Shown one piece after another: positions 1 through 64,000 of a stretch of DNA of 64,000 bases (within the stretch, counting starts at the first letter, position 1; every line of letters starts with the position of its first letter). The notes beneath the pieces are model-generated. The model was not told where the DNA came from and made no database searches. It saw nothing but the letters and a program-made list of their open reading frames with translations. The translations under genes and the position numbers were made by a program. Location of the stretch: positions 35,413 to 99,412 of the forward strand of contig CAYQJQ010000003.1 in the NCBI GenBank assembly GCA_964417975.1. Reading direction: 5' to 3'. Source of the stretch: an uncultured Pseudomonadota bacterium (GTDB lineage Bacteria; Babelota; Babeliae; Babelales; Vermiphilaceae).

Positions 1-798
1 TCACCAGTATATAAAGGTACCCATGCGAATGCTCAAGAAATACTCAAAAATACCCTTCGTGTTGGTCAGGATTATCAAGGTACGCATGATATACCGTCAA
101 TAGCAACAACGCATTTATCGCCCTATTTGAAGTTCGGGCTACTTTCAGTACGTACCGTATGTACAACCATTGCCGCGAAATATGGTATGGCGCACCCATT
201 GATTCGCCAGTTATATTGGCGTGATTTTTTTACCTATGTTGCATTTCACTCGCCACATGTCTTTGGTCATGCCTATCATCAAGAATTTGATGCTCTGGAG
301 TGGGATAATAATCAAGAATACTTTGATCGGTGGTGTTCAGGTACAACCGGGTTTCCCTTGGTGGATGCGGGCATGCGAGAGCTTGCTGCCACTGGACATC
401 TACACAATCGGGTACGCATGGTGGTCGCCTCATTTCTATGTAAAGATCTCCATATTGATTGGCGTTATGGTGAGCGCTATTTTGCACAAAAACTTGTGGA
501 TTATGATCCTGCGGTGAATAATGGTAATTGGCAATGGGTAGCATCAACTGGATGTGATGCGCAGCCGTATTTCAGAATTTTTAATCCATGGTTACAGCAA
601 CGTCGCTTTGATCCTGAGGGTATATATATACGAAAATGGATTCCAGAGCTTGCATCCGTAAGTAACCGCGATCTACATAACTGGCACACTGCCTATGCTA
701 AATATCCGCTAGTGTACCATAAACCCATCTGTTGGCACGAACAGGAACGAAGTAAAACAATGATATATTATAAACAGGCACTCAAAAAAGCAGATTAA
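1..798 (+). CDS. phr: deoxyribodipyrimidine photolyase / cryptochrome family, C-terminal FAD-binding part (5' end lies outside the window)
   Basis: Frame 1 is open from base 1. The translation contains TTHLSPYLKFG, WRDFF, TGFPLVDAGMRELAATGHLHNRVRMVVASFL and NNGNWQWVASTG, which are classic photolyase FAD-domain motifs. Confidence 0.85.
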   Translation, partial: SPVYKGTHANAQEILKNTLRVGQDYQGTHDIPSIATTHLSPYLKFGLLSVRTVCTTIAAKYGMAHPLIRQLYWRDFFTYVAFHSPHVFGHAYHQEFDALEWDNNQEYFDRWCSGTTGFPLVDAGMRELAATGHLHNRVRMVVASFLCKDLHIDWRYGERYFAQKLVDYDPAVNNGNWQWVASTGCDAQPYFRIFNPWLQQRRFDPEGIYIRKWIPELASVSNRDLHNWHTAYAKYPLVYHKPICWHEQERSKTMIYYKQALKKAD

Positions 799-806
799 AG
801 GTTATT

Positions 807-1709
807 ATGATTTTGTGGTTGGCTATCCTGAATTTTCTATTTGCCGTATCGTTCGTTATTGCAAAGATAGGAATTTATTACATCACACCGCTTTATTTTG
901 TTGCGGTTCGTATGATTGTTGCAGCGGCTGTACTGTATGGATACGTAGCGATAACCCGCGTTCGAATGCATATTAAGCTGTCTGATTATCGCGCGATTTT
1001 TTTACTTTCTTTGTTTCATATCTTTATTCCCTATTGCCTAGAATTTTGGGCATTAAAGTATCTTGATTCAACTACCACGTCTTTACTGTACAGTATTACC
1101 CCCTTAATTGCGGCACTTATTGGGTGGACCAAGGGTGTTGAGCGATTTACGGTATTTCATTACAGTGGTATTGGAATTGGTGTATTAGGGTCTTTGTTGT
1201 ACGCGGTGATGTCTGGTGAGACGGTAGGAACGATGAGTAGTAGTATTTATTGGCCTGAATGTGCTCTGTTTATTGCTATTTGGTCATCTGCTTATGGGTG
1301 GTTTTTGCTCAAAGAATTGGTTGTTGAGCGGGGATATTCGGTATTGTTGATTAATAGTATGGCCATGGGAATTGGTGGCATATTGGCGCTTGTAATAGCA
1401 ATAAGTCTCGGGAATCCTTTTTTTACCTGCTCGCCTACCGCAGGATCGGTGCTCAAAGGATTTTCAGCTATGGGGGCACTTATTATAACGGCAAACTGTA
1501 TCTCTTATAATGTATATGGGTACTTATTTAACTATTTTTCGGCTACTTTTATTTCAGCAACCGGTATGGTAATTCCCTTGATTACCGCGCTGTTTGGTTA
1601 CTTGTTCCTTGGTGAAACCATCTCATTACCATTTTTCATATCATTTCTGATTATTATGTGTGGTCTATTATTGTTTTATTACGGAGAACAAAAGAAGAAG
1701 GCCACCTAG
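807..1709 (+). CDS. EamA/DMT-superfamily transporter (about 10 TM helices)
   Basis: A 300-aa, highly hydrophobic ORF with two similar five-helix halves, which is the typical EamA architecture. The substrate cannot be inferred. Confidence 0.65.
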   Translation: MILWLAILNFLFAVSFVIAKIGIYYITPLYFVAVRMIVAAAVLYGYVAITRVRMHIKLSDYRAIFLLSLFHIFIPYCLEFWALKYLDSTTTSLLYSITPLIAALIGWTKGVERFTVFHYSGIGIGVLGSLLYAVMSGETVGTMSSSIYWPECALFIAIWSSAYGWFLLKELVVERGYSVLLINSMAMGIGGILALVIAISLGNPFFTCSPTAGSVLKGFSAMGALIITANCISYNVYGYLFNYFSATFISATGMVIPLITALFGYLFLGETISLPFFISFLIIMCGLLLFYYGEQKKKAT

Positions 1710-1753
1710 CCGCTTAGGTAAGGTAGCCCTTATTCTTTAAAACTAATGGACTA

Positions 1754-2017
1754 CTACCAATTAATGATAGGAGTTACCACTGTTTTTTTTCTTGCCATAG
1801 AACGCTTAGCGGAAGCCTTCTTTGCAACTACACGTTTCTTTGCAGTTGTCTTTTTTGCAGTGGTACGGCGTGCAGTTGTCTTTTTGGCAGCTGTAGTTTT
1901 TCTAGCAGCAGTTTTACGACGAACTGTTTTTTTCTTTGCTGAAGAAGCTACGCGTGAACGTGAGCTCGTCTTTTTAGCAGTCGACTTACGTGCTGCTGGT
2001 TTTCTCTTTACTACCAT
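1754..2017 (-). CDS. small lysine/alanine/threonine-rich basic protein, histone H1-like / Hc1-like nucleoid protein
   Basis: An 87-aa protein made of reiterated AKKTT/ARRTT/AKKK motifs. The ATG at 2017 is preceded on the minus strand by a purine-rich SD (aaaagggggaatac ATG). The + strand ORF 1746..2045 is its low-complexity shadow. Confidence 0.7.
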   Translation of the reverse strand: MVVKRKPAARKSTAKKTSSRSRVASSAKKKTVRRKTAARKTTAAKKTTARRTTAKKTTAKKRVVAKKASAKRSMARKKTVVTPIINW

Positions 2018-2277
2018 GTATTCCCCCTTTTTTTTGGGTTATTAAAACATTTTTGTGCAGTGTTTGTTTTTCATTGGTGAGTCTATCTCTCTGCTCATTT
2101 TTATGATAAAGATGTTGAGATACAAAAAGCAACATTTTCTCTCGTAATGATAAAAAAGTTTATAAGTAAAAGATAAATAATATGCAATGAGCTATGAACA
2201 GTACGCATTTTTAGAAAGCGCACATGGTGAACCGACTACTTATGTTGTTAGAAATATTTTGATGATTGCATGTACTA

Positions 2278-3618
2278 TTACGGAGCAACTGTGATCCTGT
2301 TTTTATGTTTCTTAACCGCCCACGCAAGTATATGTTCATCAACAGTGTTATTGTCAGCTATCAAGGTCTCAGAATATATAGTATCAACAACTTGCTCTAT
2401 CTCTCGGCCCGATATATTAGTAGGCAGTTCGCTGACTAATTGTTTAATACGTGCTGGATTTTTTAAGAGTTCATAATTAATTCTTTTCTCTATTGTGGGA
2501 GGATTGTCGTGTTGTGTAAATAGTATACTATTGCTTTCTTTCAATGAAAATAAACCGCGTGGTAAGCTTACTCGTGGTTCCCCTCGCTTGTAAATAAATT
2601 GATTTTGACCAAAGCGTTTTTTGATATGTATATTAAGGATCTCGTTTTTTTTATCTTCATCGGGCAATGGAAAATGTGTATGAGAAGTAAAACGTGACAA
2701 AACTAACTTATCAAATTTTTTTGGATTATTGGCAGAAAAAATAATTGAATAAGACGAAGAAGGACTTCCTGTCTCGGTTAAAAATTTTGTCATTGCATCC
2801 TTTCTTCCTTTGTCTGATTCATTTTCAATGTCTGTAAAGACTTTATCAGCCTCATCAAATACAATAATAGTGGGTTTTTTAGCAGCAAACGTAAACACTT
2901 TGTCAAATTGTATAGCTGCCTCACCTGTCTTCATATAATAGGATAAATCAGCACCAGAAAAAAATACCACTTGCATACCACAATGCTCAGCAATCAGCTT
3001 TATAGATTCTGTTTTACCGGTTCCTGCTTCACCATAAAAAATAAGGTTTTCGTAATTCGCTCCATGTTCTTTTGCTGCTTCTATTCTTTTAATTATGTGC
3101 TCAAGCTCCTGTTGTGTGCTGAGAGGTAGCGCTAATTTCTTTTTTAATTCCTCAAAGGCCAATTTCGACGAGCCTCCTTTTTTGATAGGTAAGATAGTTT
3201 TCTTGTTTAAGAGTGACGGGGCAGTATAATACTTAAATATTTCTCCCAATAGATACGACCCAAGTATAGCTGCAGGTAGCGCAACTATATTCTGCATTTT
3301 AAGGTGCCATTCAAATTTTTTAGCAGAAATGTGAATACCTTGTAAGGCTTCCACTGACGCTTTAAAATTTGATATCTCGCTAAGTATTTCTTTTGCTTTA
3401 TCGTCAATTGATGAAGTACCCAGTGCAATTTCCTGGATATCTGTTATTACGTTGAAAATTTGCGGGTTATTTTTGACTGCCTGCAGGAGATATGCTAAGC
3501 AAATTAAGGGTTTAAGATTACCCGGTACTCCTTTGTCCGCGGCATTCAGCTGTTGCGGATGTACGAAAAAAAATAGCAGTATGAAAAACAATAGTTTGAA
3601 TGATTTCATCTTAGTCAC
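2278..3618 (-). CDS. membrane-anchored AAA+ ATPase, ATAD3-like
   Basis: Walker A is GEAGTGKT and Walker B is IIVFDEADK. It has an N-terminal signal/anchor ([16 protein letters not shown]), a helical region and a second hydrophobic helix ([18 protein letters not shown]) before the ATPase domain. The C-terminal ISGREIEQ motif and the segment [32 protein letters not shown] resemble ATAD3 as I recall it. The start may be the ATG at 3609 rather than the GTG at 3618. Confidence 0.8.
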   Translation of the reverse strand: [446 protein letters not shown]

Positions 3619-3913
3619 CGAAATAAAAAGAATTTATCGTGTAAGCTTTGTGGAAAAAAATTACAAATAAATTAAAAAATATGCTTCCTTTTTAATTCCT
3701 TATTATTTTACTATATAATTAATTTTTTTCAATATTCAAAATGCTTTATTGGTTTATATTGCATTTTTAAATTTAAGTTATTGGTTATTTTTTACTGCTT
3801 ACTTATAAAAAATGACCTTATTATCACATTCCCACTTTTAACAAATTGGTACACCGCGTATACTGATACCGTAGGGAAACAACGATCTATTTTATAATGA
3901 GTGATCAAATACA

Positions 3914-5335
3914 ATGCAAAAAAAATTACCTGATATTAAGAGTGACTTTGCGCAATGGTACCAAGAGGTTATTTATTCAGCCGAACTGGTTGACCAATCA
4001 CCAGTTCGGGGTACTATGATTATCCGGCCCTATGGCTGTGCCCTGTGGGAACGCATGCAGGCGGTATTGGACGCCCGAATAAAGGCAACCGGTCACCATA
4101 ATGCTATCTTTCCTCTGTTTATTCCAGAATCTTTTTTAAAACGGGAAGCACAACATGTTGAAGGTTTTGCGCCTGAATTAGCAGTAGTTACCCATGCGGG
4201 AGGAAAAGAGCTTGACGAACCATTAGTAGTACGGCCAACCTCAGAAACCATCATTCATTATATGTTTGCACGCTGGATTACCTCGTGGCGTGATTTGCCA
4301 TTAAAAATAAACCAATGGGCCAATGTAGTACGCTGGGAGATGCGCCCCCGGGCTTTTTTGCGTACGACAGAATTTTTCTGGCAAGAAGGCCATACGGCCC
4401 ATGCAACCCACGAAGAAGCGCTTGCCGAAGCTCTGACTATGCTCAATGAATATGTTTTATTTGCCGAACAGTACTTGGCAATTCCAGTGATTACGGGTAG
4501 GAAGACTGATAGCGAAAAATTTCCTGGTGCTCAGATTACCTATACTTTTGAAACATTGATGCAGGATGGTAAAGCCTTGCAAATGGGCACCTCGCACCTG
4601 TTGTCACAATCATTTGCCCATGCATTTGAGATGAAATTTCAGGACGCTGCCGGTGTAGTACAATATCCACATTTGACCAGCTGGGGCGTTACCACGCGCC
4701 TTATTGGTGCATTGGTTATGGTGCATGGCGATCAAAAAGGCCTGATTATGCCTCCACGTATTGCACCTCATCAGGTAGTTATTATACCGATTATGAAAAA
4801 AGGTATTGATGAAGCTCGTATGAAAGAAGCGATTGCCGATGTTAACGATACGCTTACTGCTGCCGGTATTCGGGTAGTCGTTGATGCAAGTACTGACAGT
4901 CCTGGATCTAAATTTTATGCCTGGGAACTGCGCGGCACCCCCGTGCGCATAGAAATAGGTGCACGTGAACTTGAACAGGGTACCATGGTGTTGGTTGATC
5001 GCCTCGGTTTGGTAAAAGAAACTATTGATCGCGATGTTTTAGTACCATTTGTCACGCAGTTACTCGATAAAATACATGCAACATTATTTGCACGTGCTAA
5101 AGAGCGCCTTCTTTCCTTTTGGTACCACGGAGTCAAGTTATCTGAGTTTGGACCACAACTTGAAGAGCATGGCGGTATGTACCAGGTAGGCTGGTGTGGG
5201 AATGCTGCATGTGAAGCAGAATTGAAAAAATACAAAGCATCAAGCCGTTGTATTTTAGAGTCTGTAAGTTCGGTAGATTGTTTTGTGTGCAATAAACCAA
5301 GCACCTGTGATATATTGGTTGCAAAATCATATTGA
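3914..5335 (+). CDS. proS: prolyl-tRNA synthetase, archaeal/eukaryote-like type
   Basis: N-terminus FAQWYQEVIYSAELVDQSPVRGTMIIRPYGCALWE, class II core motifs, a C-terminal Cys-rich domain and a terminal Tyr. At 473 aa it lacks the bacterial-type insertion domain. Confidence 0.9.
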   Translation: MQKKLPDIKSDFAQWYQEVIYSAELVDQSPVRGTMIIRPYGCALWERMQAVLDARIKATGHHNAIFPLFIPESFLKREAQHVEGFAPELAVVTHAGGKELDEPLVVRPTSETIIHYMFARWITSWRDLPLKINQWANVVRWEMRPRAFLRTTEFFWQEGHTAHATHEEALAEALTMLNEYVLFAEQYLAIPVITGRKTDSEKFPGAQITYTFETLMQDGKALQMGTSHLLSQSFAHAFEMKFQDAAGVVQYPHLTSWGVTTRLIGALVMVHGDQKGLIMPPRIAPHQVVIIPIMKKGIDEARMKEAIADVNDTLTAAGIRVVVDASTDSPGSKFYAWELRGTPVRIEIGARELEQGTMVLVDRLGLVKETIDRDVLVPFVTQLLDKIHATLFARAKERLLSFWYHGVKLSEFGPQLEEHGGMYQVGWCGNAACEAELKKYKASSRCILESVSSVDCFVCNKPSTCDILVAKSY

Positions 5336-5364
5336 TCAGAAGTTAATTAAAAAGGGAGGGTAGT

Positions 5365-6294
5365 ATGGAGCTACTTACGTCTGCATCCGTTCGCTTTTTC
5401 AATTATTTATTAACTGAACGGCGCGTTGCGCATAATACGTTTTTAGCGTACAAACTTGATATTGATCAGTTGTCGACCTTTCTAGCAAAACATAAAATTA
5501 CGTGCATAGATGATATTACGCTTGCCCTTCTGAAGCAATATGTAGCTGTACTGCATAAGCGCGGCATTACGCCAAAAAGTATGGTGCGTAAATTATCATC
5601 CATAAAAGGGTTTGTCGGTTATTGTGCACGAACGTATGATATACCAAACGTATCAGCTGGACTTATTTTCCCAAAGGTACCAAAAAGACTCCCCCGTTTT
5701 TTATCGCATGACGAGATCGAAGAACTTTTTGCGGTTGCTGATCAGGCGGATGGTATACATGCATTACGTAATAAGGTTATGCTCTATCTGTTATATGTTA
5801 CGGGTATGCGGGTTAGCGAACTTATTGCATTACGCGTTACTGATTTGCATCCGGATACCAATACGGTGACCGTTTCAGGAAAAGGAGGGAAGCAGCGTCT
5901 TATCCCCGTACCAATGGCCATTATGCAGATGGTACAAACATATACTGCGTCGACTGGACGCATGCAGTTAATAGCGGCGGGAAATGCCAAGAAAAAAAAT
6001 AGGTCATCAGAGTTTTTATTCGTTACTCATTACAAAGACAAGGTGGGAGCAATAACGCGACAGGCATTTTTTGCAATCCTGAACGGATTATGGAAAAAAA
6101 CCGGCAACGATAAAACTATTTCGCCCCATAAATTGCGTCATTCATTTGCAACCCATATGCTGAAAAATGGTGCTCATTTGCGATCATTACAACTTCTTTT
6201 GGGGCATGAAAGTTTATCGACTGTGCAGATATATACCCATATAGATACTAGTTATGCACGTACCCTATACGATAAAAAACATAAACGTTCATAA
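5365..6294 (+). CDS. tyrosine recombinase, XerC/XerD family
   Basis: An N-terminal SAM-like domain is followed by the catalytic motifs RVSELIAL, HKLRHSFATHML and LLGHESLSTVQIYTH. A strong SD (gggaggg) precedes the ATG. Confidence 0.85.
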   Translation: MELLTSASVRFFNYLLTERRVAHNTFLAYKLDIDQLSTFLAKHKITCIDDITLALLKQYVAVLHKRGITPKSMVRKLSSIKGFVGYCARTYDIPNVSAGLIFPKVPKRLPRFLSHDEIEELFAVADQADGIHALRNKVMLYLLYVTGMRVSELIALRVTDLHPDTNTVTVSGKGGKQRLIPVPMAIMQMVQTYTASTGRMQLIAAGNAKKKNRSSEFLFVTHYKDKVGAITRQAFFAILNGLWKKTGNDKTISPHKLRHSFATHMLKNGAHLRSLQLLLGHESLSTVQIYTHIDTSYARTLYDKKHKRS

Positions 6295-6399
6295 CGTAAA
6301 AGTGCTTTATAATAGGTGCATTTTTACCATAATACCGCTATACTTACTCCGATAGTGTTCACTTTCTTCGTAATCGCGTTTTTATACGGATAGATCTCT

Positions 6400-7536
6400 A
6401 TGTACAGTACTTTTATTGTTGAGCAAAAACAGTTGTTTTCTATTTTGTCTTCGATGCAACCTATTTGTACTAAACGTACCACTATGGATAGCACCGCATC
6501 GATTTTATTTCACGTTGGCTTCAAAGAACTGGTATTAAAGAGTACTGATCTGGAGGTCAGTTTACAATCCAATTGCAGCTTGGTAAAAAATACTGGTACA
6601 CATGAATTTGATTTTTTAGTCTCCGGTAAAAGAATCTTTGATTTAGTAAAAGAATTAGAGGGCGATATTACGTGTACAATGAGTAGCACACAACTGCATT
6701 TGTCTGCAAATGATGTACAGGTAAGCTTAAATTTACGCGATGCACAAGATTTTCCAGCATTCCCCGAGCGCATAGAAAACATCATGCAACTTGATGCAAG
6801 TTTACTGATAGAAATGATTAATAAAGTAGCATTTGTGATTCCGCAAAACCATGCAAACGCTGCTCTCAATGGATTGTACTGGGAACTATCGAGTACAGCA
6901 TTGACTATGACAGCCACTGATGGGCATTGCTTAGCGCAAGTTATGTCGCCTATCTGTACACATGATGAACCACGCCGCTGGTTACTACCTCGCCGTGCCA
7001 TTTTTGAATTAAAAAAAATTATTGAGTCACTCAACGGTACATCAACCCTCTTTTTAGGACTGTGTAATAATCAACTCGTTTTTTCTGGTGAATCATTTAA
7101 CTTTTTTACTAAGTTGCTTAATGACTCATTTCCACAATATGCGTCTATTTTAAATAAAGATGGATTTGTCCCTGCAAGACTTGATAGAACGAGGTTTCTC
7201 AAAACCCTACGCCGGTCAACCTGCTTTTTATCTGGTAACTTAGTGCAAGCAACCTCCTTTCATTTTGGTGATCAAAAGCTCAATGTGACTATGGACAATA
7301 AAGAGATTGGTCGACTGGATGAATCTATTTCCTTAGATGCTTATGCAGGCAACCCGTTAACCGTCTATTTTTATGCACCCTATTTATTGAATGGGGTTCC
7401 GGTACTAGGTGGCGACTCAGTGAATTTGTTGCTTAAAAATGGTTCATCACCCGTAATTTTTCAGGATCAAAATGAGCGATTTTCGCTTCTGTACCTTGTT
7501 ATGCCGATAGTACCACAACGCAATGAATGCAGCTAA
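6400..7536 (+). CDS. dnaN: DNA polymerase III beta sliding clamp
   Basis: A 378-aa protein with three-domain clamp length. It contains LLIEMINKVAFVIPQN..NAALNGLYWEL and LTMTATDGHCLA, and the C-terminal YLVMP pattern. recF lies immediately downstream. Confidence 0.85.
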   Translation: MYSTFIVEQKQLFSILSSMQPICTKRTTMDSTASILFHVGFKELVLKSTDLEVSLQSNCSLVKNTGTHEFDFLVSGKRIFDLVKELEGDITCTMSSTQLHLSANDVQVSLNLRDAQDFPAFPERIENIMQLDASLLIEMINKVAFVIPQNHANAALNGLYWELSSTALTMTATDGHCLAQVMSPICTHDEPRRWLLPRRAIFELKKIIESLNGTSTLFLGLCNNQLVFSGESFNFFTKLLNDSFPQYASILNKDGFVPARLDRTRFLKTLRRSTCFLSGNLVQATSFHFGDQKLNVTMDNKEIGRLDESISLDAYAGNPLTVYFYAPYLLNGVPVLGGDSVNLLLKNGSSPVIFQDQNERFSLLYLVMPIVPQRNECS

Positions 7537-8602
7537 TATATGTGTCGCCGAACTGCAGTTAAAAAACATTCGGTGCTTTAAAGATACGCGTATTGTTTTT
7601 CAATCCCCTCTATCAGTTATTATTGGGGCTAATGGTTCAGGAAAAACAAGTATCCTCGAGGCCTTGCATTATGCGTGTTATTTTAGGTCATTTCGTACGC
7701 ATGCTGTACAGGATATGATAGCGCAGGGATCTGATACTTTTTTTTGTTCCCTGTCTTTAGGCTTTAATGGAGTTACCCATATCCTCAATACCGGTTTCTC
7801 AGTCAATAAACGTTTGATTACGTTGGACGGAGCCCCTATCGCCTCCCATAAAAAATTATTGGACTATTATCGGGTTGTTGTTATATCTGAATTTGATTTG
7901 GAGTTAGTGACCGGTGCACCAGAGGGGCGGCGTTCATTTATTGACCATTGCTTGCTTTTGGGGAGTGAGCGAGAGGAGGTCTTTCCTTTATTGAAGCATC
8001 TAAAAAGCATTATTAGTAACCGGATGCATTTGGTTGCAACGCTTGCCGCCGCTAATGATGAATATTGTATATGGACAGAGCGGCTTTTGGGGGTATCTGG
8101 TTGTTTACGTACAGTTCGGATTAGGTATTTAGCACAGCTTGAGGCTATGCTAAATACTATTGGGCCACAGTTTCTGGGGGAGAATATTGCAATTCGCCTT
8201 CATTACCAGCCAAAAGAGTGGAAAGATGATCTAGCGGCACTCTATCGAGCAGAAAAAAAATTAAAACGCTCCATGTGCGGAGCTCATTTAGACGATATCG
8301 TCATTGAATTCAACGGTATGAATGCTAAAAAAAACTGCTCTCGTGGACAACAAAAACTAGTGGCACTGCTATTAAAGGTTGCACACATGAGTCTTGAGCA
8401 AGTTCAGTGTTCAAAGCAGCCCCCATTACTACTGATCGATGATTTTTTCAGTGATTTTGACCCTGTGATACAAAAAAAGGTGCTTTCACTCATTATGGAT
8501 ATGGGTTCTCAGGTTGTGTTGACCGTTCCGGAGCAGGAACAAAACAGTCTCCCTAGCAGCTTGCGTTCCTTTCCTTTTTCGATCATAAATCTTTCTATGT
8601 GA
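7523..8602 (+). CDS. recF: DNA replication and repair protein RecF
   Basis: Walker A is GANGSGKTSILEALHY, the signature is SRGQQKLVALLLKVA and Walker B is LLLIDDFFSDFD. It overlaps the dnaN stop by 14 nt. Confidence 0.85.
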   Translation: MNAANICVAELQLKNIRCFKDTRIVFQSPLSVIIGANGSGKTSILEALHYACYFRSFRTHAVQDMIAQGSDTFFCSLSLGFNGVTHILNTGFSVNKRLITLDGAPIASHKKLLDYYRVVVISEFDLELVTGAPEGRRSFIDHCLLLGSEREEVFPLLKHLKSIISNRMHLVATLAAANDEYCIWTERLLGVSGCLRTVRIRYLAQLEAMLNTIGPQFLGENIAIRLHYQPKEWKDDLAALYRAEKKLKRSMCGAHLDDIVIEFNGMNAKKNCSRGQQKLVALLLKVAHMSLEQVQCSKQPPLLLIDDFFSDFDPVIQKKVLSLIMDMGSQVVLTVPEQEQNSLPSSLRSFPFSIINLSM

Positions 8603-8643
8603 AAGCAAAGGCCTAAAATTAGCCATTTTTTTACTATAAAAGG

Positions 8644-8672
8644 TTGACACCCCGAAAAAAATGGGGTACTAT
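8644..8672 (+). promoter_or_regulatory. near-consensus sigma-70-type promoter (TTGACA, 17-nt spacer, TACTAT)
   Basis: ttgaca at 8644-8649, a 17-nt spacer at 8650-8666 (ccccgaaaaaaatgggg, itself a small palindrome) and tactat at 8667-8672. It lies 42 nt after the recF stop. Confidence 0.5.
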
Positions 8673-8678
8673 TTGAAA

Positions 8679-8807
8679 TGTATTAAGAATACATATTAAA
8701 CAAAGACGTTTTTACAAGTATTCTTAATGTTTAAATTAGGCTTCATTACTACTCTCCTTTTTTCCATCGCATTAGTCAGTTCTGATTGATGCGGTGGAAT
8801 TTTTTTT
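8679..8807 (+). ncRNA. candidate small RNA of about 130 nt, family unknown
   Basis: It runs from the predicted start about 7 nt after the -10 element to the intrinsic terminator. It has an 11-bp hairpin (ATTAAGAATAC 8682-8692 / GTATTCTTAAT 8718-8728), then a single-stranded CU-rich stretch (actactctccttttttcc), then the terminator hairpin. No ORF is present. Confidence 0.4.
8764..8807 (+). terminator. rho-independent terminator
   Basis: The stem is ccatcgca (8764-8771) / tgcggtgg (8790-8797) with one G-U pair, followed by aa and a run of 8 T (8800-8807). Confidence 0.6.
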
Positions 8808-9247
8808 GTAATAACTATTTTCCATAGCCCACCTGTTTTTGACGACTTCTTTAAAATAGTTTTTTCTCAGTTATCTCAATACCCCATTTTCTGTTCCTGT
8901 AAAAATGTCTTCTGATAATTTTTAAGTCATCGGTAAAACAAAAAACACGATCAAGGATCAATTAAGCGCATCTATTTTTTAAATGATCAAGTCAATACAT
9001 GCCAGAATTTTATTTTTCGCCTGAATTTAAATTAACGGCAAATAAACCCAAGCGCTTCTACACTATTTTTTGAGTCATTCCGCTGTCATTTGTCCCGTTA
9101 CAGATATATTGCCCAGCGCAAATGTTTACATAATATCCATTATCGGAACACCCCCTAAAAAACCTTATTTTTACGGGCTTTTTTGGATGGTCACAGATTC
9201 TATTGTTGCGCCATAATTTGCCCCCAGTTTCCTTGTAATCTCAGTCA

Positions 9248-9277
9248 TTGAAGTACTAAAAGCGATTATGATACTAT
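9248..9277 (+). promoter_or_regulatory. possible promoter of the ankyrin gene (TTGAAG, 18-nt spacer, TACTAT)
   Basis: ttgaag at 9248-9253 and tactat at 9272-9277, about 50 nt upstream of the ATG at 9327. The -10 hexamer is the same as in the 8644 promoter. Confidence 0.3.
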
Positions 9278-9326
9278 GAAATAAAGAGGAATTCATCGCA
9301 TAATATAAAAGCAGGATTAAGATAAT

Positions 9327-10346
9327 ATGAAAATAATTAAATATTTAATTACATTGATTCTTTTTTCTTATGTATACCGTACTAAAATAAATGCAGTAGT
9401 CGAATCAGTATGGGAAAAAGAGCCGGTAAAATCTACGGTTGAAAAATTAACACCAGATCCCAAAATGAGTAGGTGCCTGATTAGTGCCAAGAAAAACACA
9501 GACAATCCACTTAAGGGATTGGAGTCCTGTTTTTGGTATGCCATTCGGACTGAAAATAGCGACGCCTTAACCTTGCTGTTAGAAACGGGAGTTGACCCTA
9601 ATATAAGAAATATTACGGGGTACACGGGGTTAATGGTACATGCAGGTGGACCGCATGATAATTCAGCTATAACAGAACTTTTATTAAAGGCTCACGCCGA
9701 TCCTAATAAGCAATCATTGGCCGATGGTACAACAGCGCTTTTACGGGCGGCCGAAAAAGGAAATATTGCTATTGCCCAGGCGTTATTAGAACACAAAGCA
9801 ATGGTTAATCAGCTTGATTATTACGGTAATTCACCATTATTACTGGCAGCGCGAAACGGCAAAACCGAAATGGTGCGTGTGTTGTTGACAAAAGAGCCAC
9901 TCATTAATCATCAGAATCAAACCGGAACGACTCCATTAATGGCTGCGGTAGGCAATGAACATACTGATGTAGTTAAAATCTTATTACAAAATAATGCTAG
10001 TACCATTGTACAAAACCAGGCAGGAGAAACAGCCCTCATGCTTGCTGTTCAAAATGACGACCAAGATACGACTAATGCTATTCTGCAGGTAAATGACGAG
10101 ACGAGAGATGGTATTAACAGTAAAGGAGAAACGGCACTTATTATCGCTGCCCAAAACCAATCATTGCCATTAATCTCCTTGTTGATCAAGGCAAATGCCA
10201 ATCCCTTCATTACGGATGCTTCAGGCAAGGGTGCGCGCGATTATATTGATGATCACGATATATTAAATACATTTGATCAGATGATTACTGCAAACGAGAC
10301 AGTTCATAGAGCGCTATTGAAAAAGAACATAAGTACCCTGCTTTAA
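9327..10346 (+). CDS. secreted ankyrin-repeat protein (about 7 ANK repeats)
   Basis: It has an N-terminal signal peptide (MKIIKYLITLILFSYVYRTKINA). Repeated ANK consensus units include DGTTALLRAAEKGNIAIAQALLEHKAMVN, GNSPLLLAARNGKTEMVRVLL, GTTPLMAAVGNEHTDVVKILLQ and GETALMLAV. Confidence 0.9.
   Translation: MKIIKYLITLILFSYVYRTKINAVVESVWEKEPVKSTVEKLTPDPKMSRCLISAKKNTDNPLKGLESCFWYAIRTENSDALTLLLETGVDPNIRNITGYTGLMVHAGGPHDNSAITELLLKAHADPNKQSLADGTTALLRAAEKGNIAIAQALLEHKAMVNQLDYYGNSPLLLAARNGKTEMVRVLLTKEPLINHQNQTGTTPLMAAVGNEHTDVVKILLQNNASTIVQNQAGETALMLAVQNDDQDTTNAILQVNDETRDGINSKGETALIIAAQNQSLPLISLLIKANANPFITDASGKGARDYIDDHDILNTFDQMITANETVHRALLKKNISTLL
10294..10331 (+). repeat. 38-nt exact repeat, copy 1 (3' end of the ankyrin gene)
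   Basis: acgagacagttcatagagcgctattgaaaaagaacata is identical to 12808-12845. It encodes ETVHRALLKKNI. Confidence 0.95.
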
Positions 10347-10481
10347 AAAAAAGCAAAAATAATGCTTAGTTGAGTAGTAATTTAAAATTTTTGCCTTTAA
10401 TAACCTATTTTAATATGATTATTCTTCTGTTATTATTAATGATAATAATGCAATTTCTATTAAAAGAGTAATTAAAATCAT

Positions 10482-12866
10482 ATGAAACATTCATTTTTGA
10501 GATCTTGGGTTTCTGTATTTCACGCTTTTATTCTCCTGTTGTTTGCCGGAACTATTGAGCAGTCCTATGCTGCTCCTAGAATTAATCTTACCGTGAATAA
10601 TAGAAAAGTAATGCTACCGTTGGGTTTAGCGTTAACCGTGGGTTCTATGAGTTTGCAAAAACTAATAGCTTGTAAAGGTATTATTACGGCAGATAGAGGT
10701 ATTATTACGCCAGAAAAAACAACGCTTAAGACTACCACCAATACGGTTAAAGAGCAGATTAAACCTTCGGAATTTGCAGTTAGGGTAGCAAAAAGATTAG
10801 ATGGAAAAATATTAAAAGTAATAAAAGAAACAGGTATAGATACTGATTTACTCACTACAGAGCTCAGCATCAGTAAAACTGAAATCAATATGGCACTGAC
10901 AAGTTTTTGTAATGGTAATCAAAAAGATAACCCTATCGCGCAGGCAATTAAAAATTTATTGTACAAAAACTTAGACCCTGAATTTCATGCCTATCTCATG
11001 GTTAGCCCGGAGAGCATGTACAAAGTCTATACGAGCCTTTCGCTCGAAGAGAAAAATCAGGTTTTAGCAAATTTCAGTATTGTTCTTAAAGGCGAGGGGG
11101 ACATTGAAACTCCTCGTACCAAATACTCAAAGATCTTATATGAGAAATTAGATTCTCCTGAAGCTTACAAAAAGGCTGACTTATTAAGAAAAGTTTCACA
11201 ACAAAAGGCTGACTTATTAAGAGAAATTTCACAACAACTAGCAACGCAGGTTAATGCTGCTTTAGTTAATTCTAATTTAACGGAGAAACCCCGAGCAATT
11301 AGTTTAAACTCTATATTGAATGAACTCAAAGAAGATTGTGGTTTAAATCAACTATGTGATGAATTACTTACTCGTAACAATCTAAGCGAGGAGGAACGGC
11401 AAAACTTGAAAAAAATAGCCTTACATCATGTGTTATCAAAGTATCTAACGATTCAAAATAGTGATTTATTTACTCCTAAAATTGTTGGCTTATTATTTGA
11501 GTCTCTAGATGATGGAATTAAGGGGAATATATTAACAAAACTCACTAAGGCTTTTAATGCAAAAAATGCCGAAAATCACGAGCAATTAAAGAAGGAGAAG
11601 GAGTCTTATACTAAGATATTTTTACGTTCACTAATGTTTATGAACTGGAATGATCCATGTATTTACCAATTCATTGCATTGAATAGATATGCAACATTAA
11701 AGACAGATCAACAGAAAGAAGTATTACAATCTCTTGTCAATATTTTTACAAATCCTTATACAATGAAGCAAGAAACAACAAAAACGTTTACTGATACCTT
11801 ACGTAAATACCTTTTATTAGATTTTTGTACTGAGAGAGAATTAACTGCTTCTTGGCCAGACAATATATGGCAACACTATAATCTAAACCTACTATCAATA
11901 AATCGTTTGTATTCAACATTGCCTGAGGAAGAAAGAAAAATTCTTGGCGATCTGTTACGTACTATATTCGATCCAAAGTACCCAGATCGGCAAAAAGCCG
12001 CAAAAGAAGCCTATTTAACAGCTTTAAAAGAACGTAATAAAATCTTAACAACAGAACTACTAGATGGAGTATATTACAGTAAATGCGATAAAGTCAGTGC
12101 CGCATTAGAAAAAGGTGCTGATCCATACACTCGAGTGCCGGTCATGTTCAACGGCGCACAAGTTTTTTATCCTATTTTATATAAAATGATTGATACAAAA
12201 AACCAAGAGATGGCTAAGCTTTTATTATCGTATTGGCAAAGTCCAATTCATTATATTGATTTTCCGCCTTTTACAAGTGGAGAGGAAAAACAGCTATTTA
12301 GTTTATTTGATTTTTTAAACGATCCTAGGCATTATACTAGATTCCATCCAGAAACTTCAGATCACATGCAATTACAACAACAGCAAGAGAATCAACAATC
12401 TTTTAAAACAGAACTGTTACAATATTTTGTTGAGGAAGGTCCATTAGAGACTTTGATAAAAAATATAGAAAAAAATGAAAATTTTATAAATGAAGAAAGT
12501 AAAAAGATGCTACTATTAGGGCTAGTAAAATATTCATATAAACATGTTACTGATCAAAATGGTATGACTACCTGCATGTATGATGACTATATTGCTAGAT
12601 TGATAAAAAACCATCCTGAACCCTCAAAAATTCTTTCAGAGTTGTACTCGGCTTTAAAAAAGGATCAGGATAAGGGTAAGAAATTTCCGCGTTGTTGTGA
12701 TCATCGAATGGCAGTAAGCAAATTTAATCCAATTAACATTATCCCTACAGTAACAAATCTAAACGAAGACACATCATCGATTATCACGGAATATGCATTT
12801 GACTTTGACGAGACAGTTCATAGAGCGCTATTGAAAAAGAACATATTTGATATAGTTACTTCTTAA
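10482..12866 (+). CDS. large secreted protein of unknown function with ankyrin-like repeat(s) near the C-terminal third
   Basis: A 794-aa ORF in very AT-rich DNA with a signal peptide (FHAFILLLFAGTIEQSYA). It is helical and K/E/L/N-rich, with an ANK-like segment (LLDGVYYSKCDKVSAALEKGADPYTRVP ... NQEMAKLLLSY). I recognise no catalytic motif. Confidence 0.6.
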   Translation: MKHSFLRSWVSVFHAFILLLFAGTIEQSYAAPRINLTVNNRKVMLPLGLALTVGSMSLQKLIACKGIITADRGIITPEKTTLKTTTNTVKEQIKPSEFAVRVAKRLDGKILKVIKETGIDTDLLTTELSISKTEINMALTSFCNGNQKDNPIAQAIKNLLYKNLDPEFHAYLMVSPESMYKVYTSLSLEEKNQVLANFSIVLKGEGDIETPRTKYSKILYEKLDSPEAYKKADLLRKVSQQKADLLREISQQLATQVNAALVNSNLTEKPRAISLNSILNELKEDCGLNQLCDELLTRNNLSEEERQNLKKIALHHVLSKYLTIQNSDLFTPKIVGLLFESLDDGIKGNILTKLTKAFNAKNAENHEQLKKEKESYTKIFLRSLMFMNWNDPCIYQFIALNRYATLKTDQQKEVLQSLVNIFTNPYTMKQETTKTFTDTLRKYLLLDFCTERELTASWPDNIWQHYNLNLLSINRLYSTLPEEERKILGDLLRTIFDPKYPDRQKAAKEAYLTALKERNKILTTELLDGVYYSKCDKVSAALEKGADPYTRVPVMFNGAQVFYPILYKMIDTKNQEMAKLLLSYWQSPIHYIDFPPFTSGEEKQLFSLFDFLNDPRHYTRFHPETSDHMQLQQQQENQQSFKTELLQYFVEEGPLETLIKNIEKNENFINEESKKMLLLGLVKYSYKHVTDQNGMTTCMYDDYIARLIKNHPEPSKILSELYSALKKDQDKGKKFPRCCDHRMAVSKFNPINIIPTVTNLNEDTSSIITEYAFDFDETVHRALLKKNIFDIVTS
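11172..11237 (+). repeat. in-frame 33-nt tandem duplication (2 copies)
   Basis: aaggctgacttattaagaaaagtttcacaacaa at 11172-11204 and aaggctgacttattaagagaaatttcacaacaa at 11205-11237. They encode KADLLRKVSQQ / KADLLREISQQ. Confidence 0.9.
12808..12845 (+). repeat. 38-nt exact repeat, copy 2 (3' end of the 794-aa gene)
   Basis: Identical to 10294-10331. It encodes ETVHRALLKKNI just before the stop. Confidence 0.95.
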
Positions 12867-12988
12867 AAACAAATGTACTATTCTTTATCTCGTATCTTGA
12901 GTCTCAACAAATAATTATAGATCGAAACACGTATTTCTCAAGTTGGCATTAGGTACATGCCAACACAAATAAAATCTATATACTAAAT

Positions 12989-13846
12989 ATGACAGTATTT
13001 TTATTGTATAGATTTTTTAATATTCGTCCCATCATGACTCTAGTAGTTAATAGTTTGAAAATCAGACAGATACCTATTGCCACGGTAAAAAAAGAGGTAG
13101 TAGTCATTTTTGTGCATGGCTTTGGTGCTAATGGCAGTTGGGTGCACCGCTATGTGTCACGCAATTATCTATTAGCAGATATAGTGTCCTTTTTTGATTT
13201 TTCCGATGCCGTTCACATTCCAGAACAATCATTGGCAAGCATCACCTTATTTTTGCGTTCATGTAAAAACTTGACTAATACCTATCTGGGGCAACAGGAC
13301 GATATTGAACGATTAAAAAATGCGATTCAAGAGGTTATTCAGCGATATCCAGAAGCCATAATTGTATTGTATGGCTTTTCGCGTGGCGCAGCAACCATTA
13401 TTAATACACTTGGCTTGCTTGGCAAAATAAATTCTACACTCTTACCGTATATTAAAGGAGCTATTCTTGAGTCACCTTTTGCGGACATGAATGATATTTT
13501 GGGACATCTCTTGCGCTTTTTGCCCACTGAAACACGTGCCTCATTATTTTATCAAATTTTTAAAAATCATAATCTGCGTGGTGAGCAGCCTATAGATATG
13601 GAAACGTATATTCCAGGCAATATTCCGTTACTCTTCATCTCTTGCCACTACGATTTTCTCGTGCCTCACACCAGTACGGCACGATTGCATCAAAAAATTA
13701 AAGCAACCAGAGGAGTTGAAACCGATCAAACCATCACCCTACATACACAACTTTCTTACGGAGTTCATGCACATATGTTTTGCAATGAATATCAACGTGC
13801 CGTTCATGAGTTTTTTACCTTGGTTCATGCTCTCAATAATCATTAA
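12989..13846 (+). CDS. alpha/beta-fold hydrolase (esterase/lipase-like)
   Basis: It has an HG oxyanion-type motif (VVIFVHGFGANGS) and a nucleophile elbow, GFSRG (GxSxG). A late Asp and His are plausible. The start could instead be the ATG at 13034. Confidence 0.65.
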   Translation: MTVFLLYRFFNIRPIMTLVVNSLKIRQIPIATVKKEVVVIFVHGFGANGSWVHRYVSRNYLLADIVSFFDFSDAVHIPEQSLASITLFLRSCKNLTNTYLGQQDDIERLKNAIQEVIQRYPEAIIVLYGFSRGAATIINTLGLLGKINSTLLPYIKGAILESPFADMNDILGHLLRFLPTETRASLFYQIFKNHNLRGEQPIDMETYIPGNIPLLFISCHYDFLVPHTSTARLHQKIKATRGVETDQTITLHTQLSYGVHAHMFCNEYQRAVHEFFTLVHALNNH

Positions 13847-14363
13847 TATTTTTCATGAAACCAGTGAGGCGTGATTGCTGTTGCCATAATCCACATAACG
13901 CGATGGCAATAGCATCAGTAATATCATTATAAGGGATTGACGGAGCTAATCCGGGAATAAATCGATGTACAACGCGCGCTACCTGCTCTTTTTGCGCCCC
14001 ACCAAAACCAGTAATCTGCTTTTTAATTTCAGTAGGGGAAAACTCGGAAATAATAAGTTCATGTTTATGCGCAATCAAGTACAGCGCTCCTCGCAAATAA
14101 CCGAGCTTGAGAAAATTTTGTGCATTTTTGCCGAGAAAAGGAGTTTCGAGCGCAAGATGCGTTACTTCCCATTGCTCAACTTTTTTAGATATAAATTCAA
14201 AAAAAGCAGCAATACGTTCCTGCAGTGGATCTTGGGCAGCCGTTTTAAAACTGCCATACTCACGCAAAGAGACACCGCGACTACTTGATACAACTATGCC
14301 GAATCCGGTAATCGACAGGCCAGGATCAACTCCTAAAATTACTGCTTCCTTTTTTTGTGTCAT
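13833..14363 (-). CDS. ruvC: crossover junction endodeoxyribonuclease RuvC
   Basis: The N-terminus ILGVDPGLSITGFGIV and the C-terminal DITDAIAIALC acidic-residue pattern are typical of RuvC. Length is 176 aa. Confidence 0.9.
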   Translation of the reverse strand: MTQKKEAVILGVDPGLSITGFGIVVSSSRGVSLREYGSFKTAAQDPLQERIAAFFEFISKKVEQWEVTHLALETPFLGKNAQNFLKLGYLRGALYLIAHKHELIISEFSPTEIKKQITGFGGAQKEQVARVVHRFIPGLAPSIPYNDITDAIAIALCGLWQQQSRLTGFMKNINDY

Positions 14364-14651
14364 CGCATGAAACCAACATCAATTTAGCCATGAACTAAGT
14401 GCGCTAGTTCAGACTGATGCGAACCTCCTTCTATCCCATCGACAGGAAGATGGGAAAAACCTTGATACAACAACCCTGTAAGTATGAAAAACATACAACT
14501 ACTCATAAGAACATCAGTTTTAAAGCGGGCAATACTTTTCAACGTGTGCCTTTCGGGAAAAGTGTACTAAAAAGGGCTTCTTCTATTTAAATTATGCCTT
14601 AAATAAAGCCATATGGCTACTTATTTTTGTACTTTTTGCTAGATCTCACCC

Positions 14652-16034
14652 TTATGACGGATCAAACTCAGAGTCAATAAACCGAGTAAGGTCTTTCAGG
14701 AACTCAAGGTATACAGTACCAGTAGGCCCATTGCGCTGTTTTCCTATAATAAGTTCAGCACGTGAGGGAAACTGGGTTTCTTTGTCATAGACATAATCAC
14801 GGTAGAGAAACATAATAAGGTCGGCATCCTGCTCAATAGCACCTGACTCCCGTAAATCGGAAAGAATAGGCCGTTTATCAACCCGGCTATCAACCGCACG
14901 GGACAACTGAGACAAGGCAAGCACCGGGATATTAAGTTCTTTTGCTAGCGATTTTAAAGAGCGCGATATATCAGATACTTCTTGATGCCTGTTTTCATGT
15001 TTTTGTGCTGAATGAATAAGTTGTAAATAATCAATCACTAAGAGCTTGATATTATGTTCGGCTTTAAGTTTACGAGCCTTGGCCCGCAGCTCCATGATAT
15101 CAAGCATCGCCGTATCGTCTATAAAGATAGGCATTTCTGATAATTTTCCTGCAACCGATGTCAACTCTAACCATTGACCCGAACTAATCGTTGCATTTCT
15201 AATAGAATGATGCGGAATACCAGATTCAGAAGATAATAATCGTAGCGTAAGCTGCTCAGCCGCCATTTCAAGGGAAAAAATACCAACCGGAAATCCACGT
15301 GCTGCGGCTTGTACGGCTATGCTAACCGATAATGCGGTTTTGCCCATGGACGGCCGAGCCGCCAAGACTATAAAGTCTCCCCCCTGCAACCCAGAAGTCA
15401 TCTCATCTAATTTTTGAAAAGCGGTCGGAATGCCCGTTACCCCTTTGCCATTATTTTTTAATGAGGAAAGGTGTTGAAATGTTTTTCGAAGCCAAATATC
15501 GATCTGCACAAAATTTGAACGCATCCTTTTATTGGCAATCCCGTAAATCGTTTTTTCCGCATCATCAAGCACAGCATCTATGCCTTTTTGATCCTGTAGA
15601 TAGCAACTGGTCATGATATGATCAGCGCTTTTTATCAACTCACGTAGTACAGACTTTTCTTTAATAAGCTGGGCATGTTGCTCAACAAATCCGGTTAAGG
15701 GAAACTCTTCCTGCAATCCGACCAAATACGCAACGCCACCTACCGAATCGAGTGTGCCTGCAGCAACAAGGACATCCTGTACTGTAATGAGATCTATCCG
15801 TTTTCGTTGCTGTGCAATTTGAGTCATAGCAGCAAAGATAGTAGCATGATAGGGCTGAAAGAAATCATCAGCCGTAATAATCTCACTTACCCGAGACAAA
15901 ATCTCATCGTTCATCAAAATGGCACCTAGAACCGCCCGTTCAGCTTCATTATTAGAAGGAACGGGCAAACTGCGTCCTGCCATCTGTTTCTTGAATTGCG
16001 GTGAAATAGGGAATTTTGTAATGGAATAGGGCAC
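14652..16034 (-). CDS. dnaB: replicative DNA helicase DnaB
   Basis: N-terminal ERAVLGAILMNDE, Walker A ARPSMGKTALSVSIA, Walker B LLVIDYLQL and SQLSR; 460 aa. Confidence 0.95.
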   Translation of the reverse strand: MPYSITKFPISPQFKKQMAGRSLPVPSNNEAERAVLGAILMNDEILSRVSEIITADDFFQPYHATIFAAMTQIAQQRKRIDLITVQDVLVAAGTLDSVGGVAYLVGLQEEFPLTGFVEQHAQLIKEKSVLRELIKSADHIMTSCYLQDQKGIDAVLDDAEKTIYGIANKRMRSNFVQIDIWLRKTFQHLSSLKNNGKGVTGIPTAFQKLDEMTSGLQGGDFIVLAARPSMGKTALSVSIAVQAAARGFPVGIFSLEMAAEQLTLRLLSSESGIPHHSIRNATISSGQWLELTSVAGKLSEMPIFIDDTAMLDIMELRAKARKLKAEHNIKLLVIDYLQLIHSAQKHENRHQEVSDISRSLKSLAKELNIPVLALSQLSRAVDSRVDKRPILSDLRESGAIEQDADLIMFLYRDYVYDKETQFPSRAELIIGKQRNGPTGTVYLEFLKDLTRFIDSEFDPS

Positions 16035-16051
16035 AGCAAATATCCAGGTAA

Positions 16052-16495
16052 TTATTCAGCGACGATAGATAATTTAACGCGCGGACGAAGACGTGAAGTC
16101 AGCTTGATTTCAACCTCAAAGGTACCCTTAGTTTTTATTGGTTTATCGAGTATAATTTGTGATTTTGAAATCGAAACACCTTGCTGAGAAAACAGATCGA
16201 CAATATCACTTGCCGTAACTGCGCCATACAATTTATCACCATCATGGAGCTTCTTTTTAAGCACAAGCTTCAATGCTTTTATTCGTTCTGCAAGCATAGA
16301 ACTCTTGGTTTCAATGACTGCATTTCTTTTTTCAAGCACTAATGCTTTTTTCTTATAAAATGCTTCTGTAGTTTCATTAACCTCTATTGCTAAGTTGCGG
16401 GGCAGCAAATAGTTACGACCATAACCATCTTCCACTTTAATAATTTCTCCCGCCATTCCAACACTTGGAATATCTTTTTTTAAATATACTTTCAT
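16052..16495 (-). CDS. rplI: 50S ribosomal protein L9
   Basis: MKVYLKKDIPSVGMAGEIIKVEDGYGRNYLLPRNLA matches the L9 N-terminal domain. The conserved rplI-dnaB arrangement is present. Confidence 0.9.
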   Translation of the reverse strand: MKVYLKKDIPSVGMAGEIIKVEDGYGRNYLLPRNLAIEVNETTEAFYKKKALVLEKRNAVIETKSSMLAERIKALKLVLKKKLHDGDKLYGAVTASDIVDLFSQQGVSISKSQIILDKPIKTKGTFEVEIKLTSRLRPRVKLSIVAE

Positions 16496-16572
16496 GAAGC
16501 TCCTTAAAGCGTATAGTAATAGGTAATTTTATCTATTAATATACCTAAAAACCAATAAGGAGAAAAGAAGAT

Positions 16573-16983
16573 CTACAGGTTTTCATTCCATTGATACGTA
16601 GAAATGTGACCATCGTCAGACACAGAAATAACAGCACTGACCGCTTGTACAATAGTATTGCTGCGTAGTAAGTTCACACGGACCACTATTCTATTATTTT
16701 CATCAGAAAAGGATATCACGCCACGATATCCATCAGCAATCTGTGCAACTTCGTACGTAATGGGTAAAACAGTATTAGCGATCTTTTGAGTATGATAATC
16801 CTGTAACGCAGCACCAAGAAGTGTATTCAATAAAAATCGCTCTCTGATACAAGTGCGATACGTGTCTACACTCCGTTTATAGAGCACTGCCTGACGGTGT
16901 AACAATGTGAGAGCAAAAATCATACTCATGAGGACAAATAATAACAGATGACCTATGAAGCCTGGTTCTTTTTTTATAACCAT
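16573..16983 (-). CDS. pseudopilin-like protein lacking the +5 acidic residue (GspK/ComGG-like position)
   Basis: MVIKKEPG/FIGHLLLFVLMSMIFALTLL has a short basic leader, a Gly and a hydrophobic helix. It is third in a translationally coupled trio and overlaps the preceding gene by 10 nt. Confidence 0.4.
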   Translation of the reverse strand: MVIKKEPGFIGHLLLFVLMSMIFALTLLHRQAVLYKRSVDTYRTCIRERFLLNTLLGAALQDYHTQKIANTVLPITYEVAQIADGYRGVISFSDENNRIVVRVNLLRSNTIVQAVSAVISVSDDGHISTYQWNENL

Positions 16984-17477
16984 TGATATCCATTCATGCA
17001 GGGTACGGTATGTGTATGTATAGCGCCATTTTTTTGCACAATTTTTAAAGATACAGCATCAATAATTTCAAGTTCACTATTTTTGCTCACGCAACAGTAA
17101 AAATCGCGAACGTCACGAATGATCGTTTGTATTACCGCTTCCGGTGAGCCATTACTATCCGTTTCATAATACATCCTAACTACATGGTTATTATGCAGTT
17201 TCCAGGTAATTTTTTTACCCCTAATATTATGAAAAATACAGAGCGATGGTAGGGGAATTTCGATATCTTTGTAGTGATTGTCAGCATGTCGAATATCCTT
17301 TTTTAGTAGTTCAATTCCACAGGCAGTTGCAAGACGTTCTTCAGCAAGTACCCGTATCTTTTTTTGGGTTAATTGCATAGCAGTATATCCATTAAATATA
17401 AGTACTAATGATACCACCGCTATCATGGATACGATCATTCCCTCAAGAAATATCGATCCGAATACCGTTTTTTTCAT
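16974..17477 (-). CDS. type IV pilin-like / minor pseudopilin
   Basis: MKKTVFG/SIFLEGMIVSMIAVVSLVLIF is a prepilin-type class III signal with Glu at +5 after the Gly. It overlaps the upstream gene by 4 nt. Confidence 0.55.
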   Translation of the reverse strand: MKKTVFGSIFLEGMIVSMIAVVSLVLIFNGYTAMQLTQKKIRVLAEERLATACGIELLKKDIRHADNHYKDIEIPLPSLCIFHNIRGKKITWKLHNNHVVRMYYETDSNGSPEAVIQTIIRDVRDFYCCVSKNSELEIIDAVSLKIVQKNGAIHTHTVPCMNGYQWL

Positions 17478-17827
17478 GGGTTACTTAATGATGGCTGAAA
17501 AAAACAAAAGCTTATGGGTGTACCATATCCACGCTCTGGCTGTATACATATTTCTTTAATTGATACGGTCGAACGTAACAGTATATTGCGCGTTTTAATC
17601 GAAATACTGTAGTTATCAGAAATCAGGTGCTGTGGCATCGTACGATCTAGTTGTGTTTTTTCAACAAAACGAATACCACAGTGTATCGTTTCTAAATCAA
17701 TAGCGGACTTGGTATACAAACTCGTAATCATGCCCATATAAAGACCGATTGCACTGAGCAGAAGAAAGGTAACCGAAATACTAATGATTCCGTCTAATAA
17801 GGCGAATCCAGTCACTACTTTGTTCAT
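17474..17827 (-). CDS. type IV pilin-like / minor pseudopilin
   Basis: MNKVVTG/FALLDGIISISVTFLLLSAIG is a prepilin-type N-terminus (G/F-x-L-L-D) with an acidic residue at +5; 117 aa. Confidence 0.55.
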   Translation of the reverse strand: MNKVVTGFALLDGIISISVTFLLLSAIGLYMGMITSLYTKSAIDLETIHCGIRFVEKTQLDRTMPQHLISDNYSISIKTRNILLRSTVSIKEICIQPERGYGTPISFCFFQPSLSNP

Positions 17828-17951
17828 TACTATTCCTATGCAAAATACTTTTAAAATAAGATATAAATAAACTTTTTATTAATCAACTGTTAGATTTAGA
17901 ATAAACTGGTATACAATGAGAAAAAATCACCTAACATCCTTAAGGAGTAAC

Positions 17952-19778
17952 ATGTTTAAAAAAACGTTCTTATTATGCTTTATGCTTACTGGATTTTATT
18001 ATATAGGTCTTAGTTCTTTTCAGGGACAGCCGTCTATGGAAGAAATAGAACAGCTACAAGCAGAGTTTAATAAGATGTCCCCTGAGGAACAGCAACGCAT
18101 CCTAGAAGAACAACAGAGGTTCTACGAACAAGAACTAAGCAAATTACCCCCAGAAGAAAGAAAACGAATAGAAGAATATCAGCAGTTCCAAGAAGAAGTC
18201 GCTAAGGAATTTGGCAAATTATCACCCGAAGAACAAGAAGCATTAATCACTAAGGCTCAAGAAATTCAAAAAGCTATCGATGAAGAGATCGGGGCTGAAA
18301 AGTTAGCAACAATGTCATTTGAAGAACTAGAAAAATGGATTGAAGGTAGGTTTGGCAACGATACAAGCAACCCTCAACCAGAGTCCAACCAAGAACAAGT
18401 AGCACCGGCGGCTCCTGTGCAAGAATCAGTAGCAGATGCTACTCAAGCTTCATCTAATGTTACCGCTCAATTAAAAGTAATTACTAAACATACGGAATCC
18501 CTCCTTCTCAAATGTAATAACATGCCTGATTTACCAGGCAAGGTAGAGCGTTGGGTTACAAAAGGAACCTTGCGTAATTGGGATAAATCAACTCAGTATA
18601 GCGGTATGCGTAATACTATTGAAAAGTTAAATCAATATTTCCAAACATTATTAACAGAAACCGGTGAGGCATGGTATGGCAAGTATCTGAATACTAATGC
18701 CGCTATTTTAGATATCTTAGGTACACTTGAAAAAAATCTCGTTGTATCAGAACCACTGATAGAAGCTAATACCTTTGGAATGAAAAAAATTGGCGCTCAA
18801 TCGAAAAAAAGTCTTATCGCTATTCTTGATACATTTGGCGACATTTTAAACAACAAAAAATTAATCGATGCATTACTAACTGCCGTAGAACCATATGAAC
18901 CAGAAGCGAAAAAAATGCGTCAATTAGCTGCTGATATTCAGAAAAAATCAGAAGGCGCGATACGCCGTTCTTCACCATCGGGTACCGTAAGAACGGGTAC
19001 AAGTGATTTTGGTGGGTATGGTAGCAATCAGTTGTCTTCAGGCGGCTACCCATCCTATGGTGGCGGTAATGCATATTATCAGCCGCAGTATAGCGGATAT
19101 AATGCTGCATCACCAAGCTACGGCGGTGATTCCTACACACGGCCAAGTTCCGGAACGCAAAAAGAGCAATCAGATAATACAAAACCTGCAGCTACTACTG
19201 CTCCTGGCGAGAAAAAAGAAACCCAAGAAAAGAAAAACAGTGCTACAAAAGCAGATACTACAGCACTCGATAAAAAAATGGTAATTATCGAAGAGATATT
19301 TCAAAAATTCCAACAATTGACTATCTCGATTCCACCTTCATTGACTGATAGTACACAGCAATGGTTTATCAATGAAAAGATACCTTCTGATGTAGAAATT
19401 GAATTTGTGAAAAAAAATCTACCGGAAATAATAACCTTTATGAAAGAAAAATTAGCTCCTGCTATCAAAACCATTAAAGGCGATATCCAAAGAAGTGCAA
19501 CACCGAAAGAGTATCAAAAGAAATTGCAAAAAATGTTTTCAAATGTGACACAAAGCATAAAAAAAATTAATGATTCCTTATGCGACCTAGAGACCAATTA
19601 TAAAAAATATAAAGAACAATTAAAATCCTATGCATACCTCTTTTTAAGAATTGGTAAAAATAATGATACAGAAGCAAAGAAATATGCCGATCTGAGTGTA
19701 TCTCTCTACGATTTACAATATCAATATTCATTTATAGAAGATGAAATAAATACATTGGTCCTCGAAAAGAAAAAATAA
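17952..19778 (+). CDS. secreted coiled-coil protein with SPEEQ repeats and a G/Y/S/Q-rich low-complexity segment
   Basis: The ATG at 17952 follows a strong SD (aaggag at 17943-17948) and gives the signal peptide MFKKTFLLCFMLTGFYYIGLSS. The ORF-track start at 17916 is in frame upstream. No enzymatic motif is recognisable. Confidence 0.6.
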   Translation: MFKKTFLLCFMLTGFYYIGLSSFQGQPSMEEIEQLQAEFNKMSPEEQQRILEEQQRFYEQELSKLPPEERKRIEEYQQFQEEVAKEFGKLSPEEQEALITKAQEIQKAIDEEIGAEKLATMSFEELEKWIEGRFGNDTSNPQPESNQEQVAPAAPVQESVADATQASSNVTAQLKVITKHTESLLLKCNNMPDLPGKVERWVTKGTLRNWDKSTQYSGMRNTIEKLNQYFQTLLTETGEAWYGKYLNTNAAILDILGTLEKNLVVSEPLIEANTFGMKKIGAQSKKSLIAILDTFGDILNNKKLIDALLTAVEPYEPEAKKMRQLAADIQKKSEGAIRRSSPSGTVRTGTSDFGGYGSNQLSSGGYPSYGGGNAYYQPQYSGYNAASPSYGGDSYTRPSSGTQKEQSDNTKPAATTAPGEKKETQEKKNSATKADTTALDKKMVIIEEIFQKFQQLTISIPPSLTDSTQQWFINEKIPSDVEIEFVKKNLPEIITFMKEKLAPAIKTIKGDIQRSATPKEYQKKLQKMFSNVTQSIKKINDSLCDLETNYKKYKEQLKSYAYLFLRIGKNNDTEAKKYADLSVSLYDLQYQYSFIEDEINTLVLEKKK

Positions 19779-19827
19779 ACTCTGTTTTTAAAGCAACAGC
19801 GCTTCAAGAAAAATCAACATTATAATT

Positions 19828-19863
19828 AAAAGAGGGAAATGATTTGTATCATTTCCCTCTTTT
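19828..19863. terminator. bidirectional rho-independent terminator between convergent genes
   Basis: A perfect 15-bp stem, aaaagagggaaatga (19828-19842) / tcatttccctctttt (19849-19863), with a 6-nt loop. A/T runs on both sides give U-tracts in both orientations. Confidence 0.8.
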
Positions 19864-19898
19864 GGTTTTCAACAACACCGACTTAAAACTGCATTCTT

Positions 19899-22865
19899 TT
19901 ATCGGCTCATTGCCAATAAAGTATGACATCTCTGGCAGAGGCCTTCGCTTGTCATGCCTTCTTCCCATTGCCAGCAACGTTGACACTTATCACCAAGTGC
20001 ATGCTCTACTAAAACATTCAAGCCAGGAATAGCGGTACGTGGCAACTCAGCGCTATGGGTAGTTATGGTACATTGCGAAACGATAGTAAGCTCTTTTATA
20101 AACGAACATAGAACTTCTTTGCCTTCTTGTGTAGCCAGATTAAAGAGTTCATTCAATGAAGATATGCCTTTTTCATGAACATCAATGGCAATAGTAAGTG
20201 ATACTTCAAGCGGATGCTTGACCAATCCGTCCGCCCGTTTTTCTTCTATGGCTTTCAATAGTACTGAGCGTATTTTTTTTATCAGTCCCCATTGTTGCTG
20301 ATAGCTTTCTTTAAATTGAATCAGGTCTGCTTCTGCAAATGAATGAGGGGCTGATAATGCCGCAGTAATTACTGCAGCATTTTTTTGTTCAACCTCAGCT
20401 GCTACCAAACTAATCCATATAGACGAGAGAGTATTCATGTCTTGTAAATGGATGGAGCATGATTTATCTTTTTGATATTCGTCGCTAATAAGCTCAGTCG
20501 TAAAAGAAAGTATTGGCGCTGCTAACTTAGTCAACGTATCCAGAATATAGTAACATGCCGTCTGTGCTGACCGTCGTTTATGACCATCAGCTTTCTCTGT
20601 GTACAAACGATCTTTTACTATATCAAGGTACAAGGCACTCAGATCATTGGTACAATATTCATTAAGCTCATGGTAAACACCAATAATGTCATACGAAACA
20701 TAGCTGTGCACAATACGGTGGTTCAGCATAAACAGTTGTTGTAATGCATACCGATCTATGAGGGTTAACTCATGCAAAGGAACAGCATCAGTGGTATGAT
20801 TAAAGTCATATAAATTTGATAATAAAAATCGTGCCGTGTTTCGAATTTTTCTAAATACCTCTTGCACGTTATTAACCAATACATCAGATAATACAACATC
20901 ACTATTAAAGTCATTACTTGTTGCCCATAAACGCACGCCGTCCGTACCTAATTTTGCAATAAGATCATTTGGGGCCACCACATTACCCAATGATTTAGAC
21001 ATTTTTTTACCATTACCATCAACAATAAAGCCTAAGGTCAAAAACGCTTTAGTGCATGGTTGCCGGTCGATGGCAATACTCGTTAAAAGTGAACTTTGGA
21101 ACCAGCCCCTGTGTTGATCTTTTCCTTCTAGATAGAGATCCGCAGGGAATGACAAATAAGGACTTGTTTGTAATACAGCACAGTGACTAACACCAGAATC
21201 AAACCACACATCTAAAATATCAGTTTCTTTTAACCATTCGACAGAACCACAATACTGACATGTGGTCGGTAATAAATGCTGCAGATCAGCAATGGGTAAA
21301 TTATCCCAGTATTCAACACCCTCTTTTGCAACACCATTGGCAACAAACAGGATAAGATTTTTATTGGTATGTAGTGCATCACACGTTTTACACAGTACAC
21401 CAACTAAAGGCACTCCCCAGGCACGTTGACGTGACAAACACCATTCGAGTCGTCCTTCAATGGTTGCCAGCAAACGGTTCGCTGACGCAGCCGGTACTGA
21501 CTGTATTCCAGAGATAGCCGTTAACGTCCTTTTTTTTAGGTCATTAGCGGCAAGATTGCAAAACCACTGCTTGGTCGCTCTGAAAATAAGGCCTTTGCGA
21601 CAACGCCAGCAGTGAGGGTAGGAGTGGCGTATGGTAGTTTTACCCAATAATGCTCCACAATGTGCTAGTTCTTTGATTACCCATATTTGACCATCTTCAA
21701 CACTCATGCCACGCAAAGCAAACGGTTCGACTGGTGCCATGTACCGCCCATCAGGAGTAATCGGCGCAAAAATCTCCAAATCATGCATAAGGGCAACTTC
21801 ATAATCATCAGGTCCCGATCCTGGAGAACAGTGTACAAATGCAGTACCCTCATTAGTCATAACTGATGCATGTGCAATCAGTGGAACCGTATAAGAAGGA
21901 TTAAGCGGATGGCCTAATAGTATGTTGTATTGGTCTAACTCCTGTGAATCAAATTCCTTTACTACGGTAATCTCCTTTTTGATGTCATTACCTACCTGCT
22001 CAATACATTCTTTACCGATAATAACTGGAATACTGTCAATAAGGGTAAGTACATAAGTAGTATCTGGCTTCATGAGCACTGCACGGTTCAATGGTATCGT
22101 CCACGGCATTGTTGTCCAGATAGCCACATACACATGATCATAATTATTGAAATATTTTTTTAACGTATCGTTCATTACGATTGGAAAAAGTACATATACT
22201 GAATTATCTTTGCGTTCTGCATATTCAATTTCGGCAGCTGCTAGTACCGTTTGACAATGAATACACCATGGTACTGTCTTATTTTTGCGCTCTATGTAAC
22301 CAGCATCAACCAGTTCAGCAAACGCATTCAATATAGATGACTCATACTCAGGAGACATTGTTAAATAAGGTTTATCCCAATCCATGAGTACGCCTAGCTG
22401 CTTAAACTCATCTTTTTGAACCCCAACCCAACGCTGCGCATACTTTCTACACGCTCTTTTTATGTCAGCTTTTGGCGCCTTTGCTAATTCCTTTTGTTCT
22501 TCAAGAACTTTTTGTTCAATAGGTAATCCATGACAGTCCCACCCTGGGGTAACCGGAACATGGTACCCAAGCATGCGGCGTGCTTTTGTAACGACATCTT
22601 TGATAATTTTATTGTATGCCGTACCCATGTGAATATGGCCATTTGAATACGGAGGACCGTCATGCAATATAAACACTGGTCCTTCTTGTGCATTTTTAAA
22701 GAATGTTTTTGTATATAGATCTTCTAACTGCCAGCGATTAAGTAACTTAATATCATCCTCTTTTGGGTTAGCGCGAATAGGAAATGCAGTTGTAGGAAGA
22801 TTTAAAGTATCTTTAAAGCTTTTTTTTGTAGCTTCCTTTGGTTCATTCATTGACGGTACTTTCAT
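19899..22865 (-). CDS. ileS: isoleucyl-tRNA synthetase (full length, bacterial type with C-terminal zinc finger)
   Basis: PPYSNGHIHMGTAYNKIIKD (HIGH-type motif), GWDCHGLPIE, a CP1 editing region, KMSKS (GKKMSKSLGNVV), an anticodon-binding domain and a C-terminal CQRCWQW...CQRCH. Confidence 0.95.
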   Translation of the reverse strand: MKVPSMNEPKEATKKSFKDTLNLPTTAFPIRANPKEDDIKLLNRWQLEDLYTKTFFKNAQEGPVFILHDGPPYSNGHIHMGTAYNKIIKDVVTKARRMLGYHVPVTPGWDCHGLPIEQKVLEEQKELAKAPKADIKRACRKYAQRWVGVQKDEFKQLGVLMDWDKPYLTMSPEYESSILNAFAELVDAGYIERKNKTVPWCIHCQTVLAAAEIEYAERKDNSVYVLFPIVMNDTLKKYFNNYDHVYVAIWTTMPWTIPLNRAVLMKPDTTYVLTLIDSIPVIIGKECIEQVGNDIKKEITVVKEFDSQELDQYNILLGHPLNPSYTVPLIAHASVMTNEGTAFVHCSPGSGPDDYEVALMHDLEIFAPITPDGRYMAPVEPFALRGMSVEDGQIWVIKELAHCGALLGKTTIRHSYPHCWRCRKGLIFRATKQWFCNLAANDLKKRTLTAISGIQSVPAASANRLLATIEGRLEWCLSRQRAWGVPLVGVLCKTCDALHTNKNLILFVANGVAKEGVEYWDNLPIADLQHLLPTTCQYCGSVEWLKETDILDVWFDSGVSHCAVLQTSPYLSFPADLYLEGKDQHRGWFQSSLLTSIAIDRQPCTKAFLTLGFIVDGNGKKMSKSLGNVVAPNDLIAKLGTDGVRLWATSNDFNSDVVLSDVLVNNVQEVFRKIRNTARFLLSNLYDFNHTTDAVPLHELTLIDRYALQQLFMLNHRIVHSYVSYDIIGVYHELNEYCTNDLSALYLDIVKDRLYTEKADGHKRRSAQTACYYILDTLTKLAAPILSFTTELISDEYQKDKSCSIHLQDMNTLSSIWISLVAAEVEQKNAAVITAALSAPHSFAEADLIQFKESYQQQWGLIKKIRSVLLKAIEEKRADGLVKHPLEVSLTIAIDVHEKGISSLNELFNLATQEGKEVLCSFIKELTIVSQCTITTHSAELPRTAIPGLNVLVEHALGDKCQRCWQWEEGMTSEGLCQRCHTLLAMSR

Positions 22866-23045
22866 TCATACAAAAATATAAAATTATTATTTCAGTATAC
22901 CCATTAACCAAGCAGATGTGAAAAAGAAAAAGAATTAAATGATAATACTCACCTATTTAAGACATAACCACTACAATCCATAATAATAGCTACACCATCC
23001 ACATAATAATTCATTTTTGCGAAATTTTTCATCCCAAACCAAACA

Positions 23046-24782
23046 CTAGTAATATTGAGCACCTTTTGCATGTTCGACTAAGACGTTAAATCCGGGAATT
23101 TTTGTAGCTGGTATATATACGGTAGGATCGGTAATTAAAACACATTTTTTAATCCCAATGAGATCTTGCATTAGTTCCTCAATAAATTCGTGAAAATAAT
23201 ACTGAATAGGATAGGGTTCACCTGCAATTTCACGCAGTTTTCTTTTATGACCTTTAAATAATCTATATAGCAACTTTAATTTTTTATTGTTAAGATCTAT
23301 CGACATTTTCAAAGCAACTTGCGAGGTATGAGTAAAGGAAAAAAGAGCTCTTTTTTCTTCTATTAAATCCAATAATATCAGTCGGATTTCCTTAATGATT
23401 TTCCATTGCTGAATGAAACTTTTTTTAAAGGACATCGGCTTTATTTTCACCCAAGTTTTATTCCATTCTATTCCGTTACCATAGGGGAGATCTATAATTT
23501 CTTTAATGGTTTTTGCATCTTTCCTCGTAAGTTCAGCGATACCTAATTTTTTCCATTCTTCAATTAACAGTAAAAATGGAGCTTGTTTAATTGAGACACC
23601 TCTGTCTCTTGTCAGTTCAAAATGAATACGCTGAGCAGTAAAAGGAAGAATTGGTACAATTAATCTTTGTAAGGTTTCCAGTATCAAGCGAGCAACACGC
23701 TGCGCATATATTTTACCCGTATTATTATGTACCTGAAACAACCGTTCTTTAACCGCTGGAAAATAAAAATTATGTAATTCATCGCAATATTCATCGAGTA
23801 AATTGCATACTCCACTGATATCAGATGAATGGTAACAATAAGAAATTCGATGGTTCAACATACAAAGTTGCTGTATAGTATAACACTCTAAAAAACTCAG
23901 AGAGTCATACACAACACCACTCTTTTCTTTAGGATCTAAAGCAGACAAAAGAAATTTTAAAACATCTTGAATTTTATTTAATTTCAAATTCAGTTCATTA
24001 ATATTTTGCATTGAAAACGTTATTTTTCCGTTACCATGATTACTAGCAACCCATAAACGAATTACTTCTGAGCGTAGTTCTGTAAAAAGAGATTTTGGAA
24101 TGACCTCATCCCACGAAGCACGAGATACAACAGTACAATTTTCATCCAATATAGGTCCTATTTTAATAAAATCCTTACTGATTAATCTAAGAAAAAACTC
24201 CTCATGATAATAGTTACATATTGGTTCATCAAGAACTTCAAGGGTGGGATATGATATATTGCTAGAAATAAAATTACTAAGGTTATTTTGCAAAGAAATC
24301 CATTCAGGTAAATGATTTTTGCATGCAGAAAAACAATTTTTGTTTATGGGATACGATATATTACTAATCATTAAATTACCAAGGTTCTTTTGCAAAGCAG
24401 TCCATTTGGGTGAATGATTTTTGCATATGGGATACGATATATTACTAGAAATGAAAATACCAAGTTTTTTTTGCAAAGAAATCCATTCGGGTGAATGATT
24501 TTTGCATACAGAAAAAAAATTATTGTCGATATGATTTTTTATGCAATTAAATCCAGGAGCAAGAGGTAGGTGATATTGAAGCATCCTAGCACAGGTTGCT
24601 ACCATATCATTAAGAATTGCACTATACACATCACCAATGGTAATATCTTTTTCTATGCACGATAAAGGTTCATCAGCAGTAAAAAATGTCCCTTCAGAAG
24701 GCACAGTGCCTATGCAAGAAATCGTGTCATATGCATTCATGGTACCGCACCAAAAATTCTTTATAAAAAACCTAATGTACAA
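23046..24782 (-). CDS. IleRS-derived paralog lacking the HIGH and KMSKS motifs, the editing domain and the zinc finger
   Basis: By-eye alignment to the adjacent ileS product over the N-terminal segment, the KMSKS-flanking segment, the anticodon-binding domain and the C-terminal IPGFNVLVEHA (details in findings). The ORF-track start at 24782 is a TTG; an ATG at 24740 (MNAYDT...) is an alternative. Confidence 0.7.
   Translation of the reverse strand: MYIRFFIKNFWCGTMNAYDTISCIGTVPSEGTFFTADEPLSCIEKDITIGDVYSAILNDMVATCARMLQYHLPLAPGFNCIKNHIDNNFFSVCKNHSPEWISLQKKLGIFISSNISYPICKNHSPKWTALQKNLGNLMISNISYPINKNCFSACKNHLPEWISLQNNLSNFISSNISYPTLEVLDEPICNYYHEEFFLRLISKDFIKIGPILDENCTVVSRASWDEVIPKSLFTELRSEVIRLWVASNHGNGKITFSMQNINELNLKLNKIQDVLKFLLSALDPKEKSGVVYDSLSFLECYTIQQLCMLNHRISYCYHSSDISGVCNLLDEYCDELHNFYFPAVKERLFQVHNNTGKIYAQRVARLILETLQRLIVPILPFTAQRIHFELTRDRGVSIKQAPFLLLIEEWKKLGIAELTRKDAKTIKEIIDLPYGNGIEWNKTWVKIKPMSFKKSFIQQWKIIKEIRLILLDLIEEKRALFSFTHTSQVALKMSIDLNNKKLKLLYRLFKGHKRKLREIAGEPYPIQYYFHEFIEELMQDLIGIKKCVLITDPTVYIPATKIPGFNVLVEHAKGAQYY
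24243..24506 (-). repeat. in-frame triplicated unit of about 81 nt (27 aa) inside the IleRS paralog
   Basis: The units are CKNHSPEWISLQKKLGIFISSNISYPI, CKNHSPKWTALQKNLGNLMISNISYPI and, after the linker NKNCFSA, CKNHLPEWISLQNNLSNFISSNISYPT. At the DNA level each unit ends in ...atgatttttgca on the + strand. Confidence 0.9.
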
Positions 24783-24872
24783 AAGAAAATGAGGTAACCA
24801 GTAGAAACTTGCAATGAAGCATGCTACCCTATTCCCTAAAATCTACTGACAATACACAGGATAACCAAAACA

Positions 24873-26285
24873 ATGCTCACAACAATGAAAAATAAAAAAA
24901 TTGGCGTATGGGGATATGGAGTATTCGGAAAAGCCATGGTGCAATTTTTACAAGAGCAGAACCACCAGATCGCTATTATGGATAAAAAAACAGTACCTGA
25001 ACAACTGGGCGAAGCAGAGATCCAGCGATATACCGAAGGAGAGAAGGGGCTGTTTTTTACCTGGGCAGATCTTATAATACCAAGCGCAGGAATTAAGATA
25101 GAAGACGATTATCAGACAATAAAAGACAAAATGATAACAGAGTTCGATTTTTTTTACACCGAAGTACAAAAAAGATGCACCGCCAAGATAATTGCCATAA
25201 CAGGAACGGTTGGTAAAACAAGTATAACAAAACTGTTATCAGACTTTTTGTTACTAGCAGGTAAAAAAATCGTATACGGCGGCAATATTGGCATCCCCAC
25301 CGTCCAGCTCCTCAAAGACATAGAAACCCAAAATCCTGAGTATATAATATTGGAAGCATCTAGTTTTCAACTGAACTACATAACCTCCTTCAAACCCGAT
25401 ATCGCTGTAATTACCAATATATCGCCAAACCATCTCGATTGGCATGGGTCAATGGCGGCATACACCCATGCAAAATTGAATATAATGCATACACAAAAAG
25501 AAACAGATCACGCCTACCTTCCGTACACCATAGCCAGACAGTTGCATTCAGAAGGAAAATTACCAAAAAGCTCTCTTCATATTCTCGGTGACATACCAGA
25601 GAATCAAGAGGTACTAGAGCCTGCTTCATGGTGGTATATAGAAAATGGGTGGATACACTGCAAAAAAAAGGATACCCTTACAAAAATAGTTGCGTGCAAT
25701 GACCTACCTGAAATAACCTTTATACAAAATTGGGTAACAGTAGTACAGATACTTTCACAGTTGAATGTTGATATAGTGCCACTGATCAAAAAGGCACACA
25801 CATTGACGGTACCACCACATCGTATGGAAAAAGTAAAAACACGATTACCGTTAACTGTTTATAATGATTCAAAAGCAAGTACTATAGAAGCAACGAATGC
25901 CGCAATAAAAAGACTACAAGACAACCCAATTCGCCTTATCCTCGGTGGGCATGGCAAAGGAGTAGACCGGACACCATTAATTATGGCACTACCACCCTCA
26001 GTAAAAAAAATATACTGCTTTGGCGTTGAAGCAGAAATACTTTACACTATGTGCGTACAACATAATAAAAATGCAGAATTATGTGACTCACTTGAATCAC
26101 TCGTTGAAACCTGTTTACATGAATCAGATCCTGGAGACCAGATACTTTTTTCACCAGCGGGAACCAGTTGGGATCTCTTTAAAAATTATGAGGAACGGGG
26201 AAACTTATTTAAAAAATTGGTAATGCATTGCGACGCAACCACTAAGATATTGCAATCACCAATCACAATAGACCATGCTAAGTAA
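24873..26285 (+). CDS. murD: UDP-N-acetylmuramoyl-L-alanine--D-glutamate ligase
   Basis: It has an N-terminal Rossmann-like KKIGVWGYGVFGKA and the Mur ligase P-loop ITGTVGKTSITKLL. The domain order and length are those of MurD, and ftsW lies downstream. Confidence 0.9.
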   Translation: MLTTMKNKKIGVWGYGVFGKAMVQFLQEQNHQIAIMDKKTVPEQLGEAEIQRYTEGEKGLFFTWADLIIPSAGIKIEDDYQTIKDKMITEFDFFYTEVQKRCTAKIIAITGTVGKTSITKLLSDFLLLAGKKIVYGGNIGIPTVQLLKDIETQNPEYIILEASSFQLNYITSFKPDIAVITNISPNHLDWHGSMAAYTHAKLNIMHTQKETDHAYLPYTIARQLHSEGKLPKSSLHILGDIPENQEVLEPASWWYIENGWIHCKKKDTLTKIVACNDLPEITFIQNWVTVVQILSQLNVDIVPLIKKAHTLTVPPHRMEKVKTRLPLTVYNDSKASTIEATNAAIKRLQDNPIRLILGGHGKGVDRTPLIMALPPSVKKIYCFGVEAEILYTMCVQHNKNAELCDSLESLVETCLHESDPGDQILFSPAGTSWDLFKNYEERGNLFKKLVMHCDATTKILQSPITIDHAK

Positions 26286-26309
26286 AAACAACTTTTACTT
26301 ATACCGACT

Positions 26310-27446
26310 ATGCGTAAAACAGTAGATAACCGTACCGTATTAAAAAAAAGTGTATATGCCTTTGTAACTATCGTAATAGTACTTATTATCATTGGCATTA
26401 TTTTTATCTATTCATCAAGCTCTGTGTATGCACTTGAAAAACATCATGCCGCGCACTATTTTGTAAAAAAACAACTATGCGGACTGATAGCGGGATTAAT
26501 CGCTTTTTTATGTGGACGTTGTATACCCGCAACATTCTTTTACAAAACAGCCCCACTCATTTTTTTCACCGCACTAGGAATTACAACCCTCAGTGTTATA
26601 CCATATATTGGAGCGCACATTAATGGAGCAAATCGCTGGATCGCTATCAATGGTTTTTCGTTTCAACCAAGTGAACTCCTCAAAATAGGTTTCATACTCG
26701 GCTTAGCGTACTTTCTTGATAAACGTAAATCGTATAAATTGCCAACTACAGTCCGCTATGGTGCCTTGCTATGTCTTCTGATACTACCTGCGCTCATCTT
26801 ATTAGCACAACCAGATTTTGGTTATACGGTCATTCTATTGTCTACTGCACTCATTCTGTTTTTTATTGCACATATACCACTTAAAATATTGTTCTGTTCA
26901 TTGATGGCACTCATTCCCATAGCCATTGGCCTAATTATCCATAAACCATACCGGATTAAACGGGTACTTACCTTTTTAAACCCCTGGGATGATCCGCTCG
27001 GCAATGGCTTTCAGATTATACAATCATTTATTGCTATCGGGTCGGGAGGCATTTGGGGTGTTGGATTTGGCGCATCAAAGCAGAAATTTTTTTATCTTCC
27101 GATGCAACATACCGATTTCATCTTTGCTATCATAGCAGAAGAAACAGGCTTTATAGGCACCAGCTTTATCATTTTACTGTACCTACTGTTGCTTTTTAAT
27201 GGCTTACGTATATCCGCACATTTATCAACCCTTTTTAATACGACAGTAACGGCAGGCTTTACCATCTGGATAAGTATCCAAGCTATCATTAACCTAGCGG
27301 TCACCACTGGATTGGCCCCAACCAAAGGAGTAGGTCTACCATTTATTAGTTATGGAAACACTGCATTGGTCACTAACTTATTTATGGTCGGACTTATTAC
27401 TAATATTGTTAGTCATGAAAATCATTCTATTAACTCAGAACGGTAA
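26310..27446 (+). CDS. ftsW: SEDS-family peptidoglycan polymerase (FtsW/RodA); FtsW by context
   Basis: A polytopic membrane protein containing QPSELLK, PDFGYTVI, LPMQHTDFIFAIIAEETGFIG and LAPTKGVGLPFISYGNT. It lies directly after murD. Confidence 0.8.
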   Translation: MRKTVDNRTVLKKSVYAFVTIVIVLIIIGIIFIYSSSSVYALEKHHAAHYFVKKQLCGLIAGLIAFLCGRCIPATFFYKTAPLIFFTALGITTLSVIPYIGAHINGANRWIAINGFSFQPSELLKIGFILGLAYFLDKRKSYKLPTTVRYGALLCLLILPALILLAQPDFGYTVILLSTALILFFIAHIPLKILFCSLMALIPIAIGLIIHKPYRIKRVLTFLNPWDDPLGNGFQIIQSFIAIGSGGIWGVGFGASKQKFFYLPMQHTDFIFAIIAEETGFIGTSFIILLYLLLLFNGLRISAHLSTLFNTTVTAGFTIWISIQAIINLAVTTGLAPTKGVGLPFISYGNTALVTNLFMVGLITNIVSHENHSINSER

Positions 27447-27585
27447 AATGAATAATCGATACACGGTTATAACGTCACCTACTATTGCCTACAAAAAAAA
27501 TCATAGTACACTGTAAATCGCACGACTACAATCAGTGCACGTACATTAAATATCTTTCCTCCAGCAAGATAAGGTAATACCTATT

Positions 27586-28332
27586 ATGGCACACCAGACG
27601 TTAGGTTCGTTATCAGAGATGATTATTGATCCGTTATCAGACGGCGTCAGCTCATTAGAATTAACCCGCATATCGGGATCAGATATAGATATCGTCAATG
27701 CAGCACGCGTATCGTACGGGAAACGGGTCGATACCATTTCAGATAAAGACAAAGCGCTTATTATTTTTTTAATGCGCCACAACCACACAAGTCCATTTGA
27801 GCATAATCAACTATCATTCCGCGTTAAAGCACCATTATTGGTGGCCCGCCAATGGATGAGACACCGTATGAACTCATACAACGAAATTAGTTACCGCTAC
27901 GTACAGGCACCAGTAGAATTTTATATTCCACCAACTTGGCGTACACAAGATACGGTAAACAAACAATCTTCCGGGGCTGCTTTTTCAGATGAACAACTGA
28001 CGCAACAATATACTAAATTGGTACAGGAAGCATTCAATACATACGAAACACTTCTTGCTAACGGTGTTTGCCGAGAATTAGCACGGGGCGTTTTACCGTT
28101 ATGTACCTATACACAGTTTATTTTTACCTGTAATTTACACTCGCTCATGCATTTTTTAAAATTACGCTTATCACCTGGCGCACAATATGAAATCAGACAA
28201 TACGCCTATGGCATGCTGCAATTAGCGCGCATTCATTTCCCCATAGCCCTTGATGAATGGGCACGCATCAATAATATTAATGCACCCATTGCACCAGACA
28301 CCATGACGAGCACCATGCAAAAAATGGTATAA
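27586..28332 (+). CDS. thyX: flavin-dependent thymidylate synthase
   Basis: The ThyX signature RHR-x7-S-x-RY is present as WMRHRMNSYNEISYRY, with HTSPFEH upstream. Confidence 0.9.
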   Translation: MAHQTLGSLSEMIIDPLSDGVSSLELTRISGSDIDIVNAARVSYGKRVDTISDKDKALIIFLMRHNHTSPFEHNQLSFRVKAPLLVARQWMRHRMNSYNEISYRYVQAPVEFYIPPTWRTQDTVNKQSSGAAFSDEQLTQQYTKLVQEAFNTYETLLANGVCRELARGVLPLCTYTQFIFTCNLHSLMHFLKLRLSPGAQYEIRQYAYGMLQLARIHFPIALDEWARINNINAPIAPDTMTSTMQKMV

Positions 28333-28402
28333 TCATGTCATATATAGAGAGAAAACAACAACGATAAGTATTTTTCATTTGCTGAATAATAAGGAATATT
28401 AA

Positions 28403-29935
28403 ATGACACATTTGCACATCTCAACAGAATGCGCGGCGCATCATACCGCGCCCTGCTATATTTTTTTAACGTTTAATGATATACAGGAACATCTACCACA
28501 TGAACTTGAAAAGATGGCGCATGCATGGTATCCAGACCTACGGACATTATTGAAAGCAGAATCATTTACCGGCAATGCAGGACAAAAAATTGTTATCCCT
28601 GTAATCAAAAATAATAGTCTCATCAACCTTATTATTGTTGGGGTTGGCAGTAAAAACCAATCACCACAAGAATTCATAGAAAGGTATAGACGCGCAGTCG
28701 GCGCCGCAGTCCGACAGGTCCAAAAACTGAAAGCAACGTCAGCCGTTATTTCTCAAATTTCCTATAACAATGTACTTGACTCATATCTATTAGAACAGGC
28801 AATTATCACCAGTATGATTGCCTCATACACCTTTGATGAATTCATCACCAAGCAAGAGCGCAAAAACACACCGCTTGACACGCTTACCTTAGTTGTGAAA
28901 TCTGACACCAATTTACGCGACGCGGAACACCACGCATACCGCGCACGCATCATAGGTTCAGCGGTCAACCGTGCGCGCACAATGATCAACCTACCACCCA
29001 GCACAGTAACACCAACCTATCTAGCAAAACAGGCACAAAAAATTGCAACTGAACATGCACTTACTGCTACTATTTTTAATGAAAAACAAGTCATAGAAAT
29101 GGGAATGGGGGGACTTGCAGGCGTATCACGTGGATCAGATGAAGAATGTGCCTTTATAATCCTTGAATACAAAACTGACAAACCACATGCGCCTACTTTA
29201 GCACTCGTTGGTAAAGGAATTACCTTCGATTCAGGCGGCTTGAGCATTAAACCAGCAAACAGCATGGAAGAAATGAAAAATGATATGGCAGGAGCAGCTG
29301 CAGTCATTAGTACATTAGCGGCATTAGCAGAGCTAAAACCCGATATAAACGTTATTGGTATTGCACCAGCCTCAGAAAATTTATTGGGCGGAAAAGCAAC
29401 AAAACCGGGAGACATACTCCGTTTTTATAACGGCAAAACAGCAGAAGTACGCAACACCGATGCTGAAGGACGTCTAATTTTAGCAGACGCCCTTTCTTAT
29501 GCCGTGAAACACTACAAACCAGATGCCATTATCGACATTGCTACCCTCACGGGTGCTTGTTCCTATGCACTTGGCCCGTTTAACAGTGGATTGATGAGCA
29601 GACACAATGAACTAGTTGAACGCATTCAGAAAGCAGCAATACGCGCTGGCGACCCCGTATGGCGTTTACCAATGAGTGATGATTACAAAGAGGCCATAAA
29701 ATCACCGGTTGCAGACATATGCAACATTGGCAGTAAAACGATTATGGCTGGCGCAACAACCGCAGCTCATTTCCTTGAAGAGTTTGTCGAAAATACCCCA
29801 TGGGCACATCTTGATATCGCTGGTACTGCATACAATGTCCCCAATATTCCCTATTATCAATTGGGTGCCACTGGCGTGGGCGTACGACTCATGATTGAAA
29901 TCGCCTTGTCATGGCAATCGGAATCGGCAGCGTAA
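28403..29935 (+). CDS. pepA: leucyl aminopeptidase (M17 family)
   Basis: VGKGITFDSGGLSIKP and the M17 signature NTDAEGRLILAD are present; 510 aa. Confidence 0.9.
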   Translation: MTHLHISTECAAHHTAPCYIFLTFNDIQEHLPHELEKMAHAWYPDLRTLLKAESFTGNAGQKIVIPVIKNNSLINLIIVGVGSKNQSPQEFIERYRRAVGAAVRQVQKLKATSAVISQISYNNVLDSYLLEQAIITSMIASYTFDEFITKQERKNTPLDTLTLVVKSDTNLRDAEHHAYRARIIGSAVNRARTMINLPPSTVTPTYLAKQAQKIATEHALTATIFNEKQVIEMGMGGLAGVSRGSDEECAFIILEYKTDKPHAPTLALVGKGITFDSGGLSIKPANSMEEMKNDMAGAAAVISTLAALAELKPDINVIGIAPASENLLGGKATKPGDILRFYNGKTAEVRNTDAEGRLILADALSYAVKHYKPDAIIDIATLTGACSYALGPFNSGLMSRHNELVERIQKAAIRAGDPVWRLPMSDDYKEAIKSPVADICNIGSKTIMAGATTAAHFLEEFVENTPWAHLDIAGTAYNVPNIPYYQLGATGVGVRLMIEIALSWQSESAA

Positions 29936-29954
29936 TACAATAACTAACTAACCG

Positions 29955-29984
29955 ACTACCAGCATACTAAATGGTATGCTGGTA
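29955..29984. terminator. 12-bp hairpin between convergent genes (no clear U-tract)
   Basis: ctaccagcatac (29955-29966) / gtatgctggtag (29973-29984), loop taaatg. It lies between the pepA stop and the stop of the minus-strand gene at 30005. Confidence 0.5.
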
Positions 29985-30004
29985 GATCACATCATCATCA
30001 ACTA

Positions 30005-30655
30005 CTACCAATAACTACCACCACCAATTCCTGGACCACATTTTCCGCCTCGGTATCCTCTGGTATATGGATAGTTCCAATAAAACCAGGGGTCAAGCTG
30101 ATCACACTTTAAATTATTTTGCGCCCATGAATCTTTACTAGTCGACGCATCATTACGCGGATATGTCTTTTCATACGTCACCCGTGTAATACGATCTTTC
30201 AAATTACGGTTCATAAACTTCTTCATAGTCTCATACGATAACGGAGAGGTTAAAATCGCGCGCTCTGGCTTTGATTTTTTGACATCATTTTTAATGATAC
30301 TTCCATCCTGAAATAACAGGAGAGCAGGGATTGAATCACCAAGTTCTAAATAATCGACCACATAACGTAACGAAGGAATTTCACCAACATCGGCAACAAT
30401 AAAAAAAACCTTCCCTGAATAAAGTTTGTGCACTCTTTTAAAATCTTCTACTAGTGATTGAGCCGTTGCTCTATCTTTATAAAAAAGAACCGCCACGAAT
30501 TCATGCTGTTCAACGGTACTTTCAAAACGTGCTATTACCTGATCTCGTGGCTCATTCCACTCAGCGCTACTCCCAATAACATCAGGGGCGAGTAAAAAAA
30601 ACAGGCCCGGGATAACAATACCCGATACTGCATATACATATAATCTCATTATCAA
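30005..30655 (-). CDS. secreted thioredoxin-fold-like protein without a CxxC motif, with an aromatic/Gly-rich tail
   Basis: It has a signal peptide. FVAVLFYKDRATAQSLVEDFKRV...GKVFFIVADVGE...ALLLFQDGSII follows the thioredoxin/PDI b-domain beta-alpha-beta pattern but has no active-site cysteines. The tail is WFYWNYPYTRGYRGGKCGPGIGGGSYW. Confidence 0.4.
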   Translation of the reverse strand: MIMRLYVYAVSGIVIPGLFFLLAPDVIGSSAEWNEPRDQVIARFESTVEQHEFVAVLFYKDRATAQSLVEDFKRVHKLYSGKVFFIVADVGEIPSLRYVVDYLELGDSIPALLLFQDGSIIKNDVKKSKPERAILTSPLSYETMKKFMNRNLKDRITRVTYEKTYPRNDASTSKDSWAQNNLKCDQLDPWFYWNYPYTRGYRGGKCGPGIGGGSYW

Positions 30656-30669
30656 TCTCCCTTTTTTGG

Positions 30670-31704
30670 TTAATTTTTTATATTCATAATTGTAACGCCA
30701 TTTCCATCAGACAAAATTTTACTTTCGCGAATCAGTGCCTTATTTAAAATTGCATCCAAAAATAGGCGAATATTATTGGAATAGGCAACAGGACAGTAAA
30801 ATATGGAATCAAAATGCCCTCTCCCGTTCGTAATCCATAGCCATTTAACTGAGCTTCCTGCCGAATCATACAGCTCTTTAATAGCAGATACAGGGATATG
30901 TTGATCATTTTTACAATGAATCAAAAAACAGGGTACGGAGATTTTTTTTATCGCTTCAATAGAATCAACTGGCATAATATTAGTTTCAATATTTTTTGTA
31001 TCTAATGTACTAATTGGTTTAAAGGCGTATTTAACAAGCATTTGGACATAAGGATGAAAAACATATTCTTCAAGATAGCTGATTCCGGGAACTTCAAACT
31101 CATAACCTAGCATGCCAATTTTAAATTTCTTTAACCCCTTTTTCATGAGTTTTTCGCTTGAATCAAAAGGACAGTCAAGGATCATAGCAGCAAAAAGGTC
31201 GCCTGCGCGGGCCTGCGCCTGCAATGCAGCAACAGCCCCCATAGAAAATCCATACAAAAAAATAGGCTGATTCAGAAGATCAGGATGGGATTTTAAAAAT
31301 TGTGCAGCAGCCATAACATCATAGGCTTCATACCGACCAAAGGTACAACATTGTCCATCGACCTCATCACCATGCGCCCTAAAATCGAATGCCATAACGT
31401 TATATTTACTATGCGGGAATATGTAATGCAAAGAACCTGCATAATATTTATCACACATGAATCCGTGAGAGATTAAAATAGTTGCCTGCGCCTCAGGGTG
31501 TTTAATGAGGATTCCATGCCGTTTAATGCGCGCCTGTTCTTGATCATCTTTAAAAGGATAGATCTCTATGCGCTCTTGCACAGTCCCTTCTTGATCAACG
31601 GCCTCCGTAGCTATCACCCTACCCCATTCATGCGCCGCAGAACACATCAGCGTGCAATGCGCCAAAACACCAAGTATCAGCACCTGTACCAATATGCGTA
31701 CCAT
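30670..31704 (-). CDS. secreted alpha/beta-fold hydrolase
   Basis: It has a signal peptide, HGFMCDK (an HG motif), the nucleophile elbow GFSMG, and later D and H candidates (HCKNDQHIP, GRGHFD). Confidence 0.7.
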   Translation of the reverse strand: MVRILVQVLILGVLAHCTLMCSAAHEWGRVIATEAVDQEGTVQERIEIYPFKDDQEQARIKRHGILIKHPEAQATILISHGFMCDKYYAGSLHYIFPHSKYNVMAFDFRAHGDEVDGQCCTFGRYEAYDVMAAAQFLKSHPDLLNQPIFLYGFSMGAVAALQAQARAGDLFAAMILDCPFDSSEKLMKKGLKKFKIGMLGYEFEVPGISYLEEYVFHPYVQMLVKYAFKPISTLDTKNIETNIMPVDSIEAIKKISVPCFLIHCKNDQHIPVSAIKELYDSAGSSVKWLWITNGRGHFDSIFYCPVAYSNNIRLFLDAILNKALIRESKILSDGNGVTIMNIKN

Positions 31705-31966
31705 GATACCAACCCCATTCGCAACTTTTATAACCCCTTTAAAATTCCCTATTCAAGTAAAACCAAGCTGCTTATTTCATTAATTTAAAAATACTATATT
31801 ACTACAAGATGTATCAATGGTTTATATTTTTAATAATAAAGACCGCACCAATAAAGCTAATCAAGGCGAAGATATCGTAAAAAACTATTAAAAATGATGA
31901 TTCGTGACAATAAGCAAAAGTTACCGTACACTAAAACTGATATAAAACCTTAAAAAATAGACCACT

Positions 31967-33613
31967 ATGAACATAATAGAACAGATACAAAAAAATTTCT
32001 TAGAGTTCCTCATAAACCACTATAAGCTTGAAGAATCGGCAATAATAACAGCAAAGCCACTCATTAATACCGATCCTCAACGACAAAATTTTGGCGACCT
32101 TAACTCGAATGCCCCTATGGTATTGGCAAAAATCCTCAAAAAAGCACCATTCACGATTGGGCAAGCAATCATAGAACAATTCAAACACCCAGCTATAGCA
32201 CAATTACAGCTTGCTGGTGCCGGATTTATTAATTTTTACCTGACTCAAGAGACAATAAATAGCCTTGCTCATGAGGCATTAGTCGATGGCGAACAATTTT
32301 TTGCCCCACCCCTAGCGCACCCTGAACGAATATGTTTGGAATTTGTGAGCGCAAATCCTACCGGCCCCCTACATTTTGGGCACGGCCGAGGAGGAATTAT
32401 AGGGGATGTGTTGGGTAACGTTCTCCGTTTTTTAGGACATACAGTCCATAAAGAATTTTATATCAATGACGCAGGAAATCAGATAAAAAATTTGGGACTT
32501 TCTCTCAAAATTAGGTGTCAACAACAGTATGGACAATCGGTTGCTATTCCAGAAAATGGCTACCATGGTGAGTATTTGGTAGAATTAGCCAAAGAATATT
32601 GTACCCAGTATGGTCAACGCGGACTTGAACAACCAGATGATTTCTTTGCATCCTATGCTCAAAGAGCATTAAGAGCTACCATAGAACAAACATTAGCAAA
32701 CTATGGCATACACTTTGATACCTGGTTTTCTGAAACCTCATTACACACCAGTGGCGCTATTGAGCAAGCACTGACAAGGCTCAAAACCAAAGGATACCTG
32801 TTTGAAGAGGAAGGTGCGTGGTGGCTTAAGTCAACCCTCTTTGGGGATGACAAAGATCGCGTCGTTAAAAAAGCATCCGGCGAACTCACGTACGTTGCGG
32901 CAGATATCGCTTACATGCTCAACAAACATCAACGCGGATATAATCGCTTGATTATGGTCCTTGGCCATGACCATCATAGCTATGCTACTCGGATGCACAG
33001 TGTCCGTCAAGCACTCGGCATTGATAGCGAACTTGATATAATTCTCTACCAGTTGGTTAAAATTAAGGAAGGTGATCAGCAGCTTAAGTTATCTAAAAGA
33101 GCAGGCCGAATCGTCAGTCTACAGGACGTCATTGATTGCGTAGGTACCGATGTAGCACGATTTTTCTATTTAAATCGCAACGCCGATTCTCAACTCGATT
33201 TTGATATGACCCTTGCTCTCACCAAATCAGAGGAAAATCCCGTATTTTATATTCAATATGCCTACGTTAGAACAGGAAGTATTTTACAAAAAGCTGCCAG
33301 CACCATGGACCTTGCCAACAGCACCCCAGATGATGCGTATCAAATGAGCAGCTATGAAACGCTCCTCATTAAAAAAATTGTGTTTTTAAAGTATCTTCTG
33401 GCATCAATCGGCGCTACGCATCAAACCTATCAACTTGCTGGCTATACCCATGAACTTGCCCAGCTATTTAGTACCTACTACGGACAACATAAAATTATTA
33501 ATCCTGAAGAAATTGCTATTAGCAAAGGAAGACTTGCCCTGGTGAAATTAATCCGCAATACGCTCAGTACCGCATGTTCACTGCTCGGCATAAGCCTACC
33601 AGATAAAATGTAA
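31967..33613 (+). CDS. argS: arginyl-tRNA synthetase
   Basis: SANPTGPLHFGHGRGG (HIGH), an ArgRS N-terminal domain, a DALR anticodon-binding region and a terminal Met, as is typical for ArgRS. Confidence 0.95.
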   Translation: MNIIEQIQKNFLEFLINHYKLEESAIITAKPLINTDPQRQNFGDLNSNAPMVLAKILKKAPFTIGQAIIEQFKHPAIAQLQLAGAGFINFYLTQETINSLAHEALVDGEQFFAPPLAHPERICLEFVSANPTGPLHFGHGRGGIIGDVLGNVLRFLGHTVHKEFYINDAGNQIKNLGLSLKIRCQQQYGQSVAIPENGYHGEYLVELAKEYCTQYGQRGLEQPDDFFASYAQRALRATIEQTLANYGIHFDTWFSETSLHTSGAIEQALTRLKTKGYLFEEEGAWWLKSTLFGDDKDRVVKKASGELTYVAADIAYMLNKHQRGYNRLIMVLGHDHHSYATRMHSVRQALGIDSELDIILYQLVKIKEGDQQLKLSKRAGRIVSLQDVIDCVGTDVARFFYLNRNADSQLDFDMTLALTKSEENPVFYIQYAYVRTGSILQKAASTMDLANSTPDDAYQMSSYETLLIKKIVFLKYLLASIGATHQTYQLAGYTHELAQLFSTYYGQHKIINPEEIAISKGRLALVKLIRNTLSTACSLLGISLPDKM

Positions 33614-33744
33614 CCATTTCTCACTGAAGCTAAAAAGTGAGTACAGCCAGAGACAGCATATTGATAAAAATACCATTTGTGGCAAAATAGAACTGTATAT
33701 GACATTGTAGTATAACTTTACCATTTCTGAGGATTGGAAAACAG

Positions 33745-34338
33745 ATGACCATTGGAAAAAATGCTTTAATTGAATTACGAGAACGTACTGGTCTTGGCAT
33801 GATGGATTGCCGAAAAGCTCTTGAAGAAACAGGCAACGATATTGAAGCGGCTATCGAACTTTTGAGGAAAAAAGGTGCCGCAGTCGCCGTTAAAAGATCT
33901 GGCAAAGAAACCTCCCAAGGCGTTGTCCAATCCTATATCCATGCCGGCAGCAAACTTGGAGTATTGGTAGAAATAAATTGCGAAACGGATTTTGTTGCTC
34001 GGACACAAGATATGACAACGTTTGCCCACGACCTTTGCATGCACATCGCTGCATCAAAACCGCTTTTTGTATCCCCTGATGAAGTTGACCAAGCAACTAT
34101 TGCGCGCGAAAAAGAGATTGCACGCGCTCAACTGGCAGGATCAGGTAAACCAGAAAAAATCATCGAAACGATTATTGAAGGTAAAATCAATGCATGGTAT
34201 AAAGAAGTATGCTTACTTCAGCAACCATTTGTCAAAGATGATAAATTTACCGTAGCGCAACTCGTCGAACAACTGATTGCTAAAACGGGCGAAAATATCA
34301 AAATAAGACGTTTTGCTCGCTTTGAAATCGGCTTATAA
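33745..34338 (+). CDS. tsf: elongation factor Ts (short form)
   Basis: The UBA-like N-terminus is LRERTGLGMMDCRKALEETGNDIEAAIELLRKKG. The tsf-pyrH-frr order is conserved. An SD (gagga) is present. Confidence 0.9.
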   Translation: MTIGKNALIELRERTGLGMMDCRKALEETGNDIEAAIELLRKKGAAVAVKRSGKETSQGVVQSYIHAGSKLGVLVEINCETDFVARTQDMTTFAHDLCMHIAASKPLFVSPDEVDQATIAREKEIARAQLAGSGKPEKIIETIIEGKINAWYKEVCLLQQPFVKDDKFTVAQLVEQLIAKTGENIKIRRFARFEIGL

Positions 34339-34361
34339 TTGCAATAGTCAGAGGATACCGT

Positions 34362-35093
34362 ATGGCAAAATCGGATAAAAATCGAACACAGATTGTCATT
34401 AAGTTATCGGGAGAATTTCTCATCGATAAAAATACCGGCATCCTCTCTCTTTCATCACTTAAAGAACTCGCGTTGCAAATAATTGAGCTCAGCCAACAAT
34501 ACCAGTTTTCTTTCGTTATGGGTGGCGGTAATTTTTGGCGTGGTTCCATTATGACCCAAGCTACAGGCATACGCTCACAAGCGTCGCATGAAATTGGCAT
34601 GTACGCTACATACATGAACGGCATGATCCTTCAAGATACATTTGAACAGATGGGTATAGACACCGCATTACTTACTGCTGGATCAGCCAGCGGCGTTGGC
34701 GACGGACCAATAAATCAGCGGACTATACATCGAGCACTCACGGAAGGTAAAACGATATTATGTGCTGGAGGAACGGGAAATCCATATTTCACCACCGATA
34801 CAGCCGCAGTAATCCGTGCATGTCAACTCGGGGCACAACAGGTCTGGAAACTTACCACGATTGATGGAATTTATTCGCAAGATCCTAAAAAAGATCCTCA
34901 TGCTCAGCTATTGAAAACCGTTTCTTATACAGAAGCATTAGAAAAAAAATATGGTATAATGGACCAAACAGCATATAGTATTGCAGAGCAAAATAAATTA
35001 ATTATTCGTATTGTATATATGTATCATCCTCAAGTACTACTAAAACTCGCTACCGATAAATATTTTGGTAGTATTATTGGGGCTTATGATTAA
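34362..35093 (+). CDS. pyrH: UMP kinase
   Basis: VIKLSGEFL, GGGNFWRG and the GTGNPYFTTDTAA motifs are present. Confidence 0.9.
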   Translation: MAKSDKNRTQIVIKLSGEFLIDKNTGILSLSSLKELALQIIELSQQYQFSFVMGGGNFWRGSIMTQATGIRSQASHEIGMYATYMNGMILQDTFEQMGIDTALLTAGSASGVGDGPINQRTIHRALTEGKTILCAGGTGNPYFTTDTAAVIRACQLGAQQVWKLTTIDGIYSQDPKKDPHAQLLKTVSYTEALEKKYGIMDQTAYSIAEQNKLIIRIVYMYHPQVLLKLATDKYFGSIIGAYD

Positions 35094-35116
35094 ACAATAA
35101 TTGAGGTACTCATTGT

Positions 35117-35725
35117 ATGACTACTCACAAACACACGGTAACAGGAATATCCCTCGTTGAAAATGACATTAAAAGTTTCCAAACTCCTATGGAACAGGAA
35201 GTCGGTAAGTGCGTCAAGCATTTTGAATCTGAATTAATTAAAATACGCACCGGAAGAGCTCATACTTCACTGGTGGAAGGCATCATGGTTTCCATCTATG
35301 GACGCCCGGCACTTTCGTTAAAAAGCCTTGCGTCACTTGCAGCGCCAGATGCGCGCCTTATTACGATACAACCATGGGATACGGCAACTATCCCTGATAT
35401 CGAAAAAGCAATTCAGCAATCAGAAATTGGCATTGTACCAACCAATGACGGCAAAATAATTCGTTTACAACTCCCTATTATGAGTTCACAACGCCGAGAT
35501 GAACTGGTAAAATTATTGCACAAACGAGCAGAAGAATCTAAAGTTGCCATACGCAACGTCCGTAAAGAGTATAATAATCTTATTAGAACCGCAAAAGCAG
35601 ACAAAAAAATATCTGAAAATTTCTATAATCGTTTGGTAGACGTGTTACAACAAGTAACCGACAAGTTTGTTGGCCAAATTGAACAGATGACAAAAAACAA
35701 AGAACAGGAACTTACTTCAATTTAG
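35117..35725 (+). CDS. frr: ribosome recycling factor
   Basis: IKIRTGRAHTSLVEGIMVSIYG and IRNVRKE motifs are present. The N-terminus is about 12 aa longer than in E. coli Frr, so the start is uncertain. Confidence 0.9.
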   Translation: MTTHKHTVTGISLVENDIKSFQTPMEQEVGKCVKHFESELIKIRTGRAHTSLVEGIMVSIYGRPALSLKSLASLAAPDARLITIQPWDTATIPDIEKAIQQSEIGIVPTNDGKIIRLQLPIMSSQRRDELVKLLHKRAEESKVAIRNVRKEYNNLIRTAKADKKISENFYNRLVDVLQQVTDKFVGQIEQMTKNKEQELTSI

Positions 35726-35786
35726 ATTATTTTCCTTTATTTTCCTTGAACTCTCTGGTACAATTTCCTCAGTTATATAACTGTAT

Positions 35787-35862
35787 GGGCTGCTAGCTCA
35801 ATTGGTAGAGCAACGGACTCTTAATCTGTAGGTTATTGGTTCGATTCCAATGCAGCCCACCA
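35787..35862 (+). tRNA. tRNA-Lys (anticodon CUU), CCA encoded
   Basis: A manual cloverleaf gives acceptor GGGCTGC/GCAGCCC, D-arm GCTC..GAGC, anticodon stem ACGGA/TCTGT with loop CTCTTAA, and T-arm ATTGG TTCGATT CCAAT, with discriminator A plus CCA. Confidence 0.9.
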
Positions 35863-35873
35863 GGGTATTGCAT

Positions 35874-35961
35874 GCAAGAGTGGCGAAATTGGTAGACGCG
35901 CTGGACTTAGGATCCAGTTCCCGATGAGGGAGTGGGGGTTCAAATCCCTTCTCTTGCACCA
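35874..35961 (+). tRNA. tRNA-Leu (anticodon UAG), long variable arm, CCA encoded
   Basis: Acceptor GCAAGAG/CTCTTGC, anticodon stem CTGGA/TCCAG with loop CTTAGGA, a long variable arm (TTCCCGATGAGGGAGT) and T-loop TTCAAAT. Confidence 0.9.
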
Positions 35962-35975
35962 TAAAAAGGAGAGCA

Positions 35976-37319
35976 ATGTCAGAGAGAAACAGTGAGCTCA
36001 TAGGTGCAGTAACACCTGACGGGCTTTTTTATCATGAAGCATTCAAAATTTCACTTAACAAAACCGATCATGAAACGTGTACCATTAGCGTTATCGTACC
36101 CGCACGGGTCGTCGATGCTTTGTATCTAGAAATGAGTATTGCACAACAGCAATCAACCTTCGCTTATGGATTCAACAAAGGCGCAGTGCCGCTTGAATAT
36201 ATCCAAACACATTTTAAATCTGCAATACTTGAACACTGTAAAGAACTTTTATTAAAATTTTGCGTCACTAATTTTGTACATGCACATATACAAAACTTAG
36301 GGGTCATTATTGGCGGAGAGCCACACCTTGCCTCTATTTACCTTGAACCACACCAAGACGGTATTTTTACTTTTAGCGCCCCTTATGTCGAACACTTTTA
36401 TATGACCGATTGGCGCTATATACCTTTTCGTCCACCAGTACGTAAAAATTACAAAGATATTGATCGCCAGGTTGAACTATTTTTCAAGCAGGATCAGCGA
36501 CGCTCATACGCCCTAGAAGAACATACACTCAGTATCAATGATTGGGTTATGTTACGCATAAGTTTGTGTGGCAATAACGGCTCGTGTATCGATGAAGCCT
36601 TAACACAGCCTTTCATTTTTAAATTGAGCAGTCAAGAACTAGAAAACCCTTTTTGCAACACCCTGTTAGGCAAAAAGCTTAATGAATCATTTGTAACCAA
36701 CGAACCATGGCTTCATGAATGTTTCAGTCAACAACTTGAAACCAACCTGCCCTTACATGTGACGATAACTGATATTATTCCGCATGAATATTTTTGCCTA
36801 GAACTGTTTAAAAGCCATTTTAAACTAAAGTCACAAAAAGAAATGCATAATAAAATGATTGAAATTTTCTCTTATAATCACGATATATCGCAACGAAGAA
36901 GCATGGTCGCTGCAGCATTAAAGTTGCTTATTTATAAAAACCCCTTTTATGTTCCCGCCAATTTAATCGATGAAAAACACCATCTGCTTCTTGAAGAAAT
37001 TCAACAAAATCCCGATTACGAGGTATATCGAACACAAAAGCATTTTAGTGCTAATGTCAAAAAACTTGCTGAATTACAAATACAAGAACAGATGATCGTT
37101 GACAACATTACGCACCAAGAAAAACTAACCCTCGCACATACCGACGTACGGTCATATATAAATCTTAAAAGACCAAAATTAAAAGATTTTATATACTTTG
37201 ATACGTACCTGTCAAAACTCCATGGCCAGGAAGCACCACTTGCTCTAGAACAGTTCAAAAAAACGGCCTTACGAGAAAAGACAGTCAACCATATTATTTA
37301 CCATTTAACTAAAAAATAA
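35976..37319 (+). CDS. tig: trigger factor-like chaperone (divergent)
   Basis: The length (447 aa) fits, and the N-terminal ribosome-binding signature GFRxGxxP appears as YGFNKGAVPLEYIQTHF. A strong SD (aaggag) lies 6 nt upstream. The rest is too divergent to verify by eye. Confidence 0.5.
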   Translation: MSERNSELIGAVTPDGLFYHEAFKISLNKTDHETCTISVIVPARVVDALYLEMSIAQQQSTFAYGFNKGAVPLEYIQTHFKSAILEHCKELLLKFCVTNFVHAHIQNLGVIIGGEPHLASIYLEPHQDGIFTFSAPYVEHFYMTDWRYIPFRPPVRKNYKDIDRQVELFFKQDQRRSYALEEHTLSINDWVMLRISLCGNNGSCIDEALTQPFIFKLSSQELENPFCNTLLGKKLNESFVTNEPWLHECFSQQLETNLPLHVTITDIIPHEYFCLELFKSHFKLKSQKEMHNKMIEIFSYNHDISQRRSMVAAALKLLIYKNPFYVPANLIDEKHHLLLEEIQQNPDYEVYRTQKHFSANVKKLAELQIQEQMIVDNITHQEKLTLAHTDVRSYINLKRPKLKDFIYFDTYLSKLHGQEAPLALEQFKKTALREKTVNHIIYHLTKK

Positions 37320-37340
37320 TTATACAAAGGTACGAGCCTC

Positions 37341-38300
37341 ATGGAACAGAAGATACACCAGGTAGTAATTCTTGGCTCAGGCCCTGCAGGGCTTACAGCA
37401 GCGTTATACACAGCACGCGCTAATCTTTCACCAATCGTCATTATGGGAACTCCACCGGGTGGCCAACTCATGACCACTACCTATGTTGAAAATTGGCCAG
37501 GTGAAAAAAAAATCCTCGGGCCTACGTTAATGGCAAACATGATGGCACAAGTCAAAGAACTTGGGGCAGTTCTTCAGGAAGGACAAGCAACGCGCATCCA
37601 GCAACAATCTGAAGACCTTTTTTTGGTAACTATGCAGGACGGAACTGTTTATCAGACAAGGACTATCATTGTTGCAACAGGCGCCAGACACAAGCACCTT
37701 GGATGCCCGGGCGAACAAGAATATTGGACAAAAGGGGTTTCTTCGTGTGCAACTTGTGATGGCGCATTTTTCAAAAATAAACGGGTTGTGGTAGTAGGAG
37801 GTGGAGATACCGCTATGGAGGATGCCTCATTTTTGAGAAATTACACCAAAGACATTACCATAATTCAGATACAACCAACCTTATCTGCGTCCCATGCAAT
37901 GCAACAACGGGTTATTCATGATCCTACTGTACGAATACTTTACAATAGCACAGTAAGCGCAATCACCGGTAATGGCATGACCGTCACCGGGGTAACTGTT
38001 ACCAATACCATCACAAAAGAATCACTGCAAATTCCCGCTGATGGCGTTTTTGTTGCCATTGGACTCTACCCAAATACCGATATCTTTAAAGACTTGCTTA
38101 CGAGAGATACCTTCGGATATCTTAAAGTAACTGATAAAACAAAAAGCAATATTCCTGGGATTTTTATCGCCGGGGACGTTCATGACGCACACTATCGCCA
38201 AGCAATTACGGCTGCTGGCAGCGGCTGTATGGCGGCAATGGATACTGAACGGTATCTCAGTACCCGCAAAGCATCACAGATGATATTTGAAAAAAAATAG
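37341..38300 (+). CDS. trxB: thioredoxin-disulfide reductase
   Basis: The FAD site is VVILGSGPAGLTAALYTAR, the redox centre is CATCDG and the NADPH site is VVVVGGGDTAMEDA. Confidence 0.9.
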   Translation: MEQKIHQVVILGSGPAGLTAALYTARANLSPIVIMGTPPGGQLMTTTYVENWPGEKKILGPTLMANMMAQVKELGAVLQEGQATRIQQQSEDLFLVTMQDGTVYQTRTIIVATGARHKHLGCPGEQEYWTKGVSSCATCDGAFFKNKRVVVVGGGDTAMEDASFLRNYTKDITIIQIQPTLSASHAMQQRVIHDPTVRILYNSTVSAITGNGMTVTGVTVTNTITKESLQIPADGVFVAIGLYPNTDIFKDLLTRDTFGYLKVTDKTKSNIPGIFIAGDVHDAHYRQAITAAGSGCMAAMDTERYLSTRKASQMIFEKK

Positions 38301-38370
38301 TTTATCCGTATACTAAAGATGGTGTAATCATACTATTTTACTAACCAGTTATTTCTTGTTTGGATAGTTT

Positions 38371-38517
38371 ATGTCAGTAACTCTCATGAAAAAAAGCCTC
38401 AAAAAACGTCGTCGTAAACATGGTTTTTTAGTACGTATGCGTACTAAGGACGGTCGCGCTATTCTTAATCGCCGCCGCGCAAAAGGCCGCAAAAGAATCG
38501 CAGTAAGTACTTACTAA
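38371..38517 (+). CDS. rpmH: 50S ribosomal protein L34 (not in the ORF track; under 60 aa)
   Basis: My translation is [48 protein letters not shown], which matches the L34 consensus (..HGFRxRMxTKxGRxxLxRRRxKGRxxL). rnpA starts 2 nt after its stop. Confidence 0.85.
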
Positions 38518-38518
38518 G

Positions 38519-38854
38519 ATGAATTTTAGTGTCAGAAAACTAACCTCTTTTTCAAAAAAAGAGGTTAGTCTGCTTTTTGGGCAGGTTAAAAGAATTTTTA
38601 CTTCACGGAGTCTGACACTATTATCTGCCCCCGCTTTAAACCGTAACTACGGAAGAATACTCATCGTTATTCCGAGGAAAGTCGGCACCTCCCCCGAACG
38701 GAACCTCATCCGACGGCGTATTAAGTCGATTTTTTGGGAAAGAAAGTTACATACCGCTGTTCAGGATATTATTGTCCTATGCAGACCAGGATGTAGCGAA
38801 CTCACCTACGCATATCTTGATAAACTATTGATGCATCATATCAAAATAAGCTGA
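38519..38854 (+). CDS. rnpA: ribonuclease P protein component
   Basis: The basic RNR-type motif is KVGTSPERNLIRRRIKSIF. Length is 111 aa and the conserved rpmH-rnpA pairing is present. Confidence 0.8.
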   Translation: MNFSVRKLTSFSKKEVSLLFGQVKRIFTSRSLTLLSAPALNRNYGRILIVIPRKVGTSPERNLIRRRIKSIFWERKLHTAVQDIIVLCRPGCSELTYAYLDKLLMHHIKIS

Positions 38855-38858
38855 ACTA

Positions 38859-39428
38859 TTACGGTCTATTCAAAATTACTAATTCTTCACGCCAGGTACT
38901 ATTGCTATTTTTAACATACACTAGATACACATGGAACGTATGCCATATACTTTGGCCTTCACCAAAGAAATTCGTAGCCGACAGTCCACGTACTGAAACT
39001 TTTTTATTAGTCAGATCAGCAACACGATAATTCCCACTTATATCACGATTCAATGCAAGTTTAACGCGTGCTCCGGAGCCTATATTCCACCCATACCCCT
39101 TAGCATTATCGCCATTGAGCGTGAGATAATCAACACTCGCGTTATCACAAATTCCTAAGTTAGTATTGACCGTGCGCACCGACACCCAACCAGTCAAATC
39201 AGCCAAGCCGGCACTTTTGGCGGCTAAAGACCCTGCTGGAATCATAAATTCACCGCCACGAATATCACGTGATGCTCCAACAAAGTGTGCCAAAAAATTA
39301 AGATCATATGGAGTATGGTTGTAAACGACCATATTCCATGCATGCAAGGTAACTAAAGGAAAACAGAGCAAAGCAATGGACGTAAAAAAAATTAGCTTTT
39401 GACGAATTATAGTATCTATATTTAACAT
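38859..39428 (-). CDS. small secreted protein, member A of a local three-gene family (unknown function)
   Basis: It has a signal peptide (KLIFFTSIALLCFPLVTLHA). The mature part starts WNMVVYNHTPYDLNFLAHF...MIPAGS, and the motifs NxTPYD and IPAG are shared with the next gene. An SD (aaggaa) precedes the ATG. Confidence 0.5.
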   Translation of the reverse strand: MLNIDTIIRQKLIFFTSIALLCFPLVTLHAWNMVVYNHTPYDLNFLAHFVGASRDIRGGEFMIPAGSLAAKSAGLADLTGWVSVRTVNTNLGICDNASVDYLTLNGDNAKGYGWNIGSGARVKLALNRDISGNYRVADLTNKKVSVRGLSATNFFGEGQSIWHTFHVYLVYVKNSNSTWREELVILNRP

Positions 39429-39439
39429 ATTATTCCTTT

Positions 39440-40006
39440 TTATTCGAACATAAATGGTTCAATAGTTAACTTATTATTAAAGTGCTTATCTTCTGTTGGA
39501 CTGTAATCTAAAAATATTTTGAAAATATTGTAGACTAACTGACCCGCTCCAAAATCAATGGTCGTACGCATTGGACGGACTTCTGGTGTATCTGTTGGCA
39601 CAACGTCATTTACAAAAAAACCATCATTTCTTCTTCTGAATGGCATTTCTTTTTCAACCTCTACACTCATATCCTTATCAAATAGTCCCATTTTAATATG
39701 TTCAGCTTTAATAGAATCAACCAGCACATCAGTATTAGGAATAAATTGGAATGATTTCTCTGTTACCGCAGTCATGCTACCCAAGAGTAACCCTTGGCGT
39801 TGCCACGGCACCGGAATCGATTTAACCTCTCCCGCAGGAATGACGACACGAAGGTCGTCGCCAATTTGTGCCACTAGCCTAAAACTTACCAAGATGTCGT
39901 AGGGCGTATAGTTAAACACTTTAAATGCAGTACGCGCCTCTAAAGAGCCTATCACTACAAAAAGTAGCCCAAAAAAACAATAGCAATACTTATTTATATC
40001 AAGCAT
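39440..40006 (-). CDS. small secreted protein, member B of the local family (unknown function)
   Basis: The ATG at 40006 is preceded by the SD ggaggaa, whereas the ORF-track start at 40027 is a TTG. It has a signal peptide (MLDINKYCYCFFGLLFVVIGSLEA), then FKVFNYTPYDILVSFRL...VIPAGE. Confidence 0.5.
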   Translation of the reverse strand: MLDINKYCYCFFGLLFVVIGSLEARTAFKVFNYTPYDILVSFRLVAQIGDDLRVVIPAGEVKSIPVPWQRQGLLLGSMTAVTEKSFQFIPNTDVLVDSIKAEHIKMGLFDKDMSVEVEKEMPFRRRNDGFFVNDVVPTDTPEVRPMRTTIDFGAGQLVYNIFKIFLDYSPTEDKHFNNKLTIEPFMFE

Positions 40007-40158
40007 ACTGCTTCCTCCATTTAGCAATTAATTATTATACCCCATATCAATGGTAACAAAGTATATTATTAAACAGCAATAGTTAAACTATTGATTTTAC
40101 TTCAAGGATATCTATACCATGATAATGTAGTTGTTTATTAAAAATAATGGAGGATATA

Positions 40159-40560
40159 ATGAAACTATTACAAAGATTAAACGTGATGTTGGTAGTTGCC
40201 TGCGGGTTCATGTTCGCGGCGCATAACCTGTCTGCCTATACGCATAACATTAAGAACGGAACTCAATGTCTGGCAAACGTTCATGTGCAGTATGCTGCTT
40301 GTAAAGACGATCACTTTCAATTACAAAAATACAGCTCTCAATCAATTAGTGCTGGGGGATGTATTTTAGAGAAAGTAGAGGCAACAGTGGAAGAACCACA
40401 AGAGAATACCCCGGGAAGTGCCATTACTGGTTCATCTAAAATATACCGCGCAAGCTCGTATAATGGACCATTCACTGGTAGCGGAACCTGGATTATAAGT
40501 GGACCATTTAAAGAAGAAACGGATGCAAATCGATATAAAATTACTCGCTTAGTTCAGTAA
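40159..40560 (+). CDS. small secreted protein, possible distant member C of the local family
   Basis: The ATG at 40159 follows the SD ggagga; the ORF-track start is 40147. It has a signal peptide (MKLLQRLNVMLVVACGFMFAAHNLSA), then YTHNIKNGTQCLANVHVQY...SISAGG, which has the same spacing pattern as members A and B. Confidence 0.45.
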   Translation: MKLLQRLNVMLVVACGFMFAAHNLSAYTHNIKNGTQCLANVHVQYAACKDDHFQLQKYSSQSISAGGCILEKVEATVEEPQENTPGSAITGSSKIYRASSYNGPFTGSGTWIISGPFKEETDANRYKITRLVQ

Positions 40561-40569
40561 TATAAAACT

Positions 40570-40603
40570 TTATAAGTGAAGGGCGCATGCCCTTCACTTA
40601 TAA
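40570..40603. terminator. bidirectional hairpin terminator between convergent genes
   Basis: A perfect 15-bp stem, 40570-40584 (ttataagtgaagggc) / 40589-40603 (gcccttcacttataa), with loop gcat. It overlaps the stop codon of the PhoH2 gene. Confidence 0.7.
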
Positions 40604-42085
40604 GAGTTCTGCTGCTAACTGGCTTAATTCACTACGCTCACTCTTTTCTAAAAATACCGTCCCAAAAATAGAACGATTTTTAAAACGTTCACTTGCAACC
40701 ACTAACCCATTACTCGCAAAATCAAGGTACGGTGAATCTATCTGATAGGGATCACCACATAATACAATTTTACTACCTTCACCAACCCGGGTCACCAATG
40801 TCTTGATCTCATGTGGCGTTAAATTTTGCGCTTCATCAATCAGGATAAACTGGTATGGAATAGACCGCCCACGCATATAGGTAATCGCCTCAAGCACCAC
40901 TTTATCATGCGCAATCAGGTCATCCAACGGCATAATCGCACCATCGCGATACCGGCGATGATGTTGATGCTTACCATTATCAGCATTTTTTTTACTATTT
41001 TTCTGGCGTACAATTTGATCGGCCTGGTACTGATCATGTTCCAACGCTGCTTGTTGCCGTACTACTGAATGAATAATAAAATCCATATTATCATAAATGG
41101 GCAGCATCCAGTTATGGAGTTTATCTTTAAGTTCACCCGGCAAATATCCCAAGTCACGACCCAACGGAATCACGGGACGAGAAATAAGCATCTTGTGAAA
41201 TGAGTGTTCAACTTGTACCTTATAAAGCCCAGCAAGCAACGCTAAAAAAGTTTTTCCCGTTCCAGCAGGCCCCAACAGCGTTAAAAATTGGATTGAATTA
41301 TCAAATAACAGATCAAGCGCCATCAATTGTTGAATATTTTTTTCTTTAAACGGCCAATTAATCGCTAAACTATGAACCGGTTTAAAACGTTGATTCCCTA
41401 AATGCCGAAAAAGACGATAATTACTTGGATTATTATTACTCGCCAGAATCACAAACTCATTGACCTCAAGCGGATCATCATTTTCTCCAATTTTTTTTAA
41501 TACCTGTTCAGGAACTTCATTTTTAAGTTGTACAGCAGGAACAGAAACCACCCGCCACCCTTTATAGAACTCCTCGGGTGTAACATGCTCTTTTAGATAA
41601 TCTTGTGATGGAATACTGAGTGCATCAGCTTTGACACGTGCATTCAAATCTTTTGATATAAAGACTACTTCATAGCCACTTGCCTGTAACGTCGCTGCAA
41701 TAAAGAGAATCTGATTATCTTCTATATTGAGTCTGAACGGGAATTGTACCTTTTCCGGGGGAAAAAGAACTTGAATGCACGTTCCATCCTCAAGCGTAAC
41801 GCCTGACCCCAATGATCCACGCTCTCTTAACCGATCAAGCGATCGAATAACTTCCCGTGCGCTTCGCCCACGATCAGTTCCCTCTTTTTTAAAAGCATCA
41901 AGTTCTTCCAATACTATTGATGGAATGCCTACATGAGACCCCACAAATGCAAACGGTGATTTGGGATCATGTATCAATACATTGGTATCAAGGATGTACA
42001 TTTTTTTCTTTTTTCCTTGACTCGTTTGAATGAGATCAACCTTTGCTACACGCGTACTTTTAGCTGTTTCCTTTTTTTCAACCAC
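40598..42085 (-). CDS. PIN domain plus PhoH-like ATPase (PhoH2/YlaK family)
   Basis: The N-terminal PIN motif is YILDTNVLIHDP, Walker A is GPAGTGKTFLALLAG and Walker B is FILIDEAQNLTPHE. CGDPYQID is also present. Confidence 0.85.
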   Translation of the reverse strand: MVEKKETAKSTRVAKVDLIQTSQGKKKKMYILDTNVLIHDPKSPFAFVGSHVGIPSIVLEELDAFKKEGTDRGRSAREVIRSLDRLRERGSLGSGVTLEDGTCIQVLFPPEKVQFPFRLNIEDNQILFIAATLQASGYEVVFISKDLNARVKADALSIPSQDYLKEHVTPEEFYKGWRVVSVPAVQLKNEVPEQVLKKIGENDDPLEVNEFVILASNNNPSNYRLFRHLGNQRFKPVHSLAINWPFKEKNIQQLMALDLLFDNSIQFLTLLGPAGTGKTFLALLAGLYKVQVEHSFHKMLISRPVIPLGRDLGYLPGELKDKLHNWMLPIYDNMDFIIHSVVRQQAALEHDQYQADQIVRQKNSKKNADNGKHQHHRRYRDGAIMPLDDLIAHDKVVLEAITYMRGRSIPYQFILIDEAQNLTPHEIKTLVTRVGEGSKIVLCGDPYQIDSPYLDFASNGLVVASERFKNRSIFGTVFLEKSERSELSQLAAELL

Positions 42086-42283
42086 GATTTCTCCGACAGC
42101 GTTAAATGGTTAATAGGGACTCTGAAACCACCTCGATCCTAGCACATTCATCGCGACGTTACAAAGAACTAAAATCCATTTGATTCATACGAACCATCTC
42201 TAGGCTGATTAGAAGTTTGCTTGTATACTGTTAATTTAATTAATACATTATTACCGTCGTGACACAACCGTAAGGAATACTCT

Positions 42284-44002
42284 ATGTCACTTAAAAACGA
42301 ACAATTATTAGAACAGATGCGCCATTCGGCGGCCCATCTTCTTGCTCATGCAGTACTTGAACTGTTTCCAGACACATTACTGACCATTGGTCCTGCCACC
42401 AAAGAAGGCTTCTTTTTTGATTTTGTACCCGGTGCACGTAATTTTAAACAGGAGGACTTAGCAAGCATTGAATCACGCATGCATGATATAGTAAAACGGA
42501 ACCTCATCATTACGCATGAACAAGTTGAAAAAGATGTTGCATATCAACTGTATCATAATAATCCGTTCAAACGGGAATTAATCGAAGCAATCCCAGGAAC
42601 CACCGTAGGCATTGCACGACAGGGAGAATTTTTCGATTTATGTAGAGGTGGACACGTTGCTTGTACAGGCGATATAAAACATTTTAAACTCCTTGCTATC
42701 TCAGGTTCATACTGGCGCGCCGATAGAGATAATCAACCACTGCAACGCATATCAGGAACAGCCTTTTTGACCGCACAGGACCTTGCAGATTTTGAACAAC
42801 GTATCATTGATGCACAATTATATGATCACCGCGCTTTAGGAAAAGAATTAGACCTGTTTTCATTCAGCGATGATGCACCAGGGTTCCCCTTTTACCACCC
42901 CAACGGTAAAATCGTTATGAATGTGCTCACTAACTACCTCCGCAATACATTATCAACTCATGGATACGTCGAGGTTTCTACGCCGCAAATGCTCAATGCT
43001 GATTTGTGGAAACGTTCTGGACACTATGATCACTACAAACAAAATATGTATTTTTGCACCATCGAAGATCAGCTCTTTGCATTAAAACCGATGAACTGCC
43101 CAGGATCAATTATTATTTATAAGCATAGACCACGCTCATACCGAGAACTTCCATTACGGCTTGCTGAATTCGGATTAGTACATCGGTATGAATTATCTGG
43201 TGTATTACATGGACTATTCAGAGTACGCGCCTTTACCATAGACGATGGCCATATTTATTGCACACCAGCTCAACTAGAATCAGAAGTATGCCTTGCAATA
43301 CAACTAACCTACGAGGTATTGCGTAGATTTAAGTTTACCGATATTTTAGTCTATCTTTCAACACGTCCAGCTAATTCAATGGGCAGTGATGAGCTCTGGG
43401 AAAAAGCAACCAATGCACTTGCTCAAGGCCTCAATAAATCATCGATCCCCTTTACCATTTGCGAAGGGGAAGGTGCCTTTTATGGACCAAAAATTGAGTT
43501 TCATATATTAGATTCAATGGGACGTACATGGCAATGTAGTACCGTACAAATAGACTTTTTCCAACCACAAAATTTTGATTTATCGTATGTGTCTTCAGAA
43601 GGAACTAAAGAGCACCCGGTCATTGTCCACCGTGCAATTTATGGATCATTTGAGCGCTTTTTTGGCATCCTTTTAGAACATTACAAAGGAAAATTACCAT
43701 TCTGGCTATCTCCCGTTCAGGTTGCTATTTTGCCAGTTACTGAAGCACAGAGCGAATATGCTCAGAAAACCCAAGCCCTATTACAGCAACAAAATATTCG
43801 TACAAGAATTGACACAACTGGCGATCAGCTTTCCAGTCAAATTAAACGTGCTCAATTACAAAAAATTCCATGGATGATTATTGTAGGAGCAAAAGAAGTA
43901 GCAAATGAAACTTATACTATTCGCTACCTTGACGGAAAACAGGAACAGATTGGATCCAAAGAAGCATTGATACAAAAAGTTAGTGCTGCATTAAGCGAAT
44001 AA
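42284..44002 (+). CDS. thrS: threonyl-tRNA synthetase lacking the N-terminal TGS domain
   Basis: It starts directly at the editing/SAD domain (MRHSAAHLLAHAV, the HxxxH motif). Class II motifs and an anticodon-binding domain follow. At 572 aa it is shorter than the roughly 640 aa typical length. Confidence 0.95.
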   Translation: MSLKNEQLLEQMRHSAAHLLAHAVLELFPDTLLTIGPATKEGFFFDFVPGARNFKQEDLASIESRMHDIVKRNLIITHEQVEKDVAYQLYHNNPFKRELIEAIPGTTVGIARQGEFFDLCRGGHVACTGDIKHFKLLAISGSYWRADRDNQPLQRISGTAFLTAQDLADFEQRIIDAQLYDHRALGKELDLFSFSDDAPGFPFYHPNGKIVMNVLTNYLRNTLSTHGYVEVSTPQMLNADLWKRSGHYDHYKQNMYFCTIEDQLFALKPMNCPGSIIIYKHRPRSYRELPLRLAEFGLVHRYELSGVLHGLFRVRAFTIDDGHIYCTPAQLESEVCLAIQLTYEVLRRFKFTDILVYLSTRPANSMGSDELWEKATNALAQGLNKSSIPFTICEGEGAFYGPKIEFHILDSMGRTWQCSTVQIDFFQPQNFDLSYVSSEGTKEHPVIVHRAIYGSFERFFGILLEHYKGKLPFWLSPVQVAILPVTEAQSEYAQKTQALLQQQNIRTRIDTTGDQLSSQIKRAQLQKIPWMIIVGAKEVANETYTIRYLDGKQEQIGSKEALIQKVSAALSE

Positions 44003-44021
44003 AGAGTATAATCATTGCGCG

Positions 44022-44073
44022 TGCGATATGAATTGACAGAGAAAATCATGTTACTCTCGCTGATCATATCGCA
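44022..44073. terminator. possible terminator hairpin between convergent thrS and nth (large loop)
   Basis: A 10-bp inverted repeat, tgcgatatga (44022-44031) / tcatatcgca (44064-44073), separated by 32 nt. There is no clear U-tract. Confidence 0.3.
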
Positions 44074-44095
44074 GTGCATGCTTAATTATCGAATA

Positions 44096-44764
44096 CTAAC
44101 GGCTTTTTATAACCCCAATTTTGGGGCATAGATTATTGATCAAACATGATGAGCACCGAGGAGAAACTGGCGTACAAATATTTTGCCCCCACATAACGAG
44201 TAACGTATTAAGTGATATCCAATACTCAGGGGGCACGATCTTTTTCAATGCCTGTTCTGTTTGTTCAGGCTTTTTCGTAGTCACCCATCCAAGGCGATTA
44301 GCAACTTTATGCACATGCGTATCGACACACAATGCCGGTATACCAAAAGCAATCCCGCGCACCAAATTCATGGTCTTTCGCCCCACACCAGGAAATGACA
44401 GGAGAACATGTTCAGATTGAGGTACAATACTATCAAATTCGTAAACCAGACGCATTGAAATAGCATGAATACGTAATGCTTTTTGACGATAAAAACAGAC
44501 TGGGTAAATAGTAGTTGCAATAAGTTCAACCGGTAAAGCAATAAATTCTTTTGGTGTTTTTGCCAAAGAAAAAAGACGAACCGAAGCGGGAAAAGATACC
44601 GTGTCTTTTGTACGTAAACTCAGAATACAGGATACGAGAATTAAAAAAGGATCACGTCCATAAATCTCCACTACTTTATCTGCAGCGGGTAACACCATGT
44701 AACGTGTATCCTTTTTTAATCGTTCTAAAATATCCACAATCCTATCCATGTAAGTATTAAACAT
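44096..44764 (-). CDS. nth: endonuclease III
   Basis: It has a helix-hairpin-helix (FPGVGRKTMNLV), the catalytic LCVDTHV region and the 4Fe-4S ligands C-x6-C-x2-C-x5-C (CTPVSPRCSSCLINNLC). Confidence 0.9.
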   Translation of the reverse strand: MFNTYMDRIVDILERLKKDTRYMVLPAADKVVEIYGRDPFLILVSCILSLRTKDTVSFPASVRLFSLAKTPKEFIALPVELIATTIYPVCFYRQKALRIHAISMRLVYEFDSIVPQSEHVLLSFPGVGRKTMNLVRGIAFGIPALCVDTHVHKVANRLGWVTTKKPEQTEQALKKIVPPEYWISLNTLLVMWGQNICTPVSPRCSSCLINNLCPKIGVIKSR

Positions 44765-45017
44765 ACATTAACCTAGATAGCTACATGACTTGTTGAAGTA
44801 TTTGTAGTCACATTAAAAATGTGTTAGATTGGAAAATGCAGACTTATGTTTTAATTCGTAGGAGGTAAATTTCCGACTATAACTAAAACATACAATGCAC
44901 ATGATAAAATACGAGCACAATTGAGAGAGAACATAGCAGTTACTCCTTTGACACAATACAGTTATACGTTAAAAACCACCCACAGTATAACTATAATTAA
45001 CGGCAATAGCAATAAAC

Positions 45018-47759
45018 ATGGTAATTTTTTCTACCTTTATCGATATTTTAGATTATTTTTTTGGGAATAATTATGTCCTTATTGGTATTTTTTCGGTGCT
45101 TTTTGTAATTAAAGCTGTTATAGCCTTTTTTTTAATTACCAATTTATTCTATTCAAAAGAATCTAATAAACACGTAAAACTGCTTTTTGGCGTTGTCGCA
45201 TCATCTCTTTTTTGTGATATCCCATGGATATTATCACCGTTTAAACCGTATCTAGACTACAGAATATTAAATTTTTTTGTACGATTTTCATGGATAACAA
45301 CTATAAGTATATATCAAATATTAACGATATTTATCAATAACTTAAAAAATCCATCTAAACACACTTCCTCGTCTCGTGTACAAAGAATATTAATAATTAT
45401 TGGCATAATAATTACATTACCATTTTTCTATATCATCATCACCGATTTTAATTGTCCAAGCTTAAAATGTAAAAATATATTTGAATTTATATTGTCAAAA
45501 GTAACCTCATTTTATACCTGTTGTTTATTAATGCCCATAAGTCTAATCATAACTTTTTATAACCTCAAAAAAGATAATCTACCCCGAATTCTCAAAAAAC
45601 AACTATATCTTTTCTGTGGCGCTATTGTAATTCCAATGTGGATATCAGATCTGATTCAAGCCCTATCAATTATCATTGGTCCTACTACACCATGGATTAA
45701 TACTAACTACACTTTTGTTAATATTACTAATTTACTTATTACCTACGGTATTCTCTACTCTGCACGCAAAATGGTTGGTCTACGCTTCATGAATTTACGA
45801 GAGCAGGTGAGCCTACCGGCTACGGCAAATTTTGTCCATAACACCAAAGATATTTTGCTACAATTAAGCCAAGTAAATTCAGAAACAGAGCTATCTCGAT
45901 TAACCCAAACATTTTTCCGTGACTCATTTCAGATCCCCCTGAGTAAAGTACTAGTGTACATTCGACCATCGAACATACCTACAGTCCCATTAGCAGAATT
46001 AACGGAAAATATTCGCCATACAGATCATCACGAACACCTATTTTCCTTAATAGAGCAATTTATTTATACCAATAAAGGAACCCTTGGTTCTGAACAAAAA
46101 ATATTGGTATATGATGAGCTCATTTTTAGTAACTTCTATGAACAAAACAACAACAGAACACAATCAATCAAGTTACTCGAAACCATTGGGGCTGAAGTAC
46201 TTATCCCGATTTACGTAAAAAACAATATCATAGCCTGTATTATTATAGAACGAAATGCAAAACCCGATAACGAGCTATACAGTGAATCTGAATGTGATCA
46301 CATGCTTATTTTTGCAAGCTATTTAGGTAATTTGCTGCACTTATTGCAACATAGAAACCTTGAAATGCTCATTGCCCAAGAAAAAAAATTAACTACAGAA
46401 TTACACACCCAACAAAAAGAATTAAATCAATACAAAGAAAGTATCCACTCATTTTTGTATGATAGTGACGTAAAATTAATTGGTATTATTTTTTATAAAG
46501 GACGTCATTTTATATTTGGTAATCAGGCCGCAAAACAGATTATCAAAGTCCCCATCAATACACAACGCGGCCATCCACTCAGTAAAACCTTATTGAAAGT
46601 CGCACATCACGTAGAGGAATATCGCATACATCACACTGTCTTTGCAAAAGATGTCGATGGTAGAACTATTGTACTCTCCGGCGTACCACATCTTGAAGAA
46701 AACACGGTGATTATAATTGTATCCTACCCAGATGTTGCCGATATTATCAAAAAGCAGATGTCACTGCTTAATAACCCATCCGAACGGGATTATTTACTTC
46801 ATCTTGAATCAACGCAAGCGGGATCAATTATCAAACAATTCTTACCTGCAGACACACCTACTGTGATACAAATAAAAATTGATATTTTAAAAACAAGCCT
46901 CAGTGATAATGTCGTATTACTTAATGTACACGAGGATGATATAATCCCTATTTTAAGTATCATACAACGTATTAGTGGCCGAGATACTATGTACACATTA
47001 GATGTCAAAGCTCAACAAACCAGCAATAATATTACTATTGACCTTTTTGGCATCAATCCATTATTTGTAAATAACAATCAAAAAACATCAATAATGGTTC
47101 AACTTGCACACTGTGGGCTATTATTTATCAACCATATTGACCGTCTCAACCTAGAAACACAATTACATTTAGTTGAATTAATTAAGTATGGGTATTACCG
47201 ACTCTTTAAATCTGATAAAAAAGAATCTTCTAATGTACGTATCGTCGCAACCACAAGCCGCCCACTTGAAGAACTCATGCAACAAAATCTTATTTTGCCT
47301 GATCTCTACACCTTTTTAAAAACCAATGTCCTTGCAATACCACCATTATATAAAGTGCCTGCCACCGAACTAGAACAGCTTGCGGAAAGCCATTTAGAAT
47401 TGATGATAAAGCAGGACAGCATGAAGCATTTCATACAACTGACTGAGGTAGAAAAAAAACAGTTGAAGGATGGAAAAATTGCAAGCTTTTCTAAGTTAAA
47501 ACAATTAATCGAACTCATCGTTTTGAAAAAAACATATAAATATAGTCCCGATAATACCCATTCACAGGAACCCGTACGTGAAAATAATACCTCACATTCC
47601 CTTGAACATGCTATTAGGTTAGGTAAATTAGCATTAAAGGAAAAACCGCTCATGGAATTACTCTGGAAAACCTATAAAAATCAATATAAAATAGCCACGC
47701 TGCTGGGGGTTAACCGTTCATCAGTCAACAGGCGGTGCAAGATGTATAATTTAGAATAA
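45018..47759 (+). CDS. polytopic membrane sensor fused to GAF-like, PAS-like, degenerate sigma-54-activator AAA+ and Fis-type HTH domains
   Basis: Residues 1-255 contain about 7 hydrophobic helices. Residues 285-445 are GAF-like (..EVLIPIYVKNNIIACIIIER..ECDHMLIFASYLGNLLHLL). Residues 620-800 align by eye with the NtrC central domain but lack Walker A/B and GAFTGA. The C-terminal segment YKIATLLGVNRSSVNRRCKMYNL resembles the Fis/NtrC HTH. Confidence 0.65.
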   Translation: MVIFSTFIDILDYFFGNNYVLIGIFSVLFVIKAVIAFFLITNLFYSKESNKHVKLLFGVVASSLFCDIPWILSPFKPYLDYRILNFFVRFSWITTISIYQILTIFINNLKNPSKHTSSSRVQRILIIIGIIITLPFFYIIITDFNCPSLKCKNIFEFILSKVTSFYTCCLLMPISLIITFYNLKKDNLPRILKKQLYLFCGAIVIPMWISDLIQALSIIIGPTTPWINTNYTFVNITNLLITYGILYSARKMVGLRFMNLREQVSLPATANFVHNTKDILLQLSQVNSETELSRLTQTFFRDSFQIPLSKVLVYIRPSNIPTVPLAELTENIRHTDHHEHLFSLIEQFIYTNKGTLGSEQKILVYDELIFSNFYEQNNNRTQSIKLLETIGAEVLIPIYVKNNIIACIIIERNAKPDNELYSESECDHMLIFASYLGNLLHLLQHRNLEMLIAQEKKLTTELHTQQKELNQYKESIHSFLYDSDVKLIGIIFYKGRHFIFGNQAAKQIIKVPINTQRGHPLSKTLLKVAHHVEEYRIHHTVFAKDVDGRTIVLSGVPHLEENTVIIIVSYPDVADIIKKQMSLLNNPSERDYLLHLESTQAGSIIKQFLPADTPTVIQIKIDILKTSLSDNVVLLNVHEDDIIPILSIIQRISGRDTMYTLDVKAQQTSNNITIDLFGINPLFVNNNQKTSIMVQLAHCGLLFINHIDRLNLETQLHLVELIKYGYYRLFKSDKKESSNVRIVATTSRPLEELMQQNLILPDLYTFLKTNVLAIPPLYKVPATELEQLAESHLELMIKQDSMKHFIQLTEVEKKQLKDGKIASFSKLKQLIELIVLKKTYKYSPDNTHSQEPVRENNTSHSLEHAIRLGKLALKEKPLMELLWKTYKNQYKIATLLGVNRSSVNRRCKMYNLE

Positions 47760-47885
47760 TAAAAACTTTATAATGCATAGTACACAGAGATATTCTATAC
47801 TGTAGCCGTTATTACTATTGTCAATGATTATTACATAAATAAAATAATTGCTATAATAATCAGTTATAAGTAAGGATACATCGCC

Positions 47886-48815
47886 ATGTTGCTATTCGAA
47901 TTTACCGAAAAGATAGAAAAATTTATTAGTTTTTTAACCATAGAAAAAAATGTTTCTCACCATACCATACGAGCTTATCGTACTGATCTCAAACAATTTA
48001 CTGAATTTTGGGAGCAATCGATAACTCCTGCCGAGCAGACACAATTATCACTCAGGCAGATTATAGAACGGTATCTTGTGAGCCTTTTTTACAAAAAAAT
48101 CGATAAATCATCTATAGCACGCAAATTTTCCTGCTTTAAATCATTTGAACGTTATTTAGAACAGGAAGGCATCTATCTCAAACTACATCTCAAACGACCA
48201 CGTCTTGATAAGAAATTGCCTGTTTATTTAAGCGTTGAAGAAATATCACACTTACTGGATGCGGTAAAAGATACCGAGTTACCTACCCGCTATCCCCTCC
48301 GAGACAAAGCAATTTTAGAATTATTATATGCTACCGGGATACGATGTTCTGAATTAGTGAATATTCGGTTTGGCGATATAGATATGAATGAAAAAACCAT
48401 TAGAATCAAAGGCAAGGGAAACAAAGAACGCATCGTATTATTTGGCAAACAAGCAGCACTCAAGCTATCATTATATTTACAACAGGAACGTCCACATATC
48501 CAACGAGCTGAAGATTTTTTGTTACTCAATTATCGCAATGAACCGCTCACTAGCCGTTCTGTTCAGCGTATTATTGCAATGTTTCGACCATTTTTAAAAA
48601 TAGACCGGCCGATTAGTCCACATAAAATACGACATACCTTTGCAACACATTTACTTAACCAGGGAGTTGATTTACGCGTGGTGCAAGAATTATTGGGACA
48701 TCAAGCAGTTTCTAGTACTGAAAAATATACACACGTGTCCCTTGAGGAATTGACCACAATGTGCAATGAAATACATCCCATTAATGACATTATCCAAAAA
48801 CGCCAACAAAAGTAA
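47886..48815 (+). CDS. tyrosine recombinase, XerC/XerD family (second copy)
   Basis: TIRAYRTDLKQF, RCSELVNIRFGDID, HKIRHTFATHLL and LLGHQAVSSTEKYTHV are present; 309 aa. Confidence 0.85.
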   Translation: MLLFEFTEKIEKFISFLTIEKNVSHHTIRAYRTDLKQFTEFWEQSITPAEQTQLSLRQIIERYLVSLFYKKIDKSSIARKFSCFKSFERYLEQEGIYLKLHLKRPRLDKKLPVYLSVEEISHLLDAVKDTELPTRYPLRDKAILELLYATGIRCSELVNIRFGDIDMNEKTIRIKGKGNKERIVLFGKQAALKLSLYLQQERPHIQRAEDFLLLNYRNEPLTSRSVQRIIAMFRPFLKIDRPISPHKIRHTFATHLLNQGVDLRVVQELLGHQAVSSTEKYTHVSLEELTTMCNEIHPINDIIQKRQQK

Positions 48816-48819
48816 TCAT

Positions 48820-50655
48820 ATGAATAATAACCATGATGCACTACTCCAAGAAAAAAGAATGGCGCCTATAATATATGGAACCGTAATCATTTTTCTATTA
48901 ATCATTGGTAAATTAATGTACTTACAAATCAATTTAGCCGACCATTTGGCAGAAAAAAGTACACATAATTACCTACGAACAGAAATTACGGTACCGTTAC
49001 GGGGAAATATTGTTGACCGCCATGAAAAACTTCTTGCAACCAATAGGCCAATAGTCGATCTGATTTGGCAAGGAACCGGTGGGCAAAAACTAGGACAAGA
49101 CCAAGAGGAATTAATACAACTTATAATGACCCTGCTGAATGTACCGTGCACAGAACAGTTACTTTTCAAACAAAATATCATGCGCGCTGAAAGAATGTAT
49201 ACGCGACACCTAATAAAACAAGATATCGATCTTAACATACTCAGTGCACTGCAAGAACGATTTCCGGGACATCAAAACTTGTTATTGAAAACAGGATTTA
49301 AACGATTTTATCCACACCATGATTCAGCCGGCCATATAGTTGGATACCTTAGTTATAGTACTAATAATAACGACCCTGAAGGGAAAATGGGGCTAGAACA
49401 TGTACTCGATCCTGAATTAAAGGGGACCTATGGCGCTTTTTTAAATACTATTAATTCGGTAGGCCGTAAAATTACCGCTCAAGAAATTAGCCCTGCATTA
49501 TCGGGCAGCACAATTCATACCACGCTTGATTTTGACATACAGACACTCTGCGAGCTGGTATTTAATGAAACTTATGTTGGCACCATGATCGTTATGGATC
49601 CTGAAAACGGTGACATTTTAGCGCTGATATCCCGACCTACCTTTGATCCGAATATATTTTTATCACCTATTTCTGCCGAAGACTGGAAAGATATTCAAGC
49701 AAAAAAGCCATTTCTTAATCGTGCATTGAATGCAACCTACCCTCCTGGATCTATATTTAAGTTAATAACGGTAAGTGCCGCACTAGAAAATAAAATTATA
49801 ACGGCTGAATCAGCGTGGTACTGCAAAGGTTATTTTACCTTTGGTGACCGGGATTACTGGTGCCATTGTCGACACGGTCATGGGTTAATTAACGTAACAC
49901 AGGCAATTGCAAAGTCCTGTAATACAATCTGCTTTAACATTGGAACCCAAATTGATATTGACATGTTAGCATCGTATGCGTCTATTTTTGGCTTAGGCGA
50001 ACCAACAGAGATCTTATTTCCTGAAAAAAAGGGCCTCGTTCCCAACCGCCAATGGAAAAAAAGAGCTCTTAAATCACGCTGGTTTACGGGCGAAACACTA
50101 TCAGTGTGTATTGGGCAAAGTTACCTATTGGTAACCCCTATGCAAATAGCACGCATGATCTCTGGTATTTTTACTGGTTTTTTGCCCAAGCCCCGTATTT
50201 TGTTGTCCGAAGAAATAGATCTCACGCCACTGCCTATTCGAGATGAAACCAGAAATATATTAAAACAGTCAATGCGATTAGTGGTTGAAACTGGAACCGG
50301 AAGTCAAGTTAACAAAAACAAAGATTTTAGTATTTACGGAAAAACAAGTACCGCTCAAACCAGCTCATTGGAAAAAAGGACGCTAGGAAGAGAACACCTT
50401 GAACATGGCTGGTTTGTTGCTCATGTACGTTATAAACAACTAAAGCCACTGGTGCTTGTTGTCCTCGTAGAACATGCGGGTACATCGCGTGTGCCAACCG
50501 GAATAGCGCAGAAATTTTTGGTTGGCTATAAAAAACTCATCGACGAACAAAGTAATACCACTCATCAAGAACAGAGCACCTATATTCCACAATTTGACAC
50601 GTCATTACCAAACAATGAAGTAATGGTATACGAAACAGAAGAAGCACTCACATAA
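48820..50655 (+). CDS. class B penicillin-binding protein (PBP2/FtsI-type transpeptidase)
   Basis: It has an N-terminal anchor, RGNIVDRHEKLLATN, SxxK as GSIFK, SxN as SCN, and the KTG box present as KTS (GKTSTAQ). I prefer the ATG at 48820, just after the xer stop; the ORF-track start at 48766 overlaps xer. Confidence 0.85.
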   Translation: MNNNHDALLQEKRMAPIIYGTVIIFLLIIGKLMYLQINLADHLAEKSTHNYLRTEITVPLRGNIVDRHEKLLATNRPIVDLIWQGTGGQKLGQDQEELIQLIMTLLNVPCTEQLLFKQNIMRAERMYTRHLIKQDIDLNILSALQERFPGHQNLLLKTGFKRFYPHHDSAGHIVGYLSYSTNNNDPEGKMGLEHVLDPELKGTYGAFLNTINSVGRKITAQEISPALSGSTIHTTLDFDIQTLCELVFNETYVGTMIVMDPENGDILALISRPTFDPNIFLSPISAEDWKDIQAKKPFLNRALNATYPPGSIFKLITVSAALENKIITAESAWYCKGYFTFGDRDYWCHCRHGHGLINVTQAIAKSCNTICFNIGTQIDIDMLASYASIFGLGEPTEILFPEKKGLVPNRQWKKRALKSRWFTGETLSVCIGQSYLLVTPMQIARMISGIFTGFLPKPRILLSEEIDLTPLPIRDETRNILKQSMRLVVETGTGSQVNKNKDFSIYGKTSTAQTSSLEKRTLGREHLEHGWFVAHVRYKQLKPLVLVVLVEHAGTSRVPTGIAQKFLVGYKKLIDEQSNTTHQEQSTYIPQFDTSLPNNEVMVYETEEALT

Positions 50656-50766
50656 GCGCTATATTATACCGGCAGACACAAAAAGGTGTTCAATCATAAT
50701 AATAATCCCCCCGAAATTAAGAAAACACAACTAAGAGCTCAGAGTTTAAGATGATAGAAACTTAAA

Positions 50767-50796
50767 AAAGCACGTACTGGGTTCAGTACGTGCTTT
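50767..50796. terminator. bidirectional rho-independent terminator (PBP gene / rpsT convergent pair)
   Basis: The core stem is agcacgtactg (50769-50779) / cagtacgtgct (50784-50794), extended by A-T pairs. The loop is ggtt, and A-runs and T-runs flank both sides. Confidence 0.7.
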
Positions 50797-50874
50797 AATA
50801 GTTTTTATTGCAAAATAGTTTCGTTATGTAAAATAAATGCAGTACGGATTGACCGCATAACGAAACTTAACAGC

Positions 50875-51204
50875 CTATTTATTGCCTTTATCGGCAGTAG
50901 TACGGCGTGTTGCTAGAGCAACTTTTTTAGCAAGGCGACTCATTTTACGGGCAACTGTATTTTTATGAAGAACGCCCTTGCCTTTTGCGCGGCTTAGCTT
51001 TGACTGAGCAGCTGATAATAAATCTTTTGCTGCTGCAACGTCACTTACTTCCAACGCTGTATGCACTTTTTTAACCGCAGTTTTAATAGCAGTCTTTCTT
51101 GCTACATTCCGCTGACGGCGCACTTCAGATTGCTTAGCTTTTTTTTCAGCTGAGGTTAGTTTAGATACTACCTTTTTATTTTTCCCGGTTTCATTTTTTG
51201 CCAT
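50875..51204 (-). CDS. rpsT: 30S ribosomal protein S20 (with a C-terminal basic extension)
   Basis: SAEKKAKQSEVRRQRNVARKTAIKTAVKKV matches the S20 N-terminal consensus. At 109 aa it is longer than the roughly 87 aa typical length. Confidence 0.85.
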   Translation of the reverse strand: MAKNETGKNKKVVSKLTSAEKKAKQSEVRRQRNVARKTAIKTAVKKVHTALEVSDVAAAKDLLSAAQSKLSRAKGKGVLHKNTVARKMSRLAKKVALATRRTTADKGNK

Positions 51205-51219
51205 GGATTATCATCTTTC

Positions 51220-51423
51220 TTAAACTACTTTGTGTACTTTATTTGCCTTAACACACTTGGTACATACTTTACCACGTTGTACTTCATTTTTACTGTCACC
51301 AGTAATTTTATAGGTAATAGTGTGTACGTTTGGATACACCCAGCGTTTTACCTTGTTATTAGCATTACTAACTAAATTAGCCACCTGAGGCTTTTTACCG
51401 CAGATTCCGCAAATGCGTGCCAT
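51220..51423 (-). CDS. rpmB: 50S ribosomal protein L28
   Basis: MARICGICGKKPQVANLVSNANNKVKRWVYPNVH matches the L28 consensus (MSRVCxxxGKxPxxGNNxSHAxNxTKRRFxPNL). Confidence 0.85.
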   Translation of the reverse strand: MARICGICGKKPQVANLVSNANNKVKRWVYPNVHTITYKITGDSKNEVQRGKVCTKCVKANKVHKVV

Positions 51424-51529
51424 TAATAACCTTTCCTGTCCTGTATAAAATTTGATAATCTCTATGACCAGTATAACCTAATAGGCTTTTTTTTCAATAC
51501 ATTATGTATGCTGATAAGTACCTTTTTCG

Positions 51530-53380
51530 TTAATCCTCACTCACTGGTTTATCTGTAGTAAAACGATGATCCACTCGAGGCTCCATGCCAAAAAGTTCAT
51601 AAACCTCAGCAGAAAACAACGTCTCTTTATCCAGCAGTGCTGTTGCAAGTTTTTCTAATTTATCACGATTTTCAGATAATAAGACACGTACCTTTTCATA
51701 ACATTCGCTCATAATGCGACGCATTTCGTTATCGATTTTGGCGGCTGTTTCATTTGAATAAGCCTCATTTTGAAAATCATAAATGATACTTCCTAGCTCC
51801 TGAGACATACCATACACGCAGATCATATTACGAACAATGCGCGTTGCTTGTTCAAAATCACTATGAGCACCCGTGCTTACTGAATTGAATGCAATTTCCT
51901 CAGCGATACGCCCACCCAAGGCAACCATAACCTTTGCCTCAAGTTCCTGTTTTGAATAATTCTGTTTTTCTTCTTCAGGTAAAGAATAGGTCACTCCCAA
52001 CGCTTTGCCACGCGGTATGATAGTTACTTTGTGTAGTGGATCACACACACCTTCAGGCAACAGGACATTGACTAAAGCATGCCCCGCTTCATGGAATGCA
52101 GTTTCACGACGTTGTTTTTCAGTAACAATCATCGTTTTATTTTTTTTACCTACAATAACTTTATCGCGTGCCTCTTCAAAATCTTTGAACGTCACGCTAT
52201 CTTCGTTCAACTTAGACGCAATAATAGCAGCTTCATTAATCAAATTCGCAAGATCAGCACCACTAAACCCGGGGGTGCCGCGTGCAATGCGTTCTAAATC
52301 AACATCAGTACCAATGCGAACACCTTTAGCGTGAAGCGTCAAAATTTCAAGTCGACTACGCACATCAGGAAAAGGAACAATCACTTCACGATCAAATCTA
52401 CCGGGGCGCAATAATGCCTTATCTAGGACATCAGGACGATTAGTTGCTGCAATAACAATAACGGGCTTATTAACGGTATCGGTAGAAAATCCGTCCATCT
52501 CAGTCAACAATTGATTAAGGGTCTGCTCCCTTTCATCATTACCACCGCCAAGACCACTACCTCTATGACGACCTACTGCATCTATTTCATCTATAAAAAC
52601 AATGCTTGGCGCATTACGACGAGCTTGTGCGAACAAATCGCGTACACGTGCCGCTCCAACACCAACAAAAACCTCTATAAAATCAGAACCACTAGTGCTA
52701 AAAAATGGACAATTTGCTTCACCTGCAACTGCTTTAGCAAGCAATGTTTTTCCGTTACCCGGCTCCCCAATCAAAAGGACTCCGCGGGTCATCTTTGCAC
52801 CAAGTCGCTTGTACTTCTCCGGATTTCTCAATACATCAACTATATCTTGTAGTTCTTCTTTTGCTTCAACGGCGCCAGCAACTGAGGAGAAATTTTCTTT
52901 AATAGTTGCGGGCATAAACATACGTGCCTTGCTCTTACTCATCGTAAAAACATTACCCCCACCACTATTATTGCCCGCATTGCGTGATTGCCTCAAAAAG
53001 TACATCACCCCAAAAGCTATGAGCATTAAAATGAATGGAATTAATAGATACCAAAAGCTATTCTTGGCCGAAGAACTCTCAACGACTATATCAACCTTAT
53101 GTTCCCGCATCACTGCAAGGTCAGCCAAATTATTTTGCGGAACAGATGCCTCAAAGCGGGAACCATCATTGAGTACTCCAAAGACATCCTGCCCTGAAAT
53201 ACGTACCACCTTCACCTCATTTTGTTCAACCTTTTCCATGAACCCGGAATACGTAAAACGTGCAATTTGCCGACTGTAATCGGTTAACTTATGTACAACT
53301 AAAGAACCTACAAAAAGGGTTGCCAAAACAACCAAAAGAGCATTTTTAGGCATTTGCCCTGAAAACATATTTTTTCTCAT
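51530..53380 (-). CDS. ftsH: ATP-dependent zinc metalloprotease FtsH
   Basis: It has two N-terminal TM helices, Walker [19 protein letters not shown], Walker [12 protein letters not shown], an SRH region and the zinc site HEAGHAL. Confidence 0.95.
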
Positions 53381-53629
53381 ACGTATAATTTTTTTGTATA
53401 ACTATAAAAAACACCCAACTAAACACAAGCAACGGCCTCACCGGAGTTTTTTGACCTCCCTACCCTACGTCCCCTCTACGCTAGCCATTTTCTATCTCTT
53501 TGGGAATAATACTACAATTTTGGCATTATGTCGACAGTATCAAGCGGTATATTATTAAAAAATATTCCAGAAATTAAGGCCGATTCCAGGAAATATTTCT
53601 TCATATTACACTCTATCACGACTTTCCCT

Positions 53630-54925
53630 TTAACCTTGCGCAGAAAAAGGAGACCAAGCTGGCCAAGTACACCGCTGATTGGAAGGCGTCAACGTACGCG
53701 TTACTCGTGATCCAAGATGAATAATAACAATAGAAGCTGTTGTATCATGGTCAACCGAATACGCAAGGTAATTTCCACAGGGTGACCACGTACAATTATC
53801 TTTATGCCCGCTATCTTTCGTTATCTGATCATGGGCATTACGCGCTCGATCCCACACAAAAACCTGCAAAACTCCATCTGTTTTACGTGAATATGCAACC
53901 TTTTCCTGATGAGGATGACACGCTGGAGACACGGCATACCCTGAACCATTTGTTACAGGAAAAACAGCGCCAGTTTCAAGTACAAAACCATAAATATGTG
54001 GCGTGTTTTTAATATAATCCGAGCAAAAATAAACCGTTTTGCCGTCTGATGAAAAAGAAGGAGAAATCACCTGCCCAGATAAGGTACATAGCTGTTTAAC
54101 GCCATCTGGTGTTCCGCTGTACAACTGACTCACTCCACGACCTTTGGATGCACAATACACCACTTTTTGCCCATCTGGTGAAAAGGAAGGTAACATATTG
54201 AGACCATCAAAATCAGATACCGTCTGTGTTCTTTTAAAACGATCCAAAGCACGCAAACGGATATTAGAACGAGTATGTTCATAGAAAAAAAGTAACGGAT
54301 TTTCTGTATCATTATTCCACCGAAGTCCTCCATGTACGGTTGGCACAGTAACCAGAGGACGCATATGTTCACCATCAAAATCCGCTAACATAATATGTTG
54401 CACCGTCCTACCATTGGATAAATAATGATCCTGACAGTAGGCAATTTTACTACCAAAACACCCAGTTTCCCCAGTCAATAAAGGCCATATGAGATTAGCA
54501 AGTCTATGCATTGACCGAACAGAAGAAGTTCCAACACTGTTTAGCCGTTTACCACTCATCATTGAGGCCGTGGCGGTTTCATATAACCTATATTCGATAA
54601 AATGATATGATGGAATCGTCAAAAACAATGCTAACGGATATCCTTTATTAAAAAATTCTTTTATATCACTATTTTTAGGTACTGACTCTACTATACAAGA
54701 ATGCACAGCACATTGCCCACTCAATTCAAGGTCTTTTACTAAATAATCTATGGCGTCAAACTGTTGCACACCGGTCTTTGGTTGAATAACCACTACCATA
54801 ATAGGAATCTTTGTAGAAACTGCAGCATGACGCTCTATAGTAATGTTTGCATAAACCAATAAACTATTTGAAATACCTATGAGTGAAACTAGTGTTACCA
54901 GCAAAAAACGCGCGAACATGTTCAT
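53630..54925 (-). CDS. tolB: TolB-like periplasmic beta-propeller protein
   Basis: It has a signal peptide and an N-terminal alpha/beta domain. Repeated propeller blades follow (PSFSPDGQKVVYCAS, PSFSSDGKTVYF, PACHPHQEKVAYS, TWSPCGNYLAYSV). It lies downstream of tolQRA. Confidence 0.8.
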   Translation of the reverse strand: MNMFARFLLVTLVSLIGISNSLLVYANITIERHAAVSTKIPIMVVVIQPKTGVQQFDAIDYLVKDLELSGQCAVHSCIVESVPKNSDIKEFFNKGYPLALFLTIPSYHFIEYRLYETATASMMSGKRLNSVGTSSVRSMHRLANLIWPLLTGETGCFGSKIAYCQDHYLSNGRTVQHIMLADFDGEHMRPLVTVPTVHGGLRWNNDTENPLLFFYEHTRSNIRLRALDRFKRTQTVSDFDGLNMLPSFSPDGQKVVYCASKGRGVSQLYSGTPDGVKQLCTLSGQVISPSFSSDGKTVYFCSDYIKNTPHIYGFVLETGAVFPVTNGSGYAVSPACHPHQEKVAYSRKTDGVLQVFVWDRARNAHDQITKDSGHKDNCTWSPCGNYLAYSVDHDTTASIVIIHLGSRVTRTLTPSNQRCTWPAWSPFSAQG

Positions 54926-54934
54926 ATCCCTTAT

Positions 54935-55879
54935 TTATTTAAATTCTATAATTATAGTTTTATTACGGACCCAGACAGGGAACACCATTGATCGCAAGGC
55001 CGTTTTAACAGAAACATCATACAATAGTACCCCAGAAGATTGTTCAATAACCAACGATGTCATCGCAAGTTGTGCATCAAAGGTCATGCGTACCACACAT
55101 GAATGCAATGGGGAAACGCCAACGGGGGGATGCCAGCAATTCAGTAATGCTGCATGCATTTCATACTCTTTTTCATTTAATGTATTTTGCTCACCGGACA
55201 CATCAATCAATAAGTGCGCGCCCCGTTCATCGTCGGTTGTTTCTTCTGAAGGCGCCTCATCGCTCGGTGCAACTGCAGTATAACGCTCCTGCACCACTGG
55301 ATGATTAACAACTGGAGACGGTACAGTCTGCTTATCAGCAGGCTCTTTTTTAACCGGATTAACGGTAACGGTTTTATCTTGTTTTTTGATGCAGTGATCA
55401 GATGCAACTTCTTTTTGCAAATCTTTTTGAGAAGTAACCAACTGATTATTTTTTGGCGTTTTTTTGTTCTTTTTTTTACTTTTATCACCCATTACAACAG
55501 AAGCTGTTGATACAGGTACATGCTGACTAACTATAGATGGCATCGGCGCATTGATTACCGTAGACACTCCGTTTTTCGGAGCAACGGCAACCACATTACC
55601 CCCCATTTTTTTACTTCCTGTTTTAAGCATTTTTTTTTCTTTCATTGCGCCACGAAACGGCACTAAGCGCACACCAATAACATTATCATATTGCTGCATC
55701 TTGGTAATCGATAATTTCAATGGTCTATCAATACACCACCCAATCAACGTCACCAGCAAGAAAAAAAATCCATGACACAATAAAGAAACCGTCAACCAAC
55801 GCGCATAAAAAAGAAAAATATTATACTGTCTTTTTATGCTTTGGCTCCATGGCAAATACCACATTATGCAATCCATCAA
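54935..55879 (-). CDS. tolA: TolA/TonB-like protein (N-terminal anchor, K/P/V-rich linker, TonB_C-like domain)
   Basis: It has a TM helix (WLTVSLLCHGFFFLLVTLIGW), a lysine-rich linker and a C-terminal segment (LLNCWHPPVG...VVRMTFD...LVIEQSSGVLLYDVSVKTAL) resembling the TonB/TolA C-terminal fold. The start is uncertain because the ORF overlaps tolR by 59 nt. Confidence 0.55.
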   Translation of the reverse strand: MMDCIMWYLPWSQSIKRQYNIFLFYARWLTVSLLCHGFFFLLVTLIGWCIDRPLKLSITKMQQYDNVIGVRLVPFRGAMKEKKMLKTGSKKMGGNVVAVAPKNGVSTVINAPMPSIVSQHVPVSTASVVMGDKSKKKNKKTPKNNQLVTSQKDLQKEVASDHCIKKQDKTVTVNPVKKEPADKQTVPSPVVNHPVVQERYTAVAPSDEAPSEETTDDERGAHLLIDVSGEQNTLNEKEYEMHAALLNCWHPPVGVSPLHSCVVRMTFDAQLAMTSLVIEQSSGVLLYDVSVKTALRSMVFPVWVRNKTIIIEFK

Positions 55880-56258
55880 TCTGTTTTAAATCAGCCACTA
55901 ATTCAACAACGTCCCCAAATACACACCCCTTATCGGCATGAACAAACAACGTATCACGTGATGCAACGCGCATTTTTATCGCTGCAAATAATGCCTGCAA
56001 AGAACCTTTTTTGTACACAACATCAGAGAACGTCATGCCTCCATGTTTATCAATATATAACACCAGTTCCTGTGACGCCTGCGTAGCCTCTTGAACGTCA
56101 CCCTTCGGCAACTGAACCCGCATAGCGCGATGAACTACTGGCGATGCAACCATAAAAATCACCAACAACGTTAGTGCCGTATCGATCAACGGAGTTAATG
56201 AAATATCAGTTATCGGCCTAATTCTTGTTCGGCCCCGACGGAAACGTTCGTTGAACAT
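55821..56258 (-). CDS. tolR: biopolymer transport protein TolR/ExbD
   Basis: RRGRTRIRPITDISLTPLIDTALTLLVIFMV is the typical ExbD/TolR N-terminus and TM helix; 145 aa. Confidence 0.8.
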   Translation of the reverse strand: MFNERFRRGRTRIRPITDISLTPLIDTALTLLVIFMVASPVVHRAMRVQLPKGDVQEATQASQELVLYIDKHGGMTFSDVVYKKGSLQALFAAIKMRVASRDTLFVHADKGCVFGDVVELVADLKQIDGLHNVVFAMEPKHKKTV

Positions 56259-56926
56259 AACCCCTCTTTATATGGATAATGGGTGGTATACAGTGCATGT
56301 GTTTTATCAGCCAAACGATACAATTGTGACTCTATTTCACGCAATCGCACACCAATATAGTAATTCATCACCAAAGCAGGAATAGCAACTAAAAGTCCTG
56401 CAAGCGTCGTAATTAACGCTTCAGCAACACCCGGCGCCACCGTTGCAATATCTGCCGTACGCGCTTGACTCATATCAATAAACGCATGAATCAATCCCCA
56501 CACGGTTCCCAAAAGACCAAGAAGTGGCGCAATAGCTGCACAGACGGACAAAAATCCGGTAGAGCGTTCATCGTGAGACATCATATCATCGATAACAATT
56601 GCCGTATCACGCGCTAATAATTCTTGCAAAAAGGCACCCTGTGGAATCGCCTCATATTTTTTATACATACTCATTACAGATAACACCAAATATCCTGGAG
56701 CAGTTTTAACATACTCACTCACAAACGCATGCACATCATTAACCGTCTTGGCAAGCTTGAGTCGTCCTTCTACAGCGGCACTATCCCGCAATTTAATCCG
56801 TAACAAAACAATTTTAGCAAAAAAGAGCGCCCAACAGACCACAGAGCAACCAAGGAGTAATAATAATACTGCTTTGCTCACCATATCTGATTGAGCAATC
56901 AATAACCATAATTCATTTTTAATCAT
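56210..56926 (-). CDS. tolQ: TolQ/ExbB/MotA-family proton channel
   Basis: It has three TM helices, with the conserved segment IAPLLGLLGTVWGLIHAF...VAPGVAEALITTLAGLLVAIPA. Confidence 0.85.
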   Translation of the reverse strand: MIKNELWLLIAQSDMVSKAVLLLLLGCSVVCWALFFAKIVLLRIKLRDSAAVEGRLKLAKTVNDVHAFVSEYVKTAPGYLVLSVMSMYKKYEAIPQGAFLQELLARDTAIVIDDMMSHDERSTGFLSVCAAIAPLLGLLGTVWGLIHAFIDMSQARTADIATVAPGVAEALITTLAGLLVAIPALVMNYYIGVRLREIESQLYRLADKTHALYTTHYPYKEGLCSTNVSVGAEQELGR

Positions 56927-57016
56927 ATTCGCACACTTTCATTCGACATATCTTTGCTATCATTAGCGGTAGTCTAACAAAAGAAGACTAATATTGGAAA
57001 ATAAATATTAAAATCA

Positions 57017-58414
57017 TCAATTATTATGCTTATTATCTAATAATATGCTCAACAATGCTTCACGATTAGTTATACCTTGCTCAATTTGCAACTGATATGA
57101 TCTTTTTATATAAGTGCCAATATTAGGGCCAGGTGCTATATATGGCATCAGATCTTTTCCCGTAATAATTGGTTCTTCCGGGTGATACAAGACGCCGGCC
57201 TGTTTAGCATATGCAATAAACCTCTCTATCAAGGAATCAGGATGTAAAAAAGGAATGGAGCTTGCCGGATTGCGACCTGCCCGATCAGCACGTGCGACAT
57301 CAGCGAGCATAGCAATACTCACACGCCGCCCCAGTTCATAGGCCAATGTTTTATAGGCTGGTAGTGGTGCATCACTCGTCACCAACCGTAATGGATGCAT
57401 ATGATACTTCACGAGCCGAACAATATCATCCGTCATATTTTTTTTATGCGTTAACGTTGCCAACACGGCAGGCACCATATTGGCACCATATTCAGCATGT
57501 CCCGGACTTCGTAACACACCATCAATAGCAATGGTCGTATGGGCCTTGCCTATATCATGCAGTAAAACACTTAATAAAATCACCATCCGGTTTTGGTGGT
57601 CATACGAACGGGTATAATATGCCACAGCATCAAGCGCCTGCATAGTATGTTCAAAAACCGTGCCCTCAGGATGATAGTCAGGACGTTGATTGACACTAGT
57701 CAATGCGCCAATAGCAGGCAATAATTCGCTGAGTCTACTAATAGATAACAGCCAGCGAAACCCCAGCGACGGACGATCTGAATCGCACAGTAACCGTTCA
57801 TATTCATATGCAATACGTTCAAGAGAAATATTTGCAAGGGACATTGAATGGCATAGGGCATTCAATGTAGGGTCTGGCTCCATACCCAACACACCGGTAA
57901 AACGCATAACACGAAAAAAACGCAATGGATCTTCGATAAACGTATGCTGATTAGGCGCACGTAAAATACCTTCCTTGAGATCCTGGTACCCATTGTAGGG
58001 ATCAATTAAGGTATTATCAGTCAAATCAACCCCAAGAGCATTTATCGTCAAATCACGTCGCCCAAAAGCCTCAGAAAACGATAATAATGGCTGCAAGGTA
58101 ACTGATGGCTTACGCCCAGCACTATCACTACGCGGCAATGACCAATCAATCTGCATGCCACGCACGCGAAAAACACCAAATGCTTTACCATCAAAACCTA
58201 GGTGACCATAATTGCGTAAAATAGAACTCAACTGTTCATACGTGATACCATAGACTTCGACATCATAATCTTTAATAGGACGCGACAATAACCAATCACG
58301 GACGGTACCACCAACTAATAACGCTGTACCGCCAGCAGCACGAATCTCGGTCACGATTGATTGCGCAATAGGATACTGCTCAAAAAAATAAGATGGTAGT
58401 AATGGTAATTTCAT
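57017..58414 (-). CDS. cca: CCA-adding tRNA nucleotidyltransferase with an HD domain
   Basis: The class II nucleotidyltransferase head is GGTVRDWLLSRPIKDYDVEV, with RRDLTINAL. The HD domain motif is LLHDIGK. Confidence 0.85.
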   Translation of the reverse strand: MKLPLLPSYFFEQYPIAQSIVTEIRAAGGTALLVGGTVRDWLLSRPIKDYDVEVYGITYEQLSSILRNYGHLGFDGKAFGVFRVRGMQIDWSLPRSDSAGRKPSVTLQPLLSFSEAFGRRDLTINALGVDLTDNTLIDPYNGYQDLKEGILRAPNQHTFIEDPLRFFRVMRFTGVLGMEPDPTLNALCHSMSLANISLERIAYEYERLLCDSDRPSLGFRWLLSISRLSELLPAIGALTSVNQRPDYHPEGTVFEHTMQALDAVAYYTRSYDHQNRMVILLSVLLHDIGKAHTTIAIDGVLRSPGHAEYGANMVPAVLATLTHKKNMTDDIVRLVKYHMHPLRLVTSDAPLPAYKTLAYELGRRVSIAMLADVARADRAGRNPASSIPFLHPDSLIERFIAYAKQAGVLYHPEEPIITGKDLMPYIAPGPNIGTYIKRSYQLQIEQGITNREALLSILLDNKHNN

Positions 58415-58607
58415 GTATCAACACCTATGGGTCCCGAAAATACGATATTTACTAAGGTACTATACACAAAAAAATGAATTGGAAAAACAGTATGTATATA
58501 AAAACACATTACGTACAAATAAAAATAAGTTAAGCTTTTCAAAAAAAATAATTGGCATAAAATTTACCATAAAATTAAAGTAATATTTAAAAACGTAAGG
58601 ACAATAA

Positions 58608-59048
58608 ATGATCTCCATGAAAAATATAGGTCGCTGTTTAGCACTATGCCTAGTTACAACATTGATAAGCATGCCTAATACTACTCATTCGAGTTACAAA
58701 ATAGTCGATATTTTGGAGTATGAAACTGAAAATGTCATCTATCCAATTTATCAACAACCCGAATGGTTATCAAAAACTAAGATGGCGATCGTAGACACCG
58801 CAGTGTTTTTAGATAAAAAAATACCAAATGAAGTAAAAACTATAGGCACTTTTATATGGGAACATAAAAAGCCAATAAGTATAGCCACAATACATCTACT
58901 AGGTTTCTTCTTAATTCCTAATGATACATGTAGAATATTAATACCCGTTTCTCTTGGAACTTCTTTCTTCAAATTTATGAATGATAATCCAGAATCATTC
59001 GCACAATCACATGAGATACACAATATGTATGCATATATTAAAAATTAA
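58608..59048 (+). CDS. hypothetical exported/membrane protein
   Basis: An SD (aagga) precedes the ATG. It has a signal-like N-terminus (IGRCLALCLVTTLISMP), a second hydrophobic segment, and a terminator downstream. I recognise no family. Confidence 0.35.
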   Translation: MISMKNIGRCLALCLVTTLISMPNTTHSSYKIVDILEYETENVIYPIYQQPEWLSKTKMAIVDTAVFLDKKIPNEVKTIGTFIWEHKKPISIATIHLLGFFLIPNDTCRILIPVSLGTSFFKFMNDNPESFAQSHEIHNMYAYIKN

Positions 59049-59094
59049 GCAATTTTTTGCCCAAGTATCACGTTTCATACTTCCCAATTAATAT

Positions 59095-59136
59095 TCGAAT
59101 GCGACTAGTGAAAACTGTTTGCATTCGATTTTTTTT
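59095..59136 (+). terminator. rho-independent terminator
   Basis: The stem is tcgaatgc (59095-59102) / gcattcga (59121-59128), followed by a run of 8 T (59129-59136). Confidence 0.6.
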
Positions 59137-59141
59137 GTTAA

Positions 59142-59561
59142 TTATGCACTCTTTGTAATCAATTTTTTTGCGTTCGTAACTTTAGCAACCAACTCTTCAC
59201 ATGCAATACGAATATCCTCCATCTCTTTTTTAACTGCAGCTATTTTTTCTGCATCCGCCTTATCCAAAAATGTAGCATCTGCACGTAGATAGTCATGCAA
59301 TTCAGTCAACATAGCCTCTTCTAGTAGCGACAACGATGACACGGTCTTTGCTACAGTCACGACCAGAGGCCCCACAGTATCAGTCATCAATTCTTCTTTT
59401 TGCTTGGCAAGAGACGGCTTTCGATCTTTTTTCGCTGCAGCAGATTTAACATAGGAAACCTGGCCCACTGATTCGTCTTGCTTACTCCGCTCACCGCAAT
59501 CCAGCACACAGACGGCGCACAACATGCTACTGACCCATGTAATTAATACTCGGCGTTTCAT
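59142..59561 (-). CDS. hypothetical exported helical protein
   Basis: It has a signal-like N-terminus (MKRRVLITWVSSMLCAVCVLDCG, with a non-canonical lipobox). The remainder is K/E/A-rich and helical. A 4-nt overlap (atga) with pgsA suggests translational coupling. Confidence 0.4.
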   Translation of the reverse strand: MKRRVLITWVSSMLCAVCVLDCGERSKQDESVGQVSYVKSAAAKKDRKPSLAKQKEELMTDTVGPLVVTVAKTVSSLSLLEEAMLTELHDYLRADATFLDKADAEKIAAVKKEMEDIRIACEELVAKVTNAKKLITKSA

Positions 59562-60169
59562 ACTCTATCCCCTATATTTTTAAGCATTCCCACAAGCAGC
59601 TGAAGACCAATAGCACTATATTGTAGAAACGTACCTAACACACAGCATGCCAAAACAGCAAGCAATACTGAATACGTTTTTATGGGCATACAGCCAAACG
59701 CCTGACATAATGCAATCCAGATCACCATTGCTAACTGCAATGCCATAGTTCCTTTACCCAGCATAGTTGGCTGAATATAACAGGTACCGCACCACATAAA
59801 TACTAAAAGCCCACCCACCAACTGTATGAGTTCTTTAATCAGCAAAAGAAATATAAACCAGGGAGGAATAATAAAATGAGGAAGTCGAATTGATGCCAAT
59901 GCCCAAAAACTGGCTATCATCAAGATTTTATCTGCTAAGGGATCCAACATGGCACCTAATAATGTCCGCTCATCACGTAAACGCGCCAACTCACCATCAA
60001 AAAAATCGGTCAATCCAGCAATAACTAACAAAATTAACGCGCTGTACCACCAGTGACACAGAATAAAAAAAACCACAAACGGCACTAAAAAAAATCGCGC
60101 TATGGTTAACTGAGTTGATAGGGTAATTCTTCTCTCATGTGGTGGTAACAGATCAAACAAAAAAAACAT
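59558..60169 (-). CDS. pgsA: CDP-alcohol phosphatidyltransferase (phosphatidylglycerophosphate synthase-like)
   Basis: The signature DG-x2-AR-x8-G-x3-D-x3-D is present exactly, as DGELARLRDERTLLGAMLDPLAD. It is a polytopic membrane protein. Confidence 0.8.
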   Translation of the reverse strand: MFFLFDLLPPHERRITLSTQLTIARFFLVPFVVFFILCHWWYSALILLVIAGLTDFFDGELARLRDERTLLGAMLDPLADKILMIASFWALASIRLPHFIIPPWFIFLLLIKELIQLVGGLLVFMWCGTCYIQPTMLGKGTMALQLAMVIWIALCQAFGCMPIKTYSVLLAVLACCVLGTFLQYSAIGLQLLVGMLKNIGDRV

Positions 60170-60179
60170 TCACCATCTC

Positions 60180-61277
60180 CTAAGTTTCAAACTCACTTAT
60201 AGGAAGCGTATCATGTGCAATAATACCACTACCCAAACATATCGTATCGACATAGACTGCTGCAAATTGCCCTGGCGCAATACCTTGGTCACGCTCCCCC
60301 AGATATAAAATCGATTTCGATTCATCTTGTGGCACATGCATTGCAGGAATCATAACTGGACCATGGCGCATTTTAATCAAAACATCCTGTTTTTTTGGTT
60401 TACCAGCAATCCAATTGCACGATTCAATAACAACCAGATCCCGTTTCTTTTCATCACTATAGTAGTTTTTTGACACATACACACAATTGGCAACGGTATC
60501 TTTTGCAACGACATACCACGGACCGCCACCAAGACCAATGCCTTGACGCTGGCCAATAGTATAAAACCAATATCCGTCATGCATACCTAACACAGTACCG
60601 GTCTCATATTCACGCAACTCGCCTTTCTTGGTGCCCAAATAATGCCCAACAAATTCCTTGAATTTCAGCTTACCCAAAAAACAGATTCCCTGACTATCTT
60701 TTCGATCCTTATTAGGGAGATTATGCATGTGGGCATATTCACGTACCTGCCACTTATACAGATGACCAATGGGAAATATAAGTCGTGCAAGTTGCTGTTG
60801 TGTTAGGTGCGATAGAAAATATGATTGATCTTTCACTGGATCAGGAGCCTGCACCAATACATACTGATTACCGATACGCTTTTTTTGCGCATAGTGACCA
60901 CTGGCAATTGCATCATATCCCGTTCCGATATGTTTTAAAAAAACACCAAACTTAATTCTACTATTACACAAGACATCAGGATTAGGAGTACGCCCAGCTT
61001 CTACCTCACGAATAGTATGCAATACCACCTCATCATGGTACTCTTTTTGCAAGGAAACTATTTCTAACGGGACCCCTACCTGCTGGCATACCGCCTGAAC
61101 ATACTGCAGATCCTCTTGCCACGGACAATTACCTAAGTAACTCAGTTCATCCTCAAGCCAGATTTTTAAGTAATAGGCCGTCAGATCATGCCCTTCAGCT
61201 TTCAAGAGATGTAAAGCAACCGAGCTATCAACCCCACCGGAAACAAGCACTGCAATTTTCATACGTTCACCATTCAT
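60180..61277 (-). CDS. mnmA: tRNA-specific 2-thiouridylase
   Basis: The PP-loop is KIAVLVSGGVDSSVA, and the KDSQGICFLG motif is present. The start is possibly the Met at 61262 (MKIAVLV). Confidence 0.9.
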   Translation of the reverse strand: MNGERMKIAVLVSGGVDSSVALHLLKAEGHDLTAYYLKIWLEDELSYLGNCPWQEDLQYVQAVCQQVGVPLEIVSLQKEYHDEVVLHTIREVEAGRTPNPDVLCNSRIKFGVFLKHIGTGYDAIASGHYAQKKRIGNQYVLVQAPDPVKDQSYFLSHLTQQQLARLIFPIGHLYKWQVREYAHMHNLPNKDRKDSQGICFLGKLKFKEFVGHYLGTKKGELREYETGTVLGMHDGYWFYTIGQRQGIGLGGGPWYVVAKDTVANCVYVSKNYYSDEKKRDLVVIESCNWIAGKPKKQDVLIKMRHGPVMIPAMHVPQDESKSILYLGERDQGIAPGQFAAVYVDTICLGSGIIAHDTLPISEFET

Positions 61278-61354
61278 TCACCACCACCAAATAACAGGAC
61301 TCTATTCAAGTCCCAGGTACGCACAACGGATTTAAGGTACAGAACTCAGTAACA

Positions 61355-61999
61355 TTAAAAAGGAAGCTCATCCTCAAATGGCGGTTCATCTTTAAAGGTC
61401 ATGGCGTCTACATCTTCCAAGATACCACCAGCTATGCCATCAGTTTTTTTAGGAGCTTTTTTCTGAATTTGTGCCTTAGCAGCTGCTCGCTCCTTGATTT
61501 GTTCAATTTGACCAAGTAACTCTTTTTCAAGGGCAAATTGAGGGCCCGATTGAGCTGCCATATTAGGAGTGGAAACAGGGCGCGCTGCTGCTACTTTTTT
61601 ACCGGCATCCATGTTCAATGATTCATCTTCAACGTTGGCTGACTGTCCATCAGATGCGCCAGTATTGGCTGGTAGAAATTCAACTCTATCGGCTAAAATT
61701 GAGTGTTTGGAACGCATTTGACCATTTTGTTCATCTTTCCATGAATCATATTTCAGTCTACCTTCAACCAAAACTGGCCGCCCCTTACTGAGATACTGTT
61801 TACAGCTTTCAGCTTGATATCCCCATACATCGACATCAATATAGCACACTTCTTGAGTAACAGCACCGGTCTGTTTATTTTTAAACTGACGATTAACCGC
61901 AACACCAAGACGACATACCGCTTGCCCTGAGCTCAACTGCTTGTACTCAGGATCACGAGTTAAATTACCAATAATCAAAATTTTATTATAGCTAGCCAT
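61355..61999 (-). CDS. ssb: single-stranded DNA-binding protein with a long linker and an acidic tip
   Basis: The OB fold begins NKILIIGNLTRDPEYKQLSSGQAVCRLGVAVNR. A long disordered linker follows, and the C-terminus is FEDELPF (the DDDIPF-type tip). Confidence 0.9.
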   Translation of the reverse strand: MASYNKILIIGNLTRDPEYKQLSSGQAVCRLGVAVNRQFKNKQTGAVTQEVCYIDVDVWGYQAESCKQYLSKGRPVLVEGRLKYDSWKDEQNGQMRSKHSILADRVEFLPANTGASDGQSANVEDESLNMDAGKKVAAARPVSTPNMAAQSGPQFALEKELLGQIEQIKERAAAKAQIQKKAPKKTDGIAGGILEDVDAMTFKDEPPFEDELPF

Positions 62000-62163
62000 T
62001 AAGATCCTTTATCGGTTAAAAACACATAAGTATACATAAAAAGTATACAAAATATACCCAATATTACCAGAGATAGAACACCATGAGTTAAAGTAGATAA
62101 ATCATGAATAAGTCACTCAGCAAAGTAACGCTGAATAGGCAATAGTACATAAAAATAGGTATA

Positions 62164-62239
62164 TGGTGGAGCTAACCGGGTTTGAACCGGTGGCCTCATG
62201 CATGCCATGCATGCGCTCTACCAACTGAGCTATAGCCCC
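62164..62239 (-). tRNA. tRNA-Ala (anticodon GGC), CCA encoded
   Basis: The reverse complement folds as acceptor GGGGCTA/TAGCTCC, including the G3-U70 alanine identity pair, with anticodon stem CATGC/GCATG, loop ATGGCAT and T-loop TTCAAAC. Confidence 0.9.
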
Positions 62240-62317
62240 ATATCATCTATATAGGTATAATGATAACAGTAATTATCATATCGTATTGTCCATAAAATTG
62301 CAAAAACATCAAATCTC

Positions 62318-63499
62318 ATGGTTTCATTAATAAAAATCAAAAGCACCACCCCCCCAAAACCAGAATCTTTGGCGATGGATTGGCATATTCCCAAAACAAG
62401 CGGCATTTTGGAAAACTCACTTTTTTTTACCCTCAGCGATTCAACTATTGAAGTACTCAACTGGTATGCTTCCATTACCCCAGTGGCATGGTTTGATCAA
62501 CGCACTATGCGCCCCAAAAAGAAGTATTCCGGCGATTTCACGATCACGCTCCTCCTATCGCATAAACCAAAACTACCGGTCTCTATTTATGCCTCATACT
62601 ACGACACTTACCTCAGAGCATTTGCGCAACAAAGCGTACTCGTAGATACAATAAAACCGGTTCTCACTCATGATCAAAAGACAGAAGCAGCATGTGAACC
62701 TGAAATAAACCAGAGCACACGTACCTACCAACGGGTACCTGAGCCTTTATATCGGTATCCAGGTTTTTTATACAATTCAGATACGTATTTTATACTCATC
62801 GCCTGTAGTATGAACATACTAACGACACACGCAACACAAACTACACTTCATTCATTATCTATTATACATACCATATCAGCATCACTAACAGCACTAATGG
62901 CTGCCTATAGTATCATGCATGGACTTATCAATCTTCCTTTTTTATGTACATACCTACTGATTATATTCTGCACCATACAATGGACCCTACAGCTCATCCA
63001 GTTGCGTTCATCATCAACAACACTCGACAATGATAAACTACAAAAAGTAGCGGCAATCATACCACCCTATTGCTTAGCATTACTCTGTATGCCAAAACCG
63101 GCATACCCTTGGTTTATACTAAGCTCCGCACTTATATCACCCATAACGAGATATATGCATACTAAGTTGAATAAAAACCCCGATTATCAGGTGACACAAA
63201 AGATCAGTCTCGCAACTTATTGGTTACTACTTTTGCTTGCTATCCTTATCTACCACCTACACGACCTTCAGACACTTTTTATCAGCATCAATGGCATTAT
63301 AGTAGGATATCAACTCCTTTACAGCAGCAAAGCATTTACATATGATTCACCAAAGAATCTTTATATGAAACGTTTTGGGAATCTGTTTATCATAATCAGC
63401 CTATTGGTAATTGGATTGACACTGATCAATAGCAATCTATCATTGTTTAGTCTTATCCCACTTTCTTGCATCAATACGCTTACGTTTTTCTTCGATTAA
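62318..63499 (+). CDS. hypothetical polytopic membrane protein
   Basis: A 393-aa ORF with a soluble N-terminal portion of about 150 aa and then about 6 hydrophobic helices. I recognise no family. Its 3' end overlaps hpf convergently by 60 nt. Confidence 0.4.
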   Translation: MVSLIKIKSTTPPKPESLAMDWHIPKTSGILENSLFFTLSDSTIEVLNWYASITPVAWFDQRTMRPKKKYSGDFTITLLLSHKPKLPVSIYASYYDTYLRAFAQQSVLVDTIKPVLTHDQKTEAACEPEINQSTRTYQRVPEPLYRYPGFLYNSDTYFILIACSMNILTTHATQTTLHSLSIIHTISASLTALMAAYSIMHGLINLPFLCTYLLIIFCTIQWTLQLIQLRSSSTTLDNDKLQKVAAIIPPYCLALLCMPKPAYPWFILSSALISPITRYMHTKLNKNPDYQVTQKISLATYWLLLLLAILIYHLHDLQTLFISINGIIVGYQLLYSSKAFTYDSPKNLYMKRFGNLFIIISLLVIGLTLINSNLSLFSLIPLSCINTLTFFFD

Positions 63500-63772
63500 C
63501 AATCTATACATCCGATCTATCACCTGATCAAGTACTTTATAAAATGGATCACCTTGATGATCTTCATGACTCACTAAATCATAATGGGGAGTTTTAATAC
63601 GCAATTCGATACGATCATGTTTATGCACCTTGGAGGGCTCGAACGTTAAGTCTACATAAATAGGATCTGGTTCATGCTCAAGGAGCTTTTCAATCTTTAC
63701 CAGCTGCTTATTAGCATGTTCTTCTATTAATGAAGATGATTCAATACCACGAAACACTATACGTTTAACCAT
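63440..63772 (-). CDS. hpf: ribosome hibernation promoting factor / RaiA family (short form)
   Basis: IVFRGIESSSLIEEHANKQLVKIEKLL...IYVDLTFEP....RIELRIKTPHYDLVSHEDHQGDPFYKVLDQVIDRMYRLL follows the HPF/YfiA beta-alpha-beta-beta-beta-alpha pattern. Confidence 0.75.
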   Translation of the reverse strand: MVKRIVFRGIESSSLIEEHANKQLVKIEKLLEHEPDPIYVDLTFEPSKVHKHDRIELRIKTPHYDLVSHEDHQGDPFYKVLDQVIDRMYRLLIEEKRKRIDARKWDKTKQ

Positions 63773-63949
63773 CTTTATTCCTTTTTTTAAAAATAGTAGT
63801 ATACAACGTTCCTACGCCAAGTATACAACACCATTCAAATTTAAAATACATACCAATACAGAAATAATTTGCAATTAATTTCAAAATCATCGACCCTTGA
63901 GAAAAATTGTGACAAGCAATAACCCCACACAAAGAAAAAGGAAAAGAGA

Positions 63950-64000
63950 ATGAAGCGTGTATTGGTACTGTTGAGCATATTTTTATGCAGCAATCACTCC
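63950..64000 (+). CDS. 5' end of an exported protein (continues beyond the window)
   Basis: The ATG is preceded by the purine-rich aaaggaaaagaga. The translation MKRVLVLLSIFLCSNHS looks like a signal peptide. Only 17 codons are visible. Confidence 0.3.
   Translation, partial: MKRVLVLLSIFLCSNHS

What the first reader, a model, noticed from the sequence alone, without database searches (positions are those of the whole stretch)
2278..3618. Eukaryote-type (ATAD3-like) membrane-anchored AAA+ ATPase
Beyond the generic Walker A/B motifs, several segments resemble mitochondrial ATAD3 as I remember it. [13 protein letters not shown] compares with N(I/M)L(M/F)[20 protein letters not shown]...[49 protein letters not shown] compares with [11 protein letters not shown]...[57 protein letters not shown] compares with MSGREIAQ near the C-terminus. 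The domain order is also the same as in ATAD3: N-terminal helical region, one internal TM helix, then the AAA domain. ATAD3 is regarded as a eukaryotic (mitochondrial) family, so a bacterial copy with a signal/anchor sequence would fit host-to-bacterium gene transfer and a possible effector or membrane-remodelling role.
Basis: partly seen in the sequence, partly recalled or inferred. Interest (0 to 1): 0.6.

Follow-up and report, generated by a model that had tools for sequence, protein, structure and literature searches.

The report
Bacterial ATAD3-like membrane AAA+ ATPase
This gene of a small-genome intracellular bacterium (Dependentiae) encodes a fast-evolving copy of a membrane-anchored ATPase family that is the bacterial counterpart of mitochondrial ATAD3, a protein the ATAD3 papers I could search treat as purely eukaryotic.

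Summary
The ORF is real: window 2278-3618, minus strand, 446 aa.

The protein has a Sec-signal-like N-terminus, about 80 helical residues, one TM helix, and then an AAA domain with intact catalytic residues.

It is a long-branch, lineage-specific paralog. No ortholog was found in 80 genomes of the same family. It belongs to a family present in 69 of 151 genomes of its phylum, at 1-6 copies each.

- **Link to ATAD3:** Typical family members, including a second copy in this genome, align with vertebrate ATAD3A from the TM helix to the C-terminus (33-37% identity, E 1e-50 to 1e-71).
- **Trees:** AAA-domain trees separate this family plus vertebrate ATAD3 from FtsH, PAN, CDC48 and IetA with 100/100 support. 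AU tests reject placing the ORF with FtsH (p=0.0007) or with the classical AAA clade (p=0.003).
- **Not a strict ATAD3 member:** the ATAD3_N domain is absent.
- **Gene transfer:** composition is native, and the direction of transfer is unresolved.
- **Effector role:** signal peptide followed by a stop-transfer helix predicts an inner-membrane protein with a cytoplasmic ATPase, the same orientation as ATAD3 in mitochondria. This argues against a secreted effector.

Verdict: the ATAD3-like call is supported; the HGT and effector claims are not shown.

The parts
2278..3618 (-). Whole ORF, 446 aa from GTG 3618. The more likely start is ATG at 3609, giving 443 aa. Stop codon at 2278-2280.
   Evidence: (P0002 = 443-aa form on record)
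3538..3609 (-). Residues 4-27: Sec-signal-like N-terminus (MKSFK + [11 protein letters not shown] + HPQQLNA/AD).
   Evidence: Kyte-Doolittle peak at residues 1-25. The same feature is present in most family members. No dedicated signal-peptide predictor was available, so cleavage is inferred.
3292..3537 (-). Residues 28-109: variable helical segment, predicted periplasmic.
   Evidence: AlphaFold2 helices 33-50, 52-67 and 73-93 at low confidence (pLDDT ~50). No Pfam ATAD3_N match.
3223..3291 (-). Residues 110-132: single transmembrane helix ([19 protein letters not shown]...).
   Evidence: lysine-rich stretch follows on the C-terminal side ([24 protein letters not shown])
3052..3222 (-). Residues 133-189: juxtamembrane motif APSLL (family: FEPSLIE; ATAD3: GKPSLVRETSR), then a linker helix ending in the degenerate N-x-KKN box (AAKEHG).
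   Evidence: alignments A1, A2 and A4; P134 and L136 are invariant
2599..3051 (-). Residues 190-340: AAA alpha/beta domain. Walker A G196-T203 (GEAGTGKT), Walker B D255-E256, sensor-1 N297, arginine finger R309.
   Evidence: Pfam PF00004; invariant columns in A2 and A4; pLDDT ~90-96
2479..2598 (-). Residues 341-380: insertion of about 36 residues specific to this protein, predicted disordered. It lies where ATAD3 and its relatives have a shorter insert before the lid.
   Evidence: (pLDDT <50 at 347-370)
2281..2478 (-). Residues 381-446: helical lid domain with the ATAD3-type S403-G404-R405 (ISGREI) sensor-2 motif.
3705..3732 (-). Promoter-like site TTGAAA-16-TAAAAT, about 90 nt upstream of the start. 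It is a consensus match only.
   Evidence: 6 sites found against 8.5 expected in shuffles, so not above chance

Best explanation
The ORF encodes a divergent, lineage-specific paralog of an ATAD3-like, membrane-anchored AAA+ ATPase family. The family is widespread but patchy in the Dependentiae (TM6/Babeliales) phylum of obligate intracellular parasites of protists.

Shown:
- Family membership.
- Intact ATPase residues.
- ATAD3-type signatures in the AAA domain.
- Hydropathy peaks consistent with a signal-like N-terminus and one TM helix.

Inferred:
- The N-terminal signal sends the first ~110 residues across the inner membrane.
- The single TM helix acts as a stop-transfer anchor.
- The ATPase stays in the cytoplasm and assembles, like other AAA proteins, into a hexameric ring on the inner face of the membrane.
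- The helical N-terminal segments project into the periplasm.

This is topologically the same arrangement as ATAD3 in mitochondria, where the ATPase sits in the matrix and the N-terminus points toward the outer membrane.

The family lacks the aromatic-hydrophobic-Gly pore loop of protein-threading AAA unfoldases. I therefore think it more likely couples ATP hydrolysis to organising the cell envelope or membrane protein/lipid assemblies, as proposed for ATAD3, than to degrading or unfolding substrates.

This particular copy probably arose from a typical family gene (a second, typical copy sits elsewhere in the genome). It has evolved fast while keeping every catalytic residue.
For: Closest proteins:
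- The best single-domain hits in 1.84 billion representatives are all of one family, at 99-120 bits. This compares with 59-64 bits for vertebrate ATAD3 and at most 54 bits for FtsH and the other named AAA proteins.

Link to ATAD3:
- The paralog in the same genome (P0068, G000:C2) matches primate ATAD3A at 33% identity over 334 aa, E 9e-51, from the TM helix to the C-terminus.
- A Babeliales MAG protein (P0069) matches at 37% over 350 aa, E 4e-71.
- JGI annotates three family members as 'ATAD3A/B'.

Trees:
- A 100/100 branch separates the ATAD3-like clade from FtsH, PAN, CDC48, multi-AAA proteins and IetA.
- The ORF sits in a 14-row subclade with P0068, at 99/94 (88/92 after IetA was added).
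- AU tests reject placing it with FtsH (p=0.0007) or with the classical AAA clade (p=0.003).

Signatures shared with ATAD3 and absent from FtsH, PAN and CDC48:
- no Ar-Phi-Gly pore loop;
- a two-residue deletion in the second region of homology, with a single Arg;
- FL..TG..S motif;
- SGR sensor-2;
- an insert before the lid.

Constraint:
- It keeps all 30 columns that are invariant across 17 family sequences, including Walker A/B, N297, R309 and R405.

Architecture and context:
- A signal-like N-terminus plus a TM helix ~80 residues before Walker A recurs across the family.
- 69 of 151 phylum genomes carry 1-6 copies.
- GC is 0.358 against 0.399 +/- 0.029 for the window's ORFs, and codon-usage distance ranks 11th of 40.
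- Neighbours are housekeeping genes: photolyase, EamA, Hc2-like, ProRS, XerD-like, DnaN, RecF.
Against: - The ORF has a very long branch (1.9 substitutions per site against a median of 0.47).
- The AU test does not reject a position just outside the ATAD3-like clade (p=0.30).
- Its own pairwise match to ATAD3A covers only the AAA core.
- The PADLOC IetA profile scores about as high (68 bits) as vertebrate ATAD3 does by phmmer.
- No ATAD3_N domain.
- No ortholog in 80 same-family genomes, so purifying selection cannot be measured.
- Signal-peptide cleavage, topology, oligomeric state and function are all inferred; nothing was measured.
Confidence: 0.72

Rival explanations
1. It is a translocated effector: an ATAD3 mimic delivered into the host protist to remodel or tether mitochondria.
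For: - The family is accessory and patchy (69 of 151 genomes). It is multi-copy, sometimes in tandem arrays, and this copy is fast-evolving and lineage-specific. These are typical traits of host-interaction genes.
- A cultured member of the phylum, Chromulinavorax destructans, replicates wrapped in a remodelled host mitochondrion, and 44% of its proteins carry signal sequences (PMC6561590).
Against: - A Sec-type signal followed by a hydrophobic stop-transfer helix predicts retention in the bacterial inner membrane, with the ATPase in the bacterial cytoplasm.
- No mitochondrial targeting features were seen.
- The gene sits among housekeeping genes and not in an effector islet.
- There is no experimental localisation.
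Confidence: 0.12
2. It is a decaying or functionless duplicate of the typical family gene that happens still to be open.
For: Longest branch in the family, no ortholog in 80 related genomes, a ~36-residue disordered insertion, a degenerate juxtamembrane motif and an atypical Walker A (GEAGTGKT for GPPGTGKT).
Against: The 446-codon frame is open. All 30 family-invariant positions are retained, including every catalytic residue. The AAA and lid domains fold with pLDDT above 90. Codon usage is native.
Confidence: 0.1
3. It is an ordinary bacterial AAA protein (an FtsH derivative without the protease, or an IetA-type anti-phage ATPase) with no special relation to ATAD3.
For: The best NCBIfam and PADLOC models are IteA/IetA (59 and 68 bits). 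The best PDB sequence and fold matches are CDC48, PAN/Rpt and FtsH. The PDB appears to hold no ATAD3 ATPase-domain structure: none appeared among the matches.
Against: - AU tests reject FtsH (p=0.0007) and the classical clade (p=0.003).
- The IteA score of 59 bits is far below its 510-bit cut-off.
- A genuine IetA, taken from a P. putida plasmid next to its S8 protease, falls on the other side of the 100/100 split.
- No S8 protease gene and no M41 domain lie near the ORF.
Confidence: 0.04

Closest known systems
Eukaryotic ATAD3 (human ATAD3A/B; Drosophila bor; C. elegans atad-3; Plasmodium PfATAD3)
   Same: - Same AAA subclade (100/100 branch).
- Same order: helical N-terminal part, one TM helix, P-S-L juxtamembrane motif, AAA domain, lid.
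- Same signature residues: FL..TG..S, single-Arg second region of homology, SGR(E)I sensor-2, no aromatic pore loop, insert before the lid.
- Equivalent predicted orientation: ATPase on the cytoplasm/matrix side, N-terminus toward the outer membrane.
   Different: - Encoded in a bacterial chromosome.
- Begins with a Sec-type signal in place of the Pro-rich N-terminus.
- Lacks the ~250-residue ATAD3_N coiled-coil domain (PF12037 not detected; over the cut-off in only 1 of 151 phylum genomes).
- Only 27% identical to ATAD3A, and only over the AAA core.
- Carries an extra ~36-residue insertion.
- Juxtamembrane motif reduced to APSLL.
Unnamed Dependentiae ATAD3-like family (e.g. own-genome paralog P0068; Babeliales MAG protein MFA5075347.1 = P0069; JGI proteins labelled 'ATAD3A/B')
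   Same: Best hits, same subclade and same signal + TM + AAA architecture. It shares all 30 invariant positions.
   Different: Only 24-29% identity over the full-length alignment, rising to at most 37% over the AAA-domain tree columns. The KYIKKYxFEPSLIE and NxKKNGG boxes are degenerate. It has a unique insertion and no ortholog elsewhere.
FtsH (bacterial membrane-anchored AAA protease)
   Same: Inner-membrane anchoring with a periplasmic N-terminal part and a cytoplasmic AAA ring. Classical-type AAA fold (Foldseek).
   Different: No M41 protease domain, one TM helix after a signal instead of two TM helices, no FVG pore loop, no RPGR motif. Grouping with FtsH is rejected (p=0.0007). The genome has its own FtsH (L003).
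IetA/IteA ATPase of the IetAS anti-phage system
   Same: Best curated prokaryotic profile. Shares the two-residue deletion in the second region of homology.
   Different: IetA is soluble, keeps the FMG pore loop, lacks the SGR sensor-2, and is paired with an S8 protease gene. It falls outside the ATAD3-like clade. No S8 protease gene is nearby here.

Membership tests
ATAD3 (eukaryotic mitochondrial AAA+ ATPase; PF12037 + PF00004) | The AAA domain groups with ATAD3 to the exclusion of other AAA clades. | tested here: met
   The clade of the Dependentiae family plus vertebrate ATAD3 has 100/100 support, and the ORF lies inside it. AU tests reject FtsH (p=0.0007) and the classical clade (p=0.003). 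Caveat: a position just outside the clade is not rejected (p=0.30).
ATAD3 (eukaryotic mitochondrial AAA+ ATPase; PF12037 + PF00004) | N-terminal ATAD3_N coiled-coil domain (PF12037). | tested here: not met
   No PF12037 hit even at E<=1. Primate ATAD3A scores 335 bits as a positive control. No hit in the ORF's own genome.
ATAD3 (eukaryotic mitochondrial AAA+ ATPase; PF12037 + PF00004) | A single TM helix immediately N-terminal of the ATPase. | tested here: met
   Hydropathy peak at residues 110-128, about 70 residues before Walker A. It aligns with the ATAD3A TM helix in A4.
ATAD3 (eukaryotic mitochondrial AAA+ ATPase; PF12037 + PF00004) | Juxtamembrane GKPSLVRETSR motif and NTKKN box. | tested here: inconclusive
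   Only A-P-S-L-L and AAKEHG remain. P134 and L136 are invariant. The paralog P0068 and P0069 keep much more of both boxes.
ATAD3 (eukaryotic mitochondrial AAA+ ATPase; PF12037 + PF00004) | ATAD3-type signatures in the AAA domain and lid (FL..TG..S, single-Arg SRH with deletion, SGR(E)I, no Ar-Phi-Gly pore loop). | tested here: met
   Alignments with FtsH, PAN, CDC48 and IetA.
ATAD3 (eukaryotic mitochondrial AAA+ ATPase; PF12037 + PF00004) | Nuclear-encoded protein of the mitochondrial inner membrane. | tested here: not met
   The gene lies between bacterial housekeeping genes in a 0.96-Mb bacterial genome with native composition and carries a bacterial-type signal sequence.
Dependentiae ATAD3-like membrane AAA family (unnamed) | Closest sequence relatives and tree position. 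| tested here: met
Dependentiae ATAD3-like membrane AAA family (unnamed) | Signal-like N-terminus, variable helical region, one TM helix, then AAA + lid. | tested here: met
FtsH | C-terminal M41 zinc protease domain, and FtsH-type AAA domain. | tested here: not met
   No PF01434 hit. NCBIfam FtsH scores 26 bits against a 600-bit cut-off. AU p=0.0007.
IetA (IetAS defence system) | Score above the family cut-off, and an adjacent IetS S8 protease gene. | tested here: not met
   59 bits against a 510-bit cut-off. No S8 protease gene within about 5 kb. A genuine IetA falls outside the clade.

The most novel reading that the evidence does not exclude
Mitochondrial ATAD3 has a prokaryotic counterpart with the same membrane orientation. 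The Dependentiae family (with at least one more bacterial group of unknown taxon) would be either the source lineage of eukaryotic ATAD3 or a very ancient acquisition that has since radiated. In my trees vertebrate ATAD3 nests inside the bacterial diversity, as sister to a protein from the window's own family-level lineage (99/87). Bacterial monophyly is not rejected, however (p=0.12). If bacteria are the source, ATAD3's ancestral job would be an envelope function that spans the inner and outer membranes of a diderm bacterium.
Probability: 0.25. Interest if true: 0.75.

Novelty: new variant of a known kind. Interest (0 to 1): 0.5.

Why it matters
**State of the literature.** ATAD3 is essential in animals and in Plasmodium and is mutated in human mitochondrial disease. 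Its molecular activity and its evolutionary origin are both unknown.
- A 2026 study says ATAD3 was first thought to be confined to multicellular eukaryotes. [quoted passage not shown] The paper does not mention bacteria (PMC13249166).
- My full-text searches found no paper linking ATAD3 with Dependentiae or other bacteria.
- Automated pipelines already label a few of these proteins 'ATAD3A/B'.

**What a bacterial family would offer.**
- A natural outgroup for ATAD3 evolution.
- Smaller proteins, without the coiled-coil domain, for biochemical and structural work.
- A test of whether ATAD3's role is fundamentally a function spanning the two membranes.

**This ORF on its own.** It is a modest item: a fast-evolving extra copy in one genome.

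Tried and rejected
- **Word-indexed homology search with the family profile.** The candidate list was saturated by FtsH and returned no ATAD3. This is uninformative and is not evidence against the link.
- **Genome-contig scan with alignment A3.** It returned only unrelated AAA genes, so no organism names for the family came from it.
- **PDB sequence and fold searches.** These gave only generic classical AAA proteins. The PDB appears to hold no ATAD3 ATPase-domain structure, so they cannot discriminate.
- **IetA anti-phage ATPase.** Considered because of the NCBIfam and PADLOC hits. Rejected on score, gene context and tree.
- **AAA-Ulp1 fusion family of Babela massiliensis (PMC4378268).** Considered. 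It has a different architecture, and no peptidase domain is present here.
- **Recent horizontal transfer.** Composition and codon usage are native.
- **Taxon of the P0083-type bacterial subgroup.** Context shows bacterial neighbours (CsbD, BON). The subgroup is absent from Dependentiae at close identity, and no source names were available.
- **Promoter and terminator scan.** Nothing above chance.
- **Clostridium botulinum plasmid hits in the plasmid search.** Not fetched.
Full report
**Observation.** The window holds one long ORF at 2278-3618 on the minus strand (446 aa from GTG). An ATG three codons further in gives the 443-aa product held in the protein collection.

Hydropathy shows two hydrophobic stretches. 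One is signal-like, at residues 4-25. The other is a transmembrane-like helix at residues 110-128. Pfam finds only the AAA domain, PF00004, at residues 192-318 (E 2.6e-20).

**Genome.** The window lies in a 0.96-Mb, 13-contig genome that is 97% complete.
- Relatives in the same phylum have genomes of 0.8-1.9 Mb.
- One close family member of the protein comes from a 'Candidatus Babeliales bacterium' MAG.
- Earlier notes of this scan call the genome Dependentiae. I did not check that label independently.
- Neighbouring genes are housekeeping: photolyase, an EamA transporter, an Hc2-like histone-like protein, ProRS, a XerD-like recombinase, DnaN and RecF.
- The ORF's GC content is 0.358 and its GC3 is 0.296. 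These are 1.2-1.4 SD below the window's ORFs. Its codon-usage distance ranks 11th of 40. There is no compositional sign of recent transfer.

**Relatives.** An exhaustive HMMER search of 1.84 billion representatives, re-ranked by best single domain, shows one family as the closest proteins.
- These proteins are 340-650 aa long with a single AAA domain, and they score 99-120 bits against the ORF.
- They share the boxes KYIKKYxFEPSLIE, NxKKNGG, GMDYAIIP, FL.KTGTPS and GCSGRTIQ.
- One of them, P0068 (401 aa), is encoded elsewhere in the same genome, on G000:C2.
- Two others (P0003, P0004) are tandem genes on a bacterial contig beside topA and pseudopilin genes.
- The ORF has no ortholog in 80 genomes of its own family-level lineage; the best match is 31% identity. 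It is therefore a lineage-specific, fast-evolving copy.

**Link to ATAD3.** Pairwise BLASTP against primate ATAD3A gave the following.

| Query | Identity | Aligned length | E-value |
|---|---|---|---|
| The ORF | 27% | 171 aa (AAA core only) | 1e-19 |
| Own-genome paralog P0068 | 33% | 334 aa | 9e-51 |
| Babeliales protein P0069 | 37% | 350 aa | 4e-71 |

The two stronger alignments run from the TM helix to the C-terminus.

Per-domain phmmer scores show the same order.

| Query | Vertebrate ATAD3 (bits) | FtsH and other named AAA proteins (bits) |
|---|---|---|
| The ORF | 59-64 | at most 54 |
| P0068 | 145-156 | at most 68 |

JGI's pipeline already names three members of this radiation 'ATAD3A/B'.

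**Trees.** I built maximum-likelihood trees of the AAA + lid region (LG+C20+F+G4 by PMSF).
- A branch with 100/100 support separates two groups. One holds the ORF, P0068, proteins from 11 other genomes of the phylum, the single-domain representatives and vertebrate ATAD3. The other holds FtsH (including this genome's own), PAN, CDC48-like proteins, giant multi-AAA proteins and a genuine IetA.
- The ORF sits on a long branch (1.9) inside a 14-row subclade with P0068. Support is 99/94, falling to 88/92 once IetA is added.
- AU tests reject grouping the ORF with FtsH (p=0.0007) or with the classical AAA clade (p=0.003).
- A position just outside the ATAD3-like clade is not rejected (p=0.30).

Sequence signatures, read from the same AAA + lid region as the trees, agree with them. 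The ORF and ATAD3 share all of the following, and FtsH, PAN and CDC48 lack them:
- no aromatic-hydrophobic-Gly pore loop;
- a two-residue deletion in the second region of homology, which keeps a single arginine;
- the FL..TG..S motif;
- an SGR(E)I sensor-2 motif;
- an insert between the alpha/beta domain and the lid.

**What it lacks.** The ATAD3_N coiled-coil domain (PF12037) is not detected in the ORF or in its paralog.
- Across the phylum it passes the Pfam cut-off in only 1 of 151 genomes.
- Four representatives of the radiation do pass the cut-off: P0095, P0115, P0144 and P0156. Of the three whose N-termini I inspected (P0095, P0115, P0144), all begin with signal-like sequences.
- The ORF is therefore ATAD3-like but not a full member of the ATAD3 family.

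**Distribution.** A profile of the radiation finds 1-6 copies in 69 of 151 genomes, covering 46 of 96 genera.
- Some copies lie in tandem arrays, for example G076:C7 at 25.4-30.3 kb and G070:C3 at 38.6-44.8 kb.
- A second deep subgroup (P0077 type) is also present in the phylum.
- A third subgroup (P0083 type, with three TM helices and CsbD/BON neighbours) is bacterial but is not found in this phylum.

**Direction of transfer.** In the trees vertebrate ATAD3 nests within the bacterial sequences. It is sister to a 692-residue open frame (about 677 aa from its first Met) from the window's own family-level lineage (99/87). Forcing all bacterial sequences into one clade costs 25.9 log-likelihood units but is not rejected (p=0.12).
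- I had only vertebrate ATAD3, so the direction is unresolved.
- The literature reports ATAD3 in animals, plants and apicomplexans but not fungi. That paper does not mention bacteria (PMC13249166).

**Structure and mechanism.** The AlphaFold2 model has a mean pLDDT of 73.
- The AAA and lid domains are modelled with confidence (pLDDT 90-96).
- Residues 347-370, an insertion unique to this protein, are predicted disordered.
- The N-terminal 130 residues form low-confidence helices.
- Walker A (G196-T203), Walker B (D255, E256), sensor-1 (N297), the arginine finger (R309) and sensor-2 (R405) are all intact. The ORF keeps all 30 columns that are invariant across 17 family sequences. This argues for a working ATPase and against decay.

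From the signal-like N-terminus, the TM helix and the lysine-rich stretch after it, I infer an N-out, C-in topology. The ATPase ring would sit on the cytoplasmic face of the inner membrane, and the helical N-terminal part would lie in the periplasm. This is the bacterial equivalent of ATAD3's reported orientation.

The family lacks a threading pore loop. I therefore favour a role in organising the envelope or membrane complexes over substrate unfolding. That last step is inference only.

**Rivals.**
- *Secreted ATAD3 mimic acting on host mitochondria.* This is attractive because a cultured relative remodels the host mitochondrion (PMC6561590) and because the family is patchy and expanded. The stop-transfer architecture argues against it.
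- *Decaying duplicate.* This does not fit the retained catalytic residues.
- *FtsH- or IetA-type assignment.* Rejected by tests.

**Verdict.** The ATAD3-like call is supported at the level of the AAA subclade and the architecture. Strict ATAD3 membership fails because the N-terminal domain is absent. Host-to-bacterium transfer and an effector role are not shown.

The more interesting result concerns the family and not this single gene. A widespread bacterial counterpart of ATAD3 exists that the ATAD3 literature I could search does not mention.

Noticed in passing
G000:C2:39639-40841 (L002:1252-2457; L085:1501-2706): A second, typical ATAD3-like gene in the same genome (P0068, 401 aa, no obvious signal peptide in the called form). 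Directly upstream is an ORF that carries only the C-terminal part of a peptidase M41 (FtsH protease) domain.
   Followed up: partly
G000:C2:100535-101002 (L004): A 388-residue open frame (383 aa from its first Met) with an FtsH-type AAA domain, apparently without a protease domain. It groups with FtsH in the trees, next to the genome's full-length FtsH (L003; 623-residue frame).
   Followed up: partly
window 1754-2017 (-): An 87-aa lysine/alanine-rich protein with a weak match to the chlamydial histone H1-like nucleoprotein HC2 (PF07382, 32 bits, below the cut-off). It lies immediately downstream of the ORF on the same strand, with no terminator-like site between them.
   Followed up: partly
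window 3914-5335 (+): Prolyl-tRNA synthetase with the ProRS-C_1 C-terminal domain (PF09180). From memory, this domain is typical of the archaeal/eukaryotic type of ProRS.
   Followed up: no
window ~6400-12000: dnaN-recF lie at 6400-8602, and the cumulative GC skew reaches its maximum near 10-12 kb and then falls steadily. This suggests a replication origin or terminus close by.
   Followed up: no
Related genomes: G076:C7:25471-30331, G070:C3:38608-44812, L100:10001-12776: Tandem arrays of two to three ATAD3-like genes in other genomes of the phylum. One genome (G076) has six copies in total.
   Followed up: partly
L091:1474-3549 (G036, same family-level lineage); P0144: A 692-residue open frame (about 677 aa from its first Met) with a signal peptide and a ~400-residue helical N-terminal region. 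It is the closest bacterial relative of vertebrate ATAD3 in the trees (99/87). Its near relative P0144 passes the Pfam ATAD3_N cut-off (30.6 bits).
   Followed up: partly
P0028-P0049 (representative library): Giant proteins of 870-2350 aa with 3-6 tandem AAA modules top the whole-sequence ranking because scores are summed. They form their own clades outside the ATAD3-like group. Their origin is unknown.
   Followed up: partly
L097:1181-2791 (P0007) and P0063/P0083-type proteins: A further ATAD3-like subgroup with three TM helices and the conserved motif GGDLAQYIKRGEHVTELN, encoded next to CsbD and BON genes. It is bacterial, but it is absent from the window's phylum at close identity and its taxon is unknown.
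   Followed up: partly

What the first reader, a model, noticed from the sequence alone, without database searches (positions are those of the whole stretch)
10294..12845. Identical 38-nt 3' module gives two adjacent secreted proteins the same C-terminal tail (ETVHRALLKKNI)
acgagacagttcatagagcgctattgaaaaagaacata occurs at 10294-10331 and at 12808-12845, and is 38/38 identical by my reading. In each case it is followed by 5-7 non-identical codons and the stop. The two genes, an ankyrin protein and a 794-aa protein, are otherwise unrelated, and the sequence immediately flanking the repeat differs. Perfect nucleotide identity, including synonymous positions, suggests one of three things. It could be recent gene conversion or module shuffling. 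It could be a nucleic-acid-level function such as an mRNA element or recombination site. Or it could be a strongly constrained C-terminal sorting or secretion tag shared by effector-like proteins.
Basis: seen in the sequence. Interest (0 to 1): 0.65.

Follow-up and report, generated by a model that had tools for sequence, protein, structure and literature searches.

The report
Short DNA patch copied between neighbouring genes
Two neighbouring genes of an AT-rich bacterium share a perfectly identical 38-base stretch near their ends, and it looks like a recent small copy-and-paste event between them, not a secretion tag or a regulatory element, so it is a minor curiosity.

Summary
The 38-mer occurs exactly twice, at 10294-10331 and 12808-12845, on the same strand and in the same reading frame. 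It gives an ankyrin-repeat protein (339 aa) and the next gene (794 aa, orphan) the same peptide, (N/D)ETVHRALLKKNI. Identity falls to random level immediately on both sides.

If the codons had been chosen independently for the same peptide, they would match with probability about 1e-5 to 1e-7. The identity therefore reflects recent copying of DNA, not protein-level conservation.

The only homologue of the 794-aa protein among 5.8 billion proteins ends 26 residues earlier and lacks the tail. In the ankyrin protein the peptide lies inside a long predicted C-terminal helix. So the ankyrin gene is the likelier donor.

I found no other copy in the window or in the genome-representative, metagenome, viral, plasmid or phage collections. 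There is no RNA structure, no Rfam match, no resemblance to known sorting signals, and no resemblance to dif. A strong dif candidate lies about 1.1 kb upstream of copy 1 (9123-9150), so the gene pair sits next to the apparent replication terminus.

Best reading: a recent short ectopic copy (gene conversion or templated repair) with no demonstrated function. The sorting-tag idea is unsupported but not strictly excluded, because the rest of the source genome could not be searched. Interest is low.

The parts
10294..10331 (+). Repeat copy 1. It encodes residues 323-335 (NETVHRALLKKNI) of the ankyrin protein, followed by STLL and the stop.
   Evidence: In the AlphaFold2 model it lies in the distal part of a continuous C-terminal helix, residues 310-338, where pLDDT falls from about 91 to 68.
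12808..12845 (+). Repeat copy 2. It encodes residues 776-788 (DETVHRALLKKNI) of the 794-aa protein, followed by FDIVTS and the stop.
   Evidence: It lies inside a 26-residue C-terminal extension that the only homologue, P0002, lacks. Logan contig L004 starts with its last 30 nt.
9327..10346 (+). Gene 1: ankyrin-repeat protein of 339 aa with a signal-peptide-like N-terminus. It is the probable donor of the patch.
   Evidence: Pfam Ank_2 1.9e-37 and Ank 8.4e-36. AlphaFold2 mean pLDDT 92 with an ANK solenoid. No close orthologue: the best hit is 28% identical.
10482..12866 (+). Gene 2: orphan 794-aa, mostly helical protein with a signal-peptide-like N-terminus. It is the probable recipient of the patch.
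   Evidence: No Pfam family. No PDB relative. One homologue, P0002, at 37-45% identity, whose sequence ends at the position aligned to residue 768. The AlphaFold2 model is uninformative at pLDDT 39.5.
9123..9150 (-). Context only: candidate chromosome dimer resolution site dif, TGTTCCGATAATGGATATTATGTAAACA, 177 nt upstream of gene 1.
   Evidence: It is the only match in the window to a dif consensus at up to 3 mismatches, with 0.01 expected. It matches B. subtilis dif at 21/28 and E. coli dif at 20/28 (published dif sequences checked in PMC3025954). The GC3-skew sign switch lies near 12.9 kb.

Best explanation
A recent, short, non-reciprocal copying event placed a 38-nt piece of one gene's 3' end into the 3' end of its neighbour 2.5 kb away. 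The mechanism would be ectopic gene conversion or a templated patch laid down during repair or replication. The more likely direction is from the ankyrin gene, where the peptide is part of the C-terminal helix, into the downstream orphan gene. The patch landed in frame close to the stop codon, where a change is easily tolerated, so both ORFs stayed intact and now end with the same 12-13 residues.

Shown: the identity is at DNA level, is sharply bounded, and is limited to these two adjacent genes in everything that could be searched. The tail is missing from the only homologue of the recipient.

Inferred: the direction, the mechanism, and that the shared tail has no dedicated function.

One side effect follows. 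Two 38-bp direct repeats now lie within the range of identity that supports RecA-type recombination in E. coli (23-90 bp, PMC3758752). They could therefore mediate loss of the 2,514-bp segment that carries gene 2.
For: - Exact 38/38 identity, two copies only, 0 expected.
- Given the same peptide, independent codon choice would reproduce the same codons with probability 9.5e-8, or 7e-6 for any identical choice. Seven of the 12 codons are minor ones with usage 10-27%.
- Flanks are at random identity, 27-37%.
- The proteins are otherwise unrelated.
- Gene 2's only homologue in 5.8 billion proteins stops at the residue aligned to I768, 26 residues before gene 2's end, so the tail is an addition in gene 2.
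- The marginal upstream similarity between the two genes begins in gene 2 at S766-I768, just where the P0002 homology ends.
- In gene 1 the peptide lies in a helix that begins in the last ANK repeat. Its best internal matches are in register with ANK second helices: TDVVKILLQNNA, EMVRVLLTKEPL, SAITELLLKAHA.
- The repeat is real in independent read data.
- The pair lies in an AT-richer stretch (GC 0.30-0.35 against about 0.40 around it) next to a dif candidate and a skew switch. By analogy with E. coli, such a terminus region is prone to breakage and recombination (PMC5862497, abstract only).
Against: - Classical gene conversion needs flanking homology, and essentially none is present. The upstream alignment is only marginal at p about 0.03, and there is nothing downstream. 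The mechanism is therefore not ordinary homologous conversion and remains a guess.
- Direction rests on a single homologue, whose genome of origin is unknown, and on a helix predicted with only moderate confidence at the patch (pLDDT 68-81).
- The resemblance of the tail to ANK helix 2 is not significant against shuffles (946 of 2000).
- Both genes kept intact ORFs and both have signal-peptide-like N-termini, which would also fit selection for a shared tail.
- The rest of the genome could not be searched for further copies.
Confidence: 0.6

Rival explanations
1. The peptide is a portable functional C-terminal module that has recently spread between effector-like secreted proteins and is kept by selection. 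It could be a sorting, secretion or host-interaction helix.
For: - Both proteins have signal-peptide-like N-termini and are adjacent.
- The patch is in frame in both, and both ORFs are intact.
- Ankyrin proteins with signal peptides are regarded as secreted effectors in intracellular bacteria such as Chromulinavorax (PMC6561590).
- The peptide is predicted helical in gene 1.
Against: - Only two carriers are known. No similar tail occurs in any other ORF of the window.
- No carrier occurs in the genome, metagenome or viral DNA scans or in 1.84 billion representative proteins at E<=0.001. A bare 12-mer would have scored E about 0.1 and been missed.
- The homologue P0002 lacks the tail.
- The distance to the C-terminus differs (4 versus 6 residues).
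- There is no transmembrane or hydrophobic segment, and Pfam finds no sorting domain.
- Nucleotide identity shows recent copying, not long-term constraint.
Confidence: 0.15
2. The 38-mer acts at DNA or RNA level and is conserved as nucleotides. It could be a recombination (att-like) site that brackets gene 2 as a 2.5-kb cassette, or a binding site for a protein or small RNA.
For: - Perfect identity at synonymous sites, with minor codons.
- Direct repeats bracket a single-gene segment.
- A Xer-type tyrosine recombinase gene lies at 5365..6294, and a dif candidate at 9123-9150 is nearby.
- The 38-mer contains an imperfect palindrome, TTCATAGAGCGCTATTGAA (read from the sequence).
Against: - The 38-mer matches the dif consensus at only 16/27, which is background level. 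No second dif-like site flanks the genes: all other sites are at most 18/28, as elsewhere in the window.
- No integrase or transposase was seen among the ORFs annotated between 0 and 44 kb other than the Xer homologue.
- RNA folding z-scores are -0.39, -0.38, +0.65 and +0.69.
- There is no Rfam hit at E<=1 and no promoter or terminator pattern in the repeat.
- There are no copies elsewhere.
Confidence: 0.1
3. The two tails are old homologues: both genes inherited a common C-terminal segment of about 30 codons. The 38-nt core was later homogenised by conversion, while the rest diverged.
For: - A gapped upstream alignment includes a shared CATTTGA heptamer coding for (T/A)FD, and 58 of 2000 shuffles score as well.
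- MAFFT aligns I..FD..(N/D)ETVHRALLKKNI.
Against: - The upstream similarity is marginal, and part of it is in different reading frames.
- There is no downstream similarity.
- P0002 lacks the whole segment.
- A perfect 38-nt run inside flanks of 30-40% divergence would still need a recent event.
Confidence: 0.1

Closest known systems
Ectopic (interlocus) gene conversion or short segmental duplication between nearby genes in bacteria
   Same: There is non-reciprocal identity at nucleotide level over a short tract with sharp ends. The two copies are 2.5 kb apart on the same strand. The resulting direct repeats are long enough (38 bp) to fall in the 23-90 bp range needed for recombination in E. 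coli (PMC3758752).
   Different: Textbook conversion acts between paralogues that already share flanking homology. Here the two genes are unrelated and the flanks are at random identity. A homology-independent route, such as template switching or a templated repair patch, has to be assumed.
C-terminal protein sorting or secretion signals (LPXTG, PEP-CTERM, T9SS C-terminal domain, C-terminal signals of type IV secretion substrates). The comparison is from general knowledge.
   Same: A shared short sequence lies near the C-terminus of proteins that look like exported or effector proteins.
   Different: Known signals recur in many proteins of a genome, are conserved as protein rather than as DNA, sit at a fixed distance from the end, and mostly include a hydrophobic segment or a folded domain. 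None of this holds here.
Elements integrated at dif by Xer recombinases (IMEX), e.g. Legionella LME-1 (PMC9765430)
   Same: The gene pair lies directly beside a dif candidate at the apparent terminus and is bracketed in part by direct repeats. A Xer-type recombinase gene is nearby.
   Different: The repeats are not dif-like. No dif mimic flanks the segment. The repeats lie inside coding sequence.

Membership tests
Ectopic gene conversion / short copied patch | Identity at nucleotide level beyond what the shared protein sequence would give | tested here: met
   The probability of identical codons given the same peptide is 9.5e-8 to 7e-6.
Ectopic gene conversion / short copied patch | Discrete tract with sharp boundaries | tested here: met
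   38/38 identity, then 27-37% identity in the 30-120 nt on either side.
Ectopic gene conversion / short copied patch | Flanking homology between donor and recipient to start homologous recombination | tested here: inconclusive
   The upstream gapped alignment is matched by 58 of 2000 shuffles and the downstream one by 594 of 2000. The proteins are otherwise unrelated.
Ectopic gene conversion / short copied patch | Polarity shown by an outgroup that lacks the tract | tested here: inconclusive
   The only homologue of gene 2 (P0002) ends 26 residues earlier. Gene 1 has no orthologue. The DNA and genome of P0002 could not be obtained.
C-terminal sorting/secretion signal | Recurs at the C-termini of many proteins of the same genome | tested here: inconclusive
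   Only the two adjacent genes carry it in the 64-kb window. The rest of the genome was not available. The profile search of 1.84 billion proteins found no other carrier at E<=0.001 but could not see a bare 12-mer.
C-terminal sorting/secretion signal | Conserved in relatives as protein, with synonymous variation | tested here: not met
   The homologue P0002 lacks it. The two copies show no synonymous difference. There are no matches to the back-translated peptide in the genome, metagenome or viral collections.
C-terminal sorting/secretion signal | Match to a described signal domain or motif | tested here: not met
   Pfam gives only Ank families for gene 1 and nothing for gene 2. Read by eye, there is no hydrophobic segment, LPXTG or CaaX motif.
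dif / Xer recombination site | 28-bp site with two 11-bp arms resembling known dif sequences | tested here: not met
   The best match touching the repeat is 16/27 to the consensus and 13-14/28 to E. coli and B. subtilis dif. The real candidate at 9123-9150 scores 25/27.
Structured RNA element | Stable structure beyond shuffled controls, or a match to a described family | tested here: not met
   z-scores are -0.39, -0.38, +0.65 and +0.69. There is no Rfam match at the gathering score or at E<=1.
Dispersed repeat (REP/MITE-like) | Many copies, mostly non-coding, often with inverted ends | tested here: not met
   There are two copies, both coding, and no degenerate copies in the window. None occur in the plasmid or phage collections.

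The most novel reading that the evidence does not exclude
The 38-mer is a dedicated exchange site or portable tail module of an uncultured host-associated bacterium. One form would be a recombination core that lets single-gene cassettes such as gene 2 enter and leave the 3' end of an effector gene beside dif. The other would be a new C-terminal helix tag that marks a small set of exported effectors.
Probability: 0.06. Interest if true: 0.6.

Novelty: new member of a known kind. Interest (0 to 1): 0.22.

Why it matters
If it is only a copied patch, it matters little. It is a clean small example of how unrelated neighbouring genes can acquire identical ends without flanking homology, in an accessory stretch next to the replication terminus. 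It also creates a potential deletion substrate. It would matter more only if further copies turned up in the full genome, because that would point to a new effector tag or cassette site in a poorly known bacterial lineage.

Tried and rejected
- **dif site or IMEX boundary.** Rejected. The repeat does not resemble dif. A much better dif candidate lies at 9123-9150, and no second dif-like site exists nearby.
- **mRNA structure, small RNA or terminator.** Rejected on folding z-scores, Rfam and pattern scans.
- **Dispersed repeat.** Rejected: two copies only.
- **Assembly artefact.** Rejected. An independent Logan contig breaks exactly k-1 = 30 nt into copy 2 (k = 31 for Logan is my recollection).
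- **Diversity-generating retroelement (template/variable repeat).** Considered and dropped. The copies are identical, with no adenine-specific differences, and no reverse transcriptase was seen among the annotated ORFs.
- **PRANC/F-box or CaaX tails of ankyrin effectors.** No Pfam hit and no such motif.
- **'In-frame excision' of 42 nt from gene 2.** Removing the 38-mer plus a flanking TTTG leaves ...AFDFDIVTS*. This is trivial, because the patch is in frame in both genes. Only the 4-5-nt TTTGA microrepeat remains as a weak hint.

Searches that led nowhere:
- The word-indexed protein search with the tail failed even to return the two window proteins.
- Genome and viral scans for gene 2 relatives found nothing.
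- The metagenome scan gave one chance hit (TVHRALFKKN) in a contig without long ORFs.
- Exact-protein look-ups for gene 1, gene 2, P0002, RuvC and DnaB found nothing.
- The run accessions were not found in papers.
- The gene 2 structure model was too poor to use, and no PDB relative was found.
- The organism could not be identified. The housekeeping genes score weakly against NCBIfam models, which suggests a divergent, possibly host-associated lineage, but this is not established.
Full report
**Observation**

The 38-mer ACGAGACAGTTCATAGAGCGCTATTGAAAAAGAACATA is present at 10294-10331 and 12808-12845 on the + strand. No third copy appears at up to 3 mismatches, and none of 100 dinucleotide-preserving shuffles gave two matches. 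The repeat finder lists it as the only long perfect repeat in the window.

Both copies lie in the same reading frame near the 3' ends of two adjacent co-directional ORFs.
- Gene 1 is 9327..10346, 339 aa, ending ...QMITANETVHRALLKKNISTLL*.
- Gene 2 is 10482..12866, 794 aa, ending ...AFDFDETVHRALLKKNIFDIVTS*.

Gene 1 matches the Pfam ankyrin families strongly. Gene 2 matches nothing. BLASTP between the two proteins finds only the 13-residue match. Identity in the 30-120 nt on either side is 27-37%, which is random level.

An independent assembly supports the repeat. Logan contig L004, from run SRR10912418, carries the exact downstream hydrolase gene and starts with exactly the last 30 nt of copy 2. 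A k=31 graph (my recollection of how Logan assemblies are built) breaks at that point when a sequence has more than one context.

**DNA-level or protein-level identity**

I used codon usage from 37 ORFs of the window. The chance that a second, independently encoded ETVHRALLKKNI would use the same 12 codons is 9.5e-8, or 7e-6 for any identical choice. Seven of the twelve codons are minor ones: GAG, ACA, AGA, GCG, CTA, AAG and AAC, at 10-27% usage. Protein-level constraint alone cannot explain the identity. Either the DNA was copied recently or the nucleotides themselves are constrained.

**Tests of a nucleotide-level function**
- The 38-mer alone, each copy with 30-nt flanks, and the reverse strand fold no better than shuffles, with z from -0.39 to +0.69.
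- Rfam gives nothing in 8500-13100 even at E<=1.
- No promoter-like or terminator-like pattern falls in the repeat.

Direct repeats that bracket a one-gene segment suggested an attachment site, and a Xer-type recombinase gene lies at 5365..6294. I therefore tested resemblance to dif.
- The repeat scores 16/27 against a dif consensus recalled from memory, and 13-14/28 against the E. coli and B. subtilis sites. That is background level.
- A site at 9123-9150 (- strand), TGTTCCGATAATGGATATTATGTAAACA, scores 25/27, against a next best of 21. It matches B. subtilis dif at 21/28 and E. coli dif at 20/28. It is the only match in the window at up to 3 mismatches, with 0.01 expected. I checked the published dif sequences used for comparison in PMC3025954.
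- No second dif-like site flanks the gene pair.

The repeat is therefore not a Xer site, and there is no sign of an element integrated at dif.

**Tests of a sorting tag**
- No other six-frame ORF of the window resembles the tail, by identity scan or by a profile HMM.
- The back-translated 12-mer has no match in one genome for each of 185,579 species.
- The back-translated 10-mer has none in IMG/VR. It has one in the JGI metagenomes, which reads TVHRALFKKN in a contig without long ORFs and is a chance hit.
- blastn against plasmids and phages found nothing.
- A profile of the two tails searched against 1.84 billion representative proteins returned only the two window proteins and an unrelated repeat protein that matches the flank, not the motif.

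A calibration qualifies that last result. A protein carrying only the bare 12-mer would score E about 0.1, and one carrying the 13-mer would score 0.0014. Both fall outside the E<=0.001 range that the search listed. Isolated copies are therefore not excluded.

The tail has no hydrophobic segment and no described signal domain, and it sits at different distances from the two C-termini.

**Direction of transfer**

Gene 2 has a single homologue among 5.8 billion proteins: P0002, 740 aa, 37-45% identical. Their alignment runs to the very end of P0002 (...ESVSAII), opposite gene 2 residues ...EDTSSII(768). Gene 2 then continues for 26 residues that contain the repeat. The tail is thus an addition in gene 2, or a loss in P0002.

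The only upstream similarity between the two genes is marginal (58 of 2000 shuffles score as well). It starts in gene 2 at S766-I768, the point where the homology to P0002 ends.

Gene 1 has no close relative. Its AlphaFold2 model has mean pLDDT 92. It shows an ANK solenoid whose last repeat runs into one long C-terminal helix, residues 310-338, and this helix contains the shared peptide at pLDDT about 81 falling to 68. The peptide's best ungapped matches in the body of gene 1 are in register with the second helices of its ANK repeats. This is not significant against shuffles.

Together this favours the ankyrin gene as donor, with moderate confidence.

**Context**

GC3 skew on the + strand is mostly positive for genes from 127 to 12866 and negative for nearly every gene (one small ORF excepted) from 12989 to 64000, whatever their orientation. 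With the dif candidate at 9.1 kb, this indicates that the window spans the replication terminus and that the two genes lie right beside it. Gene 2 is also AT-richer (GC 0.30-0.35) than its surroundings (about 0.40).

In E. coli the terminus region is prone to breakage (PMC5862497; I read the abstract only). That would fit a repair-associated copying event, but it is an analogy, not evidence.

**Mechanism and consequences**

The best-supported account is a recent short ectopic copy of part of the ankyrin gene's last helix-coding segment into the end of the neighbouring gene. It was tolerated because it lies in frame within the last few dozen codons. Ordinary homologous conversion is not a good fit, because flanking homology is lacking. 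Template switching or a templated repair patch is my inference. A TTTGA microrepeat flanks the patch in gene 2 (read from the sequence), which is a weak hint.

The two 38-bp direct repeats now fall within the 23-90 bp of identity reported to support recombination in E. coli (PMC3758752). Deletion of the 2,514-bp interval is a plausible future outcome. It would fuse the ankyrin body to the FDIVTS end.

**Limits**
- The source genome, apart from this window, and the genome of P0002 were not retrievable. Copy number in the whole genome is therefore unknown.
- P0002 may be a paralogue from the same assembly. It is from NCBI but absent from both the genome collection and the gene-position index, as are the window's own genes. 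This is only an inference.
- The organism was not identified.

**Verdict**

The repeat is real. Its most likely meaning is an ordinary recent micro-duplication or conversion between neighbours. The sorting-tag and nucleic-acid-element readings are unsupported. Interest is low.

Noticed in passing
window 9123-9150 (- strand), with 5365..6294 (+) and the skew switch near 12.9 kb: There is a strong candidate dif site, TGTTCCGATAATGGATATTATGTAAACA, in the recF-ANK spacer. A XerC/D-type recombinase gene lies 3 kb upstream. GC3 skew changes sign, independently of gene orientation, between 12866 and 12989. The window therefore appears to span the replication terminus even though it carries dnaN, recF and dnaB. 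The two genes right of dif (9327-12866) still carry the skew of the left replichore, which could mean recent insertion or inversion.
   Followed up: partly
window 8644-8808 (+): A candidate small RNA lies downstream of recF. It has a promoter-like TTGACA-17-TACTAT at 8644-8672 and two long hairpins. The second hairpin (8762-8799, 17 bp) is followed by T8, like an intrinsic terminator. The 133-nt fold has z = -5.9, and there is no Rfam match. Logan contig L002 ends at about the start of the second hairpin.
   Followed up: partly
window 10713-10829 (gene 2 residues 78-116) versus P0002: A 39-residue block, EKTTLKTTTNTVKEQIKPSEFAVRVAKRLDGKILKVIKE, is 100% identical between gene 2 and its only homologue, although the proteins are otherwise about 40% identical. 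It is either a very strongly constrained motif or another conversion patch, if P0002 is a paralogue in the same genome. The DNA of P0002 was not obtainable.
   Followed up: partly
window 11170-11235: There is a 33-nt tandem duplication inside gene 2, 94% identical, giving KADLLRKVSQQ / KADLLREISQQ. P0002 has a 12-residue gap at this place in the alignment, so it carries a single copy.
   Followed up: no
window 23046..24782 (-), repeats 24245-24535: A 578-aa ORF lies next to ileS. It has a stretch resembling the C-terminal part of isoleucine--tRNA ligase (TIGR00392, 5e-20, residues 203-403) and a set of 81-108-nt tandem repeats near its 5' end. It may be a duplicated and diverged ileS fragment.
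   Followed up: no
window 127..798 (+): This ORF matches only the C-terminal 200 positions of deoxyribodipyrimidine photolyase (profile positions 273-471 of 472). It is either a truncated gene or one whose start was missed by the ORF listing.
   Followed up: no

What the first reader, a model, noticed from the sequence alone, without database searches (positions are those of the whole stretch)
45018..47759. Membrane-anchored NtrC-type enhancer-binding-protein look-alike with all ATPase motifs degenerate
The architecture is about 7 TM helices, then GAF-like, PAS-like, a sigma-54-interaction-like AAA+ domain, and a Fis-type HTH. The central domain aligns by eye with the bEBP consensus. SDNVVLLNVHEDDIIPILSIIQRISGRDTMYTLDV compares with SD.tVLI.GEsGTGKElvAraIH..S.R...PFv.vN. 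GLLFINHIDRLNLETQLHLVELI compares with GTLFLDEIgel.l..Q.KLLRvLQ. NVRIVATTSRPLEELMQQNLILPDLYTFLKTNVLAIPPL compares with dVRiIAATNRdLee.v..G.FReDLYYRLnV..i.lPPL. However, Walker A (GxxGxGK) is replaced by NVHEDDI and the Walker B DE by NH. The GAFTGA sigma-54 contact loop is also absent (ELFGHEKGAFTGA corresponds to DLFGINPLFVNNN). Such a protein cannot hydrolyse ATP or remodel sigma-54 holoenzyme in the canonical way. It has nevertheless kept a full-length 913-aa ORF in AT-rich DNA and an intact-looking HTH, so it may be a membrane-tethered one-component DNA-binding regulator derived from a bEBP.
Basis: partly seen in the sequence, partly recalled or inferred. Interest (0 to 1): 0.65.

Follow-up and report, generated by a model that had tools for sequence, protein, structure and literature searches.

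The report
Membrane-anchored regulator with dead ATPase domain
This gene encodes a membrane-embedded regulator, conserved across the Dependentiae (TM6) phylum of intracellular parasites, that is built from a sigma-54 activator whose ATP-burning engine has been completely but carefully disabled, so it probably links a seven-helix membrane sensor directly to DNA binding without using ATP.

Summary
ORF 45018-47759 (+) encodes a 913-aa protein. It has seven TM helices (N-out/C-in), two alpha/beta sensor-like domains joined by a coiled coil, a bEBP-type AAA+ domain, and a Fis-type HTH.

The AAA+ domain matches Pfam Sigma54_activat at E = 2.9e-11 and aligns to PspF, NtrC1 and NifA with Foldseek TM-scores of 0.65-0.72. 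Walker A, Walker B, the GAFTGA loop, both arginine fingers and sensor II are all absent. They are absent in all 117 full-length relatives I aligned, and each is replaced by a different, conserved residue (for example G41 to Asp in 117/117).

The pseudo-AAA+ region is under strong purifying selection (dN/dS 0.04-0.07). The family is found at 194 places in species-representative genomes, and every informative title is Dependentiae/Babeliales/TM6. Synteny is fixed (divergent nth upstream, xerC and PBP2 downstream), and tandem paralogue pairs are frequent (32/74 loci).

This is therefore an ancient, phylum-wide pseudo-ATPase, not a decaying copy. It goes further than known atypical, sigma-70-type EBPs (DhaR, TyrR, NtrX, VpsR), which keep Walker A, and it is fused to an unclassified 7TM module. 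The GAF and PAS labels rest on predicted topology only. Whether Dependentiae have rpoN could not be tested.

The parts
45018..47759 (+). Whole gene: 913-aa 7TM / pseudo-AAA+ / HTH regulator (stop codon included)
   Evidence: ORF list. More than 120 full-length homologues at 35-50% identity. AF2 model with pLDDT 81.7.
45018..45788 (+). N-terminal membrane domain, aa 1-257: a short external helix plus seven TM helices (18-45, 51-75, 81-110, 120-142, 154-185, 190-220, 231-256), oriented N-out/C-in
   Evidence: AF2 models. Positive-inside rule, 10.6 against 3.2 K+R. Conserved intramembrane polar residues K32, D67, W70, R89, W92, Q100, E107, Q195, Q214. No Pfam match. A profile search finds about 350 clusters, all with this architecture or colinear fragments of it in the top 150.
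45843..46352 (+). First cytoplasmic alpha/beta sensor-like domain, aa 276-445 ('GAF-like', unverified)
   Evidence: AF2 secondary structure. Pfam GAF_2 reaches only 0.048, below threshold, over residues 367-440. No PDB sequence match.
46353..46472 (+). Coiled-coil connector, aa 446-485, highly conserved (HQEINQYKESIRSFL)
   Evidence: Long helix 448-479 in the AF2 model, with low pLDDT over 469-485. Mean column identity 78%.
46473..46733 (+). Second sensor-like domain, aa 486-572, with PAS-like strand order (2 strands, helices, 3 strands; unverified)
   Evidence: AF2 DSSP. 71% column identity. No Pfam or PDB sequence match.
46734..46913 (+). Helical linker, aa 573-632 (DPSxWDYLLYLETT...), leading into the AAA+ domain
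   Evidence: AF2 helices 573-628. 80% column identity, among the highest in the protein.
46914..47546 (+). Pseudo-AAA+ domain of bEBP type, aa 633-843 (alpha/beta core 633-778, lid 779-843)
   Evidence: Pfam Sigma54_activat 2.9e-11. Foldseek TM-score 0.65-0.72 to PspF, NtrC1 and NifA. hhalign to DhaR, probability 96.9%. dN/dS 0.04-0.07.
46920..46955 (+). Former Walker A / P-loop, aa 635-646, LNVHEDDIIPIL (family consensus L[ED]M[PA][ED][ED]DLxPTV)
   Evidence: Alignment to PspF 35-46. G41 becomes Asp in 117/117; K42 becomes Leu, Ile or Val in 113/117 (Ala or Thr in the other four) and is Lys in none.
47040..47078 (+). Former L1 / GAFTGA loop, aa 675-687, DLFGINPLFVNNN
   Evidence: Family consensus FGINP-[IL]FG, one residue shorter than FGHEAGAFTGA. 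None of 117 has GAFTGA.
47115..47138 (+). Former Walker B strand, aa 700-707, GLLFINHI (DE replaced by N705-H706; family consensus [QK]N)
   Evidence: E108 becomes Asn in 112/117. Direct comparison with PspF, DhaR and TyrR.
47589..47756 (+). C-terminal Fis-type helix-turn-helix, aa 858-913 (...NQYKIATLLGVNRSSVNRRCKMYNLE)
   Evidence: The profile matches only Fis (0.003), a Fis-like protein and the TyrR DBD in the PDB. NCBIfam Fis 0.0025. V898, N899, R900, S901, R905 and R906 are invariant. 80% column identity.
44950..45017 (+). Promoter-proximal leader. It holds a sigma-70-like TTAAAA-17-TATAAT (44969-44997) flanked by an imperfect inverted repeat (44957-44967 / 44985-44995)
   Evidence: Consensus scan and repeat finder. 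This stretch is conserved with the nearest relative's locus L087 although the proteins are only 50% identical. Function is not shown.
44096..44764 (-). Divergently transcribed endonuclease III (nth), the invariant upstream neighbour
   Evidence: ORF list. HhH-GPD Pfam hit in related loci. Divergent and closer than 600 bp in 65 of the 66 loci where nth was found.

Best explanation
The gene encodes a membrane-integral, single-polypeptide signal transducer that is specific to the phylum Dependentiae (TM6).

Anatomy (shown or well supported): a seven-helix membrane bundle faces outward with only very short loops and has a conserved polar core. It is followed in the cytoplasm by two small alpha/beta sensor-like domains joined by a conserved coiled coil, then a helical linker, then an AAA+ domain descended from a sigma-54 activator (bEBP), and finally a Fis-type helix-turn-helix.

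Shown: the AAA+ domain keeps its fold but has lost every residue needed to bind or hydrolyse ATP (Walker A, Walker B, sensor I in part, arginine fingers, sensor II). It has also lost the GAFTGA loop that contacts sigma-54. These replacements are fixed across the family and under strong purifying selection.

Inferred: the protein cannot remodel sigma-54 holoenzyme. It instead acts like the 'atypical' EBPs (DhaR, TyrR, NtrX, VpsR), as a sequence-specific activator or repressor at ordinary sigma-70-type promoters.

Inferred mechanism: a signal perceived within or at the membrane by the 7TM bundle travels through the TM7-proximal segment, the sensor-like domains and the coiled coil, as happens in DhaR. 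This changes the oligomeric state or geometry of the dead AAA+ scaffold, and with it the spacing or availability of the HTH pairs that bind DNA at the membrane. Where two tandem paralogues exist, they have divergent 7TM domains but near-identical output domains, so they probably form mixed oligomers that integrate two inputs.
For: Architecture.

bEBP descent of the central domain: Pfam 2.9e-11 in 52/52 members, PDB sequence hits, Foldseek hits including the atypical EBPs NtrX and VpsR, and hhalign to DhaR at 96.9% probability.

Family-wide, patterned loss of all catalytic and sigma-54-contact residues: 117 members; side-by-side with genome-derived PspF, DhaR and TyrR.

Functional constraint:
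- Per-domain conservation is AAA+ 0.70 and HTH 0.80, against 7TM 0.47.
- dN/dS is 0.04-0.07 for the AAA+ region at dS 0.5-1.0.
- There are 194 places in species-representative genomes with fixed synteny.

DNA binding: the Fis/TyrR-type HTH profile match runs through the recognition helix, and NRSS..RR is invariant.

Receptor-like behaviour of the 7TM module: it diverges 10-20 times faster than the rest in recent paralogue pairs and occurs only in this architecture.

No sign of a sigma-54 system in what could be searched:
- -24/-12 matches in the window are at chance (38 against 33.6 expected).
- No RpoN and no GAFTGA-like motif in 1.21 Mb of held Dependentiae DNA.
- No RpoN among RpoN-sized ORFs of the window.

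Precedent:
- DhaR is a sigma-70-dependent EBP with GAF and PAS-like domains and coiled-coil signalling (PMC10084136).
- VpsR and other atypical EBPs lack GAFTGA, and some have non-consensus Walker motifs (PMC6158489).
- EBPs lacking GAFTGA regulate sigma-70 promoters (bioRxiv 10.1101/2023.06.06.543975).
Against: - No experiment exists. ATP binding, oligomeric state, DNA binding and target genes are all inferred.
- Whether Dependentiae genomes encode sigma-54, or a canonical bEBP partner, could not be tested genome-wide.
- No conserved operator was found upstream of the gene across 101 family members, so autoregulation and the binding motif are unknown.
- The GAF and PAS assignments have no profile support, and hhalign to DhaR does not extend into its sensor domains.
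- A DNA-binding domain about 600 residues from the membrane could equally work only after proteolytic release.
- pTM for the full-length model is 0.51, so the arrangement between domains is not reliable.
Confidence: 0.62

Rival explanations
1. Release by regulated proteolysis. The 7TM domain is only a tether. On signal, the disordered juxtamembrane linker (aa 258-275) or a TM helix is cleaved, and the soluble GAF-like / PAS-like / pseudo-AAA+ / HTH fragment leaves the membrane to act as a conventional cytoplasmic regulator, in the manner of SREBP, ATF6 or anti-sigma systems.
For: The only long low-confidence segment next to the membrane is 258-271. The DNA-binding domain lies more than 600 residues from TM7. 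FtsH is a conserved neighbour in the region, but that is weak evidence because it is a housekeeping gene.
Against: The RFLN motif after TM7 and the start of the linker are conserved rather than variable (F257 and N259 are invariant in A3), which suggests a signal-transmitting element. No site-2 protease or other dedicated protease is linked to the locus. Known bacterial membrane-bound regulators such as ToxR and CadC bind DNA while still tethered (established knowledge).
Confidence: 0.15
2. Still part of a sigma-54 circuit. The dead AAA+ domain acts as an anti-activator or as a regulatory subunit. It would either co-assemble with a canonical bEBP into mixed rings, or occupy enhancer sites to block that bEBP.
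For: The AAA+ fold and its subunit-interface elements are conserved. Mixed rings with inactive subunits are known in other AAA+ systems (general knowledge). Genome-wide absence of rpoN was not established.
Against: No RpoN, no GAFTGA-bearing protein and no excess of -24/-12 sites in the DNA that could be searched. Both arginine fingers, which act in trans within a ring, are lost. Where paralogues are present, both copies are dead. The genome papers read here either name or count only a handful of regulators (merR, yebC and fmdB in C. destructans; five in B. massiliensis) or say nothing about regulation (PMC4776705), and none of the three uses the word sigma for a sigma factor.
Confidence: 0.08
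3. Not a gene-specific regulator but a membrane-nucleoid tether or chromosome-organising factor. A Fis-like HTH anchored in the membrane would position DNA near the envelope, for example during division or the developmental cycle.
For: The HTH is closest to Fis, a nucleoid-associated protein. The gene is invariably flanked by DNA-maintenance and envelope genes: nth upstream, xerC and PBP2 downstream. No specific operator was found.
Against: All bEBP-family HTHs are of the Fis type and are sequence-specific (established knowledge). The elaborate and fast-evolving sensor module, and the paralogue diversification, fit signal-dependent regulation better than a structural role. The neighbouring genes are housekeeping genes that are syntenic for other reasons.
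Confidence: 0.1
4. Strain-specific decaying gene (pseudogenisation of a once-functional bEBP in this genome only).
For: The window's copy is the most divergent of 117 members, with 49 deviations at 193 highly conserved columns. The gene also lies in one of the lowest-GC stretches of the window.
Against: The 913-codon frame is intact in DNA of 34% GC. The same motif losses are present in all 117 relatives. Many of the window's deviations are shared with its nearest relative P0002 and are conservative. HTH invariants are retained. Synteny and the upstream leader are conserved with P0002's locus.
Confidence: 0.01

Closest known systems
E. coli DhaR (atypical, sigma-70-dependent EBP)
   Same: - It is the best NCBIfam match (E 2.9e-14 over aa 668-912), and hhalign gives 96.9% probability over the AAA+ core.
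- It has the same order of cytoplasmic modules: sensor domain, coiled coil, PAS-like domain, AAA+, Fis-type HTH (PMC10084136).
- It lacks the sigma-54-binding loop.
- In my alignment its Walker B is EK, R162 is S, R168 is A and R227 is F. The 'FS' at the R162 position is shared with this family.
   Different: - DhaR keeps an intact Walker A (GEEGVGK).
- DhaR is soluble, with no membrane domain.
- Its GAF and PAS domains are not detectably related to residues 263-632 here.
- It senses by binding DhaK and DhaL, whereas no such partners are linked to this locus.
Other atypical EBPs: TyrR/PhhR, Brucella NtrX, V. cholerae VpsR, R. capsulatus HupR and NtrC, Caulobacter NtrC
   Same: - They have a bEBP-type AAA+ domain without GAFTGA, plus a C-terminal Fis-type HTH.
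- They act at sigma-70 promoters as activators or repressors.
- NtrX and VpsR are among the best structural matches.
- The TyrR DNA-binding domain is among the few PDB matches to the HTH profile.
   Different: - The characterised members still bind nucleotide or need Walker A. TyrR keeps Walker A and B and both arginine fingers. NtrX was crystallised with ATP and ADP. Caulobacter NtrC needs K178 and D235. VpsR changes only Walker B.
- Their inputs are receiver or ACT/PAS domains, and none is membrane-integral.
- Here every nucleotide-binding element is gone.
Canonical bEBPs (PspF, NtrC1, NifA, DmpR)
   Same: The AAA+ fold including the pre-sensor-I insertion, conserved structural motifs (GTLF strand, VRxxxxT sensor-I strand, the FG at the base of L1), the lid domain and the HTH.
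   Different: No Walker A, Walker B, GAFTGA, arginine fingers or sensor II arginine. It therefore cannot work as an ATP-driven remodeller of sigma-54 holoenzyme (inference).
Membrane-bound one-component regulators (ToxR, CadC, TcpP) and bacterial 7TM receptors with cytoplasmic signalling modules (7TMR-DISM class)
   Same: A sensor in the membrane and a DNA-binding or signalling output in the same polypeptide. The 7TM domain sits N-terminal to the cytoplasmic modules.
   Different: - ToxR-type proteins have one TM helix, an N-terminal winged-helix DBD and a periplasmic sensor.
- 7TMR-DISM proteins have large extracellular domains, and their outputs are kinases or cyclases.
- No Pfam 7TM receptor family matches this protein, and its external loops are only 5-11 residues long.
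Class A GPCRs (structural resemblance only)
   Same: They are the best solved-structure matches to the 7TM model: the same seven-helix bundle connectivity, N-out/C-in (E 3e-4, TM-score 0.5-0.63).
   Different: Rmsd is 5-8 A and sequence identity 9-17%, with no sequence similarity, so there is no evidence of common descent. I treat this as topology only.

Membership tests
bEBP / Sigma54_activat (PF00158) | AAA+ domain homologous to the sigma-54 interaction domain | tested here: met
   Pfam 43.8 bits against a cut-off of 20.2, E 2.9e-11. 52/52 members match. Foldseek TM-score 0.65-0.72 to PspF, NtrC1 and NifA.
bEBP / Sigma54_activat (PF00158) | Walker A GxxxxGK[ST] (ATP binding) | tested here: not met
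   The window has NVHEDDII. 0/117 have the lysine, and G41 is Asp in 117/117. The Pfam match starts only at profile position 62.
bEBP / Sigma54_activat (PF00158) | Walker B hhhhDE (ATP hydrolysis) | tested here: not met
   The window has N705-H706. The family consensus is [QK]N, and E108 is Asn in 112/117.
bEBP / Sigma54_activat (PF00158) | GAFTGA L1 loop (sigma-54 contact) | tested here: not met
   FGINP-[IL]FG, one residue shorter, with 0/117 carrying GAFTGA. No G[AS]F[TS]GA anywhere in 1.21 Mb of held Dependentiae DNA.
bEBP / Sigma54_activat (PF00158) | Arginine fingers (PspF R162, R168) and sensor II arginine (R227) | tested here: not met
   R162 is Ser in 105/117 (Leu in the window). R168 is Glu in 100/117 (Phe in the window). 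R227 is Gln or His in most members (Ser in the window).
bEBP / Sigma54_activat (PF00158) | Works with sigma-54 (rpoN) at -24/-12 promoters | not testable with these tools
   Only partial checks were possible. Window -24/-12 matches are at chance. No RpoN in the window or in 84 related loci. Whole Dependentiae genomes could not be scanned, and the literature searches found nothing.
bEBP / Sigma54_activat (PF00158) | C-terminal Fis-type HTH | tested here: met
   Profile against the PDB: Fis 0.003, TyrR DBD 0.11, and nothing else relevant. NCBIfam Fis 0.0025. Pfam HTH_8 hits only 1/52 members at 0.0024.
Atypical (sigma-70-type) EBPs: DhaR, TyrR, NtrX, VpsR, HupR | bEBP-type AAA+ domain lacking GAFTGA, plus an HTH | tested here: met
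Atypical (sigma-70-type) EBPs: DhaR, TyrR, NtrX, VpsR, HupR | Retained nucleotide-binding site (Walker A), as in the characterised members | tested here: not met
   DhaR (GEEGVGK) and TyrR (GDTGTGK) keep it; this family does not.
Atypical (sigma-70-type) EBPs: DhaR, TyrR, NtrX, VpsR, HupR | Regulates sigma-70-dependent promoters | not testable with these tools
   Only a sigma-70-like hexamer pair upstream of its own gene, which is not evidence of function.
GAF / PAS sensor domains | Significant match to GAF or PAS profiles, or to solved GAF or PAS structures | tested here: not met
   GAF_2 at 0.048, below threshold. 0/52 members hit at E <= 0.01. The profile of aa 263-632 finds nothing in the PDB. 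hhalign to DhaR does not cover its GAF and PAS domains.
Bacterial 7TM receptors (7TMR-DISM and related Pfam families) | Seven TM helices N-terminal to cytoplasmic signalling domains | tested here: met
   AF2 and the positive-inside rule.
Bacterial 7TM receptors (7TMR-DISM and related Pfam families) | Sequence match to a described 7TM receptor family, or presence of extracellular DISMED-type domains | tested here: not met
   No Pfam hit in residues 1-260 even at E <= 10, and none in 52 members. The external segments are 5-15 residues long.

The most novel reading that the evidence does not exclude
A seven-helix receptor with GPCR-like topology is hard-wired, through a catalytically dead AAA+ scaffold, to a DNA-binding domain. 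It serves as the phylum-wide master switch by which Dependentiae sense their host or compartment and set their developmental programme. It would be one of only about five transcription regulators in these genomes, and duplicated copies with re-tuned 7TM sensors would form mixed oligomers. This would be the first membrane-integral EBP, and the first EBP in which the AAA+ ring is purely a nucleotide-free allosteric scaffold.
Probability: 0.25. Interest if true: 0.8.

Novelty: new variant of a known kind. Interest (0 to 1): 0.6.

Why it matters
- **An endpoint for EBP evolution.** Atypical EBPs are discussed as evolutionary links between sigma-54 and sigma-70 regulation (PMC6158489). This family supplies the missing extreme: an EBP that has shed every nucleotide-binding and sigma-54-contact residue, yet keeps the fold under strong selection in an entire phylum. 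That makes it possible to ask what an AAA+ ring does in transcription when it cannot use ATP.
- **A likely central regulator in a poorly known phylum.** Dependentiae are widespread, almost uncultured obligate parasites of protists with very few regulators (five predicted in Babela massiliensis, PMC4378268). A universally conserved, often duplicated, receptor-fused DNA-binding protein is therefore a prime candidate for controlling host sensing or the infection cycle. The cultured isolate Noda2021 carries the gene pair, so experiments are feasible.
- **Annotation.** Automated pipelines label these proteins 'sigma 54-interacting transcriptional regulator' or 'regulator with GAF, ATPase and Fis domain'. 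Both the sigma-54 and the ATPase parts of those names are almost certainly wrong.

Tried and rejected
1. **Phylogenetic footprinting.** I searched 300 bp upstream of 101 distinct family genes for a dyad-symmetric operator or an enriched k-mer. There was no phylum-wide motif. The only dyad was TAGCAT-N7-ATGCTA at about -220 in four related loci. The GC-rich k-mers that appeared enriched were not followed up; they may come from neighbouring coding or RNA sequence.
2. **GAF and PAS confirmation.** I tried Pfam on 52 members, a profile of aa 263-632 against PDB sequences and hhalign to DhaR. All were negative, so I keep these only as topology labels.
3. **Homology of the 7TM module.** There are no Pfam hits. 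The Foldseek matches to GPCRs are judged to be generic seven-helix topology (rmsd 5-8 A), not homology.
4. **Other architectures carrying the 7TM module.** The top 150 of 388 hits are full-length or mostly colinear fragments. A few shorter proteins have unaligned C-terminal stretches of 200-350 residues (P0151, P0195, P0259), which I did not examine. The weaker tail of the hit list was not visible.
5. **Sigma-54 in Dependentiae.**
   - Two literature searches found nothing usable.
   - The genome papers do not discuss sigma factors.
   - A 2025 survey of sigma-54 regulons does not cover the phylum.
   - The -24/-12 scan of the window is at chance.
   - tblastn with E. coli RpoN finds nothing in 1.21 Mb. 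That DNA is mostly the same syntenic region in different genomes, so the test has little power.
6. **Pseudogene or strain-specific decay.** Rejected.
7. **Paralogue elsewhere in the window.** None found.

Full report
**1. The observation**

Pfam assigns residues 668-769 to Sigma54_activat (E 2.9e-11, 43.8 bits against a gathering score of 20.2) and to Sigma54_activ_2. The match begins only at profile position 62, so the P-loop part of the model is not recognised. NCBIfam's best matches are all EBPs, led by DhaR (2.9e-14, aa 668-912) and PspF. PDB sequence hits are NtrC1, NtrC4 and LuxO at around 1e-9.

An AlphaFold2 model built from 73 family sequences is confident (mean pLDDT 81.7). Its AAA+ domain superposes on PspF, NtrC1, NifA, FleQ and on the atypical EBPs NtrX and VpsR, with target-normalised TM-scores of 0.65-0.72 for isolated AAA+ domains.

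**2. The motifs**

I aligned 117 full-length relatives with E. coli PspF. I later checked that the PspF sequence I had used is identical to the genome copy. The window protein compares with PspF as follows:

| PspF element | Window protein | Family (117 members) |
|---|---|---|
| Walker A GERGTGKE | NVHEDDII | G41 is Asp in 117/117; K42 is Leu, Ile or Val in 113/117 and never Lys |
| GAFTGA loop | PLFVNN | FGINP-[IL]FG, one residue shorter; none has GAFTGA |
| Walker B DE | N705-H706 | E108 is Asn in 112/117 |
| Sensor I N149 | S747 | Asn in 77/117; otherwise His, Asp, Ser, Thr or Gln |
| Arginine finger R162 | L760 | Ser in 105/117 |
| Arginine finger R168 | F766 | Glu in 100/117 |
| Sensor II R227 | S825 | Gln or His in most |

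No family member has an intact version of any lost motif. The positions are not random either, because each is occupied by a different, conserved residue. This is the signature of an old, selected pseudo-enzyme rather than decay.

**3. Selection and distribution**

Mean column identity by domain:

| Domain | Mean column identity |
|---|---|
| 7TM | 0.47 |
| GAF-like | 0.57 |
| AAA+ lid | 0.63 |
| AAA+ core | 0.70 |
| PAS-like | 0.71 |
| Coiled coil | 0.78 |
| Helical linker | 0.80 |
| HTH | 0.80 |

Nei-Gojobori dN/dS on the closest gene pairs gives 0.04-0.07 for the AAA+ region where dS is 0.5-1.0.

A scan of one genome per GTDB species found 194 places that encode a relative. Every informative title among the 80 kept reads Dependentiae, Babeliales or TM6, and the set includes the cultured isolate Noda2021.

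Synteny is very stable. Endonuclease III (nth) is divergent and within 600 bp in 65 of the 66 loci where it was found. xerC and PBP2 follow downstream in 55 of 73 loci, and the region also holds ThrRS and PhoH.

In 32 of 74 loci there are two co-directional tandem copies. The window has one.

**4. The other domains**

*7TM domain.* Residues 1-257 form a short external helix plus seven long TM helices, modelled with pLDDT 85.7 and pTM 0.83 on their own. Family-wide K+R counts are 10.6 on the predicted cytoplasmic side and 3.2 outside. This gives an N-out/C-in orientation, which puts everything downstream in the cytoplasm.

The external loops are 5-11 residues long. Conserved polar residues lie inside the bundle: K32, D67, W70, R89, W92, Q100, E107, Q195 and Q214. 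The signal is therefore probably sensed within the membrane or in a small pocket.

No Pfam family matches this region in any of 52 members. An exhaustive profile search of 1.84 billion representatives found 388 proteins (346 at E <= 1e-10). The top 150 are all about 900 aa long, or are shorter proteins that are mostly colinear fragments. The best solved-structure matches are class A GPCRs (E 3e-4, TM-score 0.5-0.63, rmsd 5-8 A). I read that as shared seven-helix topology only.

In recent tandem paralogue pairs the 7TM domain has diverged 10-20 times more than the rest. In L006, for example, dN is 0.22 for the 7TM domain against 0.012-0.015 elsewhere. That is what a receptor module changing specificity would do, although gene conversion of the 3' part is an alternative.

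*Middle region.* Residues 263-632 are strongly conserved but have no sequence relative among solved structures and no GAF or PAS profile match in any member. The only trace is a sub-threshold GAF_2 hit (0.048) in the window protein. The predicted strand order of 489-569 is PAS-like, and 276-444 is a helix-flanked sheet compatible with GAF. These labels remain unverified.

*C-terminus.* A profile of the last 62 residues matches only Fis (0.003), a Fis-like protein and the TyrR DNA-binding domain in the PDB. The alignment runs through the recognition helix, and V898-N899-R900-S901 and R905-R906 are invariant.

**5. How it most likely works**

Shown: the architecture, the bEBP ancestry of the central domain, the complete and ancient loss of its catalytic and sigma-54-contact residues, and purifying selection on what remains.

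Inferred:
- Without a P-loop lysine, Walker B acids, arginine fingers or GAFTGA, the domain cannot drive sigma-54 open-complex formation.
- The protein therefore acts as the atypical EBPs do, as a sequence-specific activator or repressor at sigma-70-type promoters.
- The dead AAA+ domain serves as an oligomerisation and allosteric scaffold between sensor and HTH.

The nearest mechanistic precedent is DhaR. [quoted passage not shown] 2014). The equivalent coiled coil here (aa 446-485) is one of the best-conserved segments.

My side-by-side alignment shows a graded series:
- TyrR has lost only GAFTGA.
- DhaR has lost GAFTGA, Walker B (EK in place of DE), both arginine fingers (S and A) and sensor II (F), but keeps Walker A.
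- The Dependentiae family has lost everything, and it shares the 'FS' at the R162 position with DhaR.

However, hhalign relates the family to DhaR only over the AAA+ core (probability 96.9%). Common descent of the sensor parts is not supported.

**6. Sigma-54**

I could only partly answer.
- TGGCAC-N5-TTGCW with up to two mismatches occurs 38 times in the window against 33.6 expected. The single exact match (60330-60345) lies inside a gene on the opposite strand.
- None of the RpoN-sized ORFs in the window is RpoN.
- tblastn with E. coli RpoN finds nothing (E <= 1), and no GAFTGA-like peptide exists, in 1.21 Mb of Dependentiae DNA. That DNA is largely the same syntenic region from many genomes, so the test is weak.
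- Literature searches found no statement on sigma-54 in this phylum.

Genome-wide absence or presence of rpoN remains the main open point.

**7. The window's own copy**

It is the most divergent of the 117 members, with 49 deviations at 193 columns that are at least 90% conserved, against a median of 5. Its nearest relative, P0002 at 50% identity, is second with 42. Many of the changes are shared and most are conservative.

The locus of P0002 has the same gene order. About 70 bp upstream of the start codon are conserved between the two. That stretch contains a sigma-70-like TTAAAA-17-TATAAT and an imperfect inverted repeat.

I interpret this as a deep or fast-evolving sublineage, not a dying gene. 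The reading frame is intact in 34% GC DNA, and the HTH invariants are kept.

**8. Comparison with what is known, and novelty**

'Atypical EBPs' that lack GAFTGA and work with sigma-70 are an established class: TyrR, PhhR, HupR, HsfA, NtrX, VpsR, DhaR, and the Rhodobacter and Caulobacter NtrC proteins. Some have non-consensus Walker motifs.

Three things are new here:
- the complete loss of all nucleotide-binding elements with conserved replacements;
- fusion to an unclassified 7TM membrane module, which makes it a membrane-integral EBP relative;
- its status as a universally conserved and frequently duplicated core gene of a whole phylum of obligate intracellular parasites, which otherwise have very few regulators (five predicted in Babela, PMC4378268).

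I found no paper describing it. Database names for family members ('sigma 54-interacting transcriptional regulator', 'regulator with GAF, ATPase and Fis domain') are automated and misleading.

I classify it as a new variant of a known kind and score interest at 0.6. A bEBP specialist would find a nucleotide-free, membrane-anchored EBP notable rather than shocking. For Dependentiae biology it is a strong candidate for a central regulator, and one that can now be tested directly.

Noticed in passing
Related loci L003-L076 (for example L029 5997 and 8933; L006 2904 and 5997): Tandem, co-directional paralogue pairs of this gene occur in 32 of 74 Dependentiae loci, including the cultured isolate Noda2021. 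In recent pairs the 7TM domain has diverged 10-20 times more than the rest of the protein. The cause could be diversifying sensors or gene conversion of the 3' part.
   Followed up: partly
window 44950-45017 and L087 2530-2594: About 70 bp immediately upstream of the start codon are conserved between the window and its nearest relative's contig, although the proteins are only 50% identical. The stretch includes a sigma-70-like TTAAAA-17-TATAAT, an imperfect inverted repeat (TACAGTTATAC / GTATAACTATA) and a conserved CAATAGCAATAA just before the ATG, with no obvious Shine-Dalgarno sequence.
   Followed up: partly
window 60330-60345 (+): A perfect sigma-54 consensus, TGGCACATGCATTGCA, lies inside the minus-strand ORF 60180..61277. 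The overall count of near-matches in the window is at chance, so it is probably fortuitous.
   Followed up: partly
L014, L017, L039, L066, about 220 bp upstream of the family gene: A perfect dyad, TAGCAT-N7-ATGCTA, sits at the same relative position in four related loci, in or near the nth end of the divergent intergenic region. It is clade-specific and not found phylum-wide.
   Followed up: no
window 39440-40027 (-) and 40147-40560 (+): Two small divergent ORFs (195 and 137 aa) have N-terminal hydrophobic, signal-like segments and lie next to the PhoH-like gene. Their function is unknown and no family search was run on them.
   Followed up: no
window 48766-48815: The listed PBP2 (transpeptidase) ORF overlaps the end of xerC by 50 nt. 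The true start may be a downstream ATG, because related loci show xerC and PBP2 separated by a few bases.
   Followed up: no
L001 2133-3456, L003 1-6010, L001 12828-14492: Eukaryote-like genes (RING/zf-C3HC4, ankyrin-repeat, Sel1 and WD40 beta-propeller proteins) are interspersed around the conserved locus in related genomes. This is typical of host-interacting Dependentiae. L003 also carries a CdiI-type immunity gene next to a 1464-aa ORF.
   Followed up: no
window 44001-48000: The gene lies in one of the lowest-GC stretches of the window (0.34 against roughly 0.39 on average), and its product is the most divergent member of its family. This may reflect the Ile/Leu/Phe/Asn/Lys-rich composition or faster evolution in this lineage.
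   Followed up: partly
P0151, P0195, P0259: A few shorter proteins that carry the 7TM module have 200-350 C-terminal residues not aligned to the window protein in a single BLAST segment. They could be divergent family members or different architectures.
   Followed up: no
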